Positions 1 through 32,000 of a stretch of DNA of 32,000 bases are shown here, piece by piece. The notes under the pieces are model-generated. The model saw only the letters and a list, made by a program, of their open reading frames with translations. It was not told the origin of the DNA and did no database searches. Location of the stretch: positions 1 to 32,000 of the forward strand of contig NZ_MPKA01000087.1 in the NCBI RefSeq assembly GCF_001945605.1, given 5' to 3'. How positions within the stretch are numbered: the stretch's first letter is position 1; every line of letters starts with the position of its first letter. A program made the position numbers and the translations under genes. The DNA is from Dubosiella newyorkensis (GTDB lineage Bacteria; Bacillota_I; Bacilli_A; Erysipelotrichales; Erysipelotrichaceae).

Positions 1-161
1 TTCAGATATTTATCGACCGTTCTGCGATCGACATCGAGTTCACGGGCAATCTTGGATTTGTTCAATTTCAAAACACCCTCCTTCATAAGCGGCATAAGCT
101 TGTTCAAATCTGTCAAAGAATCAACACGCAACGAGTTGTTGATTGATAAAGTAATGATCAT
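1..161 (-). CDS. N-terminal part of an HTH DNA-binding protein; IS21-family IstA-like transposase N-terminus suspected. The gene continues beyond the window start
   Basis: Minus-strand ATG at 161-159 follows GGAGG (171-167). The translation MIITLSINNSLRVDSLTDLNKLMPLMKEGVLKLNKSKIARELDVDRRTVDKYL stays open to position 1. The SKIAREL-VDRRTV-KYL helix-turn-helix matches the pattern I recall at IstA N-termini. It is missing from the ORF track because the window edge truncates it. Confidence 0.5.
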   Translation of the reverse strand, partial: MIITLSINNSLRVDSLTDLNKLMPLMKEGVLKLNKSKIARELDVDRRTVDKYL

Positions 162-208
162 AAAATCCTCCCTGCAAATAAGAGAATTTTACAATCTTTT
201 TTTAGAAA

Positions 209-3200
209 TTGTACATATTTATCTCATCGTTTATGTACATATTTATCTTATCGTCTACAGCGCAGGACAAAGCATCGCCGAAGATTGAAAAAGTCCAAGA
301 GGCGGCAGAGGGGCTATCGAAAACCGACATTGAAACTAAGATCGAAGCGGTCGACAAAGCGACCAGCAAGATCGAAAAGATCAAAGCGACCGCTTCAGGT
401 ATCGCGAAAAAACCGTTCGAGATCATTGCAACCATAAGAGACAAAGCAACGAGCAAGCTAGATTCGATCAAAACAAAAGCGGTGGCCATAGCTAAAAACC
501 CCCATATCCTTGTTGTGCAAGCAAAGGATGCCGCTGGCAACATCTTGGATGGGATCAAAAACAAGCTGAAAGGTCTGCAGAAAGAGGCTGATGATACGAG
601 CCGAAGCATGAGCGCCATTAAATTCGGCGCGCTCATGGAAGTCGGTAAAAAAGGTATTGGTTTGATCACGAGTCAATTTTCGGGATTCGTTGGAGAAATG
701 AACAACTCAAGCAAAGCCTGGAAGACATTCGAGGGGAATATGAAGGCTTTTGGAGCTTCAAGCGGAGAGATCGAGCGTGTAAGAGGGACACTATCCAAAT
801 TTGCGACAGAGTCTATATATAGCGCTTCCGACATGGCTAGCACGTATTCCCAGCTTTCGGCGGTCGGTATAAAAAACTGTGACAAGCTCGTCACCGGGTT
901 TGGCGGCCTTGCGGCAGCAGCTGAAAGCCCTCAGCAGGCTATGAAAACGTTGAGTCAGCAAGCGACACAGATGGCGGCAAAGCCAACTGTTGCCTGGGCG
1001 GATTTCAAGCTCATGCTTGAACAAACACCGGCAGGAATCGCCGCTGTCGCAAAACAGATGGGCATGACCACATCCGAGCTGATTTCCAATGTGTCAGAAG
1101 GGACCGTCGCGACGCAAGATTTCTTTGACGCCATTTCAGCTGTTGGTAACAATGACGCCTTCGGTAAAATGGCCACCCAGTATAAAGGTGTGGATGAGGC
1201 GATGCAGGGGCTGATGGAAACACTGCAAGTCAAACTTGCTCCGGCATTTGATAAGCTAAGCCAGGTGGGGATCGATGCGATTTCCAAGCTCGCGGACGTC
1301 ATCGACAGCTTCTCTCTAGATCGGTTTTCAACGGTCATCAACAATGTTAAAAAGACGTGGGACAATTTCAAAAACGGATTTTTAAATACTGGCGCTATAG
1401 AGGCTGTAAAGGCCGCATTTAACGGTTTGGGGGATATGATCGGAAGGGTGGCTACCTCCTTGTCTGGCGATGCGGCGAATGGAGCGAAAACGTTCGGGGA
1501 AGTCATCGGATCGGTGGCGCGCTTTATTGCGGATGCCGTAACGGCTATCGCGGATTTAGATGCAAAAACAGGCGGAGTCGTCGGCAAACTCGCGGCTGGC
1601 GTTGGCGCCGTCATGCTTTTTTGCGGATCGTTCAATAGATTGAAATCCCTCGCATCTGGCGCTCTCGGAAGCGTTTTTTCTTTATTGAAAAAAGCATTAC
1701 CGAATCCATTCAAAAAATTGCCATCGGGGGCAGCGCCGCCATTAAATCAAACAAAAAGCAAAGTGGCGCAATGCGTCGACTCCATTGGAAATATGTTTAA
1801 GGGTATTGGCACCGGGATCAGCACGGCGTTCAAAGGGGTCGGAAAAGGAATCAGCACGGCGTTCCGTGGCATTTCTTCGGCTATCTCTAGTTTGAATCCG
1901 GTTGGAGTGCTGGCATTTGCTGGAGTGGTCGCCACCCTGACGGCGGCGTTCCTTGCGTTGGCCGCGTGTAAAGATATCGTGTTGCCGTTCCTTCAGGGGC
2001 TGGCCGATATTATGACTGGCGTACTAAATACCGCAGTTCAAATTTTTGTGGAAGCGCTGAATCAGTTGGCTCCGATACTGCCAATCATCGCAGAATCATT
2101 GGCGAAGCTATCTCCATTAGTCACGGCTTTTGGGGAAGCGCTTTCGGCGGTAATCGAAGCCATTGGCACGGCTATCGCTACGATCGTTGAGGCTTTGACG
2201 CCAGTGATCGAGATCATCGCAAACATGTTCACGAATATCGTTCAGATCATCGCGAATGCGATTACACAAATTATTTCAGTATTGGCTCCATACATTCCGG
2301 AAGTAACAAAAATGGTGGAAGCGACCAGCCAAGCCGTACAAGCAATTTGCGACGCATTTACGAACCTCGTTAATCAAGTCAACCCAGCGTTGGAGAACTT
2401 GAGAAACATTGTTGAAACCGTATTCAGTGGTGTCTGCGACGTCTTGAATGAGTTTAAAGGGATCGTCGACTCGGTGTTCGAAGGCGTTTCGGGTGTTTTC
2501 GAATCGTTTGGAAATATGGTCAATAATGTCTTGTCTGGTGTGGCGAGTGTGATCGACTCGATCGGTAATGCATGCCTGAATGCGGGAAAAGGGTTTGACC
2601 TTTTGGCACGGGGAGTGGAAAGGTTGACGGGGCTCAATCTGTTTGATATGGGTGCGAGCCTAGCAGCTGTCGCGACAGGCGTAGGGGCTATTGCTGCAAA
2701 TGCTTTGAACCTAGGCGATACCGGAGCACAGATGCAGTTATTGGCGACTGGACTTACTATGATTGCAAACAATGTAGAAAGCATAGTTTCAGCAAGCGCA
2801 CAGATGCCTCAAGTTGTTGCCCAGTTCCAGAATATGAGTACCTTGAGCGGGCCATTGTCCTCTGCGTCATCAGCCTTGACTAGCTTTGCTGCCTCGGCTG
2901 CTGCAGCCGGAGTTCTTCTGGTGGCGGCGAGCGCAAGCATGGCGATCCTTGGATCTGCTGTGAAAACATGCGCTTCGTCTATGTCGTCTTTAAACGGTCC
3001 GGTTCAAGCTTTATCAACCGGACTGCAAAGCCTTGGAAGTATGATTACCGCAGCGATCTCTCGCTTTGCTTCGCTGTCCTCTTCGGCAATATCTTCTTTT
3101 GCCCAAGTCGGACAGGGGGCTGTAAAAGGGACAAGCCAAGTTAAATCCGCCTTAAACCAAATGATCCAGGCGATGAATCAAGCAGCGAATAAAGCAAAAA

Positions 3201-3781
3201 GTGCAGGAACACAGATCGGGAACGGGATCTCCAATGGAGTGCGTTCTGGAATGGCTAAACTGCCTTCGATCGCTTCTAGCGCTTTAGCATCGATGTTTAA
3301 TGTTTTGAGCGCCGCTAGAGGGCGGGCTTATTCCTGTGGAGCGTATATTGGTCAAGGACTCGCTTCTGGACTGAATGCGTCTGTGGGTGCGGTCCAAGCT
3401 GCAGCCGCACGACTGGCAGCGGCGGCCGATGAAGCCATCCGGGCGAAGGCTCGGATCAATTCGCCTTCTAAGGTTACGGCCGAGGATGGGCGGTATATTG
3501 GACTGGGACTAGTAAAAGGAATCGAAGGGACATATCGGCAAGTCCAAGGCGCGATCGACAACATCATGGATCTAACTGCTATGGCCGCGGATCCAATGGC
3601 ATTTGCATTCGCGGGCGGGCAATTCACACAGGCGTCGGATTACTCGTATGGGATCAATGTCGCCGTAGATGTTCCACTCTATGTAAACGGTCGTGAATTC
3701 GCAAAAGCGACCTCGGAAGACTACGAGGATGTCACAGAGAAACGATCGAAATTTTTGAAAAAAATGAAAGGAGAACGATAA
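209..3781 (+). CDS. Phage tail tape-measure protein, 5' end apparently truncated or interrupted
   Basis: 1190-codon ORF, Ala/Gly/Ser-rich with long hydrophobic stretches and N-terminal DKATSKIE-IK-type coiled repeats. The motif ESIYSASDMASTYSQLSAVGI is typical of TP901-type tape-measure cores, and the gene sits directly upstream of Dit/Tal. The ORF-track start at 209 is a TTG without SD inside the 24-bp repeats. No credible start exists before about residue 130. Confidence 0.85.
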   Translation: MYIFISSFMYIFILSSTAQDKASPKIEKVQEAAEGLSKTDIETKIEAVDKATSKIEKIKATASGIAKKPFEIIATIRDKATSKLDSIKTKAVAIAKNPHILVVQAKDAAGNILDGIKNKLKGLQKEADDTSRSMSAIKFGALMEVGKKGIGLITSQFSGFVGEMNNSSKAWKTFEGNMKAFGASSGEIERVRGTLSKFATESIYSASDMASTYSQLSAVGIKNCDKLVTGFGGLAAAAESPQQAMKTLSQQATQMAAKPTVAWADFKLMLEQTPAGIAAVAKQMGMTTSELISNVSEGTVATQDFFDAISAVGNNDAFGKMATQYKGVDEAMQGLMETLQVKLAPAFDKLSQVGIDAISKLADVIDSFSLDRFSTVINNVKKTWDNFKNGFLNTGAIEAVKAAFNGLGDMIGRVATSLSGDAANGAKTFGEVIGSVARFIADAVTAIADLDAKTGGVVGKLAAGVGAVMLFCGSFNRLKSLASGALGSVFSLLKKALPNPFKKLPSGAAPPLNQTKSKVAQCVDSIGNMFKGIGTGISTAFKGVGKGISTAFRGISSAISSLNPVGVLAFAGVVATLTAAFLALAACKDIVLPFLQGLADIMTGVLNTAVQIFVEALNQLAPILPIIAESLAKLSPLVTAFGEALSAVIEAIGTAIATIVEALTPVIEIIANMFTNIVQIIANAITQIISVLAPYIPEVTKMVEATSQAVQAICDAFTNLVNQVNPALENLRNIVETVFSGVCDVLNEFKGIVDSVFEGVSGVFESFGNMVNNVLSGVASVIDSIGNACLNAGKGFDLLARGVERLTGLNLFDMGASLAAVATGVGAIAANALNLGDTGAQMQLLATGLTMIANNVESIVSASAQMPQVVAQFQNMSTLSGPLSSASSALTSFAASAAAAGVLLVAASASMAILGSAVKTCASSMSSLNGPVQALSTGLQSLGSMITAAISRFASLSSSAISSFAQVGQGAVKGTSQVKSALNQMIQAMNQAANKAKSAGTQIGNGISNGVRSGMAKLPSIASSALASMFNVLSAARGRAYSCGAYIGQGLASGLNASVGAVQAAAARLAAAADEAIRAKARINSPSKVTAEDGRYIGLGLVKGIEGTYRQVQGAIDNIMDLTAMAADPMAFAFAGGQFTQASDYSYGINVAVDVPLYVNGREFAKATSEDYEDVTEKRSKFLKKMKGER
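210..257. repeat. Tandem 24-bp direct repeat, two copies, 22/24 identical
   Basis: Copy 1 is TGTACATATTTATCTCATCGTTTA (210-233) and copy 2 is TGTACATATTTATCTTATCGTCTA (234-257). Each begins with the palindrome TGTACA. This could be a transposase or regulator binding array. Confidence 0.9.
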
Positions 3782-3782
3782 A

Positions 3783-5324
3783 ATGTATGAATTTCACGAT
3801 TTAATGCCTGCCACTAAAGGCGAGGTCAAAGATCGTATGGCTGAATCCTTCTCCTTTAACGGGGTCTGGATCGAAGACGAGATACCACAATTCGTCGTGA
3901 CCGGAACGACCGGTCGTGAGCTGATGGAAGCCGAACTTGATACTTTCGAGGTCGGCTTTTCCAACGGCTCTAAATACAGAAAAAAGCGCTATCCGGAAAG
4001 AAAGATCACAGTGCATTACATGATGGGCGCGCAAACAGATCACGATTTTCGGCAGGCTTATAACAAGCTGAACGCCCTGCTTGATCCAGAGCAGGCGCAG
4101 CTTATCTTTGCCGATGAACCGGATAAATACTTTGTGGCGACAAAAACCGAAAACTCGACCGTAGAACCAGGCAAGAATTTTGTTGTCGGCGAGATCGTGT
4201 TTACTTGTACAGATCCTTTGAAGTATTCTACCGTCACTAAGTCGTTTACAGCCACTCTGATCGAGGGAGTGCTTACCGCAAACATCGAAAATAAAGGAAC
4301 CGCAGCAGTCCCGATCGATTACAAGATCCACATGAACCATGAAAATGGATACATCGGGATCGTTTCGGAATCAGGGGCCATGCAGTATGGAAAAAAAGAA
4401 GAGGCGGACGGCAAGATCGTGGAAATGAATGAACGACTCTTGACCATGACAAACTTTTTTAACAAAGCAGATGATGGCGCATCCGGCGTGGACTATATGC
4501 ATCCAAACTATGATGCAACAGGAACTTTAGCTGTTGTCAATTGGTGGGATCAACAATGGCTTAGCTTTGGCAGTGCCGGCCCGAATCCAGGACAGGCTAT
4601 GACAGGTGGTCAGCGCACTGTAGCGGTACCTGCCGATTCGAATGGACACGTAGGGGCGAAGAATTTTTACTCTTACTTTTTTGTGGTTATGTGGGCTGGT
4701 CTGATGGGGCAAGTTGGAGAGTTTAACATCAATTGGTTGACAGCCGATAATAAACAGATTGCCGGTGTCAACTGGTATAAACAAGATCTCTCTGGTAATA
4801 CCGCCCACTACGAGTTATGGAGCGATGGAAAGATCCTTGCGACTTACTCATACGAATCCAGTCATGAAACCAACAAGAACCCTTGGTGGAGAACAAATGG
4901 GCACTGCGATCTGCGAAAAGTCGGCCGAAAGCTTACTTTCTACTGGTGGGCAACGTACCCATCATTCGAGATCCCCGAAATTGAAAACTGGGAATGCGCC
5001 AAAATCTCAATGGCATTCAAATGCCATCCGGTTTATCGGAACAGGTTGGTTACTCATATGGGTATCCGAAGCTTTATCTTTGATAAGCTAGGTGTACAGC
5101 ACTGGAAGGACGTACCGAACCGATATCCAGGAAACGCTGATATGATCGTGAAAGGCAACGAGGGCAAGATGTATTTTAGAGGGATGCCGAGGCCGCAGGA
5201 TGAGATGACGGGCACCAAGTACTTTCTGGCCAAACCGGGTGTAAATAAGGTTGAGTTTTATCACTCGTCTTTTAGTTCACCGGCGCCGACGATCACTGCA
5301 GAAATCAGGGAGGCATGGTTATGA
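3783..5324 (+). CDS. Distal tail protein (Dit, Sipho_tail family) with a long C-terminal extension
   Basis: ATG lies 2 nt after the tape-measure stop. The N-terminal pattern FSFNGVW...ITVHYMM...FTCTDPLKYS matches siphovirus distal tail proteins. At 513 aa it is about twice the minimal Dit size. Confidence 0.75.
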   Translation: MYEFHDLMPATKGEVKDRMAESFSFNGVWIEDEIPQFVVTGTTGRELMEAELDTFEVGFSNGSKYRKKRYPERKITVHYMMGAQTDHDFRQAYNKLNALLDPEQAQLIFADEPDKYFVATKTENSTVEPGKNFVVGEIVFTCTDPLKYSTVTKSFTATLIEGVLTANIENKGTAAVPIDYKIHMNHENGYIGIVSESGAMQYGKKEEADGKIVEMNERLLTMTNFFNKADDGASGVDYMHPNYDATGTLAVVNWWDQQWLSFGSAGPNPGQAMTGGQRTVAVPADSNGHVGAKNFYSYFFVVMWAGLMGQVGEFNINWLTADNKQIAGVNWYKQDLSGNTAHYELWSDGKILATYSYESSHETNKNPWWRTNGHCDLRKVGRKLTFYWWATYPSFEIPEIENWECAKISMAFKCHPVYRNRLVTHMGIRSFIFDKLGVQHWKDVPNRYPGNADMIVKGNEGKMYFRGMPRPQDEMTGTKYFLAKPGVNKVEFYHSSFSSPAPTITAEIREAWL

Positions 5325-8300
5325 TCAAACTCACATCTCGAATTGCAATTCTAGACCAGAATGATACTGTTGTGGCTTTCCTGGACAATAACGTTCCTGA
5401 TGGTCTTCCTTTCTGGGATGATGAGCTACACGAGTATCTGGAAGGAACGAGCAACACGTTTACTTTTAAAACGGACGCAAAGCATCCCGACTCTTTGCAC
5501 CTTGTTGAGGGCTATAAGATCGCTTTTAAAACCGATCGCAGAGACTACTATCTCAATATCATGATCGTGCATCGCGACGAGAACGAAGTCGAGATCGAAG
5601 CGTGGTCCACGAACCTGGAATTGCTGAACGAACAGGTTTCGGGAATCGATCCGGGAGAGGCGCATTCGTTTTTGTGGTATAAGAATAAGTTTGATCCTGA
5701 AAACACCGTGCAGATCGGCTTAAACGAGGTCAGCGACAAGCAAATAAAGAACAAATGGGACGGCGAAAACACCGTCCTTTCTCGTTTATACAGTTTGGCC
5801 AACGTGTTTGATGCCGAGCTCGAATTTGTGCCGCAGCTCAATCAGGATTACTCCTTGAATAAGATCGTTATGAACGTATATCGTGCGCATTCCGACACCG
5901 TACAAGGCATTGGAAAAGCGAATGTCTCTAACCTTGTGTACGGCCGTGAGATCAAAGGAATCAAGAAAACAAGCGATATCACCGACCTGTATACCTGCAT
6001 CTATCCACATGGCGGAACGATCGAAGGCAGCGATTCCAAGATTGATATATCGGGCGTTAGTCATACGGTTAAAGATAAAGATGGAAGAGTCGAATTCTTT
6101 ACGGATGGTGCATTGATCCGTGCGCCTCTCGCTCGTGATCGTTTCCCGTCTTTTATGAGCAAATCACAGGACCGCTATGTCCTTGTCCACTGGGATTGCG
6201 ATGTTACGGATAAGGAAATGCTGTATGGTCGAGCACTAGCCGAGCTGAAAAAGAACTGCACGCCGAAGGTCACTTACGAAATCGAAGGCTATGCAGATAC
6301 TGGAATCGGCGATACGGTGCGGATCACAGACGAGGAGTACAACCCGATCTTGTACTTGGAAGCACGTGTGACGGAGCAGGTGCGAAGCATCACCGATGAA
6401 TCAAGAAATAAAACGATTTACTCGAACGTCGAGGTCTTGAAGTCAGAAGTCGATTCGTCCTTGATGGCACGAGTCGAAGCTTTGATCAAAGAAAACAAGG
6501 TATACATCGGGCAGATCATGAGCGACAACGGCATCCAGTTTGTCAACGGGGAAGGTAGTACGACACTGACCGCGCAGGTCATGGATGGCGTCGTTGACAT
6601 TGCTGATCAGTATCAAATCGTGTGGAAGAAAGATGGAACACAGATCGCTACAACAAAAACAATCATCGTTTCTTCTGGCGATTTTGGCGCGCAAGCCGTA
6701 TACGGCTTTGAGGCGATCAAGGACAGCAAGATATATGCACGGGCCGAGGTAACATTGACCAATGTGCATGACGGTGTGACGCCAGAGCCTCTTTACTTGC
6801 ATATTCGCTATTCGAACGATGGAGGGCAGACCTTTACTGGCAACAGTGGCAAGACGGAAGGCAAATGGATGGGGCAGTATAGCGATCATCTGGAAGCGGA
6901 CAGCGAAAAGCCGAGCGACTACACCTGGGCAAAGATCCGAGGCGATGATGGGCAGTCTCTCGTGAGCATGACGAGGGAATTTTACATGTCGACCAGCAAC
7001 ACAGCTCAAGAGGGCGGATCATGGAGCGCTACTCCACCGACATTTGATGCAGCTAAATATCTTTGGGTGCGGTTTAAGGCTGTCTATAAAAACCCGGACG
7101 CTATTGCTTACTCTGATCCTGAGCTTGACGGCACATGGAGCGCCACACTGCAGGCAATCGACACCGCCAATCAGGCAGCGACAAGCGCAAGCAACGCAAG
7201 CCAGAGCGCACAGAATGCAGCGCAGCAGGCCGGAGAAGCCGTTAATAAAGCGCAGGAGATCGAGCAGGAGATCGGCCCGATCAAGACCGGAATCCAGGAA
7301 GCGAAAGATGCGGCGGCCGAAGCAAAGCAGGATGTGGCGGATGCGACCGAACAAATCCTTTTGGATATTTCGGGATCATATGCGACAAAGAGCGAAATGG
7401 CAGACATGGAAGGCGATCTGCAAACGCAGATCACGGCGAACGCCGACGGGCTGAAAAGCAAGGTATCGAACACAGAGTACCAGCAAAACAAGGATGCGAT
7501 TGACGCGGAGTTGCTCAAACAAAATCAGGCTCTCCAAAAGGCGCAATCGAACCTTGCGGAGCTGCAATCCAATCAATCGGAAGCGAACCAAAAGCTCACT
7601 AAGGCCGAAGCAGACTTGAAAGCAGCCAAAGACGCTGTGACCGCACTCGAATCTGACCAGGCGACGACCACGGAACAGCTGAACGCCGCTAAAACGGCAC
7701 TCAATGCCGCACAGCAAGCGGTGGACAAAGCGCAGGCTGACGTGACACAGGCGAAAAAAGACATCGCCACAGCGCAGGGGCAGATCAGCGGGATCCAGGA
7801 TGGCATCACGGACTTGACAAGCCGGATAACGACGGCGGAAACAGGAATTGAGCAGAACTCGCAGGCGATTGCTTTACGGGCGACGAAGACCGAAGTCAAT
7901 ACGGCGATCCAAGGGGCGAAGGACTACACCGATGCCCAACTCAAGGTGGAGGCGGGCAAGATCACGCAGTCGGTCAACTCGGTTAGTACGAAGGTCGACA
8001 AGCTCACATCGCAAAAACAAGAAACTTATTACTACCAATCCACATCCAACACCACACAAACAGGAGGATCGTGGAGCACGACCAAACCAAGCGAAGCATC
8101 TGGAAAATACATCTGGATGAAGATCAAGTTTACTTTCGTCGACGGAACGACAAGCGAAACATCACCAATCTGTATGACGGGTGCTACTGGAGCGCCGGGA
8201 AGCCCGGGTGCAACAGGGAAGGGTGTTAAGTCTACGGCAATCACTTACCAATCCGGCACATCGGGTACGACAGCGCCAACAGGATCGTGGAACGCTACGG

Positions 8301-9070
8301 TGCCAGCAGTAAGCCAAGGTCAATATCTCTGGACGAGGACGATCCTCACCTATACAGACAACACGACAAGTACAAGCTATTCTGTATCCTACATCCCTAA
8401 AAACGGGACCAACGGCACCAATGGTACATCTGTGACTGTATCGAGCACATCGGTTACTTATCAAAAGTCTTCGAGCGGAACTACTGCACCTACTGGTACA
8501 TGGGTTAATTCGCCTCCTGCAACAAATGCAGGCGAATATCTATGGACGAAAACGGTTGTCAATTATTCGGATGGAAAATCTACGACCGCTTACAGTGTGT
8601 CTAGAAACGGTTCTAATGGTACAAACGGAACCAATGGTACTTCTGTTACTGTCAAAAGCACAGCCGTCACTTATCAGGCAGGTGCTTCTGGGACAACGGT
8701 TCCTACTGGCACTTGGTCAACAACGATTCCGACGGTTCCGGTCGGACAGTTTTTGTGGACGAGAACGATCGTCACTTATTCGGACAACAAAACGACCACG
8801 AGCTATTCCGTATCAAGGCAAGGGACAGATGGGACAGATGCTTTTCTGATCGTCTACGACACGCCAAACGGATTGGAGTTTACCGCCTCACAAAAGACCT
8901 TGACCATTACAGCCAAGGTTTTTAAAGGCGGTAAAGAGCTTACCGACACTCAAGTCAACGCTTTCGGTGCGATCAAGTGGTATCAAGTCGGAGTGGCTGC
9001 AGCGATCGCAACGGGCAAGACATTGACCCTTACAACGCCGAAAGAAGTCTATGCGACGCTGGAGAATTAG
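5321..9070 (+). CDS. Tail-associated lysin-like / tail fibre protein (Tal; phage minor structural protein N-terminal region) with a coiled-coil and repeated C-terminal modules
   Basis: ATG 5321 overlaps the Dit stop as ATGA and lies 7 nt after AGGGAGG; the ORF-track ATG at 5315 is only 1 nt from the SD. The N-terminus MIKLTSRIAILDQNDTVVAFLDN...YYLNIMIV resembles the prophage-tail family. A long Ala/Gln/Glu coiled-coil spans about 7140-8020, followed by four or five YxxSxSGTTxPTGxWSxxxPxxxxGxYLWTRT modules. Confidence 0.8.
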   Translation: MIKLTSRIAILDQNDTVVAFLDNNVPDGLPFWDDELHEYLEGTSNTFTFKTDAKHPDSLHLVEGYKIAFKTDRRDYYLNIMIVHRDENEVEIEAWSTNLELLNEQVSGIDPGEAHSFLWYKNKFDPENTVQIGLNEVSDKQIKNKWDGENTVLSRLYSLANVFDAELEFVPQLNQDYSLNKIVMNVYRAHSDTVQGIGKANVSNLVYGREIKGIKKTSDITDLYTCIYPHGGTIEGSDSKIDISGVSHTVKDKDGRVEFFTDGALIRAPLARDRFPSFMSKSQDRYVLVHWDCDVTDKEMLYGRALAELKKNCTPKVTYEIEGYADTGIGDTVRITDEEYNPILYLEARVTEQVRSITDESRNKTIYSNVEVLKSEVDSSLMARVEALIKENKVYIGQIMSDNGIQFVNGEGSTTLTAQVMDGVVDIADQYQIVWKKDGTQIATTKTIIVSSGDFGAQAVYGFEAIKDSKIYARAEVTLTNVHDGVTPEPLYLHIRYSNDGGQTFTGNSGKTEGKWMGQYSDHLEADSEKPSDYTWAKIRGDDGQSLVSMTREFYMSTSNTAQEGGSWSATPPTFDAAKYLWVRFKAVYKNPDAIAYSDPELDGTWSATLQAIDTANQAATSASNASQSAQNAAQQAGEAVNKAQEIEQEIGPIKTGIQEAKDAAAEAKQDVADATEQILLDISGSYATKSEMADMEGDLQTQITANADGLKSKVSNTEYQQNKDAIDAELLKQNQALQKAQSNLAELQSNQSEANQKLTKAEADLKAAKDAVTALESDQATTTEQLNAAKTALNAAQQAVDKAQADVTQAKKDIATAQGQISGIQDGITDLTSRITTAETGIEQNSQAIALRATKTEVNTAIQGAKDYTDAQLKVEAGKITQSVNSVSTKVDKLTSQKQETYYYQSTSNTTQTGGSWSTTKPSEASGKYIWMKIKFTFVDGTTSETSPICMTGATGAPGSPGATGKGVKSTAITYQSGTSGTTAPTGSWNATVPAVSQGQYLWTRTILTYTDNTTSTSYSVSYIPKNGTNGTNGTSVTVSSTSVTYQKSSSGTTAPTGTWVNSPPATNAGEYLWTKTVVNYSDGKSTTAYSVSRNGSNGTNGTNGTSVTVKSTAVTYQAGASGTTVPTGTWSTTIPTVPVGQFLWTRTIVTYSDNKTTTSYSVSRQGTDGTDAFLIVYDTPNGLEFTASQKTLTITAKVFKGGKELTDTQVNAFGAIKWYQVGVAAAIATGKTLTLTTPKEVYATLEN
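8027..8841 (+). repeat. Four tandem coding modules of about 68-71 aa inside Tal, separated by short collagen-like Gly-X-Y / NGT triplet spacers
   Basis: Modules start at about 8027, 8225, 8429 and 8642, giving periods of 204 and 213 nt. Spacers are GATGAPGSPGATGKG, NGTNGTNGT, NGSNGTNGTNGT and QGTDGTDA. A more divergent copy lies at about 6980-7130. Confidence 0.8.
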
Positions 9071-9084
9071 AAAGGAGTGAGAGA

Positions 9085-9870
9085 ATGGAAATCAAATTAA
9101 CGTCTGATATGTTTGAGCAAGGTAAACTCGATCCTTATGCTTCTGTCGGAAGTGACTATGCGGCATGTAAAGATTCTTCCACGCACTCGCTTCACGAGAA
9201 AAGAGTTCGTTCAAAAGATCTTATTCCTTGCGGATCAGACAGAAAAATCACCTTTTCTGGAGATAATTCTCATTTAATGATATGGATTCTTGAATTCGAC
9301 AAAGATAAAAAATATTTAGGAATTGGCAAAGGATGGAATTACTTTACAACTTATACGCTAAAGTTTGAAACTGCTTATGTTGCATTTATGATTGCTAGAA
9401 ATCCAAATAGCGCATATCTTGATGTTTCGCTTTTAGATACCCTTTCGCTTATTCCCTACCACGATGATTGGATGTCCATTAAAGTCGACAGGTATCGAGG
9501 ACAATGTTCGACATGGGCTACTAAACCTTATTCTGATTGGGGTATTAAAGCTGGAGATGTTGTAACGTTTCAGATTCGAATCAAATCTACATCAGGCAAA
9601 AAGCTTCATGCTCGTATAGAGTGGTTCAATTCTGACAATGATAGAATTTCTATTTATCCTGAAACCGTACAAGTTATTGAGAACAGCGAAGGTGTTTCAA
9701 CCATAACGCTAACAGTTCCATCGGATTATTCACAAATGGGATTGTGGTTAGATGCTAATCTAACAACGCAAACTCATACGGAAATAACTACAGAGCTTGT
9801 CAAAGCTGATATCTTTGTAATCGGTTCGAGCATTCCTTCGAATCTCGACCGGGGGGGGTACTTCAGATGA
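9085..9870 (+). CDS. Hypothetical tail-fibre-associated protein (ORF A), beta-sandwich/carbohydrate-binding-like. Ends in a Gly run encoded by a G8 tract
   Basis: ATG 9085 lies 7 nt after AAAGGAG, so the ORF-track start at 8977 inside Tal is rejected. 261 aa in a markedly AT-rich segment. The C-terminus is SNLDRGGYFR, and its stop overlaps the next ATG as ATGA. Confidence 0.65.
   Translation: MEIKLTSDMFEQGKLDPYASVGSDYAACKDSSTHSLHEKRVRSKDLIPCGSDRKITFSGDNSHLMIWILEFDKDKKYLGIGKGWNYFTTYTLKFETAYVAFMIARNPNSAYLDVSLLDTLSLIPYHDDWMSIKVDRYRGQCSTWATKPYSDWGIKAGDVVTFQIRIKSTSGKKLHARIEWFNSDNDRISIYPETVQVIENSEGVSTITLTVPSDYSQMGLWLDANLTTQTHTEITTELVKADIFVIGSSIPSNLDRGGYFR
9851..9858 (+). repeat. Homopolymeric G8 tract, 8 nt upstream of the ORF A/ORF B ATGA junction
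   Basis: Read directly: gacc GGGGGGGG tacttcagATGA. The -1 frame is open from the tract into ORF B. Confidence 0.95.
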
Positions 9871-10430
9871 GTAACTACCCTGAACTTCAAATCGTTAATA
9901 CTCCCGACGGGTTAGAATACGCACGTGGTTACAATATCTTATCTGTTTCGAAAGCCGTGATACAAGAAATCGGAAGAAGTGGAGCTTGTTCGGTTTCAAG
10001 GGTCGTTTCAGGCGGAGGAATAGATATTACTGTAAATTCCGATACAAGTGGAATAGCAGTACCAAGGTTTCAATCCTTGAATCTTCCCTATGGTTTAACT
10101 GATTATCGTTTAACTTTCGATATGTGGGCGGAAATTCCCGATGGGGGAAATTCTTTAATTTGCAATGTAGGTATTTGTGATGCCAATTCCAAAGGATTTG
10201 CTATTCCAACAACACGAACTGAATTTTCAAACGTACATCATCCAAGGAATTCCTATATTTTTGATAACACCTATCACGGTTTTGTGGATTTTGAAATCAG
10301 AGCTTCTTCAGGAGCAATGAAAGCCGGAACGGTAATTCATATCCGAAACATCATGGTTTCTTTAAGTTCAGATAAATTTGTGTATAGATCAAACCCTGCC
10401 GATCTGGTCGGGGGGGGGGGTTGCCTATGA
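9867..10430 (+). CDS. Hypothetical tail-fibre-associated protein (ORF B), beta-sandwich-like. Ends in a Gly run encoded by a G11 tract
   Basis: 187 aa and AT-rich. Start ATG 9867 overlaps the ORF A stop. The C-terminus is NPADLVGGGGCL, and its stop overlaps ATG 10427 as ATGA. Confidence 0.6.
   Translation: MSNYPELQIVNTPDGLEYARGYNILSVSKAVIQEIGRSGACSVSRVVSGGGIDITVNSDTSGIAVPRFQSLNLPYGLTDYRLTFDMWAEIPDGGNSLICNVGICDANSKGFAIPTTRTEFSNVHHPRNSYIFDNTYHGFVDFEIRASSGAMKAGTVIHIRNIMVSLSSDKFVYRSNPADLVGGGGCL
10410..10420 (+). repeat. Homopolymeric G11 tract, 6 nt upstream of the ORF B/ORF C ATGA junction
   Basis: Read directly: ggtc GGGGGGGGGGG ttgcctATGA. The -1 frame is open from the tract into ORF C. Confidence 0.95.
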
Positions 10431-10960
10431 GCATTATTGCTAGAGGACTACCTCTTACGGTTCGGAACAGCATTGATGAAGCGATCCAGAATACCGCATC
10501 TCAGCTGGAACAGCGCCTGTCAACGTCGATCGCACAGACCGGGGAAAGCATAAAAAACGAGGTTTCGCAGCAATACTATGCGAAGGGAGACACTGATAAA
10601 TTGATTGCAGAAGCATCAACGATTCTTACCCAAAAATACAACAGCTTCGAGATGTCGTTTAATTCCTTCAAACAGATGGTAGACAGCAACCAAAACCTGA
10701 CCAACCAGGAGTTTGCTACGATCACTAAGTTTATCCGTTTTATCGATGGGAACATCTTTTTAGGGGAGAACGGAAACAACCAGATGCTCAAGATCGCAAA
10801 AGATCGGATCTCTTTTCTCCAGGGGCAAGCGGAGGTTGCTTACATCTCCGACAGCACGCTGTACATCTACGACGGCGTGTTTTTAAATTCTTTGCGCATT
10901 GGAAACTTTGCCTTCGTTCCGCGAGCAAATGGATCCTTGGACTTCAAGAAAGTGAGGTGA
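10427..10960 (+). CDS. Tail fibre C-terminal-module-like protein (ORF C)
   Basis: ATG 10427 is preferred over the ORF-track TTG at 10421. Coiled N-terminal half, then LKIAKDRISFLQGQAEVAYISDSTLYIYDGVFLNSLRIGNFAFVPRANGSLDF. I recognise that motif from the C-terminal end of long Firmicute phage minor structural/fibre proteins. GC content returns to about 53 % here. Confidence 0.65.
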   Translation: MSIIARGLPLTVRNSIDEAIQNTASQLEQRLSTSIAQTGESIKNEVSQQYYAKGDTDKLIAEASTILTQKYNSFEMSFNSFKQMVDSNQNLTNQEFATITKFIRFIDGNIFLGENGNNQMLKIAKDRISFLQGQAEVAYISDSTLYIYDGVFLNSLRIGNFAFVPRANGSLDFKKVR

Positions 10961-10966
10961 TGATCT

Positions 10967-13441
10967 ATGGCCTACGGAAATTGGCATGGCGCTGTATGGC
11001 GCAATGTTTGGGCCAGCGCCTACTACTCGATCGATGTGCAGTGGGACTACTGTCAAGATATTGAGGCAAATAAAACAAAGATCTCGATGATGGCGATCCG
11101 TCTCCATCGTCTGAACAGCGCTTACTATTTCTACAATGCTTACGGCAAGGTAGGGATCGGAGACTTTAATGGTGGCAAGTTTGAGTCGACAGTATCAATG
11201 GACGTCAGAAATACGACGCTTCAAACTTTTGCCCTGACAAACCGGCACAGCGAAGTCGAGCACAATCCTGACGGATCGTGGCCAACGGGCAAAAAATGGG
11301 GTCAATGGATGTTCAAGGCAGGCATCAATGGATACAACACGCCAGAGGTGGGATGGACAGTATTCAATATTGATGGATCGATCCCTAAGATCCCTAGAGC
11401 AACCGTTCCAACAGTGAGCGCAGAAAGCATCAATATGGGATCTGAGGTCACGATCAACCTCCCAAAAGCAACCAGCAGTTTCACACACGATATTTTTTAC
11501 AAATATTCCAGCGATTCCAGTTATACAACTCTTGCAACTGGTGTAACTGGGACATCACAAAAATGGACGCCGCCAGTATCTTTAGCAAGCAAGATACCAA
11601 GTGCAACAAGCGGAACATGGAATATTTTGGTAAGAACAAAGTCCGGCAGCACGATCATAGGCGATAAGAGCATCAATATAACGCTCAGCGTCCCATCAAA
11701 CATTGTGCCGAGCATCTCATCTGTGGCCGTAGCTGAAGCAACGGCCGGGATCGCAGCACAATTCGCCGCCTATATACAAGGCAGGTCGACTTTTAAAGTG
11801 ACGGTGGCCGCAGCCGGAAACCAGGGAAGCACGATCAAAAGCTATTCGGTAAAAGCGGATGGCAAAACATACTCAAGGGATAGTAACGTCTTTACAACAC
11901 AGACCATTAACGGTTCTGGAAATTTGAACGTCGTTGCTACTGTTACCGACTCACGGGGGCGAACGGCATCGAAAACAGTAACGGTCGCTGTGTCTGCTTA
12001 TTCATCGCCATCTGTCACGACCTTCAAAGCCGTACGGTGTACAAGTGCAGGCGTGGAAAACGAAGAAGGAACAGCAGTCAAGATTTTGTTTAATTTCTCG
12101 ATCGCTGCAATGGGGAACAAAAACACACGATCTTTTAAAATCCAACAGCTTAATGGCAACACATGGACCGACATTCACACGATCACGGATTCGTATAGTA
12201 CGAATTCAAGCATCATCAAAACCGGTCCTTTTTCTGTGGACAGCAAATTCAGCTTCCGGGCTGTTGCGGCGGACTTTTTCACGAGCGCTACGGTGTACTC
12301 AGATGTATCGCCGTCTTTTGCGTTGATCAATTTCGGGGCAGGCGGTAAATCTTTAGCGTTTGGTGGAGTGAGCTCGAATGATGGATCATTTGAGTCGTAT
12401 ATGGCCACAAAAGTTTACAACAAATTTCAGGTTCCTATTGCCAAAGACTTAACTGATAATGGCGTACCTTTTGCGGGAGCTGGACCGGGATTAACCGACC
12501 TGACTCAATTATCGAATTATCGTAGCTTTATCGGAGCACTCGCTTTAAACGGCGTGTGGAATAATGTTTTGAGTATACGGCACAGAAATGGATATTCTGA
12601 TGGAAGCAATTACGGAATGTATATCCGAAGCGCCTTAACATCGAGCGGTTCCTTATTTTATCGCCAACAATATAGCGGTAATTGGGCGAGCGAAAGGATG
12701 ATTGTTGATAGCTGGAATTATCCAGAAGCAACCAAGCGTTATCACTATCGTTTTTATTGTCCTTCGGGAGGTGGCGCAAGATGGGTCCATATCGGCGATT
12801 TCCCATCAAATACCGGAGGGACAACACATGCGATTACGATTTATACCGGCAATGGGTTTAATGGTCGCTCAGATCAAAACAGTGAAATAGAAATTAGAAT
12901 CAAGCCTGCAGCCGAAAACTATGGGACTACTTTTTGGGTTAATGGGTATTATCATAATTCGATCCAAGTTAAAGTCTATACTCAGTCTACATCAACACCT
13001 TGCCAGCTTTGGGTATATTTCCCGTGGGCATGGTATTCTGGAAGCGTAGAGGTATATACAGAAGGAAGTTTTAACTTTAGTGGTGCCAATCAAACCGGAA
13101 CACCAGCGCAGCCAGCGAATACAGCAAACGCCCCAGTGGCGAATATAACCCCTGACATGCGAGGCTATCCAATCGGATCAGTTTTCGAATGCACTGCAGC
13201 TAGTATTTCGAACCCCGCAAATGTGATGGGTGGAACGTGGCAAGAAATTCGTGCTGTGTTTGCGAATATTAATAATTCGAATCAGGTTATTGATGTGGCG
13301 GGCGGCGCAACTGCTAATGGTACGAATATTGATTTATATGTTTTCAACGGATCGAATGCACAAAAGTTTTTGATACAAGGTTCGCCGGCTGGACAAAATA
13401 CAGCTCGACATGATCTTCGTATGTGGATTCGAACACAGTAA
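10967..13441 (+). CDS. DUF859-like siphovirus structural protein (putative baseplate/receptor-binding protein) with a C-terminal ricin-B-like lectin motif
   Basis: GAGGTG lies 7 nt upstream of the ATG. The N-terminus WRNVWASAYYSIDVQWDYCQDIEANKTKI..., IPKIPRATVPT and SSFTHDIFYKY match my recollection of the DUF859 family. The C-terminal QVIDVAGGATANGTNIDLYVFNGSNAQKFLIQ resembles a single ricin-type QxW subdomain. Confidence 0.7.
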   Translation: MAYGNWHGAVWRNVWASAYYSIDVQWDYCQDIEANKTKISMMAIRLHRLNSAYYFYNAYGKVGIGDFNGGKFESTVSMDVRNTTLQTFALTNRHSEVEHNPDGSWPTGKKWGQWMFKAGINGYNTPEVGWTVFNIDGSIPKIPRATVPTVSAESINMGSEVTINLPKATSSFTHDIFYKYSSDSSYTTLATGVTGTSQKWTPPVSLASKIPSATSGTWNILVRTKSGSTIIGDKSINITLSVPSNIVPSISSVAVAEATAGIAAQFAAYIQGRSTFKVTVAAAGNQGSTIKSYSVKADGKTYSRDSNVFTTQTINGSGNLNVVATVTDSRGRTASKTVTVAVSAYSSPSVTTFKAVRCTSAGVENEEGTAVKILFNFSIAAMGNKNTRSFKIQQLNGNTWTDIHTITDSYSTNSSIIKTGPFSVDSKFSFRAVAADFFTSATVYSDVSPSFALINFGAGGKSLAFGGVSSNDGSFESYMATKVYNKFQVPIAKDLTDNGVPFAGAGPGLTDLTQLSNYRSFIGALALNGVWNNVLSIRHRNGYSDGSNYGMYIRSALTSSGSLFYRQQYSGNWASERMIVDSWNYPEATKRYHYRFYCPSGGGARWVHIGDFPSNTGGTTHAITIYTGNGFNGRSDQNSEIEIRIKPAAENYGTTFWVNGYYHNSIQVKVYTQSTSTPCQLWVYFPWAWYSGSVEVYTEGSFNFSGANQTGTPAQPANTANAPVANITPDMRGYPIGSVFECTAASISNPANVMGGTWQEIRAVFANINNSNQVIDVAGGATANGTNIDLYVFNGSNAQKFLIQGSPAGQNTARHDLRMWIRTQ

Positions 13442-13468
13442 ATTATATAAAATTATTTAATTTAAGAG

Positions 13469-13497
13469 TTGAAACTCTTGAGATTATATAGTATTAT
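13469..13497 (+). promoter_or_regulatory. Sigma-A-type promoter for hicAB, overlapped by a palindrome
   Basis: TTGAAA (13469-13474), 17-nt spacer, TATTAT (13492-13497), about 20 nt upstream of the hicA SD AAGGAGG. The palindrome AAGAGTT-GA-AACTCTT (13464-13479) overlaps the -35 and may be an operator. Confidence 0.5.
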
Positions 13498-13516
13498 ATA
13501 AACACAAGGAGGAACC

Positions 13517-13690
13517 ATGAAACAAAGAGAGCTTATAAAGAGGCTAGGAAAACTTGGATTCCATTTTGAAAGACATGGCGCGAACCATGACATTTACACA
13601 GATGGAAAAACAAAAATTCCCATTCCAAGACACAAAGAAATAAAAGAAGCCTTAGCAAAAGCCATTATCGAACAAGCGGAGCTCAAATGA
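13517..13690 (+). CDS. hicA: HicA-family mRNA interferase toxin
   Basis: 57 aa: MKQRELIKRLGKLGFHFERHGANHDIYTDGKTKIPIPRHKEIKEALAKAIIEQAELK. It has the typical HicA length and the pattern L-K-LxKxGF...HG-NH.....IP-H.K..........I..Q. Strong SD AAGGAGG. It is below the ORF-track size cutoff. Confidence 0.8.
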   Translation: MKQRELIKRLGKLGFHFERHGANHDIYTDGKTKIPIPRHKEIKEALAKAIIEQAELK

Positions 13691-13728
13691 GCACGCTTGT
13701 CGATATCTATGTTTTATGAAATAAAAAT

Positions 13729-14106
13729 ATGAAAAAATTAGTATATCCGGCTGAATTTGTAAAGCAAGATGACGGATCTTATTTGGTGTTTTTTGTCGAT
13801 ATTCCCCAATGTATGACAGAAGGAAAAGATTTACCAAACGCGCTTTATATGGCTGAAGATTGCCTGAAAACATGGGCACAAGCAATGGTTGATGATGGAC
13901 TTTCATTACCAACAGCAACCAGCGGAGAAAACGCGAAACCAACAAAAGGGGGCTTTATTAGTCTAGCAACCGCAGAATTAAAAGACTCTAAGCCGGTGAT
14001 CAAATCAGTTAGCCTTCCTCATTGGATGGCTGACGAAGCAGCAAAAGCACATCTAAGTTTATCTGGCGTATTGCAAGAAGCACTTTCTCAAAAATTAAGT
14101 ATGTAG
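13729..14106 (+). CDS. hicB: HicB-family antitoxin with a C-terminal ribbon-helix-helix
   Basis: 125 aa. The N-terminus YPAEFVKQDDGSYLVFFVDIPQCMTEGKDLPNALYMAEDCL is the HicB RNase-H-like fold signature. The C-terminal VSLPHWMADEAAKAHLSLSGVLQEALSQKL is CopG/RHH-like. It sits immediately downstream of hicA. Confidence 0.8.
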   Translation: MKKLVYPAEFVKQDDGSYLVFFVDIPQCMTEGKDLPNALYMAEDCLKTWAQAMVDDGLSLPTATSGENAKPTKGGFISLATAELKDSKPVIKSVSLPHWMADEAAKAHLSLSGVLQEALSQKLSM

Positions 14107-14135
14107 AAACCTGTCGAAAGACGGGTTTTTATTTT
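14107..14135 (+). terminator. Intrinsic terminator after hicB
   Basis: AACCTGTC-GAAA-GACGGGTT (one G.U pair) followed by TTTTTATTTT. Confidence 0.7.
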
Positions 14136-14146
14136 AAGGAGGCAAA

Positions 14147-14767
14147 ATGCAAATTTATATTGAATACGGCTTAAACGCCACAATCAAAAATATTTCTTCT
14201 GTAAAGACCGAGCAATGCTATGCCCCGGTCTTTTTTGATGATCCAATTGATATCGACAAAATCGAAGGATACATGACCTATATCGGATCGGACAGTCAGA
14301 CGCATGCAAGTTTTGATCAAGCCACGTGGGAAGCGTACGAAAGAGCAAAAGAAGAAGAGAGAGCACGGAAACAGGCGCAAAAGATGCTCGACGACTTGTC
14401 TTATAAGACCGTCCTCGACACCGCCACCGACGAGCAGGCGCTTGTCATGCGGCCACTCTATCCAATGTGGCAGGTCGATCAGGTCTACAAAAAGGGGGCG
14501 TATTTGCAGTATGGCGGCAAGCTGTACCGCGTACTCCAAGACCACACATCGCAGGCCGACTGGACGCCAGACAAAGCCGTGTCGCTCTATGTCAATGTCG
14601 CCGATCCGCAAGACCCGTTTCCACCGTATAAGGCGCCTACGGGAGCACATGACGCCTACAGCAAGGGTGACGGGATTACTTTTGAGGAAAAGCATTACCG
14701 CTCGAAAATCGACGGGAATGTGTATAGTCCGGCCGAAAGTCCGGATAGCTGGGAGCTTGTAGAATAG
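14147..14767 (+). CDS. Phage protein with two CBM5/12-like (chitin-binding-type) carbohydrate-binding repeats
   Basis: AAGGAGG SD. Two copies of the aromatic pattern: YKKGAYLQYGGKLYRVLQDHTSQADWTPDKAVSLY and YSKGDGITFEEKHYRSKIDGNVYSPAESPDSWELV. It occupies the usual position just before the lysis cassette. Confidence 0.6.
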   Translation: MQIYIEYGLNATIKNISSVKTEQCYAPVFFDDPIDIDKIEGYMTYIGSDSQTHASFDQATWEAYERAKEEERARKQAQKMLDDLSYKTVLDTATDEQALVMRPLYPMWQVDQVYKKGAYLQYGGKLYRVLQDHTSQADWTPDKAVSLYVNVADPQDPFPPYKAPTGAHDAYSKGDGITFEEKHYRSKIDGNVYSPAESPDSWELVE

Positions 14768-14778
14768 GAGGTAAATAT

Positions 14779-15066
14779 ATGGAATTTCTACAATCTTATT
14801 TCAATCTTTTAATTGTTGGGTGCTGCGTTGTGATTGGGTATGTATGGACGACGTTCACGCCGGAGAACGATTTGAGCCGACGGTATATCCCTGTAGTGAT
14901 GGCCGTACTTGGAACGATCCTGGCATGTATTGATGCACGAGGCGTGAGCCTTGAAATTATCCTTTCTGGATCGGTGAGCGGCCTGGCGTCTACCGGATGT
15001 TATGAGGCATTTAAGCAGTTAATTCTTAAGCCTAAGTGGATTGAAGACAAAGCAGAGGAAAGGTAA
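14779..15066 (+). CDS. Phage holin
   Basis: 95 aa with two or three TM segments and a charged C-terminus (KWIEDKAEER). YIPVVMAVLGTIL...SGSVSGLASTGCYEAFKQLI matches my recollection of the Hol44/phage_holin_5 type. It lies upstream of the endolysin. Confidence 0.75.
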   Translation: MEFLQSYFNLLIVGCCVVIGYVWTTFTPENDLSRRYIPVVMAVLGTILACIDARGVSLEIILSGSVSGLASTGCYEAFKQLILKPKWIEDKAEER

Positions 15067-15489
15067 ATGGAAGAGGTAATCAGTGCGTATGGCTTACCGA
15101 CTTTGATTGCGATTGGAAGCGCTCTTGTGGGCGCTTTTTTCTCGTATCGCGAATTTCGAAAAAAAGCGTATGATCATGCAAAAGAAATGATTGATCTATC
15201 ACCAGAAACAGCAAAGGCAGAAAGGGATCATATCCGCAAGGATGTCGATGATCTGAAAGATGAAGTTAGCGCAATCCGAGAAAGTGTAGATAGCCTTGTG
15301 AAATCCGACTTAGCCAATCGGATGCTCAAGCTCGCTGATAAAGCACAGTACTATAAACATCTTGAATACTGTCCCATCGAAATGAAAGGCTTGCTCAAGT
15401 CTGAATTTGATCGATATTTTGATGAAGGCGGAAATCATATCACCCGGGATCTTTTAAAAGAAGTCCTGGCGTTACCAAATGAGAAATAG
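15067..15489 (+). CDS. Membrane-anchored coiled-coil protein of unknown function in the lysis cassette
   Basis: ATG directly abuts the holin stop. 140 aa with one N-terminal TM (LPTLIAIGSALVGAFF), an acidic coiled-coil, and a C-terminal region I do not recognise. Confidence 0.6.
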   Translation: MEEVISAYGLPTLIAIGSALVGAFFSYREFRKKAYDHAKEMIDLSPETAKAERDHIRKDVDDLKDEVSAIRESVDSLVKSDLANRMLKLADKAQYYKHLEYCPIEMKGLLKSEFDRYFDEGGNHITRDLLKEVLALPNEK

Positions 15490-15500
15490 GAGGAAATAAT

Positions 15501-16508
15501 ATGGCAAACTCAAATTTAGCAACTTATCGAAACCCGACCCGGAATCATTCCGGAGGGCGAACGCAAAAAATATCAAAAATTACACCGCACGAAATGGCGG
15601 CAATCTGGAGTGGCCGGCAGTGTGCTGACTACTTTGCCGGAACGACACGCCAAGCATCAAGCAATTACTGTATCGGAAATGGCGGCGACATTGCAATCAG
15701 TGTGGACGAAGGAAATCGCGCTTGGACAAGCTCCAGCGAGTACAATGATCAGCGTGCGGTGACGATCGAAGTATCGAATTCCGTGTGCGGTGGCGACTGG
15801 CCAGTCAGCCCAGCCGCTTACAATGCTCTTGTGCGTCTTTGCGCTGACATCTGCAAGCGGAATGGAATCAACCCGGCCTATAATGGCGCAGCAAGTGGCA
15901 GTATCACAATGCACAAAATGTTTGCATCCACGGCTTGTCCAGGGCCTTATCTGACTCATAAAATCGTGTCTGGAGATCTTGCAAGAGACATCAAAGCCGC
16001 AATGGGTCAAGGGACTGCAAAGCCAGTATCTCAACAGCTTTATCGCATCCGCAAATCATGGGCTGATGTTAAGTCGCAGATCGGCGCTTATAAGTCACTC
16101 GAAAACGCTAAAAAAGCCTGTGGTGTTGGTTACTCTGTATTTGATAAGGACGGTAAGGCTGTCTACACTCCAGGAGGATCCGCAGCTAAAAAGTGGACAC
16201 AGGACTGCGTGCTAAAAGTTGGCGATAAGGTCATTTCTGTGTCGTGTGGCATTGTAGCTGTACCGGGTACTAACTCAGCAGTGCAAGGCAACTTGGTCAA
16301 TATTCCAGCTCTAGGAGGGATGGTCCCGCTATCCGACGTTTCAGAAGCCGATGATACAGGCGACGGCAAAAAGGATGACTATCTGGCCAACACTAAATCC
16401 AGAGTATTTTTGCTGCAAGCGACTGTGACTAAGATCATCAGCAATGATCTTGTTCAACTTGACCGCGGATATGTGGTAAAAACTGGTCCTTTGATGGGAC
16501 TAAGATAG
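15501..16508 (+). CDS. Endolysin: N-acetylmuramoyl-L-alanine amidase (Amidase_2/PGRP type) with a C-terminal cell-wall-binding region
   Basis: AGGAGG SD. ASSNYCIG..GDIAISVDEGNRAWTSSS.YNDQRAVTIEVSN...ITMHKMFASTACPGPYL is the Amidase_2 signature. The C-terminus has a SPOR-like YRIRKSWADVKSQIGAYKSLENAKKA segment and an SH3-like segment. Confidence 0.85.
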   Translation: MANSNLATYRNPTRNHSGGRTQKISKITPHEMAAIWSGRQCADYFAGTTRQASSNYCIGNGGDIAISVDEGNRAWTSSSEYNDQRAVTIEVSNSVCGGDWPVSPAAYNALVRLCADICKRNGINPAYNGAASGSITMHKMFASTACPGPYLTHKIVSGDLARDIKAAMGQGTAKPVSQQLYRIRKSWADVKSQIGAYKSLENAKKACGVGYSVFDKDGKAVYTPGGSAAKKWTQDCVLKVGDKVISVSCGIVAVPGTNSAVQGNLVNIPALGGMVPLSDVSEADDTGDGKKDDYLANTKSRVFLLQATVTKIISNDLVQLDRGYVVKTGPLMGLR

Positions 16509-16512
16509 ACAA

Positions 16513-16533
16513 AGCTCCCGAAAGGGGGCTTTT
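16513..16533 (+). terminator. Intrinsic terminator after the endolysin
   Basis: AGCTCCC-GAAA-GGGGGCT followed by TTT(A)ATTTT. It is weaker on the minus strand, where a C.A mismatch forms. Confidence 0.65.
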
Positions 16534-16544
16534 AATTTTGGCCT

Positions 16545-16630
16545 AAAAAAAAGCCCCCTTCTGGCTGGGAAGGAGGAAGATAATGAAACCTGATATTTTC
16601 GAAGCTGTTTTCAGGCTTATCGAGATCTCT
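16545..16630 (-). ncRNA. Predicted cis-antisense RNA of about 85 nt covering the SD, start codon and first ~16 codons of the peptide ORF
   Basis: Minus-strand promoter: TTGTAA (16665-16660), 17-nt spacer ending in TGT, then TATAAT (16642-16637), i.e. an extended -10. Minus-strand terminator: CCTCCTTC-ccagcca-GAAGGGGG followed by C and T8 (16576-16545). This is a prediction only. Confidence 0.3.
16554..16576 (+). promoter_or_regulatory. SD-sequestering hairpin in the leader of the small peptide ORF
   Basis: CCCCCTTC (16554-16561) pairs with GAAGGAGG (16569-16576) at 7 of 8 positions, with one C.A mismatch. The second arm contains the GGAGG SD of the 16583 ORF. Confidence 0.4.
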
Positions 16631-16678
16631 ATTGCTATTATAACAGTTGCGATAGAGATTTACAAATTGAAGAGATAA
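16583..16678 (+). CDS. 31-aa hydrophobic/amphipathic peptide; candidate type I toxin or holin-like toxin peptide
   Basis: GGAGG (16572-16576), 6-nt spacer, then ATG. Sequence MKPDIFEAVFRLIEISIAIITVAIEIYKLKR, with a basic C-terminus. It has its own terminator 10 nt downstream. It is too short for the ORF track. Confidence 0.4.
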   Translation: MKPDIFEAVFRLIEISIAIITVAIEIYKLKR

Positions 16679-16688
16679 GAGTGATTGC

Positions 16689-16711
16689 GAGGTCTTCGGA
16701 CCTCTTTTTTT
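16689..16711 (+). terminator. Intrinsic terminator of the small peptide ORF
   Basis: GAGGTC-TTCG-GACCTC followed by T7. Confidence 0.8.
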
Positions 16712-16869
16712 ATGTTTCGTGAGGAATATATGAGGAAAAAAGAGAGAAATGTTCACGAAAAAAAACAAAATAAGTGGTTTTAAGCAATCTAATATCATAA
16801 TCAGTAAACAAAAGTAAGTTGTAGCACAATATATGGAGTTTCCCGTCATCTGCTCCATCTAGTTGAGTT

Positions 16870-16894
16870 AAAAACCGCAGAAATGCGGTTTTTT
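16870..16894. terminator. Bidirectional intrinsic terminator with no obvious gene attached
   Basis: AAAAACCGCA-GAAA-TGCGGTTTTTT, with an A-run on one side and a T-run on the other. Confidence 0.6.
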
Positions 16895-16943
16895 GCTATT
16901 TGGAAGTTTTAGAATTCATAAATTAAAAATTTTATTTTTTCTC

Positions 16944-16972
16944 TTTACAAACACTCAATTATTCGATATTAT
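16944..16972 (+). promoter_or_regulatory. Sigma-A-type promoter for tRNA-His
   Basis: TTTACA (16944-16949), 17-nt spacer, TATTAT (16967-16972). An AT-rich UP-like region lies upstream, and the tRNA starts 13 nt after the -10. Confidence 0.5.
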
Positions 16973-16984
16973 AATTGAGCATAT

Positions 16985-17061
16985 GGCGGTTGTGGTGAAG
17001 TGGTTAACACAACGGATTGTGGCTCCGTCATTCGCGCGTTCGATCCGCGTCAGCCGCCCCA
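16985..17061 (+). tRNA. tRNA-His (anticodon GTG) with the extra G-1 and an encoded CCA
   Basis: Hand-folded cloverleaf. Acceptor GCGGTTG/CAGCCGC, with G-1 opposite C73. Anticodon arm ACGGA-TTGTGGC-TCCGT. T arm GCGCG-TTCGATC-CGCGT. It closely resembles Bacillus tRNA-His. Confidence 0.95.
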
Positions 17062-17076
17062 TTTTGTAAGCAAACG

Positions 17077-17104
17077 TGCCAATCGAAAGATTGGCATTTT
17101 TTTT
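17077..17104 (+). terminator. Intrinsic terminator after tRNA-His
   Basis: TGCCAATC-GAAA-GATTGGCA followed by T8. Confidence 0.8.
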
Positions 17105-17123
17105 ATAAGAAAGGATCTAATTT

Positions 17124-17678
17124 ATGAAAAAACTCTTCATTCTTTGTGTGTTCCTTTTGGCTGGCTGCGCTACACAAACTCCATCAAAAACCCCATCCGC
17201 ATGCTCCGAAGAGCAAGCTTGTACGATCGGTGATCAAAACACTGTTGAAACGATGCAGCCATTGTCTTTTGAAGAGGCCCTTTCCTTTTTCAAAGAGAAA
17301 AAAAGCGGTCTATTGTATTTTGGCTTTGAAAATTGTCCATGGTGTCAAGAAGCGCTCCCGATCCTTCGAGAAGAAGCTAAACGACAAAACGTTTCGATCC
17401 ATTCGATCTTGACACGCGATGAAAATAATGAACTTCTTTATACGGAGGAACAAAAACAAGAAATCATTCCTTATCTTCAAGACTATATGTCCAAGAACGA
17501 GGAAGGTGAGCTCACGCTCTATGTGCCTCTTGTCGTTGTCGTCAAAGATGGAAAAGCGATCGAAGGTCATGTTGGAACGGTGGATGACCACGATGCCCAT
17601 GCGCGTAAAATGACGGAAGAAGAAAAACAAGAACTTCAAAAAAAATACGAAGATATGCTTGCGCAATTATCTTCGTAA
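17124..17678 (+). CDS. Thioredoxin-fold lipoprotein (CxxC)
   Basis: Signal peptide with lipobox LLAGC. The CPWC motif sits in the context LLYFGFENCPWCQEALP. 184 aa. Confidence 0.75.
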   Translation: MKKLFILCVFLLAGCATQTPSKTPSACSEEQACTIGDQNTVETMQPLSFEEALSFFKEKKSGLLYFGFENCPWCQEALPILREEAKRQNVSIHSILTRDENNELLYTEEQKQEIIPYLQDYMSKNEEGELTLYVPLVVVVKDGKAIEGHVGTVDDHDAHARKMTEEEKQELQKKYEDMLAQLSS

Positions 17679-17912
17679 TAAGACTTCTGCCCGAAATAAG
17701 TACCAGCCATTCAGCAAGAGAAGTGGTGTAAATAGATCATACCCCATACCTGAAATCAATTTTACGAACGGATGGGAAACAAGTGTAGGAAACAGGAAAG
17801 GGAATACCCACGATACCCAGATCGCGACCACAAAAAGGAAAAGATTCACAAGAAATAAGATCCGAGTCATCACTTTCGAAGTATGCAGATCCGTAAAAAT
17901 CAATTTAAACAT
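17667..17912 (-). CDS. Small integral membrane protein, 81 aa, unknown function
   Basis: Strong minus-strand SD AAGGAGGG lies 6 nt before ATG 17912. Two or three hydrophobic segments. Its 3' end overlaps the convergent lipoprotein gene by 12 nt. Confidence 0.5.
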   Translation of the reverse strand: MFKLIFTDLHTSKVMTRILFLVNLFLFVVAIWVSWVFPFLFPTLVSHPFVKLISGMGYDLFTPLLLLNGWYLFRAEVLLRR

Positions 17913-18042
17913 AGGGCTCCCTCCTTTTTCTATGATTATAAGAAATTCGATTCAAGAAGGGGACTCAGACACTCTTTGTGTGAAATTATGTGAATTAATA
18001 AAACGCGGCTCATTTTTGAGTAAGAATTCGTATTTATAAAGT

Positions 18043-18717
18043 ATGAAGATCAAAGAAATGATGCAAGAACAAAGACCAAGAGAAAAAGCGCTGCGCCTAG
18101 GGATCGAATCTCTGAGCGACACAGAACTTTTATGCTTGATCATTTCCAGCGGTACGAAAAATAGGCCAGTGGACGTCATCGCCGAAGACTTGCTGAAAAA
18201 AACCAACAACCTATCCACATTGCCCAATATTCCGATCCAGTCGCTCATGGAGATCGAAGGGATCCGCGAAGTCAAAGCGCTCCAGATCGCAGGCTCCATA
18301 GAACTATGCAAGCGAGCGATGAAAGCTAAGACCTATCAACAAACGATCCATCATCCAAAAGACGTGCTCAATTGGTTTGAAATCGAGTACGGAATCCTTC
18401 CCCAAGAACATTTCATCTGCGTCTATCTAGACACCAAAGGGAAGATCATTACCCATAAAGTCATATTTATTGGCTCGCTCAACGAGTCTTTGATCCATCC
18501 TCGCGAAATATTCAAAGAAGCGTTCCTCAATAACGCGTATTCGATCCTTTTTGTACACAACCATCCATCCAACGACACGACCCCTTCCCGTAGCGATATC
18601 GCATCGACCCATCAACTCATGGAGGTCGCCAAGACGATGGGAATCTATGTGATGGATCATATCATCGTCGGAAAAGACAACTGGTATTCCTTCAAACAGA
18701 ACGGCGCTCTTCATTGA
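18043..18717 (+). CDS. radC: RadC-family JAMM-motif protein
   Basis: ERPREKALRLGIESLSDTELLCLIISSGTK at the N-terminus, and the HNHPS...PS..D JAMM motif (FVHNHPSNDTTPSRSD). Conserved position upstream of mreC. Confidence 0.9.
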   Translation: MKIKEMMQEQRPREKALRLGIESLSDTELLCLIISSGTKNRPVDVIAEDLLKKTNNLSTLPNIPIQSLMEIEGIREVKALQIAGSIELCKRAMKAKTYQQTIHHPKDVLNWFEIEYGILPQEHFICVYLDTKGKIITHKVIFIGSLNESLIHPREIFKEAFLNNAYSILFVHNHPSNDTTPSRSDIASTHQLMEVAKTMGIYVMDHIIVGKDNWYSFKQNGALH

Positions 18718-18742
18718 TTCTACCCTTCTTTGTAGCTATAAT
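18714..18742 (+). promoter_or_regulatory. Sigma-A-type promoter upstream of mreC, overlapping the radC stop
   Basis: TTGATT (18714-18719), 17-nt spacer, TATAAT (18737-18742). Confidence 0.5.
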
Positions 18743-18766
18743 GAAAGAAATGATTTTGGGGGAAGA

Positions 18767-19603
18767 ATGAAAAAACTAACTCGACTACAAAGAATCTTGA
18801 TCAGCGCGATCCTCGTCGTCACATTGATCGGCAGCCTCATGCTCGCGCTAAGACAAAATACAATGACCAACATCGGCTATAGCGCCTGGACCTATATAAA
18901 ATATGGCTTGATCGATTATCCGATCACCTCGCTCTCGAATATGATTTCCGACGTATCGAATTTATGGCACGTCTATGACGACAACGTTTATCTCAACGAA
19001 CAGCTCGCCACACAGCGAAGTTATGAGACGATGTATCAAGATGAACGAAATAAAAACCGCGAACTCGAAAAGCTTCTCGATCTGCAGGGAGGGATGGAAG
19101 AAGCGCTTCGCGTAAATTGTTCCGTGCTCTCAAGACCTGTTCAAAACTGGAATCAAAGCGTCACGCTATCCGCCGGAAAAAATCAAAATATCGAAGAAAA
19201 TATGCTCGTCACTTCTTCTGAGGGAGCTGTCGGCTTGATCGAGCACGTAGAGACGACCACAAGCCAAGTCCGCCTGCTCACTAGCCCTGAGCTAAGAAAC
19301 GATATCGCGATCCAGATCGCCCTCGATGATGGAACCAATGTCGAAGGCATCCTACAAAGATATGACACCAAACGCAAAGCGTATCAAGTCAACTTGTTCG
19401 ATCACGATGTTACAGTCGCCAATGGACAACAAGTGGCCACAAGCGGAAAAGGGGGTAACTATCCAGCCGGTGTCTTGATCGGTACGGTAGTCGACACCGT
19501 GATCGGGGATGATGCGATCGTTTCCACGATCTATGTCAAACCAGTTTCCAATATTCAATCGTTCAATTATGTCAGTGTGATCGGGATGAAAAAAAGCGCA
19601 TGA
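18767..19603 (+). CDS. mreC: Rod shape-determining protein MreC
   Basis: N-terminal TM and coiled-coil, then VTSSEGAVGLI...SQVRLLTS and TSGKGGNYPAGVLIGTVV. These correspond to the MreC TSGLGG-FP-G-PIG signature. Confidence 0.85.
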   Translation: MKKLTRLQRILISAILVVTLIGSLMLALRQNTMTNIGYSAWTYIKYGLIDYPITSLSNMISDVSNLWHVYDDNVYLNEQLATQRSYETMYQDERNKNRELEKLLDLQGGMEEALRVNCSVLSRPVQNWNQSVTLSAGKNQNIEENMLVTSSEGAVGLIEHVETTTSQVRLLTSPELRNDIAIQIALDDGTNVEGILQRYDTKRKAYQVNLFDHDVTVANGQQVATSGKGGNYPAGVLIGTVVDTVIGDDAIVSTIYVKPVSNIQSFNYVSVIGMKKSA

Positions 19604-20163
19604 AAAAAGCACAAATCATCGCGATCGGATTTATAGGACTCGGTCTATTGGATTCCTTGATCACATTCGCTTTTCCGATCGATTTTACCTATGTCCATTA
19701 CAGTTTCGTTCCGCACCTTGTTTTTATCGGAACCCTCGTGTATACCGTCGATAAACCTTGGCTCAATCGGATTTTGATCTCCATGGTCATCGGGCTTGGC
19801 TTCGATCTATTGTTTGCCCAGATGTTCCCGATGAATATGATCTTATTCGCTCTATTTGGCTACTTGGCAGGATGGATCTATGAACATATGCATCGAGAGG
19901 GAAGCCTATTCCTTATTTTTCTAGGCTGCGCCTTCCTCTACGACTTGATCCCATATATCATCTATTTTATGATCAACCACTCGCCAAGCCTTGATACATG
20001 GTTTTATAAAATCGAAAGCTTGACCCTTCTTGCCGATCTGATCAGCATTCTTTTCTTGATGTATATTCAGCAAGTCATGTCCCGGTTCTTTATGATCCGC
20101 CAATACCGCGAACGAAAGCAAACCACCAAAAAACTAAATCAAATCAAAACATCCCGGAAATGA
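19600..20163 (+). CDS. mreD: Rod shape-determining protein MreD
   Basis: ATGA overlap with mreC. 187-aa polytopic membrane protein in the conserved position. Confidence 0.7.
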   Translation: MKKAQIIAIGFIGLGLLDSLITFAFPIDFTYVHYSFVPHLVFIGTLVYTVDKPWLNRILISMVIGLGFDLLFAQMFPMNMILFALFGYLAGWIYEHMHREGSLFLIFLGCAFLYDLIPYIIYFMINHSPSLDTWFYKIESLTLLADLISILFLMYIQQVMSRFFMIRQYRERKQTTKKLNQIKTSRK

Positions 20164-20218
20164 GATCAGCCCTCGTTTTCGGGATTCGTGGTAAAATGGA
20201 AAAAACAAAGGAGCTTTT

Positions 20219-22780
20219 ATGAAAAAATTACTATTGATCGATGGCAATTCGATGCTGTTCCGCGCCTATTATGCCACCGCCTATACACGAAGAATGTCTA
20301 CAAGCACAGGCATCCCTACCAATGCGGTCTTCGGATTCATCTCCATGATGCAAAAAGCGATCCACCTGATCCATCCTGATGCGATCTTGGTGGCATGGGA
20401 CGCTGGAAAGAAAACGTTCAGACACGAAAGCTATGAAGACTATAAAGGAACACGAAAAGAATTGGACGAGGATCTGATCGTTCAGATGCCGATCGTGCGC
20501 GAATATCTCGATGAGATCCAGATCCCTCGATATGAAGAAGAAGGCTATGAAGCCGATGACATCATCGGATCGATGTGCGAAGAAAACCCGGACATTTCGA
20601 CCACTATTTTGACAAGCGACCGCGACCTTTTGCAACTCGTCGACAAAAGCACCAACGTATTGCTCATGAAAAAAGGAATCACGGAAATGGACCTCATGGA
20701 TGAAGCGGCGCTCCAGGAAAAATATGACCTCAAGCCTCGCCAGATCATCGACCTCAAAGGATTGATGGGCGACGCTTCCGATAATATCCCCGGCGTCAAA
20801 GGTGTTGGAGAAAAAACAGCCTTAAAACTACTCCATCAATACGAAAGCGTAGAAGGCGTTTATGAACATATCGACGAAATCAAAGGCAAAATGAGAGAAA
20901 AGCTGATCGATGGAAAAGAGTCCGCCTTCTTATCCAAAGAGCTCGCTACGATCTTTACAGAAATGAAGCTTCCATTCTCTCTCGATGATCTCACTTATCA
21001 TCACCATGAAGGAGAAAACTTCTATAAAAAATACGAAATGAAATCGCTTTTAGAACGCGAAAAAGTCGTTGAAGTCCCTAAGACGATCGAGACCCATACG
21101 ATCGATTCGATCGGGCAATTAAAAGAAATCCCAACCTTGATGATCCCTGTCGCAAGCGATGAGGCTTTCTTAGAACAAACGCTCTATGGCTTTATGTTTT
21201 GCGAAAACGAATCCGCTTACTATTTGCCGCTCAAGGATGCCAGCAATGACGAAGCCTTCATCCAATGGCTAAAAACGGTAAAGTTGACGACCTATCGGGC
21301 AAAAAATGCGATGCATCTTTTTGACCGCTACGGTTTTACGATCCCCCACATTCAAGACGATTTGCATCTAGCTGGCTTTTTATTGTATAGCCAAGCCACC
21401 AATATGGACGATTTGTTTGAAGCTTTAGAGATCCCGCTCCACGAACCATGGAAAGATCTATCCAAAAAAAGCTTAGGCGGTTTTTCCGAAGAAAGAATGA
21501 AACAAGAGATCGCTTCGATCATCGTTCCTTTGGCTCATAAAAAAAGCTCGATCCTCGCTTCGATCGAAGAAGAAAATATGAAAGAACTTTATTACGATGT
21601 CGAACTTCCGCTCAGCAAGATCTTGTACTCGATGGAAAACGAAGGAATCGACGTCGACGAAAACAAGCTCGAAGAAATACGACAAGACTACCAACAAAAA
21701 ATGGATGCGCTTCTCGAAACGATCTACAGCTTTGCTGGCCATGAATTCAATGTCGACTCGCCAAAGCAGCTCGCGGTTGTCTTGTTTGATGAACTCAAAT
21801 TGAAGACAGGAAAGAAACGCTCCACAGCCGCGGATATCTTAGAAAAACTAAAAGAAGATCATCCGATCATCGATCAGATCCTCGAATATAAAAAGTATTC
21901 AAAAATCATGTCGACCTATATTATCGGCCTGAAAAAATATATTCATAACGGAAAGATCTTCACGACCTTCAATCAAACCGTGACAGCGACAGGACGTTTG
22001 TCATCATCCGATCCAAATTTGCAGAACATATCGATCAAAGACGAAGAAGGAAAAGAAATCCGCAAAGCATTCGTTGCACCCAAAGGATATAAACTCATCT
22101 CCGCCGACTATTCCCAGATCGAATTGAGAATGCTCGCCCACATGGCGAATGAATACAATATGATCGACGCCTTCAAGCACGATATCGACATCCATACAAA
22201 AACAGCGTCTGAACTCTTTGACGTCTCGCCTGATGAAGTCGACGAACACGAGCGACGGATCGCAAAAACGGTGAATTTCGGTATCATCTATGGCCAAACA
22301 GAATTTGGACTCTCTCAAACGTTGCATATCAGCCGTCAAGAAGCGAAAAAATTCATGCGCACCTATTTTGCATCGTATCCAAACATCCATCGTTTTATGG
22401 ACCAAACGATCGAGTTCTGCGAAGAGAACGGTTATGTAGAAACGATGCTGCATCGTCGCCGCGCCATCCCTGAAATCCATGACAAAAACTTTATGACCAA
22501 AGAGTTCGGTAAACGGGCGGCGATGAACGCTCCGATCCAAGGAAGCGCCGCCGACCTGATCAAGATCGCCATGATCAAAACGTATGAGGCGATCAATTCT
22601 CTAGGTTATGATACAAAAATGCTTTTGCAGATCCACGATGAACTCATCTTTGTCGCCCCCGATCATGAAGTGGAAGAAATCATCGCTCTCGTTCAAAAGA
22701 CGATGGATGAAGCGATGCAGCTCAACGTGCCATTAAAAGCCGGGATCTCGTATGGCCAAAATTGGTATGAGGCCAAATAA
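20219..22780 (+). CDS. polA: DNA polymerase I
   Basis: 853 aa. 5'-nuclease N-terminus LLLIDGNSMLFRAYYA. Polymerase motifs DYSQIELR, RRIAKTVNFGIIYG and QIHDEL. Confidence 0.97.
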   Translation: MKKLLLIDGNSMLFRAYYATAYTRRMSTSTGIPTNAVFGFISMMQKAIHLIHPDAILVAWDAGKKTFRHESYEDYKGTRKELDEDLIVQMPIVREYLDEIQIPRYEEEGYEADDIIGSMCEENPDISTTILTSDRDLLQLVDKSTNVLLMKKGITEMDLMDEAALQEKYDLKPRQIIDLKGLMGDASDNIPGVKGVGEKTALKLLHQYESVEGVYEHIDEIKGKMREKLIDGKESAFLSKELATIFTEMKLPFSLDDLTYHHHEGENFYKKYEMKSLLEREKVVEVPKTIETHTIDSIGQLKEIPTLMIPVASDEAFLEQTLYGFMFCENESAYYLPLKDASNDEAFIQWLKTVKLTTYRAKNAMHLFDRYGFTIPHIQDDLHLAGFLLYSQATNMDDLFEALEIPLHEPWKDLSKKSLGGFSEERMKQEIASIIVPLAHKKSSILASIEEENMKELYYDVELPLSKILYSMENEGIDVDENKLEEIRQDYQQKMDALLETIYSFAGHEFNVDSPKQLAVVLFDELKLKTGKKRSTAADILEKLKEDHPIIDQILEYKKYSKIMSTYIIGLKKYIHNGKIFTTFNQTVTATGRLSSSDPNLQNISIKDEEGKEIRKAFVAPKGYKLISADYSQIELRMLAHMANEYNMIDAFKHDIDIHTKTASELFDVSPDEVDEHERRIAKTVNFGIIYGQTEFGLSQTLHISRQEAKKFMRTYFASYPNIHRFMDQTIEFCEENGYVETMLHRRRAIPEIHDKNFMTKEFGKRAAMNAPIQGSAADLIKIAMIKTYEAINSLGYDTKMLLQIHDELIFVAPDHEVEEIIALVQKTMDEAMQLNVPLKAGISYGQNWYEAK

Positions 22781-23607
22781 TGCCAGAAGCACCAGAAGTA
22801 CAAACTGTCCTGTCGACCTTGGAACATCAAATCAAAGGGGTCAAGATCCTAAAAGCCAAGATCTATCACGAAAAACTTTCCGCCAACATGGAAGCGGAAA
22901 CGATGTGCAAATCGCTCAAAGGCCAATCGATCGAATCCTTTTTTCGGATCGGCAAATATCTAGGCTTCGAAACCCAGGATTACGACTGGATCTGCCATTT
23001 GCGGATGGAAGGAAAATTTTATTTGATGGATGCCATCCCAGAGCCAAAGGACAAGCACATCCACGCGATCTTTACTTTAGCTGATGGCCGCTATTTGTGT
23101 TATCACGATACTCGAAAGTTTGGACGGATGTATTTGTATCCTAAAACCCAAGACAAAGCAAGCTTGCCATGCTTTCAAAAGATCGGTAAAGATTATCTGG
23201 AAATGAGTGGCCATGAATTGTATGAAAAGACGCGCAAGATCAAGCGAGAAATCAAATTCGTCCTGCTTGATCAATCGATCATGGCGGGAATAGGAAATAT
23301 CTATGCCGACGAGATCTTGTTCGCCTCTCGTCTCGATCCTAGAACACCAGCCAATCATCTTGATGAACACGATTGCGATGAAATCGTAGCCCAGACCAAG
23401 CGGATCCTGCAAGGCGCTACTCGAGCTGGAGGAACAACGATCCGCTCCTACACGTCTTCTCTAGGCGTGAGCGGCCGCTTTCAGCTCGAACTCAAAGCCC
23501 ATAAACAAGAAGGCAAAGAGTGTCCTATCTGCAAAGGAACGATCGAAAAGATCAAAGTCAATCAAAGGAGTACGTATTTATGTCCGCATTGCCAAAAACG
23601 AAAGTGA
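22780..23607 (+). CDS. mutM: Formamidopyrimidine-DNA glycosylase
   Basis: N-terminal MPEAPEV, LRMEGKF, and the C-terminal zinc finger CPICKGTIEKIKVNQRSTYLCPHCQ. One-nucleotide start/stop overlap with polA. Confidence 0.93.
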   Translation: MPEAPEVQTVLSTLEHQIKGVKILKAKIYHEKLSANMEAETMCKSLKGQSIESFFRIGKYLGFETQDYDWICHLRMEGKFYLMDAIPEPKDKHIHAIFTLADGRYLCYHDTRKFGRMYLYPKTQDKASLPCFQKIGKDYLEMSGHELYEKTRKIKREIKFVLLDQSIMAGIGNIYADEILFASRLDPRTPANHLDEHDCDEIVAQTKRILQGATRAGGTTIRSYTSSLGVSGRFQLELKAHKQEGKECPICKGTIEKIKVNQRSTYLCPHCQKRK

Positions 23608-24179
23608 TCGCGATCACCGGAACGATCGGCTCAGGAAAATCAACAGCAGGCCACTATTTAAAAACGATCTATCCTGTCCTCGATTGCGATCAAGTCAATG
23701 CCGAGCTGCTGCAGCCAGGCCATGAAGGAGAAAAAAGACTCAGAACGCTCTCTTGGATCCATTATGATCAGGATGGAAAGATCGATAAACAAAATATGGC
23801 GTCGCAAATGTTTCAAGATCACCAAAAAAAACAAAGCGTTGAATCGATCCTGCATCCACTGATTTTCGAAGCGATCGATCGATGGGAAAAGGAGCAGAAA
23901 TCTTCGCTTCTTTTTGTTGAGATCCCTTTATTGTTCGAGATCGGGGCTCAAGATCGCTTCGACGAAGTTTGGTGCGTGGCTATCCCGAACGATCTCGCTT
24001 GTAAGCGTTTGGTCGAGGGAAGAGGTTTTTTAGAAATGGAAGCGAGACAACGAATCAAGAATCAATTTTCGCTCGAATACAAAGTATCCAACAGCGACAA
24101 GGTGTTTTGGAATACGGGAAGCCAAGAAAAGCTGATCGAGCAGATCAAAAAGGCATGTCAAGAGGAGGGCACACTTTGA
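23580..24179 (+). CDS. coaE: Dephospho-CoA kinase
   Basis: ATG 23580 lies 9 nt after AAGGAG and gives MSALPKTKVIAITGTIGSGKST, with the P-loop correctly placed. The ORF-track start at 23520 lies inside mutM and is rejected. Confidence 0.9.
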   Translation: MSALPKTKVIAITGTIGSGKSTAGHYLKTIYPVLDCDQVNAELLQPGHEGEKRLRTLSWIHYDQDGKIDKQNMASQMFQDHQKKQSVESILHPLIFEAIDRWEKEQKSSLLFVEIPLLFEIGAQDRFDEVWCVAIPNDLACKRLVEGRGFLEMEARQRIKNQFSLEYKVSNSDKVFWNTGSQEKLIEQIKKACQEEGTL

Positions 24180-25348
24180 AAGGACAAGCGAGCATTCAAA
24201 TCAAAGGCACCTTTTATACTGACTATCGCTCGGTGCTCATCTTATTGTATTATCCATTGATCGATAAAGGCGCCTATCTATTGTATGAAACGCTGCTTGC
24301 TTTGAGCGAGCACAACGAGAACTATACTCTCGAATCACTCTGTTTGTTTTCCGGACTCAAAGAAAAGAAATTTGAAGAGGCTAGACAGATCTTGGAAGAG
24401 TTCCAGTTGCTGCAGACGTATTCCGATCCGATCCGCAAAGCGTATCGCTTTGAAATCTATCCTCCCAAAAAAGCGAATGATTTTTTGAGAGACAACACAT
24501 TTGGCCGTTTGCTGCTCGAGGTGCTCGGATCCGCGAAATATGAACAGCTCAATCGCATGTTTCAAAAAAAGGAAGAAGCTTCCACTCAAGGAATGGTCAA
24601 TATCTCGAAGCAGTTCGACCCTTCCAGGCTTTTAGCTTGGAATGATGATAAAGAAGCGATGTTGGCTTCGATCCTTCCTAGAAAAGAAGAGCAACGCGTC
24701 CAATACGCTTTCGATTTTGACACGCTGCTTGAAGGCATGCGTCGAATCTTTCCGCCGCGTTTGCGGACTACCCAAAACCTGCAGACGATCGCGACACTCG
24801 CCAACGTCTATGGGATCGATGCCAAAGAGATGAAGATCTACTTACAAAGAAGCGTCGACCCGTTTACCCATGAATTTAGCCCGGAAACTTTGGAAAATCA
24901 GATTCAGCGCGCCACACCCAAAATCAAGCCGACACAAGACAAATACGCGATGCCTCCGATCCATTTCTTGCAGATGAAACAAGCCGGACCAATTGCGCAA
25001 GCCGATCAAAAATTATTGAAGGATTTGTGTGTTGCGTACGAGTTCCCGAACGAGGTCGTGAACCTGCTGATCGAATACGTGCTCGACAACACGAATCAAA
25101 ACTTGCAGCGCTCCTATGTAGAAAAAGTCGCCTCTACGTGGTCGCGCTTGAAGATCGACTCGAAAGAAAAAGCGCTCGAACAGATCCACAAACAGAAGAC
25201 GCATCGCTCGTACAAGACTAGTCGCTCTTCTAGACAAAGCGAACTTCCAGAATGGTATCAGAATCAGCAGGCCACTCCGCTTCAAGAAAGCACGAAAGCC
25301 GAACTGGAAAAACGACTACAGCGTCTCCAGAAAAAAACATCATCCTAA
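24176..25348 (+). CDS. dnaB: Bacillus-type replication initiation/helicase-loading protein DnaB (DnaD-like domains; not the replicative helicase)
   Basis: TTG 24176 lies 7 nt after AGAGGAGGG and overlaps the coaE stop. N-terminus YRSVLILLYYPLIDKGAYLLYETLL. The C-terminal DnaD-type domain LIEYVLDNTNQNLQRSYVEKVASTWSRLKI is present, and dnaI follows. Confidence 0.8.
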   Translation: MKGQASIQIKGTFYTDYRSVLILLYYPLIDKGAYLLYETLLALSEHNENYTLESLCLFSGLKEKKFEEARQILEEFQLLQTYSDPIRKAYRFEIYPPKKANDFLRDNTFGRLLLEVLGSAKYEQLNRMFQKKEEASTQGMVNISKQFDPSRLLAWNDDKEAMLASILPRKEEQRVQYAFDFDTLLEGMRRIFPPRLRTTQNLQTIATLANVYGIDAKEMKIYLQRSVDPFTHEFSPETLENQIQRATPKIKPTQDKYAMPPIHFLQMKQAGPIAQADQKLLKDLCVAYEFPNEVVNLLIEYVLDNTNQNLQRSYVEKVASTWSRLKIDSKEKALEQIHKQKTHRSYKTSRSSRQSELPEWYQNQQATPLQESTKAELEKRLQRLQKKTSS

Positions 25349-25366
25349 AAAGAAAGAAGGCATGCG

Positions 25367-26275
25367 ATGCAAAGATTACGAAAAAATCAATTTCAATTGA
25401 GTGAACAACAAGAACGCGCCCGTTATTTGCTCATTGAACAATTAAAAAAAGATCCTCTCGTCCATCGATTCATTCAAAGTCATAATTTGCCGCTTCATAT
25501 CGTGGAAAAAAACGCCTCTCTGTTTGCGGCTTATACAGAAACGATCCGGAAATGTCAAGGCTGTCAAGGAATCCAGATGTGCGCACAGCCGATCCCTGGT
25601 CGATTCCAGTCGCTCGATGTCGATGAGCAAGGATTTTTATGCGATATCTATAAACCGTGTAAATATGAGAAAATGAAGCAAAAACAATATGGCCATCAAA
25701 AGCGCTTTAAGATCTTTTATGGCAGTCCTTCCAATTTTTTGATCGACTTTGAAAAAATCGATCTTACGGAAGAATCGGATGAATATACCCAATCGTATAT
25801 GGCTCTGATCGATTCTTTGGACACGGAAAAAGGAATTTATTTATATGGAAAGCCGGGAGCGGGGAAAACGTATTTATTATGGGCAGTGGCGAATCGAATG
25901 GCGAAAGAAGGCAAGACGATCTCTTTAGTCCATATTCCTTCGTGCATTCAAGAAATCAAGCAAAACATCCAAGATTCCCAATTTCGAAACCAGATGATCT
26001 CGAAGATGAAGTTTTGCGACGTGCTGATCGCGGATGATATTGGCTCTGAAAGCATTTCGCCTTGGACTAGGGACGAGATCTTGTTTCCCATCTTGGAATA
26101 TCGAATGAACAACCATCTGAAGACGTATTTTTCCTCCAATTATACGCTTCTAGAGCTGGAAGATCAGTACGCTTCCTTGAATGAGGTCAATAGTCGCGTG
26201 GCTTCGCAGCGCTTTATGGAACGGATCAAAAGCGCGAGCCTTCCTTGTCAATTGATCGGTGATTCTCGACGCTAG
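25367..26275 (+). CDS. dnaI: Primosomal helicase loader DnaI
   Basis: Cys-rich N-terminal zinc module (CQGCQG...C). AAA+ Walker A YLYGKPGAGKTYLL and Walker B LIADDIGSE. It aligns by eye with B. subtilis DnaI. Confidence 0.9.
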   Translation: MQRLRKNQFQLSEQQERARYLLIEQLKKDPLVHRFIQSHNLPLHIVEKNASLFAAYTETIRKCQGCQGIQMCAQPIPGRFQSLDVDEQGFLCDIYKPCKYEKMKQKQYGHQKRFKIFYGSPSNFLIDFEKIDLTEESDEYTQSYMALIDSLDTEKGIYLYGKPGAGKTYLLWAVANRMAKEGKTISLVHIPSCIQEIKQNIQDSQFRNQMISKMKFCDVLIADDIGSESISPWTRDEILFPILEYRMNNHLKTYFSSNYTLLELEDQYASLNEVNSRVASQRFMERIKSASLPCQLIGDSRR

Positions 26276-26386
26276 TGTAAGATTTTCATGAATACATTAG
26301 CGTTTTCATTTTAACCTTTTCAAATCATTGGGAATGGAGTAAAATATGCTTGACTACATTGATTACTTAAAGGAGGAAATAGAGTA

Positions 26387-27253
26387 ATGTTAGTATCTGC
26401 TACTGAAATGATCAATAAGGCTCATGAAGGGCATTATGCGATCGCTCAATTCAACATTAACAATATGGAATGGATCAAAGCGATCCTTCTAGGATGTGAA
26501 GCGAAAAAATCCCCAGTGATCCTAGGTGTATCGGAAGGTGCTGCCAAATACATGTGCGGATATAAAAACGCGGTGGATATGGTCAACAACATCATGGATT
26601 TCTACAACATCACGGTTCCAGTTGCGGTTCATCTAGACCATGGAACTTATGAAGGTGCGAAAAAAGCGATCGAAGCTGGATTCTCGAGCATCATGTTTGA
26701 TGGATCTCATTATCCAATCGAAGAAAATATCGCGAAATCAAAAGAATTGATCGAGCTTGCTCATTCAAAAGGAATTTCGATCGAATGTGAAGTTGGCGGA
26801 ATCGGCGGAGAGGAAGACGGTGTCGTTTCAGCTGGTGAAGTTGCGGATCCAAACGAATGCGCGGCTGTCGCAGATCTTGGCGTAGACTTCTTAGCTGCTG
26901 GTATCGGTAACATCCATGGTAAATATCCAGCAGACTGGCAAGGTTTGAACTTTGATGTTCTAGAAGAGATCCAACAAAAGACGAACGGAAAACCTCTCGT
27001 TCTTCATGGTGGAAGCGGAATCCCTCAAGAAATGGTCAAAGAAGCGATCACGCTTGGTGTATCGAAAGTCAATGTCAATACAGAATGCCAAATCGTATTC
27101 GCAGACGCGACTAAGAAATATATTGAAGATGGCGGAATCGACAAACCAAAAGGATACGATCCTCGTAAACTTTTGAAACCAGGCGCTGACGCGATCCAAG
27201 CTTTAGTAGAAGATTACGTAGTAAACTTCTTCGGTTCAGCAGACAAAGCGTAA
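26387..27253 (+). CDS. fba: Class II fructose-1,6-bisphosphate aldolase
   Basis: YAIAQFNINNMEW, SPVILGVSEGAAKYM, VAVHLDHG and LVLHGGSGIP. It is near-colinear with B. subtilis FbaA. Confidence 0.95.
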   Translation: MLVSATEMINKAHEGHYAIAQFNINNMEWIKAILLGCEAKKSPVILGVSEGAAKYMCGYKNAVDMVNNIMDFYNITVPVAVHLDHGTYEGAKKAIEAGFSSIMFDGSHYPIEENIAKSKELIELAHSKGISIECEVGGIGGEEDGVVSAGEVADPNECAAVADLGVDFLAAGIGNIHGKYPADWQGLNFDVLEEIQQKTNGKPLVLHGGSGIPQEMVKEAITLGVSKVNVNTECQIVFADATKKYIEDGGIDKPKGYDPRKLLKPGADAIQALVEDYVVNFFGSADKA

Positions 27254-27264
27254 ACATGAATCAT

Positions 27265-27289
27265 AAAAGGTGGGAAACCACCTTTTTTT
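27265..27289 (+). terminator. Intrinsic terminator after fba
   Basis: AAAAGGTGG-GAAA-CCACCTTTT followed by further Ts. The T-run abuts the AGGAG SD of the next gene. Confidence 0.8.
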
Positions 27290-27300
27290 AGGAGAAAAAA

Positions 27301-29184
27301 GTGAAACCAACAACAATCAACGATTTATATTCTTATACTTTTTTAGGAAATATGAAAACGAGCGCCAATTCTCTCATCTTTGTCAAAGCGAACTGCAGCG
27401 AAGAAGAGAATACCTATGAGCAAGTGCTCTATGATTACCGCGCCTCGTTTGAGCAGCCACGCCAGCTCACGAGTTTTAAAAAAGAATCCAACTTCGCTTA
27501 CAAAGATCCAAACACGATCGGCTTTATATCCAACCGTTCAATGAAAAAAGATCGTTGCGCTTTGTATGAGATCTCGCTTGATGGCGGAGAAGCGATGGAA
27601 ATCTTGGAAATCGATCATCCAAAAACACAGCTCGTTGGCTATTTGGTCGACCATACGATCGTTTTTCTGCAAGAAGATGAAGAAGAAAAAACAGGATCCG
27701 ATTACGAAGTTTTGGACGAGACACCGTTTTATCGCAATGGAAAAGGCATTACGAATAAAAAAAGACACCATCTTGTTTTATACCGGAATGGACAATGGGA
27801 GACGATCACAGAAAAGCTAACCGATATTTCGATGATCAAGATCGATCACGACACGATCTATGTCCTCAAAGAAGAAGTCAAGCATAAATTCAGCTATAAG
27901 CCAGGACTATACGCCTACCAGCCAAGCTTGAAAAAATGGACGACACTTGTAGAGCCGAATACATTGATGATCCAAGACTTTATCCCATTTTCAAAAGGAA
28001 TCTATGTCTTTGCGAGCACCGGCGCAGAATATGGTTTGAACCAAAATCCAGATCTCTATATTATTGACGAGGACGGATGCCATTTTCTAGAAAAATGGGG
28101 ATATTCACTCGGAAATACAGTCGGGACCGATATGGCTAGCGTGCCTGGAAATTTGTTAGCGATCCACGACGATATCCTTTATTTTACAAGCACAAAAGAC
28201 GATCATGTCGAGCTCTATCGATACCAAGATGGCTTCCATAAAGTGTACGCGATGGATGGAACGATCCATGCTTTTGGTTTTGTGGAAAACAGCCTCTATT
28301 TCATTGGAGCCAAAGAAGGAGCGCTTCAAGAACTCTATTGCTTGAAAGGAGAAGACGCTCTGCTTCCGTGTTCTTCGTTCAATGCGCTCGACTCCCACGT
28401 TTCCGTGCCTAGAAGGATCCAGTACAAAGACTTTGAAGGCAAAGAACAAGTTGGCTACGTTTTGTATCCGATCGACTTTGATCCAGACAAATCATATCCG
28501 GGCATTCTCGACATTCATGGTGGACCCAAAACCGTCTACGGAACGGTGTTTTATCATGAAATGCAAGTGTGGACATCGAGAGGTTATTTTGTCTTTTTCT
28601 GCAATCCGCATGGATCGGATGGAAAAGACGACGCGTTCGCGGATATTCGTGGAAAATATGGAACGATCGATTACGAAGATATTCTTTTGTTCGTCGATAC
28701 TGTACTCGACCAGATCCTGCAAATCGATCCAGAACGTTTAGGCGTGACAGGAGGTAGCTATGGAGGCTTTATGACCAATTGGATCATCGGCCATACCAAC
28801 AAGTTCAAAGCCGCGGCGAGCCAAAGAAGTATTTCGAATTGGATCTCCTTCTACAACACGAGCGACATTGGGCCTGAGTTCACAAAAGATCAACAAGGCA
28901 CCACGATCGAGGATGATCTTGAAAAGCTTTGGTTCCATTCGCCGCTTCAATACGCCAAACAAGCCAAGACCCCAACATTGTTCATCCATTCGGACGAAGA
29001 TTATCGTTGTCCACTTTCAGAAGGGCTGCAGATGCTCAACGCGCTGCTGCAAAACGATATCGAAGCGAGAATGTGCATGTTCCATCAAGAAAACCACGAG
29101 CTTTCGCGTTCTGGCCGTCCACATGATCGAATCAAGCGATTAGAAGAAATCACGAATTGGATGGATAAGTACCTCAAGAAATAA
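27301..29184 (+). CDS. S9-family serine peptidase (acylaminoacyl-/prolyl-oligopeptidase type, YuxL-like)
   Basis: GTG start 6 nt after AGGAG. The C-terminal half aligns by eye with B. subtilis YuxL: LDIHGGP, LGVTGGSYGGFMTNWIIGHTNKFKAAASQRSISNW, HSDEDYRCP. Confidence 0.9.
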   Translation: MKPTTINDLYSYTFLGNMKTSANSLIFVKANCSEEENTYEQVLYDYRASFEQPRQLTSFKKESNFAYKDPNTIGFISNRSMKKDRCALYEISLDGGEAMEILEIDHPKTQLVGYLVDHTIVFLQEDEEEKTGSDYEVLDETPFYRNGKGITNKKRHHLVLYRNGQWETITEKLTDISMIKIDHDTIYVLKEEVKHKFSYKPGLYAYQPSLKKWTTLVEPNTLMIQDFIPFSKGIYVFASTGAEYGLNQNPDLYIIDEDGCHFLEKWGYSLGNTVGTDMASVPGNLLAIHDDILYFTSTKDDHVELYRYQDGFHKVYAMDGTIHAFGFVENSLYFIGAKEGALQELYCLKGEDALLPCSSFNALDSHVSVPRRIQYKDFEGKEQVGYVLYPIDFDPDKSYPGILDIHGGPKTVYGTVFYHEMQVWTSRGYFVFFCNPHGSDGKDDAFADIRGKYGTIDYEDILLFVDTVLDQILQIDPERLGVTGGSYGGFMTNWIIGHTNKFKAAASQRSISNWISFYNTSDIGPEFTKDQQGTTIEDDLEKLWFHSPLQYAKQAKTPTLFIHSDEDYRCPLSEGLQMLNALLQNDIEARMCMFHQENHELSRSGRPHDRIKRLEEITNWMDKYLKK

Positions 29185-29187
29185 TTT

Positions 29188-29216
29188 TTGCGTCTATTAG
29201 CCTGATAGTTTATAAT
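29188..29216 (+). promoter_or_regulatory. Sigma-A-type promoter for murA
   Basis: TTGCGT (29188-29193), 17-nt spacer, TATAAT (29211-29216). Confidence 0.55.
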
Positions 29217-29240
29217 GGGTTGGAATCAGGAGGTACAACG

Positions 29241-30512
29241 ATGGAAGAAGTCATAAAAATCGAAGGCGGACATCGTTTACACGGAACAGTTCGGATCAGC
29301 GGATCGAAAAACTCCACTGTGGCCTTGATCCCAGCTTGCGTTTTGGGAAACGCTCCCATTACGATTTATGGCGTGCCGAACATTTCCGATGTGAAGTCTT
29401 TGATGGAATTACTCAGAGAACTTAATGTTTATGTCGAACAAATCGATGAAGAAACTTTATATATAGATCCAACGAAAATGAACAATATCCCGATGGTTTC
29501 CAATGCGGTCTCTAAACTAAGGGCCAGCTATTACTTTATGGGTGCTCTTCTAGGAAAATTTGGCCATGCGGAAATCAAGATGCCAGGCGGGTGTTATTTA
29601 GGGCCGCGGCCGATCGATCTGCATTTAAAAGGCTTCGAGGCGCTTGGCGCTTCGATCACCTACGAAAATGGGTGCTATATCCTGCATGCGGATGAATTGA
29701 TCGGCAATCGGATCTTTTTGGATATTTCAAGCGTAGGAGCCACGATCAATATTATGATGGCGGCTGTCTATGCGAAAGGAAGAACGGTCATCGAAAACGC
29801 GGCGCGCGAGCCGGAGATCATCGACATCGCCACGCTTCTCAATAAAATGGGCGCAAAGATCCATGGCATGGGAACGAGCACACTAGTGATCGATGGTGTT
29901 GGTGAATTAAAAACGAGCGGATGCAATCACGAGATCATTCCAGACCGTATCGAGGCGGCGACTTATATTATCATGGCAGCTGCGATGGCGGACGATATGA
30001 TCATTGAAAACGTGATTCCGCAACACTTGGAAGCGATCTTGATGAAGCTCGAAGAGATCGGGATCAATATGAAAGTCGGACCCGATTTCGTTGAGATCTT
30101 TGGAAGAAACCAAGAGCTCAAACCGACCGAAATCTTGACTAAACCCTATCCTGGATTCGCAACCGATGCGCAGCAGCCATTCACAGCGCTTCTGACCCAA
30201 GCTGCTGGGCAGTCGGTTGTGACCGAAACGATCTATACAGAACGCTTCAAGCATTGTTATGAATTGAATAAAATGGGCGCTGATATTGATGTTAGAACGC
30301 CTAGCGGCTTCGTGAATGGAAAGACCAAGCTTTCTGGAACGAGCGTTGTGGCGACCGATCTAAGGTGTGGCGCTGCGCTGGTCGTAGCTGGATTGATGGC
30401 TGAGGGGATCACCGAGATCCACGATGTCTATCATATCGATCGCGGGTATGACAATTTAGACAATAAATTACGCTCTCTTGGAGCCGTGTTCTGGCGTGAG
30501 AAAGTAGAATAA
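29241..30512 (+). CDS. murA: UDP-N-acetylglucosamine 1-carboxyvinyltransferase
   Basis: ATG 29241 lies 7 nt after AGGAGG; the ORF-track TTG at 29220 falls at the promoter. [27 protein letters not shown], active-site [12 protein letters not shown], and FPTD-like GFATDAQQP. Confidence 0.95.
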
Positions 30513-30514
30513 AG

Positions 30515-30546
30515 AAACTGCGGATTTTGTTCTGCAGTTTTTTTTG
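30515..30546 (+). terminator. Intrinsic terminator after murA
   Basis: AACTGC...GCAGTT imperfect hairpin followed by T8. Confidence 0.6.
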
Positions 30547-30567
30547 TGAATGCGTTTTCATTCTTCA

Positions 30568-30595
30568 TTGCATGTTTTTTTTCAAGCCGTATAAT
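30568..30595 (+). promoter_or_regulatory. Sigma-A-type promoter for the LytTR regulator gene
   Basis: TTGCAT (30568-30573), 16-nt spacer, TATAAT (30590-30595). It lies downstream of the ORF-track start at 30546, which is therefore rejected. Confidence 0.5.
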
Positions 30596-30632
30596 AATAA
30601 GTGGAAAGAAGTATAAAATTGGAATCAGAATT

Positions 30633-31319
30633 ATGATACGAATCGCTGTTTTGGAATACGAAAAAGAAACAAAAGACATCATTTTTCAAATCGGAAAGCT
30701 CTTTTCGAACATCGATTGGACATTTCGCCATTTTTGGAAGGCGAGCGATCTAGCGAAAGCGATGAAGGAAGAAGATTTTCAAATCTTTATCTTTGATGAG
30801 ATGTTCAAGACTCCGCGATTGGAAAGCGTCTTTGTTCACGATAATCCCAACGCCTTGTTCGTCTATATTTGCGAAGATTCGCGGATCACAAAAGGAGACG
30901 ATCAGCGGGAACGGATGTTTTATATCGATAAAAACAACTTATCCAAAGAATTGGAGATCTTAGCGCCGATCCTTTTGAAACAAAGCTCGCAAGGGGATGT
31001 ATACGCTCTTTCTTACAATGGAGTGCATGTCAATTTGCCATTCGAAAGCATCTACTATTTAGAAAAGATCGAAAAAATGGTCCACTTCCATACCAAAAAA
31101 GGAGAATTTCAAAAGCGGATCAACATGTCCGATCTCGAAAAAGAATTCGCTCCTTATGGCTTTTTGCGCGTTCACGTCTCCTATCTTGTCAATGCCAAAC
31201 ATATTACCGCTTGGTACAAAGACGAGGTCGAGCTGATGAACAAAGAGAGGATCCCACTTTCACGCCAACAAAAACGAAAGATTATGACTATTAAAAAAGA
31301 ACGAAAAGCTCGGATCTGA
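30633..31319 (+). CDS. LytTR-family DNA-binding regulator with an atypical receiver-like N-terminal domain
   Basis: The C-terminus ESIYYLEKIEKMVHFHTKKGEF...LEKEFAPYGFLRVHVSYLVNAKHI is the LytTR signature. The N-terminal domain has IFIFDEMF, but EYE replaces the usual acidic pair. The SD is weak. Confidence 0.75.
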   Translation: MIRIAVLEYEKETKDIIFQIGKLFSNIDWTFRHFWKASDLAKAMKEEDFQIFIFDEMFKTPRLESVFVHDNPNALFVYICEDSRITKGDDQRERMFYIDKNNLSKELEILAPILLKQSSQGDVYALSYNGVHVNLPFESIYYLEKIEKMVHFHTKKGEFQKRINMSDLEKEFAPYGFLRVHVSYLVNAKHITAWYKDEVELMNKERIPLSRQQKRKIMTIKKERKARI

Positions 31320-31340
31320 GCTTTTCGTTCTTTCTTTTTA
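31296..31340. terminator. Bidirectional terminator between the convergent LytTR and dapH genes
   Basis: Perfect 16-bp inverted repeat AAAGAACGAAAAGCTC-ggatct-GAGCTTTTCGTTCTTT, flanked by A- and T-runs. Confidence 0.8.
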
Positions 31341-32000
31341 TTCAATGCTTCTGAGCGCGTCCACGAGAGCCGTTTTGCTTGTCGCTTTTTCATCTTTTTC
31401 TTTGATGATCTTAGCCGGACAGCCAGCGACTACGCAGTTCGCCGGAACATCCTCGATCACGACCGCGCCAGCTGCTACAACTGCGTTTTCGCCAACCCGA
31501 ACACCTTCGATCACGACCGCGTTGGCGCCGATCATCACATTGTCTTCGATGCAGACAGGAGTCGCGCTGGCGGGTTCGACCACGCCAGCTAGAACGGCTC
31601 CAGCCCCAATATGGCAATGGTTGCCGACAATCGCTCGTCCGCCTAAGATCGCGCCCATATCGATCATCGTTCCTTCGCCGATCACAGCGCCAATATTGAT
31701 GATGGCTCCCATCATAATGATCGCCTGGTCTCCAATCTCGACATCATCCCGGATGATCGCTCCTGGTTCAATGCGCGCATGCAGGTTTTTGATATCTAAA
31801 AGCGGGATCGCTGAATGACGCGCACTCGTTTCAATATAGTAGTCTTCCACACTGAGCAAATGGGAACGAAGCACAGGCTCGATGTCTTCCCAATCGCCGA
31901 TCACGACGTTTCCAAAGACTTTCGCGTTCGGAAAGTGAATGTTTTCTCCTCCTTTGATATAGACTTTGACCGGGGTCTTCTTTTTTGATGTTTGAATTCG
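31338..32000 (-). CDS. dapH: 2,3,4,5-tetrahydropyridine-2,6-dicarboxylate N-acetyltransferase; the 5' end lies beyond the window
   Basis: The minus-strand frame is open to position 32000: ...[33 protein letters not shown]...[29 protein letters not shown].... This is near-colinear with B. subtilis DapH (YkuQ), including the hexapeptide repeats. The ORF-track Met at 31904 is internal. Confidence 0.93.

Follow-up and report, generated by a model that had tools for sequence, protein, structure and literature searches.

Each of the two internal gene junctions in the tail-fibre cassette of a prophage from Dubosiella newyorkensis, a mouse-gut bacterium, carries a poly-G tract. These tracts are conserved in position and polymorphic in length among related loci, also among alleles that encode otherwise identical protein. 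A change of one or two G toggles a joint between a fused state, in which both modules form one polypeptide with a Gly-Gly-Gly linker, and a split state. The reading we favour, by a modest margin, is that the G runs are hypermutable contingency tracts which fuse and split receptor-binding modules. No read-level data were available; within-clone heterogeneity, switching rate, reversibility and phenotype are only inferred and remain possibilities.

The window, i.e. the whole stretch of DNA that was analysed, comprises 32,000 nt (GCF_001945605.1 NZ_MPKA01000087.1:1-32000), and the cassette of ORFs A, B and C occupies positions 9,085-10,960 (Table 1). It appears to be the modular distal part of the tail fibre of a temperate siphophage in D. 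newyorkensis; inducibility of the prophage has not been shown. The preceding Tal-type gene terminates with TAG 14 nt upstream of ORF A. The last 93 amino acids of its product form a module, Y, which in some relatives sits 3' of a third poly-G joint; residues 287-378 of the X-Y protein of locus L010 share 74% identity with Tal residues 1159-1251. With GC contents of 0.382 and 0.402 against 0.455 for the window, ORFs A and B are AT-rich (ORF C 0.457, Tal gene 0.501). A blastn search of positions 8800-11300 against 50,697 GenBank phage records yielded no match, and hence no annotated phage relative. In the NCBI annotation, the fibre cassette appears as three hypothetical proteins.

Table 1. Features of the tail-fibre cassette and its surroundings (window coordinates)
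Feature	Position	Strand	Evidence
Tal-type tail-tip/fibre gene, 1251 aa	5315-9070	+	PHROG matches phrog_6468, phrog_588 'tail fiber; host specificity'
Canonical Shine-Dalgarno (AAAGGAG) and spacer before ORF A	9071-9084	+	Sequence; predicted anti-SD duplex -15.0 kcal/mol
ORF A, 261 aa, variable AT-rich beta-rich module, end ..PSNLDRGG + YFR (stop)	9085-9870	+	Exact match WP_076341895.1 (D. newyorkensis)
Conserved 5' flank of J1, gaatctcgacc	9840-9850	+	Comparison with relatives
Poly-G tract J1 (G8), last codons of A	9851-9858	+	Sequence; 8 nt before ATG of B (SD distance)
ATGA overlap, A stop / B start	9867-9870	+	Sequence
ORF B, 187 aa, highly variable cassette, end ..DLVGGGGCL (stop)	9867-10430	+	Exact match WP_076341896.1
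Conserved 5' flank of J2, aaaccctgccgatctggtc, encodes NPADLV	10391-10409	+	Conserved in all loci, synonymous variation only
Poly-G tract J2 (G11), last codons of B	10410-10420	+	Sequence; 6 nt before ATG of C
ATGA overlap, B stop / C start	10427-10430	+	Sequence
ORF C, 177 aa, conserved C-terminal module of Tal-type fibre proteins	10427-10960	+	Exact match WP_076341897.1
DUF859 tail protein gene, 824 aa, directly 3' of ORF C (context)	10967-13441	+	Pfam PF05895 9e-44, phrog_372

Both tracts of the window are exactly one G below an in-frame length. At G8, J1 leaves A and B out of frame, and G9 would fuse them; at G11, J2 leaves B and C out of frame, and G9 or G12 would fuse these two. Both downstream ORFs lie in the -1 frame, which is open through each joint. 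On translation, one additional G at both tracts results in a single A-B-C ORF of 625 amino acids with the junctions ..DRGGVLQMSNYPEL.. and ..VGGGGLPMSIIARG.., and the fused joints are spanned by the peptides DRGGVLQMSNYPEL and VGGGGLPMSIIAR. Loss of one G at either tract creates the short tails ..RGGTSDE and ..GGGVAYEHYC, each followed by a stop. Apart from G8 and G11, no G or C homopolymer of the window reaches 6 nt. In dinucleotide-preserving shuffles 0.27 G8 matches were expected, against two tracts observed (five overlapping matches), and the composite of G8, 4-9 nt and ATGA was expected only 0.01 times. The first-pass annotation, made without database searches, had given the positions of the tracts, ORFs and ATGA overlaps, a fusion of roughly 625 aa, the alternative tails after loss of one G and the absence of other long G/C homopolymers; all of these held. 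Its AT-rich A and B held as well. The composition step that it placed at G11 held in part: GC increases around this tract, gradually and not sharply.

The comparison set consisted of 30 related loci, each represented by about 3-14 kb of sequence, with module identities of 24-99%. Scans with ORF C of genome, metagenome and viral contig collections contributed only 6 loci, and in IMG/VR, pattern scans recovered 4 contigs that were already known and L032, an unrelated high-GC chance match that was discarded. The tract position is held in almost all of the 30 loci, some of which share only about 80% DNA identity; a few lineages have an interrupted joint in place of the pure tract. Elsewhere in the sequence of the 30 loci there is no other G/C run longer than 6. 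Some relatives possess a third tract upstream, J0, with the design G(n)-N8-NTGA known from the other joints. GGG accounts for only 16.5% of the glycine codons in these genes; nonetheless the joints are pure G. Where a tract has been lost, glycine is retained through GGT, GGA or GGC codons. Loci in which the joint follows an A module of this type all keep the 5' flank of J1, apart from single substitutions in a few (e.g. ctcggcc in L009); a different upstream module goes with a different flank. The start methionine of B persists as an internal residue in all natural fusions with a poly-G joint at J1 (..GVLxMSNYP..), as does the start methionine of C in all natural fusions (..GGGLPMSIIARG..).

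Tract lengths range over G8-G11 at J1, G8-G13 at J2 and G9-G11 at J0 when relatives and alleles with otherwise identical protein are taken together; among the 30 loci alone J1 covers G8-G10, and G11 stems from alleles in public assemblies. Over 5739 bp, the loci L005 and L007 show 2 mismatches and a single indel, the length of J2 (G9 versus G11). All four arrangements, ABC, AB|C, A|BC and A|B|C, exist in public assemblies, with tens of contigs for each, and have products of 625-631 aa (fused), 448+177 aa, 261+363-370 aa and 261+187+177 aa. Among proteins that are identical apart from the joint every state was found, on 3-96 contigs each, and the all-states pattern is repeated in two further lineages and at J0. 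The comparison of homologous prophages that the first-pass annotation had proposed as a check thus revealed fused and split arrangements, and not invariably three ORFs. In every split allele the downstream ORFs are intact, without signs of decay, and each downstream module retains an ATG start (TTG at two upstream joints). Assemblies that are identical and originate from one study have identical tract lengths too, which indicates that switching is not extremely fast. The tracts display four hallmarks of a contingency locus: a homopolymer of about 7 nt or more within or at the end of a coding sequence, a fixed position with varying length, near-identical genomes that differ, and a predictable change of the product.

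For one D. newyorkensis allele the J2 lengths were distributed unimodally over the contigs: G8 in 27, G9 in 120, G10 in 186, G11 in 28 and G12 in 11. The counts cover 15 of the 83 members of the cluster, and they lack phylogenetic independence. About 35% of the contigs with this allele, the best-sampled one, have J2 in frame. This value is near the neutral expectation of one third, suggesting that length may drift without selection.

The latter observation supports the most serious rival, a silent polymorphism. According to this explanation the length variation is real, and the G runs are kept as Shine-Dalgarno sequence, glycine linker and homologous joint; as both forms, fused and split, would yield the same assembled fibre, length would drift neutrally. 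Several findings are in line with it. The tracts lie at Shine-Dalgarno distance from the next start codon, and in L024/25 a canonical AGGAGGTG occupies the tract position of J1. Predicted anti-SD duplexes amount to -11.9 kcal/mol for J1 and -16.0 kcal/mol for J2, and canonical sites of the window gave -8 to -20 kcal/mol. Poly-G may thus double as Shine-Dalgarno sequence of the next module, a role that is predicted and not measured, as is the restart at internal ATGs; the first-pass annotation had raised this SD-mimic idea, which is supported by the duplex energies and by L024/25. Start codons are conserved in all alleles, stand-alone C-like proteins occur in other phages, and mosaic boundaries between relatives coincide with the joints. 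Between the conserved ends MSNYPxLPI.. and ..YRPNPADLVGGG, relatives carry at least 5 mutually unalignable versions of B. Against a silent polymorphism stands that a GGAGG-type Shine-Dalgarno sequence or a glycine linker of mixed codons would suffice without the cost of frameshifts, whereas pure G persists across about 20% DNA divergence. Without exception, the 4 interrupted alleles are locked in the in-frame state. In-frame states make up 19 of 34 non-redundant tract copies, more than the expected third, and other phages almost always have the C module covalently joined to its fibre. On balance we regard the silent polymorphism as unlikely.

A second rival is recoding from a fixed genotype. 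Here programmed -1 ribosomal slippage or stuttering of RNA polymerase would provide fused isoforms beside the separate proteins, and the DNA length differences would be secondary. The -1 position of both downstream ORFs in the window, with the frame open across the joints, is consistent with this view, and G GGG GGG formally matches the slippery heptamer X XXY YYZ. Transcriptional slippage is possible on long homopolymers. On the other hand, G GGG GGG is a poor slippery sequence, and G:C-rich codon-anticodon pairings and RNA:DNA hybrids slip poorly. The frame relation between the ORFs is not kept in homologues, where the same joint may be in frame, -1 or +1: both joints have out-of-frame alleles of -1 (G8, G11) and of +1 (G10) length, and roughly every second copy is in frame. 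The occurrence of both +1 and -1 alleles argues against a dedicated frameshift site. A search for stimulatory RNA structure 3' of the tracts found none beyond shuffled controls (z = +1.40 for 9845-9960 and +0.44 for 10404-10520). Recoding is consequently considered very unlikely.

The third rival attributes the split genes to homopolymer miscalls or assembly errors, the true gene being one ordinary fibre gene of 625 aa. Both window tracts are one G short, the typical direction of under-calling; G runs of 8 or more are error-prone, and the sequencing platform behind the window is unknown. However, two contigs carry the exact split proteins of the window, for which NCBI has two sets of protein accessions, and the same out-of-frame alleles recur in independent short-read assemblies, namely in four runs (L016-19) and three metagenomes (L002-4). 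Such identity between independent assemblies speaks against miscalls. About half of the copies have an out-of-frame length, a share that no consensus error rate approaches, and these lengths lie both above and below the in-frame one. None of the 24 A/T runs of 7-8 nt in the window breaks a gene. An A8 run at 17638-17645, which at first resembled a frameshift joint between two ORFs, was rejected as a sign of general miscalling: the upstream ORF ends normally, and the downstream reading frame is K/R-rich, looks non-coding and has no Pfam match. Miscalls would also leave the conserved internal start codons and the conserved pure tracts unexplained. We consider this explanation very unlikely, and it is disfavoured for the family; for this single window, in the absence of reads, it is not formally excluded. 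Among the three candidates of the first-pass annotation, slipped-strand length variation is therefore the best fit, within-clone switching not having been shown, while programmed frameshifting is disfavoured by the +1 and -1 alleles and the lack of unusual RNA structure, and miscalls by the recurrent alleles and the large out-of-frame fraction.

The nature of the modules bears on what a change of linkage might do. ORF A showed a weak PHROG match to tail fibres. As modelled by AF2 within the natural fusion P0001, it forms a beta-sandwich with Foldseek matches of the CBM type, and ORF B, the best-predicted part of this model (pLDDT 70-88), has matches of the CBM4/22/61 type. The A-B model (mean pLDDT 57) matched the tandem CBM22 4xup with an E-value of 1e-8, and also CBM4, CBM61 and the BiXyn10A CBM, the latter three with target-normalised TM-scores of 0.5-0.59 in this low-confidence model. 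Pfam searches returned no significant match for A, B or C, and no CBM in A or B. A and B are thus merely predicted, with low overall confidence, to resemble carbohydrate-binding jelly-rolls; there are no binding data.

ORF C is the C-terminal module of Tal-type tail fibre proteins, as shown by homology and by the location at the protein end. Its residues 72-168 match positions 842-938 of the 955 positions of phrog_588, and its PHROG matches are to the C-terminal ends of phrog_588, 1885 and 10693. At E ≤ 1e-3, 1459 cluster representatives matched C; nearly all of the top 150 matches end at most about 10 residues from the C-terminus, in proteins of 140-1586 aa. The long proteins with this module carry an N-terminal Prophage_tail (Tal) domain, and one Tal-type protein has a Pfam CBM_4_9 domain just upstream of the module. 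In the AF2 model of ORF C (pLDDT 71) a long helix leads into a beta domain at the C-terminus. Sequence searches of the PDB with A, B, C and a profile of 22 C sequences produced chance-level matches only, and a Foldseek search with the C model returned no match at E<0.07. A weak resemblance of C to a beta-helix fragment of phi92 gp138 was not used as evidence. The first-pass annotation had recognized in C a motif of the C-terminal end of long Firmicute fibre proteins, which held in the PHROG and cluster matches, and had taken C for a C-terminal module without its own body, which is supported.

In the contingency reading, the tract length would change by slipped-strand mispairing while the prophage or phage replicates. 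The split state would lose nothing: the upstream ORF ends at the joint or at most about 10 codons past it, and the downstream module would restart at its conserved ATG with the G run as its Shine-Dalgarno sequence. As no module is lost, the proposed switch is one between fused and split, not a plain ON/OFF. A single prophage lineage, which has two tracts (three in some relatives), may give rise to ABC, AB+C, A+BC or A+B+C. Since A and B are jelly-roll-like and C is the conserved end module of a fibre, the likely consequence is varied module linkage, i.e. a heritable and reversible variation in which putative sugar-binding modules are covalently chained at the tail tip. The proposed benefit, bet-hedging on adsorption or host range, is inferred from the fibre context and from the CBM-like folds predicted for A and B. 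The conserved joint sequences may double as recombination joints in cassette swapping. A bolder version describes a combinatorial fuse/split system: two or three independent tracts, each the ribosome binding site of the next module, would continually generate 4-8 tail-tip architectures that are heritable and reversible and differ in adsorption specificity, no module would ever be off, and the joints would serve as standard connectors for cassette swaps between phages. We put this version forward tentatively, as less likely than not.

Comparable tracts have been described for Campylobacter Fletchervirus phages, whose receptor-binding protein genes contain polyG tracts that are hypermutable (Sorensen et al. 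2021, Cell Rep 35:109214, via citing papers). Both systems place G runs (7-11 in Fletchervirus, 8-13 here) in receptor-binding or tail genes, with several tracts per genome, and in both the length varies and the reading frame shifts; Fletchervirus populations are phenotypically mixed. Fletchervirus phages are lytic myoviruses of a Gram-negative host, whereas the present phage is temperate, a siphophage whose host is a Gram-positive gut bacterium of the Erysipelotrichaceae. The Fletchervirus tracts reportedly confer ON/OFF expression of a gene (Sorensen et al. 2021). The Dubosiella tracts, in contrast, lie exactly at module boundaries, with a conserved start codon overlapping the stop 5-8 nt later, and hence decide between fused and split, not between present and absent. 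Unlike those of Fletchervirus, they also mark the boundaries of cassette exchange.

Short repeats act as contingency loci in T2/T4 and other phages, where slippage causes reversible frameshifts, mixed progeny and bet-hedging; such repeats are reported to be under-represented in the tail-fibre genes of coliphages (Gomez, Barrick & Waters, bioRxiv 10.1101/2025.10.21.683753). The simple repeat in a phage gene and the frame shift by slippage, here inferred, are shared. The T2/T4-type loci are mostly short A/T-type repeats of at least 6 in defence-evasion and other genes, whereas here long G tracts are found solely in the fibre cassette. The bacterial polyG/polyC contingency loci in surface genes of Campylobacter, Neisseria, Haemophilus and Bordetella resemble the present tracts in the mutational mechanism (inferred in our case), the range of tract lengths and the unimodal lengths across isolates. 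Unlike them, the Dubosiella tracts are prophage-borne and situated at domain joints with restart signals.

'Evolved' Tal and Dit proteins with inserted CBMs are known from phages of lactococci, streptococci, lactobacilli and the Bacillus cereus group (PMC9863714; PMC9128512). They have in common with the present cassette, for which this is only predicted, CBM-like jelly-roll modules on distal tail proteins of Gram-positive siphophages, and the C module is common to Tal-type proteins. Their CBMs are fixed within one polypeptide, whereas here separate cassettes have their covalent linkage set by a mutable tract. Like the invertible segments of Mu (Gin) and P1 (Cin) and the DGR of Bordetella phage BPP-1, the proposed system would allow high-rate or reversible variation of the receptor-binding end, possible also in the prophage. 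Unlike these, it needs neither recombinase nor reverse transcriptase, and the linkage varies instead of the sequence or alternative C-termini. The literature search found no report of poly-G tracts in tail genes of Gram-positive phages or in Dubosiella prophages; a 'polyG' match in a mycobacteriophage paper referred to polyglycine domains.

Homopolymer phase variation of phage receptor-binding genes rests on essentially one documented case, Fletchervirus, and to our knowledge homopolymer phase variation is little documented in Erysipelotrichaceae. If the contingency reading is true, it would extend the principle to temperate phages of Gram-positive gut commensals and to the prophage state, in which lysogens could diversify their future virions. 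It would also introduce a new logic, fused versus split modules with a built-in restart in place of ON/OFF expression. Programs for gene calling and host-range prediction will annotate such fibres wrongly, as three hypothetical proteins. D. newyorkensis is culturable, and the hypothesis is therefore directly testable. In metagenomes of the mouse gut, the tract length at the joints could mark the dynamics between phage and host.

Pure poly-G tracts whose position is conserved and whose length varies lie at each joint of a modular tail-fibre cassette, and each tract toggles the covalent linkage between neighbouring modules. In the window, three consecutive ORFs (A, B and C) lie between the Tal gene and a DUF859 tail gene. 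At the A/B joint (J1) and the B/C joint (J2), an ATGA overlap combines the upstream stop with the downstream start codon. As computed, one additional G at both tracts yields a single 625-aa ORF. The short alternative tails that the first-pass annotation had derived for the loss of one G held when recomputed for each tract. They are the only runs of six or more G or C in the 32-kb window. In dinucleotide-preserving shuffles, 0.27 matches to G8 were expected in the window and 0.01 to the composite 'G8 + 4-9 nt + ATGA'. The AT-rich modules A and B have GC contents of 0.38 and 0.40, as against 0.46 in C and 0.50 in Tal.

Coordinates of features in the window and in related loci (L numbers)
Feature	Locus	Positions	Strand	Remark
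Tal gene	window	5315-9070		
ORF A	window	9085-9870	+	ends ..DRGGYFR
J1 tract, G8	window	9851-9858	+	
ORF B	window	9867-10430	+	ends ..DLVGGGGCL
J2 tract, G11	window	10410-10420	+	
ORF C	window	10427-10960	+	
HicA/HicB pair	window	13517-13690, 13729-14106		between DUF859 tail gene and lysis cassette
tRNA-His (GTG)	window	16986-17061		~480 nt past amidase gene; apparent prophage/host boundary
Lipoprotein ORF	window	17124-17678		thioredoxin-like, complete
Overlapping frame	window	17614-18039		non-coding-looking
A8 run	window	17638-17645		rejected as frameshift joint
J0 tract	L001	4334-4343		
J0 tract	L010, L013	5681-5690		
J0 tract	L011	3218-3226		
J0 tract	L027	3681-3691		
J0 tract	L028, L029	3682-3690		
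G9 joint to B	L030	3987-3995		
G9 joint to B	L031	2879-2887		
Broken Tal gene	L004/L021	886-2922, 2968-4641		678 + 557 aa

Used as a query, the hypothetical ABC fusion retrieved natural full-length ABC fusions (P0001, 627 aa, 75% identity; P0005, 616 aa), an A-B fusion (P0002, 448 aa, 99% identity) and B-C fusions (P0003, 363 aa, 99%, and many more of 360-377 aa). Almost all of the 30 related loci fetched carry G tracts at matching places, and no G/C run longer than six occurred away from the joints in the ~3-14 kb obtained per locus. The J1 tract (..aatctcgaccG(n)tactNNNNATGA..) measures G8, G9 or G10 in these loci and the J2 tract (..gccgatctggtcG(n)t(t)gcctATGAGC..) G8, G9, G10, G11 or G13. 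The comparison of homologous prophages proposed in the first-pass annotation thus revealed both fused and split arrangements. With a slash marking a split joint, the linkage states are ABC in L001 (Firmicutes bacterium M10-2), L005, L009, L013-15 and L026; AB/C in L007, L010-12 and L016-19; A/BC in L008; and A/B/C in the window, L002-4 and L006.

Some relatives have a third joint (J0) upstream of the A-B-C cassette, at the boundary between a variable module X (~300 aa) and a 95-aa module Y, whose counterpart in the window is the C-terminal 93 aa of Tal. Its tract (..caaatttgcG(n)tcggttgtATGAGC..; context caaatttgcG(n)..NTGAGCACTAAAGC) measures G9, G10 or G11, and both a fused (378 aa) and a split form (283-302 aa + 95 aa) were found. 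The window has no J0 joint. L030 and L031, two metagenome-assembled genomes from NCBI, carry another short module (115 aa) ahead of B, connected through G9 and a spacer of only 5 nt (attctcG9tcattATGA). Poly-G followed by ATGA is thus a design that also occurs after unrelated upstream modules.

From several observations we conclude that the tract lengths truly vary at the DNA level. L005 and L007 differ by 2 substitutions in 5739 bp and a sole indel, G9 vs G11 at J2; L002 and L006 (98.8% identical) carry G8 vs G10 at J1. Out-of-frame alleles are repeated identically across independent assemblies (L016-19, four runs; L002-4, three metagenomes; L010 with L012), and 15 of 34 non-redundant tract copies (about half) are out of frame, on both sides of the in-frame length, which a consensus error rate cannot produce. 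None of the 24 A/T runs of 7-8 in the window breaks a gene. Homopolymer miscalling, one of the first-pass candidates, is consequently disfavoured for the polymorphism overall; for the window alone it is not formally excluded without reads.

The 90%-identity cluster to which A and B of the window belong contains D. newyorkensis proteins that are otherwise identical and show every possible ending, and all linkage states are common within natural populations of this one host species. J2 lengths from G8 to G12 are unimodally distributed (27/120/186/28/11 contigs; 15 listed of 83 cluster members), as stepwise slippage predicts. Mixtures also occur in a second lineage (627, 450-454, 362 and 185-189 aa), a third lineage (626, 449-453 and 261-264 aa) and at J0 (378, 283-285 and 95 aa).

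Endings of A and B in the cluster (contig counts from 15 listed of 83 members; partial, not independent)
Module	Ending	Tract	Contigs
A	..DRGGYFR	G8	33+4
A	..DRGGGTSDE	G10	8
A	..DRGGGYFR	G11	7
A	fused, ..DRGGVLQMSNYP..	G9	96+61+27+3
B	..VGGGCL	G8	27
B	..VGGGGCL	G11	25+3
B	..VGGGVAYEHNC	G10	96+90
B	fused, ..VGGGLPMSII..	G9	61+59
B	fused, ..VGGGGLPMSII..	G12	11

Two further irregularities were observed. A 2-nt indel in an (AC)n run distinguishes L002 from L003 (99.97% identical); it lies within the DUF859 tail gene, ~910 nt past the C start, and could be a second kind of repeat polymorphism or else an assembly error. The Tal gene is broken in one IMG/VR contig (L004/L021) and intact (1251 aa) in the near-identical L002 and L003.

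GGG accounts for 16.5% of glycine codons in the cassette genes; nevertheless, the joints are pure G, across lineages with synonymous flank changes (aaaccctgcc, aaatccagcc, aaatccggcc, aaacccagcc). Four lineages lost a tract by interruption, at J1 in L016-19 (GGAGGGGGG) and at J2 in L024/25 (GGGGGTGGT), L026 (TGTGGTGGT) and L028 (GGAGGCGGC). All four are in frame with the glycines retained, indicating that the protein needs only Gly-Gly(-Gly) and that the fused form is a functional state. Pure tracts are nonetheless kept in most lineages. Pooled, 19 of 34 copies are in frame vs one third expected (P about 0.006, a rough value as lineages are related), and the downstream ORFs are intact in all split alleles. 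The main rival explanation accepts the length polymorphism as real and takes it to have no phenotypic effect. In the best-sampled allele, ~35% of contigs have J2 in frame, near one third, which fits neutral drift in lysogeny and fits equally well a switch selected only at infection.

Split alleles appear expressible, with restart an inference rather than a measurement. The start codon is conserved in all downstream modules (ATG, or TTG in two loci at J0), and natural fusions retain it as internal Met (..GVLxMSNYP.., ..GGGLPMSII..). The G run ends 8 nt (J1), 6 nt (J2) or 8 nt (J0) before the start. In L024/25, which lack A, B comes directly after the Tal stop and a canonical ttAGGAGGTGggacgttATG occupies the J1 position. 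Pairing between the tracts and the 3' end of 16S rRNA is predicted at -11.9 and -16.0 kcal/mol (canonical window sites, -8 to -20). Spacing, replacement and predicted energies support the earlier suggestion that the G runs mimic SD sequences. The first-pass proposal of programmed frameshifting is disfavoured: the -1 frame was confirmed at both joints of the window, but J1 and J2 of relatives are in frame, -1 or +1. Since the frame relation varies and no stimulatory RNA structure beyond shuffled controls was detected downstream of the window's tracts (z = +1.4 and +0.44), a dedicated frameshift site is unlikely. Slippage of the ribosome or of transcription at a low level on G8-G13 is not excluded.

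The similarity of C to 'tail fiber / host specificity' families lies at their extreme C-terminal end, and Tal of the window matches phrog_588 in the N-terminal part of that family. An exhaustive profile-free search gave 1459 cluster representatives matching C; in nearly all of the best 150 (proteins of 140-1586 aa) the match stops at or within ~10 residues of the C-terminus. Long C-bearing proteins have an N-terminal Prophage_tail (Tal) domain, one with a Pfam CBM_4_9 domain immediately before its C module, and a few stand-alone C-like proteins were found. No relative of C was detected in the PDB by sequence or profile search, and its model (pLDDT 71; a long helix and a well-predicted C-terminal beta domain) gave no significant fold match. 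For the natural fusion P0001, the AF2 model is of low confidence overall (pLDDT 57) and good in the B part (70-88); its best fold matches, tandem CBM22, CBM4, CBM61 and related jelly-rolls, are moderate- or low-confidence assignments. Between its conserved ends, B comes in five or more versions that cannot be aligned with one another, and A may be absent or give way to other modules. The window shares 98% (A), 99% (B) and 74% (C) with L007, and 93%, 28% and 99% with L016. Mosaic boundaries fall at the poly-G joints (window vs L007, L016 and L008), and the conserved joint sequences appear to serve as recombination joints for cassette swapping.

The gene order in the window is tape measure, Dit (Sipho_tail), Tal, A, B, C, DUF859 tail protein, HicA/HicB, CBM_5_12 protein, holin and amidase. 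A, B and C exactly match D. newyorkensis hypothetical proteins (WP_076341895.1, WP_076341896.1 and WP_076341897.1; 2 contigs in the collection, 2 sets of NCBI protein accessions). Gene order and exact matches identify a siphovirus-type prophage of a mouse-gut Erysipelotrichaceae. Its attachment site is likely the tRNA-His, beyond which follow the host genes for a lipoprotein, radC, mreC, mreD, polA and coaE. A DNA-level search of GenBank phages found none resembling it. The HicA/HicB toxin-antitoxin pair is present in several relatives and absent from others (e.g. L010, L013). An A8 run in the host part was rejected as a frameshift joint; the two overlapping frames are not one broken gene, the second being K/R-rich without Pfam match.

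The closest precedent is Campylobacter Fletchervirus, whose receptor-binding genes contain polyG tracts (Sorensen et al. 2021, known via citing papers). Also close is a recent proposal of phage contingency loci, whose authors report that coliphage tail-fibre genes are depleted of such repeats. In the literature searched, no report was found of similar poly-G tracts in Gram-positive phages, gut Firmicutes prophages or Dubosiella. Unlike these precedents, the present element is a Gram-positive temperate siphophage, its tracts lie exactly at module boundaries with restart signals and thus fuse or split rather than switch ON/OFF, two to three tracts occur in series in the cassette and its relatives, and the tracts coincide with cassette-exchange joints.

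We favour a switch in module linkage. Tract lengths would change through slipped-strand mispairing, for which clonal switching-rate or reversibility data are lacking, and split modules would still be translated via coupling or restart, with the tract serving as SD. Although phenotype data are missing and prophage inducibility has not been shown, the linkage state may alter the architecture of a tail tip bearing sugar-binding modules and, thereby, the adsorption properties of the phage.

Follow-up and report, generated by a model that had tools for sequence, protein, structure and literature searches.

A conserved peptide gene with a predicted cis-antisense RNA next to the endolysin gene of Dubosiella newyorkensis phages: plausibly a type I toxin-antitoxin-like cassette

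The 32,000-nucleotide stretch of Dubosiella newyorkensis DNA analyzed here (the window) contains the right end of a prophage integrated at a tRNA-Gly gene. About 160 bp inside that end, behind the endolysin gene and its terminator T1, lies a 31-codon reading frame, ORF31, with a Shine-Dalgarno (SD) sequence and a terminator of its own (T3). The opposite strand carries a promoter-like site inside the ORF (Pas) and an intrinsic terminator (T2), one arm of which is the complement of the SD. All of these elements had been proposed in an earlier note on this DNA; direct reading bears out the ORF and its SD, and a consensus scan independently returned T1, T2, T3, and Pas, at the positions collected in Table 1. 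The placement of the locus at a prophage end, also claimed there, is confirmed by a homology comparison, in which the match to prophage-free sites of D. newyorkensis begins at window position 16840, and by the 18-nt tRNA-Gly(GCC) core that starts at the same position. The tRNA-Gly(GCC) gene is located at 3661-3734 of L013, and the right flank of the prophage is a tRNA cluster on the plus strand. The prophage already has a holin gene (Phage_holin_5_2 / phrog_1129, 14779-15066). A minus-strand ORF of 108 aa (16532-16858) was discarded as spurious because it crosses the phage/host junction.

Table 1. Genes and predicted signals at the right end of the prophage (window coordinates)
Feature	Position	Strand	Description
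Endolysin gene	15501..16508	+	335 aa, Amidase_2 (PF01510)
T1, endolysin terminator	16511..16539	+	9-bp stem, GAAA loop, UUUUAAUUUU; hairpin 16511-16532 in the consensus scan
T2, intrinsic terminator	16545..16576	-	CCTCCTTC-CCAGCCA-GAAGGGGG, then C + U8 (T8 in DNA); stem/loop part 16576-16554 in the consensus scan
Predicted cis-antisense RNA	16546..16630	-	~84 nt; deduced from Pas and T2
Shine-Dalgarno sequence	16572-16576	+	GGAGG, 6 nt before ATG; kept in allele B
ORF31	16583..16678	+	31 codons, MKPDIFEAVFRLIEISIAIITVAIEIYKLKR, read directly and translated
Hairpin inside ORF31	16623..16661	+	13-bp stem; loop contains the antisense -10, 3' arm abuts the -35
Pas, antisense promoter-like site	16665-16637	-	TTGTAA-17-TATAAT, 10/12 with TG, consensus scan
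Pas parts	16665-16660; 16645-16644; 16642-16637	-	-35 TTGTAA; TG; -10 TATAAT; spacer 17 nt
T3, terminator of the peptide transcript	16689..16711	+	GAGGTC-UUCG-GACCTC + U7; hairpin 16689-16704
attR core	16840..16857	+	18-nt match without mismatch to the tRNA-Gly(GCC) 3' end; host DNA beyond

As the earlier note had supposed, ORF31 is unannotated in the NCBI gene tables; Logan gene calls include it. Of the 13 other ORFs of at least 20 aa in the window that combine GGAGG with a start codon, 10 are real long genes. ORF31 is predicted to be translated. Its product is a single helix (residues 5-30 in an AF2 model, pLDDT 94.8) with a narrow polar stripe formed by D4, E7, R11, E14, T21, E25, and K28. 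The Kyte-Doolittle maximum is 2.05 in a 19-residue window, and the hydrophobic moment of 0.41 is reached by 185 of 10,000 shuffles. The C terminus, YKLKR, is the same in both alleles of the locus that are described below. The peptide is thus predicted to be one amphipathic, membrane-competent helix with a basic tail, and it may be membrane-active and toxic. Three Glu and one Arg lie within the helix, whereas most Gram-positive type I toxins have a plain hydrophobic transmembrane segment at the N terminus, an observation that goes against a type I reading. The same applies to R11G, which together with D4E makes up the only two ORF substitutions within allele A, both of them non-synonymous: it loses a charge that is conserved between the alleles.

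Resemblance of the peptide to Hol-Tox (PF16935) and other short type I toxins had also been suggested, and here the earlier note was not upheld. When profiles were searched, ORF31 matched no family in Pfam, NCBIfam, or PHROGs (E ≤ 10) or in PADLOC (E ≤ 1), and there was no profile match to Fst/Ldr or other curated type I toxin families, or to the holin families; the ORF follows the endolysin terminator and always adjoins it. The allele B peptide had no match in Pfam or PHROGs. A phmmer search of 1.84 billion representatives retrieved the peptide's own cluster alone, and no match was obtained by tblastn of the peptide against phage and plasmid collections or by blastn of the region against phages. 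A degenerate DNA pattern of the whole ORF found 0 matches in viral, genome, and metagenome collections, a pattern that was too strict because allele B has an indel. Between 15500 and 18000, an Rfam cmscan (E ≤ 10) reported only tRNA-His above threshold and nothing credible overlapping 16545-16711. That no known toxin family matches the peptide and no Rfam family the RNA is a further observation against type I membership.

Upstream of ORF31 on the plus strand there is no conserved promoter for a peptide mRNA among σ70-like sites of at least 9/12 with a 16-18-nt spacer, and the same is true of allele B. Under relaxed settings the sole candidate was TAGACA-19-TTTAAT, which was rejected with its 19-nt spacer and its loss in allele B. 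Given this lack of a promoter of its own, expression of the peptide is probably coupled to late transcription, and its mRNA probably arises by read-through of T1. The T1 hairpin (-14.3 kcal/mol, z -4.5 versus shuffles) is 88% identical in allele B and belongs to the conserved part of the locus; its 3' arm (16522-16533) is complementary to 16549-16560 at all 12 positions. T3 folds with -10.1 kcal/mol (z -3.9 versus shuffles). Overall, six terminator-like sites were observed between 16300 and 17200, where 1.0 would be expected.

Across both strands of the window (64 kb of strand sequence), no site other than Pas reaches 10/12 together with TGn; the expectation for 130 nt of a single strand is about 0.001 sites, or 0.014 when TG is not required. 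Transcription from it would start near 16630, 7 nt past the -10, and end in the U-run of T2, giving an RNA that would cover the peptide mRNA from its 5' leader through the SD and start codon to codon 16. This predicted RNA carries no ORF with an SD, and its structure is not unusual (z -0.9). Its 3' end would be T2, the 5' arm of which is complementary to the SD; in plus-strand RNA, this segment can fold into a bulged hairpin that masks the SD. A clear preference of the T2 hairpin for the minus strand was ruled out (-11.1 kcal/mol on the minus strand versus -10.5 on the plus strand), and the hairpin is ordinary for its G/C-rich composition (z -0.8 versus shuffles); in a related locus (L026) the stem has 9 bp. 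Nor is T2 the terminator of an integrase gene: the minus-strand integrase of locus L027 has its own terminators before the cassette, and T2 therefore appears to serve a transcript that starts within the cassette. The hairpin inside ORF31 is far more stable on the plus strand (-16.5 kcal/mol, z -5.0) than on the minus strand (-9.6). In allele B it is weaker (-11.5, z -2.6), with one C-G pair swapped to G-C. Its inverted repeat was considered as a recurring operator and dropped, with no further paired copies in the window or the phage loci.

These elements travel together. The cassette spans ~205 bp (16506-16711) in the order endolysin terminator, antisense terminator, ORF with its SD, and terminator, and has at least five different endolysin genes as its immediate upstream neighbor and at least four different contexts on its downstream side. 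It is always the first element after the endolysin gene, at a fixed 74-76 nt from the endolysin stop. Within allele A it is ~98-100% identical across contexts, which comprise, upstream, the 335-aa Amidase_2 protein with two different C-domains and a 250-aa endolysin type and, downstream, attR and host DNA, a plus-strand 367-aa integrase, and a minus-strand 373-aa integrase. T3 forms the right boundary, and every context diverges straight after its T-run. On the left, the final ~10-20 endolysin codons travel with the cassette: endolysin identity to L026 and L027 rises from ~73% to ~100% at about 16447, and similarity to the loci with the 250-aa endolysin begins at 16467. The amidase N-domain is also ~98% identical among allele A loci. 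Because of this mosaic block structure, conservation of allele A is uninformative on selection; part of it is, as the blocks indicate, recent mosaic recombination. The same comparison demonstrates at the sequence level that the cassette is mobile as a unit between phages. Other routes to further copies gave little. Synteny via the endolysin yielded four loci in IMG/VR, of which the one examined downstream (L022) is without the cassette, and no loci in the genome contig collection; endolysin C-domain homologues were mostly matches to a CW_7-like linker, and two contigs (L035 and L036) have other small genes in place of the cassette.

A second, divergent allele was recovered by a pattern of T2 stem, SD, and ATG; further pattern scans gave chance matches alone (L042-L054). 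Allele B is present in 35 blocks of the collection, with ORFs of 280, 233, and 202 aa at the endolysin position. Its peptide (MSENVELIFRTIEISIGIIALLIEIYKLKR) has 30 aa and is ~60% identical to ORF31. SD, start, and stop are kept, the SD spacing is 6-7 nt, and the indel is exactly 3 nt, an in-frame deletion of one codon. E7, R11, E14, E25, K28, K30, and R31 are common to both alleles, and at the remaining residues replacements are mostly hydrophobic-for-hydrophobic. Codons 1-13 have only 44% DNA identity, yet no stop interrupts them, and E7, F10, R11, and the hydrophobic pattern are retained. The same consensus scan recovers T1, T2, Pas, and T3 in allele B, where every predicted signal persists while the spacers and codons 1-13 have diverged. 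T2 is identical at 32 of 33 positions, the lone change being in the loop; Pas (TTGTAA-17-TGcTATAAT) has the same hexamers, TG, and spacing, and differs only at the variable base of TGn and at 7 of its 17 spacer positions; and T3 has a compensatory U-A to C-G replacement at 16693/16700. Substitutions between the alleles fall on 4 of 85 signal positions versus 41 of 118 elsewhere (Fisher p=1e-7, post hoc), two of the four being the compensatory pair in the T3 stem; within the ORF, 0 of 14 promoter positions are changed versus 30 of 76 others (p=0.004, post hoc). Both statistics were computed once the signals had already been seen. The -35 of Pas lies within a stretch of 33 nt in which the alleles do not differ, and because this stretch also encodes the conserved C terminus, conservation of the -35 could reflect constraint on the protein. 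The earlier note had asked whether ORF, antisense promoter, and terminator are conserved together in related prophages; they are kept as a unit in related phages, including in this divergent allele.

Type I toxin-antitoxin (TA) systems, which are frequently located on prophages, combine a hydrophobic protein of less than 60 aa, which has a possible transmembrane helix and a charged C terminus and is translated from an mRNA with its own promoter, and an overlapping antisense gene with its own promoter and terminator, the RNA of which neutralizes the toxicity of the overexpressed protein (PMC6563280, PMC7699646). ORF31, with 31 aa, an amphipathic helix, and a basic C terminus, has the features of the protein, and an overlapping antisense gene with promoter and terminator is present in the form of sequence signals; a conserved promoter for the peptide mRNA is missing. 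The classic type I layout that had been read into the locus thus stands as regards the peptide ORF, the antisense promoter and terminator signals, and the anti-SD stem, and falls as regards the toxin's own promoter. The signals, their rarity, and their joint conservation in two diverged alleles indicate that the locus is a real, conserved peptide/cis-antisense cassette, which is plausibly type I TA-like.

The reading that we favor, with about an even chance of being right, is a self-contained cassette at the 3' end of the lysis operon of temperate D. newyorkensis phages that consists of two overlapping genes under type I TA-like antisense control. In a lysogen, the antisense RNA would be produced constitutively from the near-consensus extended -10 promoter inside ORF31. 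It would pair with any peptide transcript from the leader to codon 16, SD and start codon included, possibly beginning with a loop-loop contact between the two complementary hairpins at the SD, and pairing would block ribosome binding and open the duplex to RNase III-type cleavage. The peptide transcript would be supplied by read-through of T1, and peptide would be made only if late transcription outruns the antisense RNA or if the antisense supply fails. In the first case it could damage the membrane and so aid or time lysis; in the second, the cell would be killed or arrested.

Possible, if on balance unlikely, is that the cassette is a regulated accessory gene and not a TA system. ORF31 would then encode a small membrane protein that does not kill the cell and that belongs to the lysis module or the lysogenic-conversion region, for example a holin modulator, a lysis-timing factor, or a superinfection-exclusion peptide, and the antisense RNA would tune its expression. 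The fixed place of the cassette behind endolysins of whatever type, with T1 in the conserved block, and the lack of an own promoter fit such a gene, as does the presence, in phages with related endolysins, of other small genes or an integrase at this site, which is typical of an accessory-gene slot. However, silencing as tight as that predicted here, by an anti-SD terminator, an SD-sequestering hairpin, and a strong antisense promoter, is usual for harmful peptides, and the size, helix, and basic tail of ORF31 are those given for type I toxins (PMC6563280).

A further reading, which we consider distinctly unlikely, makes ORF31 an antisense-gated fourth lysis gene. Here, read-through of T1 would itself expose the SD, the T1 3' arm pairing through its 12-nt complement with the SD-masking segment and freeing the ribosome-binding site in read-through transcripts, and an antisense RNA made constitutively from the prophage would silence the peptide in lysogens. 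On induction the module would accelerate or time lysis, and in the lysogen it would be an addiction or abortive system; between phages it would travel attached to the final codons of the resident endolysin.

It is improbable that there is no peptide at all and that the locus works as RNA or as a terminator, lengthening the endolysin transcript by a structured 3' part (SD-like hairpin, internal hairpin, and T3) and supplying a small antisense or trans-acting RNA. The ORF and "SD" would then be mere consequences of a terminator stem rich in purines. GGAGG makes up one arm of T2 and would be present even if it had no role in translation. The very stable plus-strand hairpin in the ORF persists in part in allele B, both allele A substitutions change an amino acid, and in codons 14-31 no synonymous change separates the alleles, a sign of constraint at the nucleotide level. 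Set against this are an indel of exactly one codon, the maintenance of start, stop, and SD spacing, the open frame and residue pattern of the strongly diverged codons 1-13, and a product modeled confidently as an amphipathic helix. Very improbable, finally, is a peptide gene with no functional antisense RNA, in which the promoter match would come from Ile/Tyr/Lys codons (ATT ATA, TAC AAA) and T2 would insulate the lysis operon against leftward transcription: both hexamers do fall within codons for residues conserved between the alleles, and promoter-like matches of 9/12 are common in this AT-rich DNA (3 found versus 2.4 expected), but no other site in the window reaches 10/12 with TGn, codon choice, TG, and the 17-nt spacing are kept while the spacer and the "n" change, and T2 is needed by no leftward transcript, the right flank being a plus-strand tRNA cluster and the L027 integrase being self-terminated.

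Should the type I TA-like reading be correct, the cassette would be the first such module described for the Erysipelotrichaceae, none having been found in full-text literature searches, with a toxin family that has no detectable relatives and an unusual coupling in which the toxin gene lacks its own promoter and always sits at the same place relative to the endolysin terminator. It would connect phage lysis in a Gram-positive gut commensal with membrane peptides under antisense control. The reach of the finding is limited, as the cassette is found solely in phages of one mouse-gut species and type I TA systems on prophages are already well established. Nonetheless, ~205 bp in two natural alleles offer a compact test case for cis-antisense control combined with terminator read-through, and the locus draws attention to 30-aa genes at prophage ends that are absent from reference annotation.

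Among known systems, TisB of E. coli tisB/istR-1 may resemble ORF31 in size and design: it forms one amphipathic helix of 29 aa, in which a few charged residues lie on the same face and the C terminus is basic. ORF31 has no match to any Pfam family, however, IstR-1 is not a full cis-antisense RNA over the SD, and TisB is chromosomal and SOS-regulated, not phage-borne. The bsrG/SR4, txpA/RatA, and yonT/SR6 systems of Bacillus subtilis resemble the cassette in their prophage or prophage-like location and in pairing a small membrane peptide with a ~100-nt antisense RNA. SR6 overlaps the 3' end of yonT, whereas the ORF31 antisense RNA would cover the 5' end; SR4 and RatA likewise overlap the 3' end of the toxin gene. 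The B. subtilis toxins have 38-59 aa and promoters of their own, and the Pfam and NCBIfam models do not match ORF31.

The Clostridioides difficile prophage modules CD0977.1-RCd11 and CD0956.2-RCd10 have unannotated toxin ORFs of 34-53 aa (PMC7699646, PMC6563280). Like ORF31, they combine a Firmicutes prophage, an unannotated small ORF encoding a transmembrane helix with a basic tail, and an overlapping antisense RNA, and their toxins had no homology to previously known toxins at discovery. They differ in that the genes are convergent with a long complementary region, whereas the ORF31 antisense RNA would cover the 5' end and SD; both of their RNAs have been mapped experimentally, whereas those of ORF31 are predictions; and the toxins have a hydrophobic N terminus and Lys-rich tail, in contrast to the amphipathic, Glu- and Arg-containing helix of ORF31, to which they bear no sequence similarity.

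The hok/sok systems share with the cassette, as predicted here, a small membrane peptide, a short cis-antisense RNA over the translation-initiation region, and a prophage location. The hok gene has its own promoter, the overlapping mok reading frame, and fold-back control by the 3' end, none of which is seen at the ORF31 locus. There is no sequence similarity, the Pfam search, in which the Hok family was presumably included, being empty for ORF31; the peptide has 31 aa rather than about 50, and its host is a Gram-positive member of the Erysipelotrichaceae. The group includes hokW-sokW of the E. coli O157 prophage Sp5, from which HokW is made on prophage induction and aids phage release (PMC8621323), the role that we propose for the ORF31 cassette.

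The prophage end carries a cassette of about 205 bp (16506-16711) that, to judge from its sequence, is real, conserved and mobile, and that combines a small peptide gene, ORF31, with the signals of a cis-antisense RNA. As far as seen, it is restricted to phages of one gut species. A type I toxin-antitoxin (TA)-like locus had been described here in the earlier note, an observation that is confirmed and strengthened: sequence reading and a consensus scan find the ORF, the Shine-Dalgarno (SD) sequence, the terminators and the antisense promoter all present at 16500-16720.

Features of the cassette and its neighbourhood, with identity between allele A (the type in the window, 31-aa peptide) and allele B (the diverged type, 30-aa peptide)
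Feature	Position	Strand	Details	Identity, A versus B
Holin	14779-15066		lysis module	
140-aa protein	15067-15489		between holin and endolysin; N-terminal hydrophobic stretch	
Amidase_2 endolysin	15501-16508		lysis module	
T1, endolysin terminator	16511-16532	+	consensus scan	0.88
T2, terminator of predicted antisense RNA	16576-16554	-	consensus scan; CCTCCTTC/GAAGGGGG, then C and T8; sole change in loop	0.97
SD	16572-16576	+	GGAGG, 6 nt upstream of ATG	
Peptide ORF (ORF31)	16583-16678	+	encodes MKPDIFEAVFRLIEISIAIITVAIEIYKLKR	0.44 (codons 1-13)
Antisense promoter-like site	16665-16637	-	consensus scan; TTGTAA-17-TATAAT with TG	
Antisense -35				6/6
Antisense -10 plus TGn			only 'n' differs	8/9
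T3, own terminator of ORF31	16689-16704 plus T7	+	consensus scan; compensatory U-A to C-G pair	0.87
Spacers				0.33-0.60
tRNA-His	16986-17061		host DNA	

The predicted antisense RNA of about 84 nt would start some 7 nt past the -10 (about 16630), end in the U-run and span the leader, the SD, the ATG and codons 1-16 of the peptide mRNA. Its promoter match is unique in the window: neither strand has another site with at least 10 of 12 matches and an extended -10 TG, and Markov-shuffled sequence gives a chance expectation of 0.48 in 64 kb of strand, or about 0.001 per 130 nt. The consensus scan shows a six-fold enrichment of terminator-like sites in the 900-nt region around the ORF; T1 and T3 fold far better than shuffled sequence, and the T2 hairpin (-11.1 kcal/mol) is stable, yet unexceptional for its base composition. 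A role for T2 as an integrase terminator was rejected because the minus-strand integrase of locus L027 has its own terminators. The predicted RNA carries no ORF, has no Rfam relative and folds in an ordinary way except for the terminator.

The host is Dubosiella newyorkensis (Erysipelotrichaceae), as the flanking RadC, MreC and thioredoxin-like proteins and the endolysin are named in NCBI and UniRef. Prophage-free contigs of the same species align to the window only from 16840 on, and the 18 nt that both share at this junction (16840-16857) correspond to the 3' end of tRNA-Gly(GCC), where the sequence places the integration site. The empty site is a tRNA-Ser/Asp/Gly/His cluster (contig L013, 3469-3938), and the window near attR holds the 18-nt tRNA-Gly remnant and an intact tRNA-His. 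Since same-species homology starts only at 16840, the peptide ORF is phage DNA about 160 bp inside attR, and its proposed position at the prophage end stands. It lies directly 3' of the lysis module, and is missing from the NCBI gene tables of the locus and present in Logan gene calls. Within that module, the 140-aa protein (138-144 aa in relatives) has no Pfam family and PHROGs matches of unknown function only, and a role as a second lysis-membrane component is possible. The prophage also encodes a HicA toxin/HicB-like antitoxin pair (type II TA; 13517-13690 and 13729-14106), placed between a DUF859 tail protein (10967-13441) and a CBM_5_12 protein. Every related phage locus has the pair, which may give these phages a total of two TA-like modules. 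Further along, the minus strand has a hydrophobic ORF of 81 aa (17667-17912) preceded by a GGAGG SD; all assemblies call it a gene, and it has no Pfam match. This ORF is convergent with a 184-aa thioredoxin-like gene and overlaps the 3' end of that gene by 12 nt. An IS605-family OrfB/TnpB (Cas12f1-like_TNB) insertion between mreD and polA in other D. newyorkensis strains (L013 7067-8238; L017-L019) is absent from the window (corresponding site about 20163-20219).

Exact-sequence look-up places the allele A peptide and its D4E variant on about 30 contigs; a third variant, R11G, occurs in GCA_041448535.1. From the last endolysin codons to the T-run of T3, aligned allele A loci are 97-100% identical, with both flanks differing. 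Upstream lies a 335-aa Amidase_2 endolysin, its C-domain only about 73% identical in L026 and L027, or an endolysin of a different type, 250 aa long (L031, L033 and L034); downstream, where the loci are unalignable right after T3, come attR, a plus-strand 367-aa integrase or a minus-strand 373-aa integrase. Recent mosaic exchange could explain this conservation, because the amidase N-domain is also about 98% identical, and the only two ORF substitutions are both non-synonymous; allele A alone is therefore uninformative on selection.

Degenerate whole-ORF patterns gave zero matches, and allele B was found in JGI metagenomes and IMG/VR with a pattern of the T2 stem, SD and ATG. Its peptide, MSENVELIFRTIEISIGIIALLIEIYKLKR, is listed in 35 assembly-collection blocks. 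The upstream gene, which holds the endolysin position and ends 76 nt before the peptide ORF, encodes 280, 233 or 202 aa, the 280-aa product being an endolysin by PHROGs; downstream come other small genes, and beyond these an integrase, of which there are several, or host genes. Compared with L026, identity is 93-98% across the flanking phage modules and only 81% in the cassette, which makes both alleles old relative to their present carrier phages. The same scan detects T1, T2, the antisense promoter (TTGTAA-17-TGcTATAAT) and T3 in allele B, so that peptide, promoter and terminator are conserved together in related phages, a check that the earlier note had proposed. In post hoc tests, substitutions between the alleles affect 4 of 85 predicted signal positions versus 41 of 118 others (Fisher p=1e-7) and, inside the ORF, 0 of 14 promoter positions versus 30 of 76 others (p=0.004), with the caveat for promoter conservation that the -35 lies within the block coding for the invariant C-terminus. 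Even so, this is the pattern to be expected of functional signals and not one that recombination blocks would give. At L040 1749-2344 (also L055-L063), a promoter matching at 11/12 (TTTACA-17-TATAAT) follows the allele B cassette, together with three further small ORFs, whose products have 43, 35 and 73 aa; the second of these (MKNTINTIQIGLNIAMLVLLTAIMYLKYKEQKNGK) is again a TM peptide, and its tail is charged. In the L035 phage, whose endolysin has a related C-terminus and which lacks the cassette, the post-endolysin region contains an ORF (1789-1920) for a hydrophobic 43-aa product with a tail rich in Lys (MQELKVLASGLSIIAIVLSVYNISRLINPPALKGAKHAKKKRK).

ORF31 is probably translated. SD, ATG and stop are kept between alleles, as are E7, F10, R11, E14, E25, K28, K30 and R31; the indel is exactly one codon, and the remaining replacements are mostly hydrophobic-for-hydrophobic. 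The product is predicted with confidence to be a single helix; it has a narrow polar stripe and sufficient hydrophobicity for a membrane-spanning segment. Against translation, GGAGG doubles as one arm of T2, synonymous changes are absent from codons 14-31, and one assembly carries R11G.

The consensus scan found no plus-strand promoter upstream of ORF31, and the only relaxed candidate was rejected (19-nt spacer, lost in allele B). As T1 lies within the conserved block and an endolysin gene is always upstream, the simplest inference is that the peptide mRNA would arise when late lysis transcription reads through T1. On plus-strand RNA the SD can be masked in a bulged hairpin (-10.5 kcal/mol), and the T1 3' arm (16522-16533) can pair perfectly over 12 nt with the SD-masking segment (16549-16560; AAGGGGGCTTTT/AAAAGCCCCCTT), a complementarity conserved in allele B. 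The minimum-energy fold of the read-through leader combines T1 with a masked SD and the centroid fold pairs the T1 3' arm with the masking segment, a hint, admittedly speculative, that read-through transcripts could expose the SD through an alternative fold. Inside the ORF, a 13-bp hairpin (16623-16661; -16.5 kcal/mol, z -5.0 on plus-strand RNA) has a weaker minus-strand counterpart and persists in part in allele B; the antisense -10 sits in its loop, and no further copies of its arms were found in the window or the phage loci. Candidate roles are mRNA stability, a translation pause or a protein-binding site.

A type I TA module is the best available explanation of the cassette, and we would give it an even chance of being correct. 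The main rival, that the cassette encodes a non-toxic, antisense-regulated lysis or accessory peptide, we consider unlikely. The suggested resemblance of the peptide to Hol-Tox toxins found no support, and the cassette matched none of the curated toxin and antitoxin families searched.

Among the papers searched, none links D. newyorkensis prophages or Erysipelotrichaceae to type I toxins. Compared with the generic definition of type I TA systems (PMC6563280), the cassette agrees in its peptide features and antisense gene signals and differs in having no toxin promoter; a prophage location is typical for such loci (PMC7699646). The layout, with a predicted antisense RNA across the SD and 5' end, is closest to that of hok/sok. 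One prophage locus of this type, hokW-sokW, reportedly aids phage release on induction (PMC8621323), and the same role would be the most likely one for the cassette.
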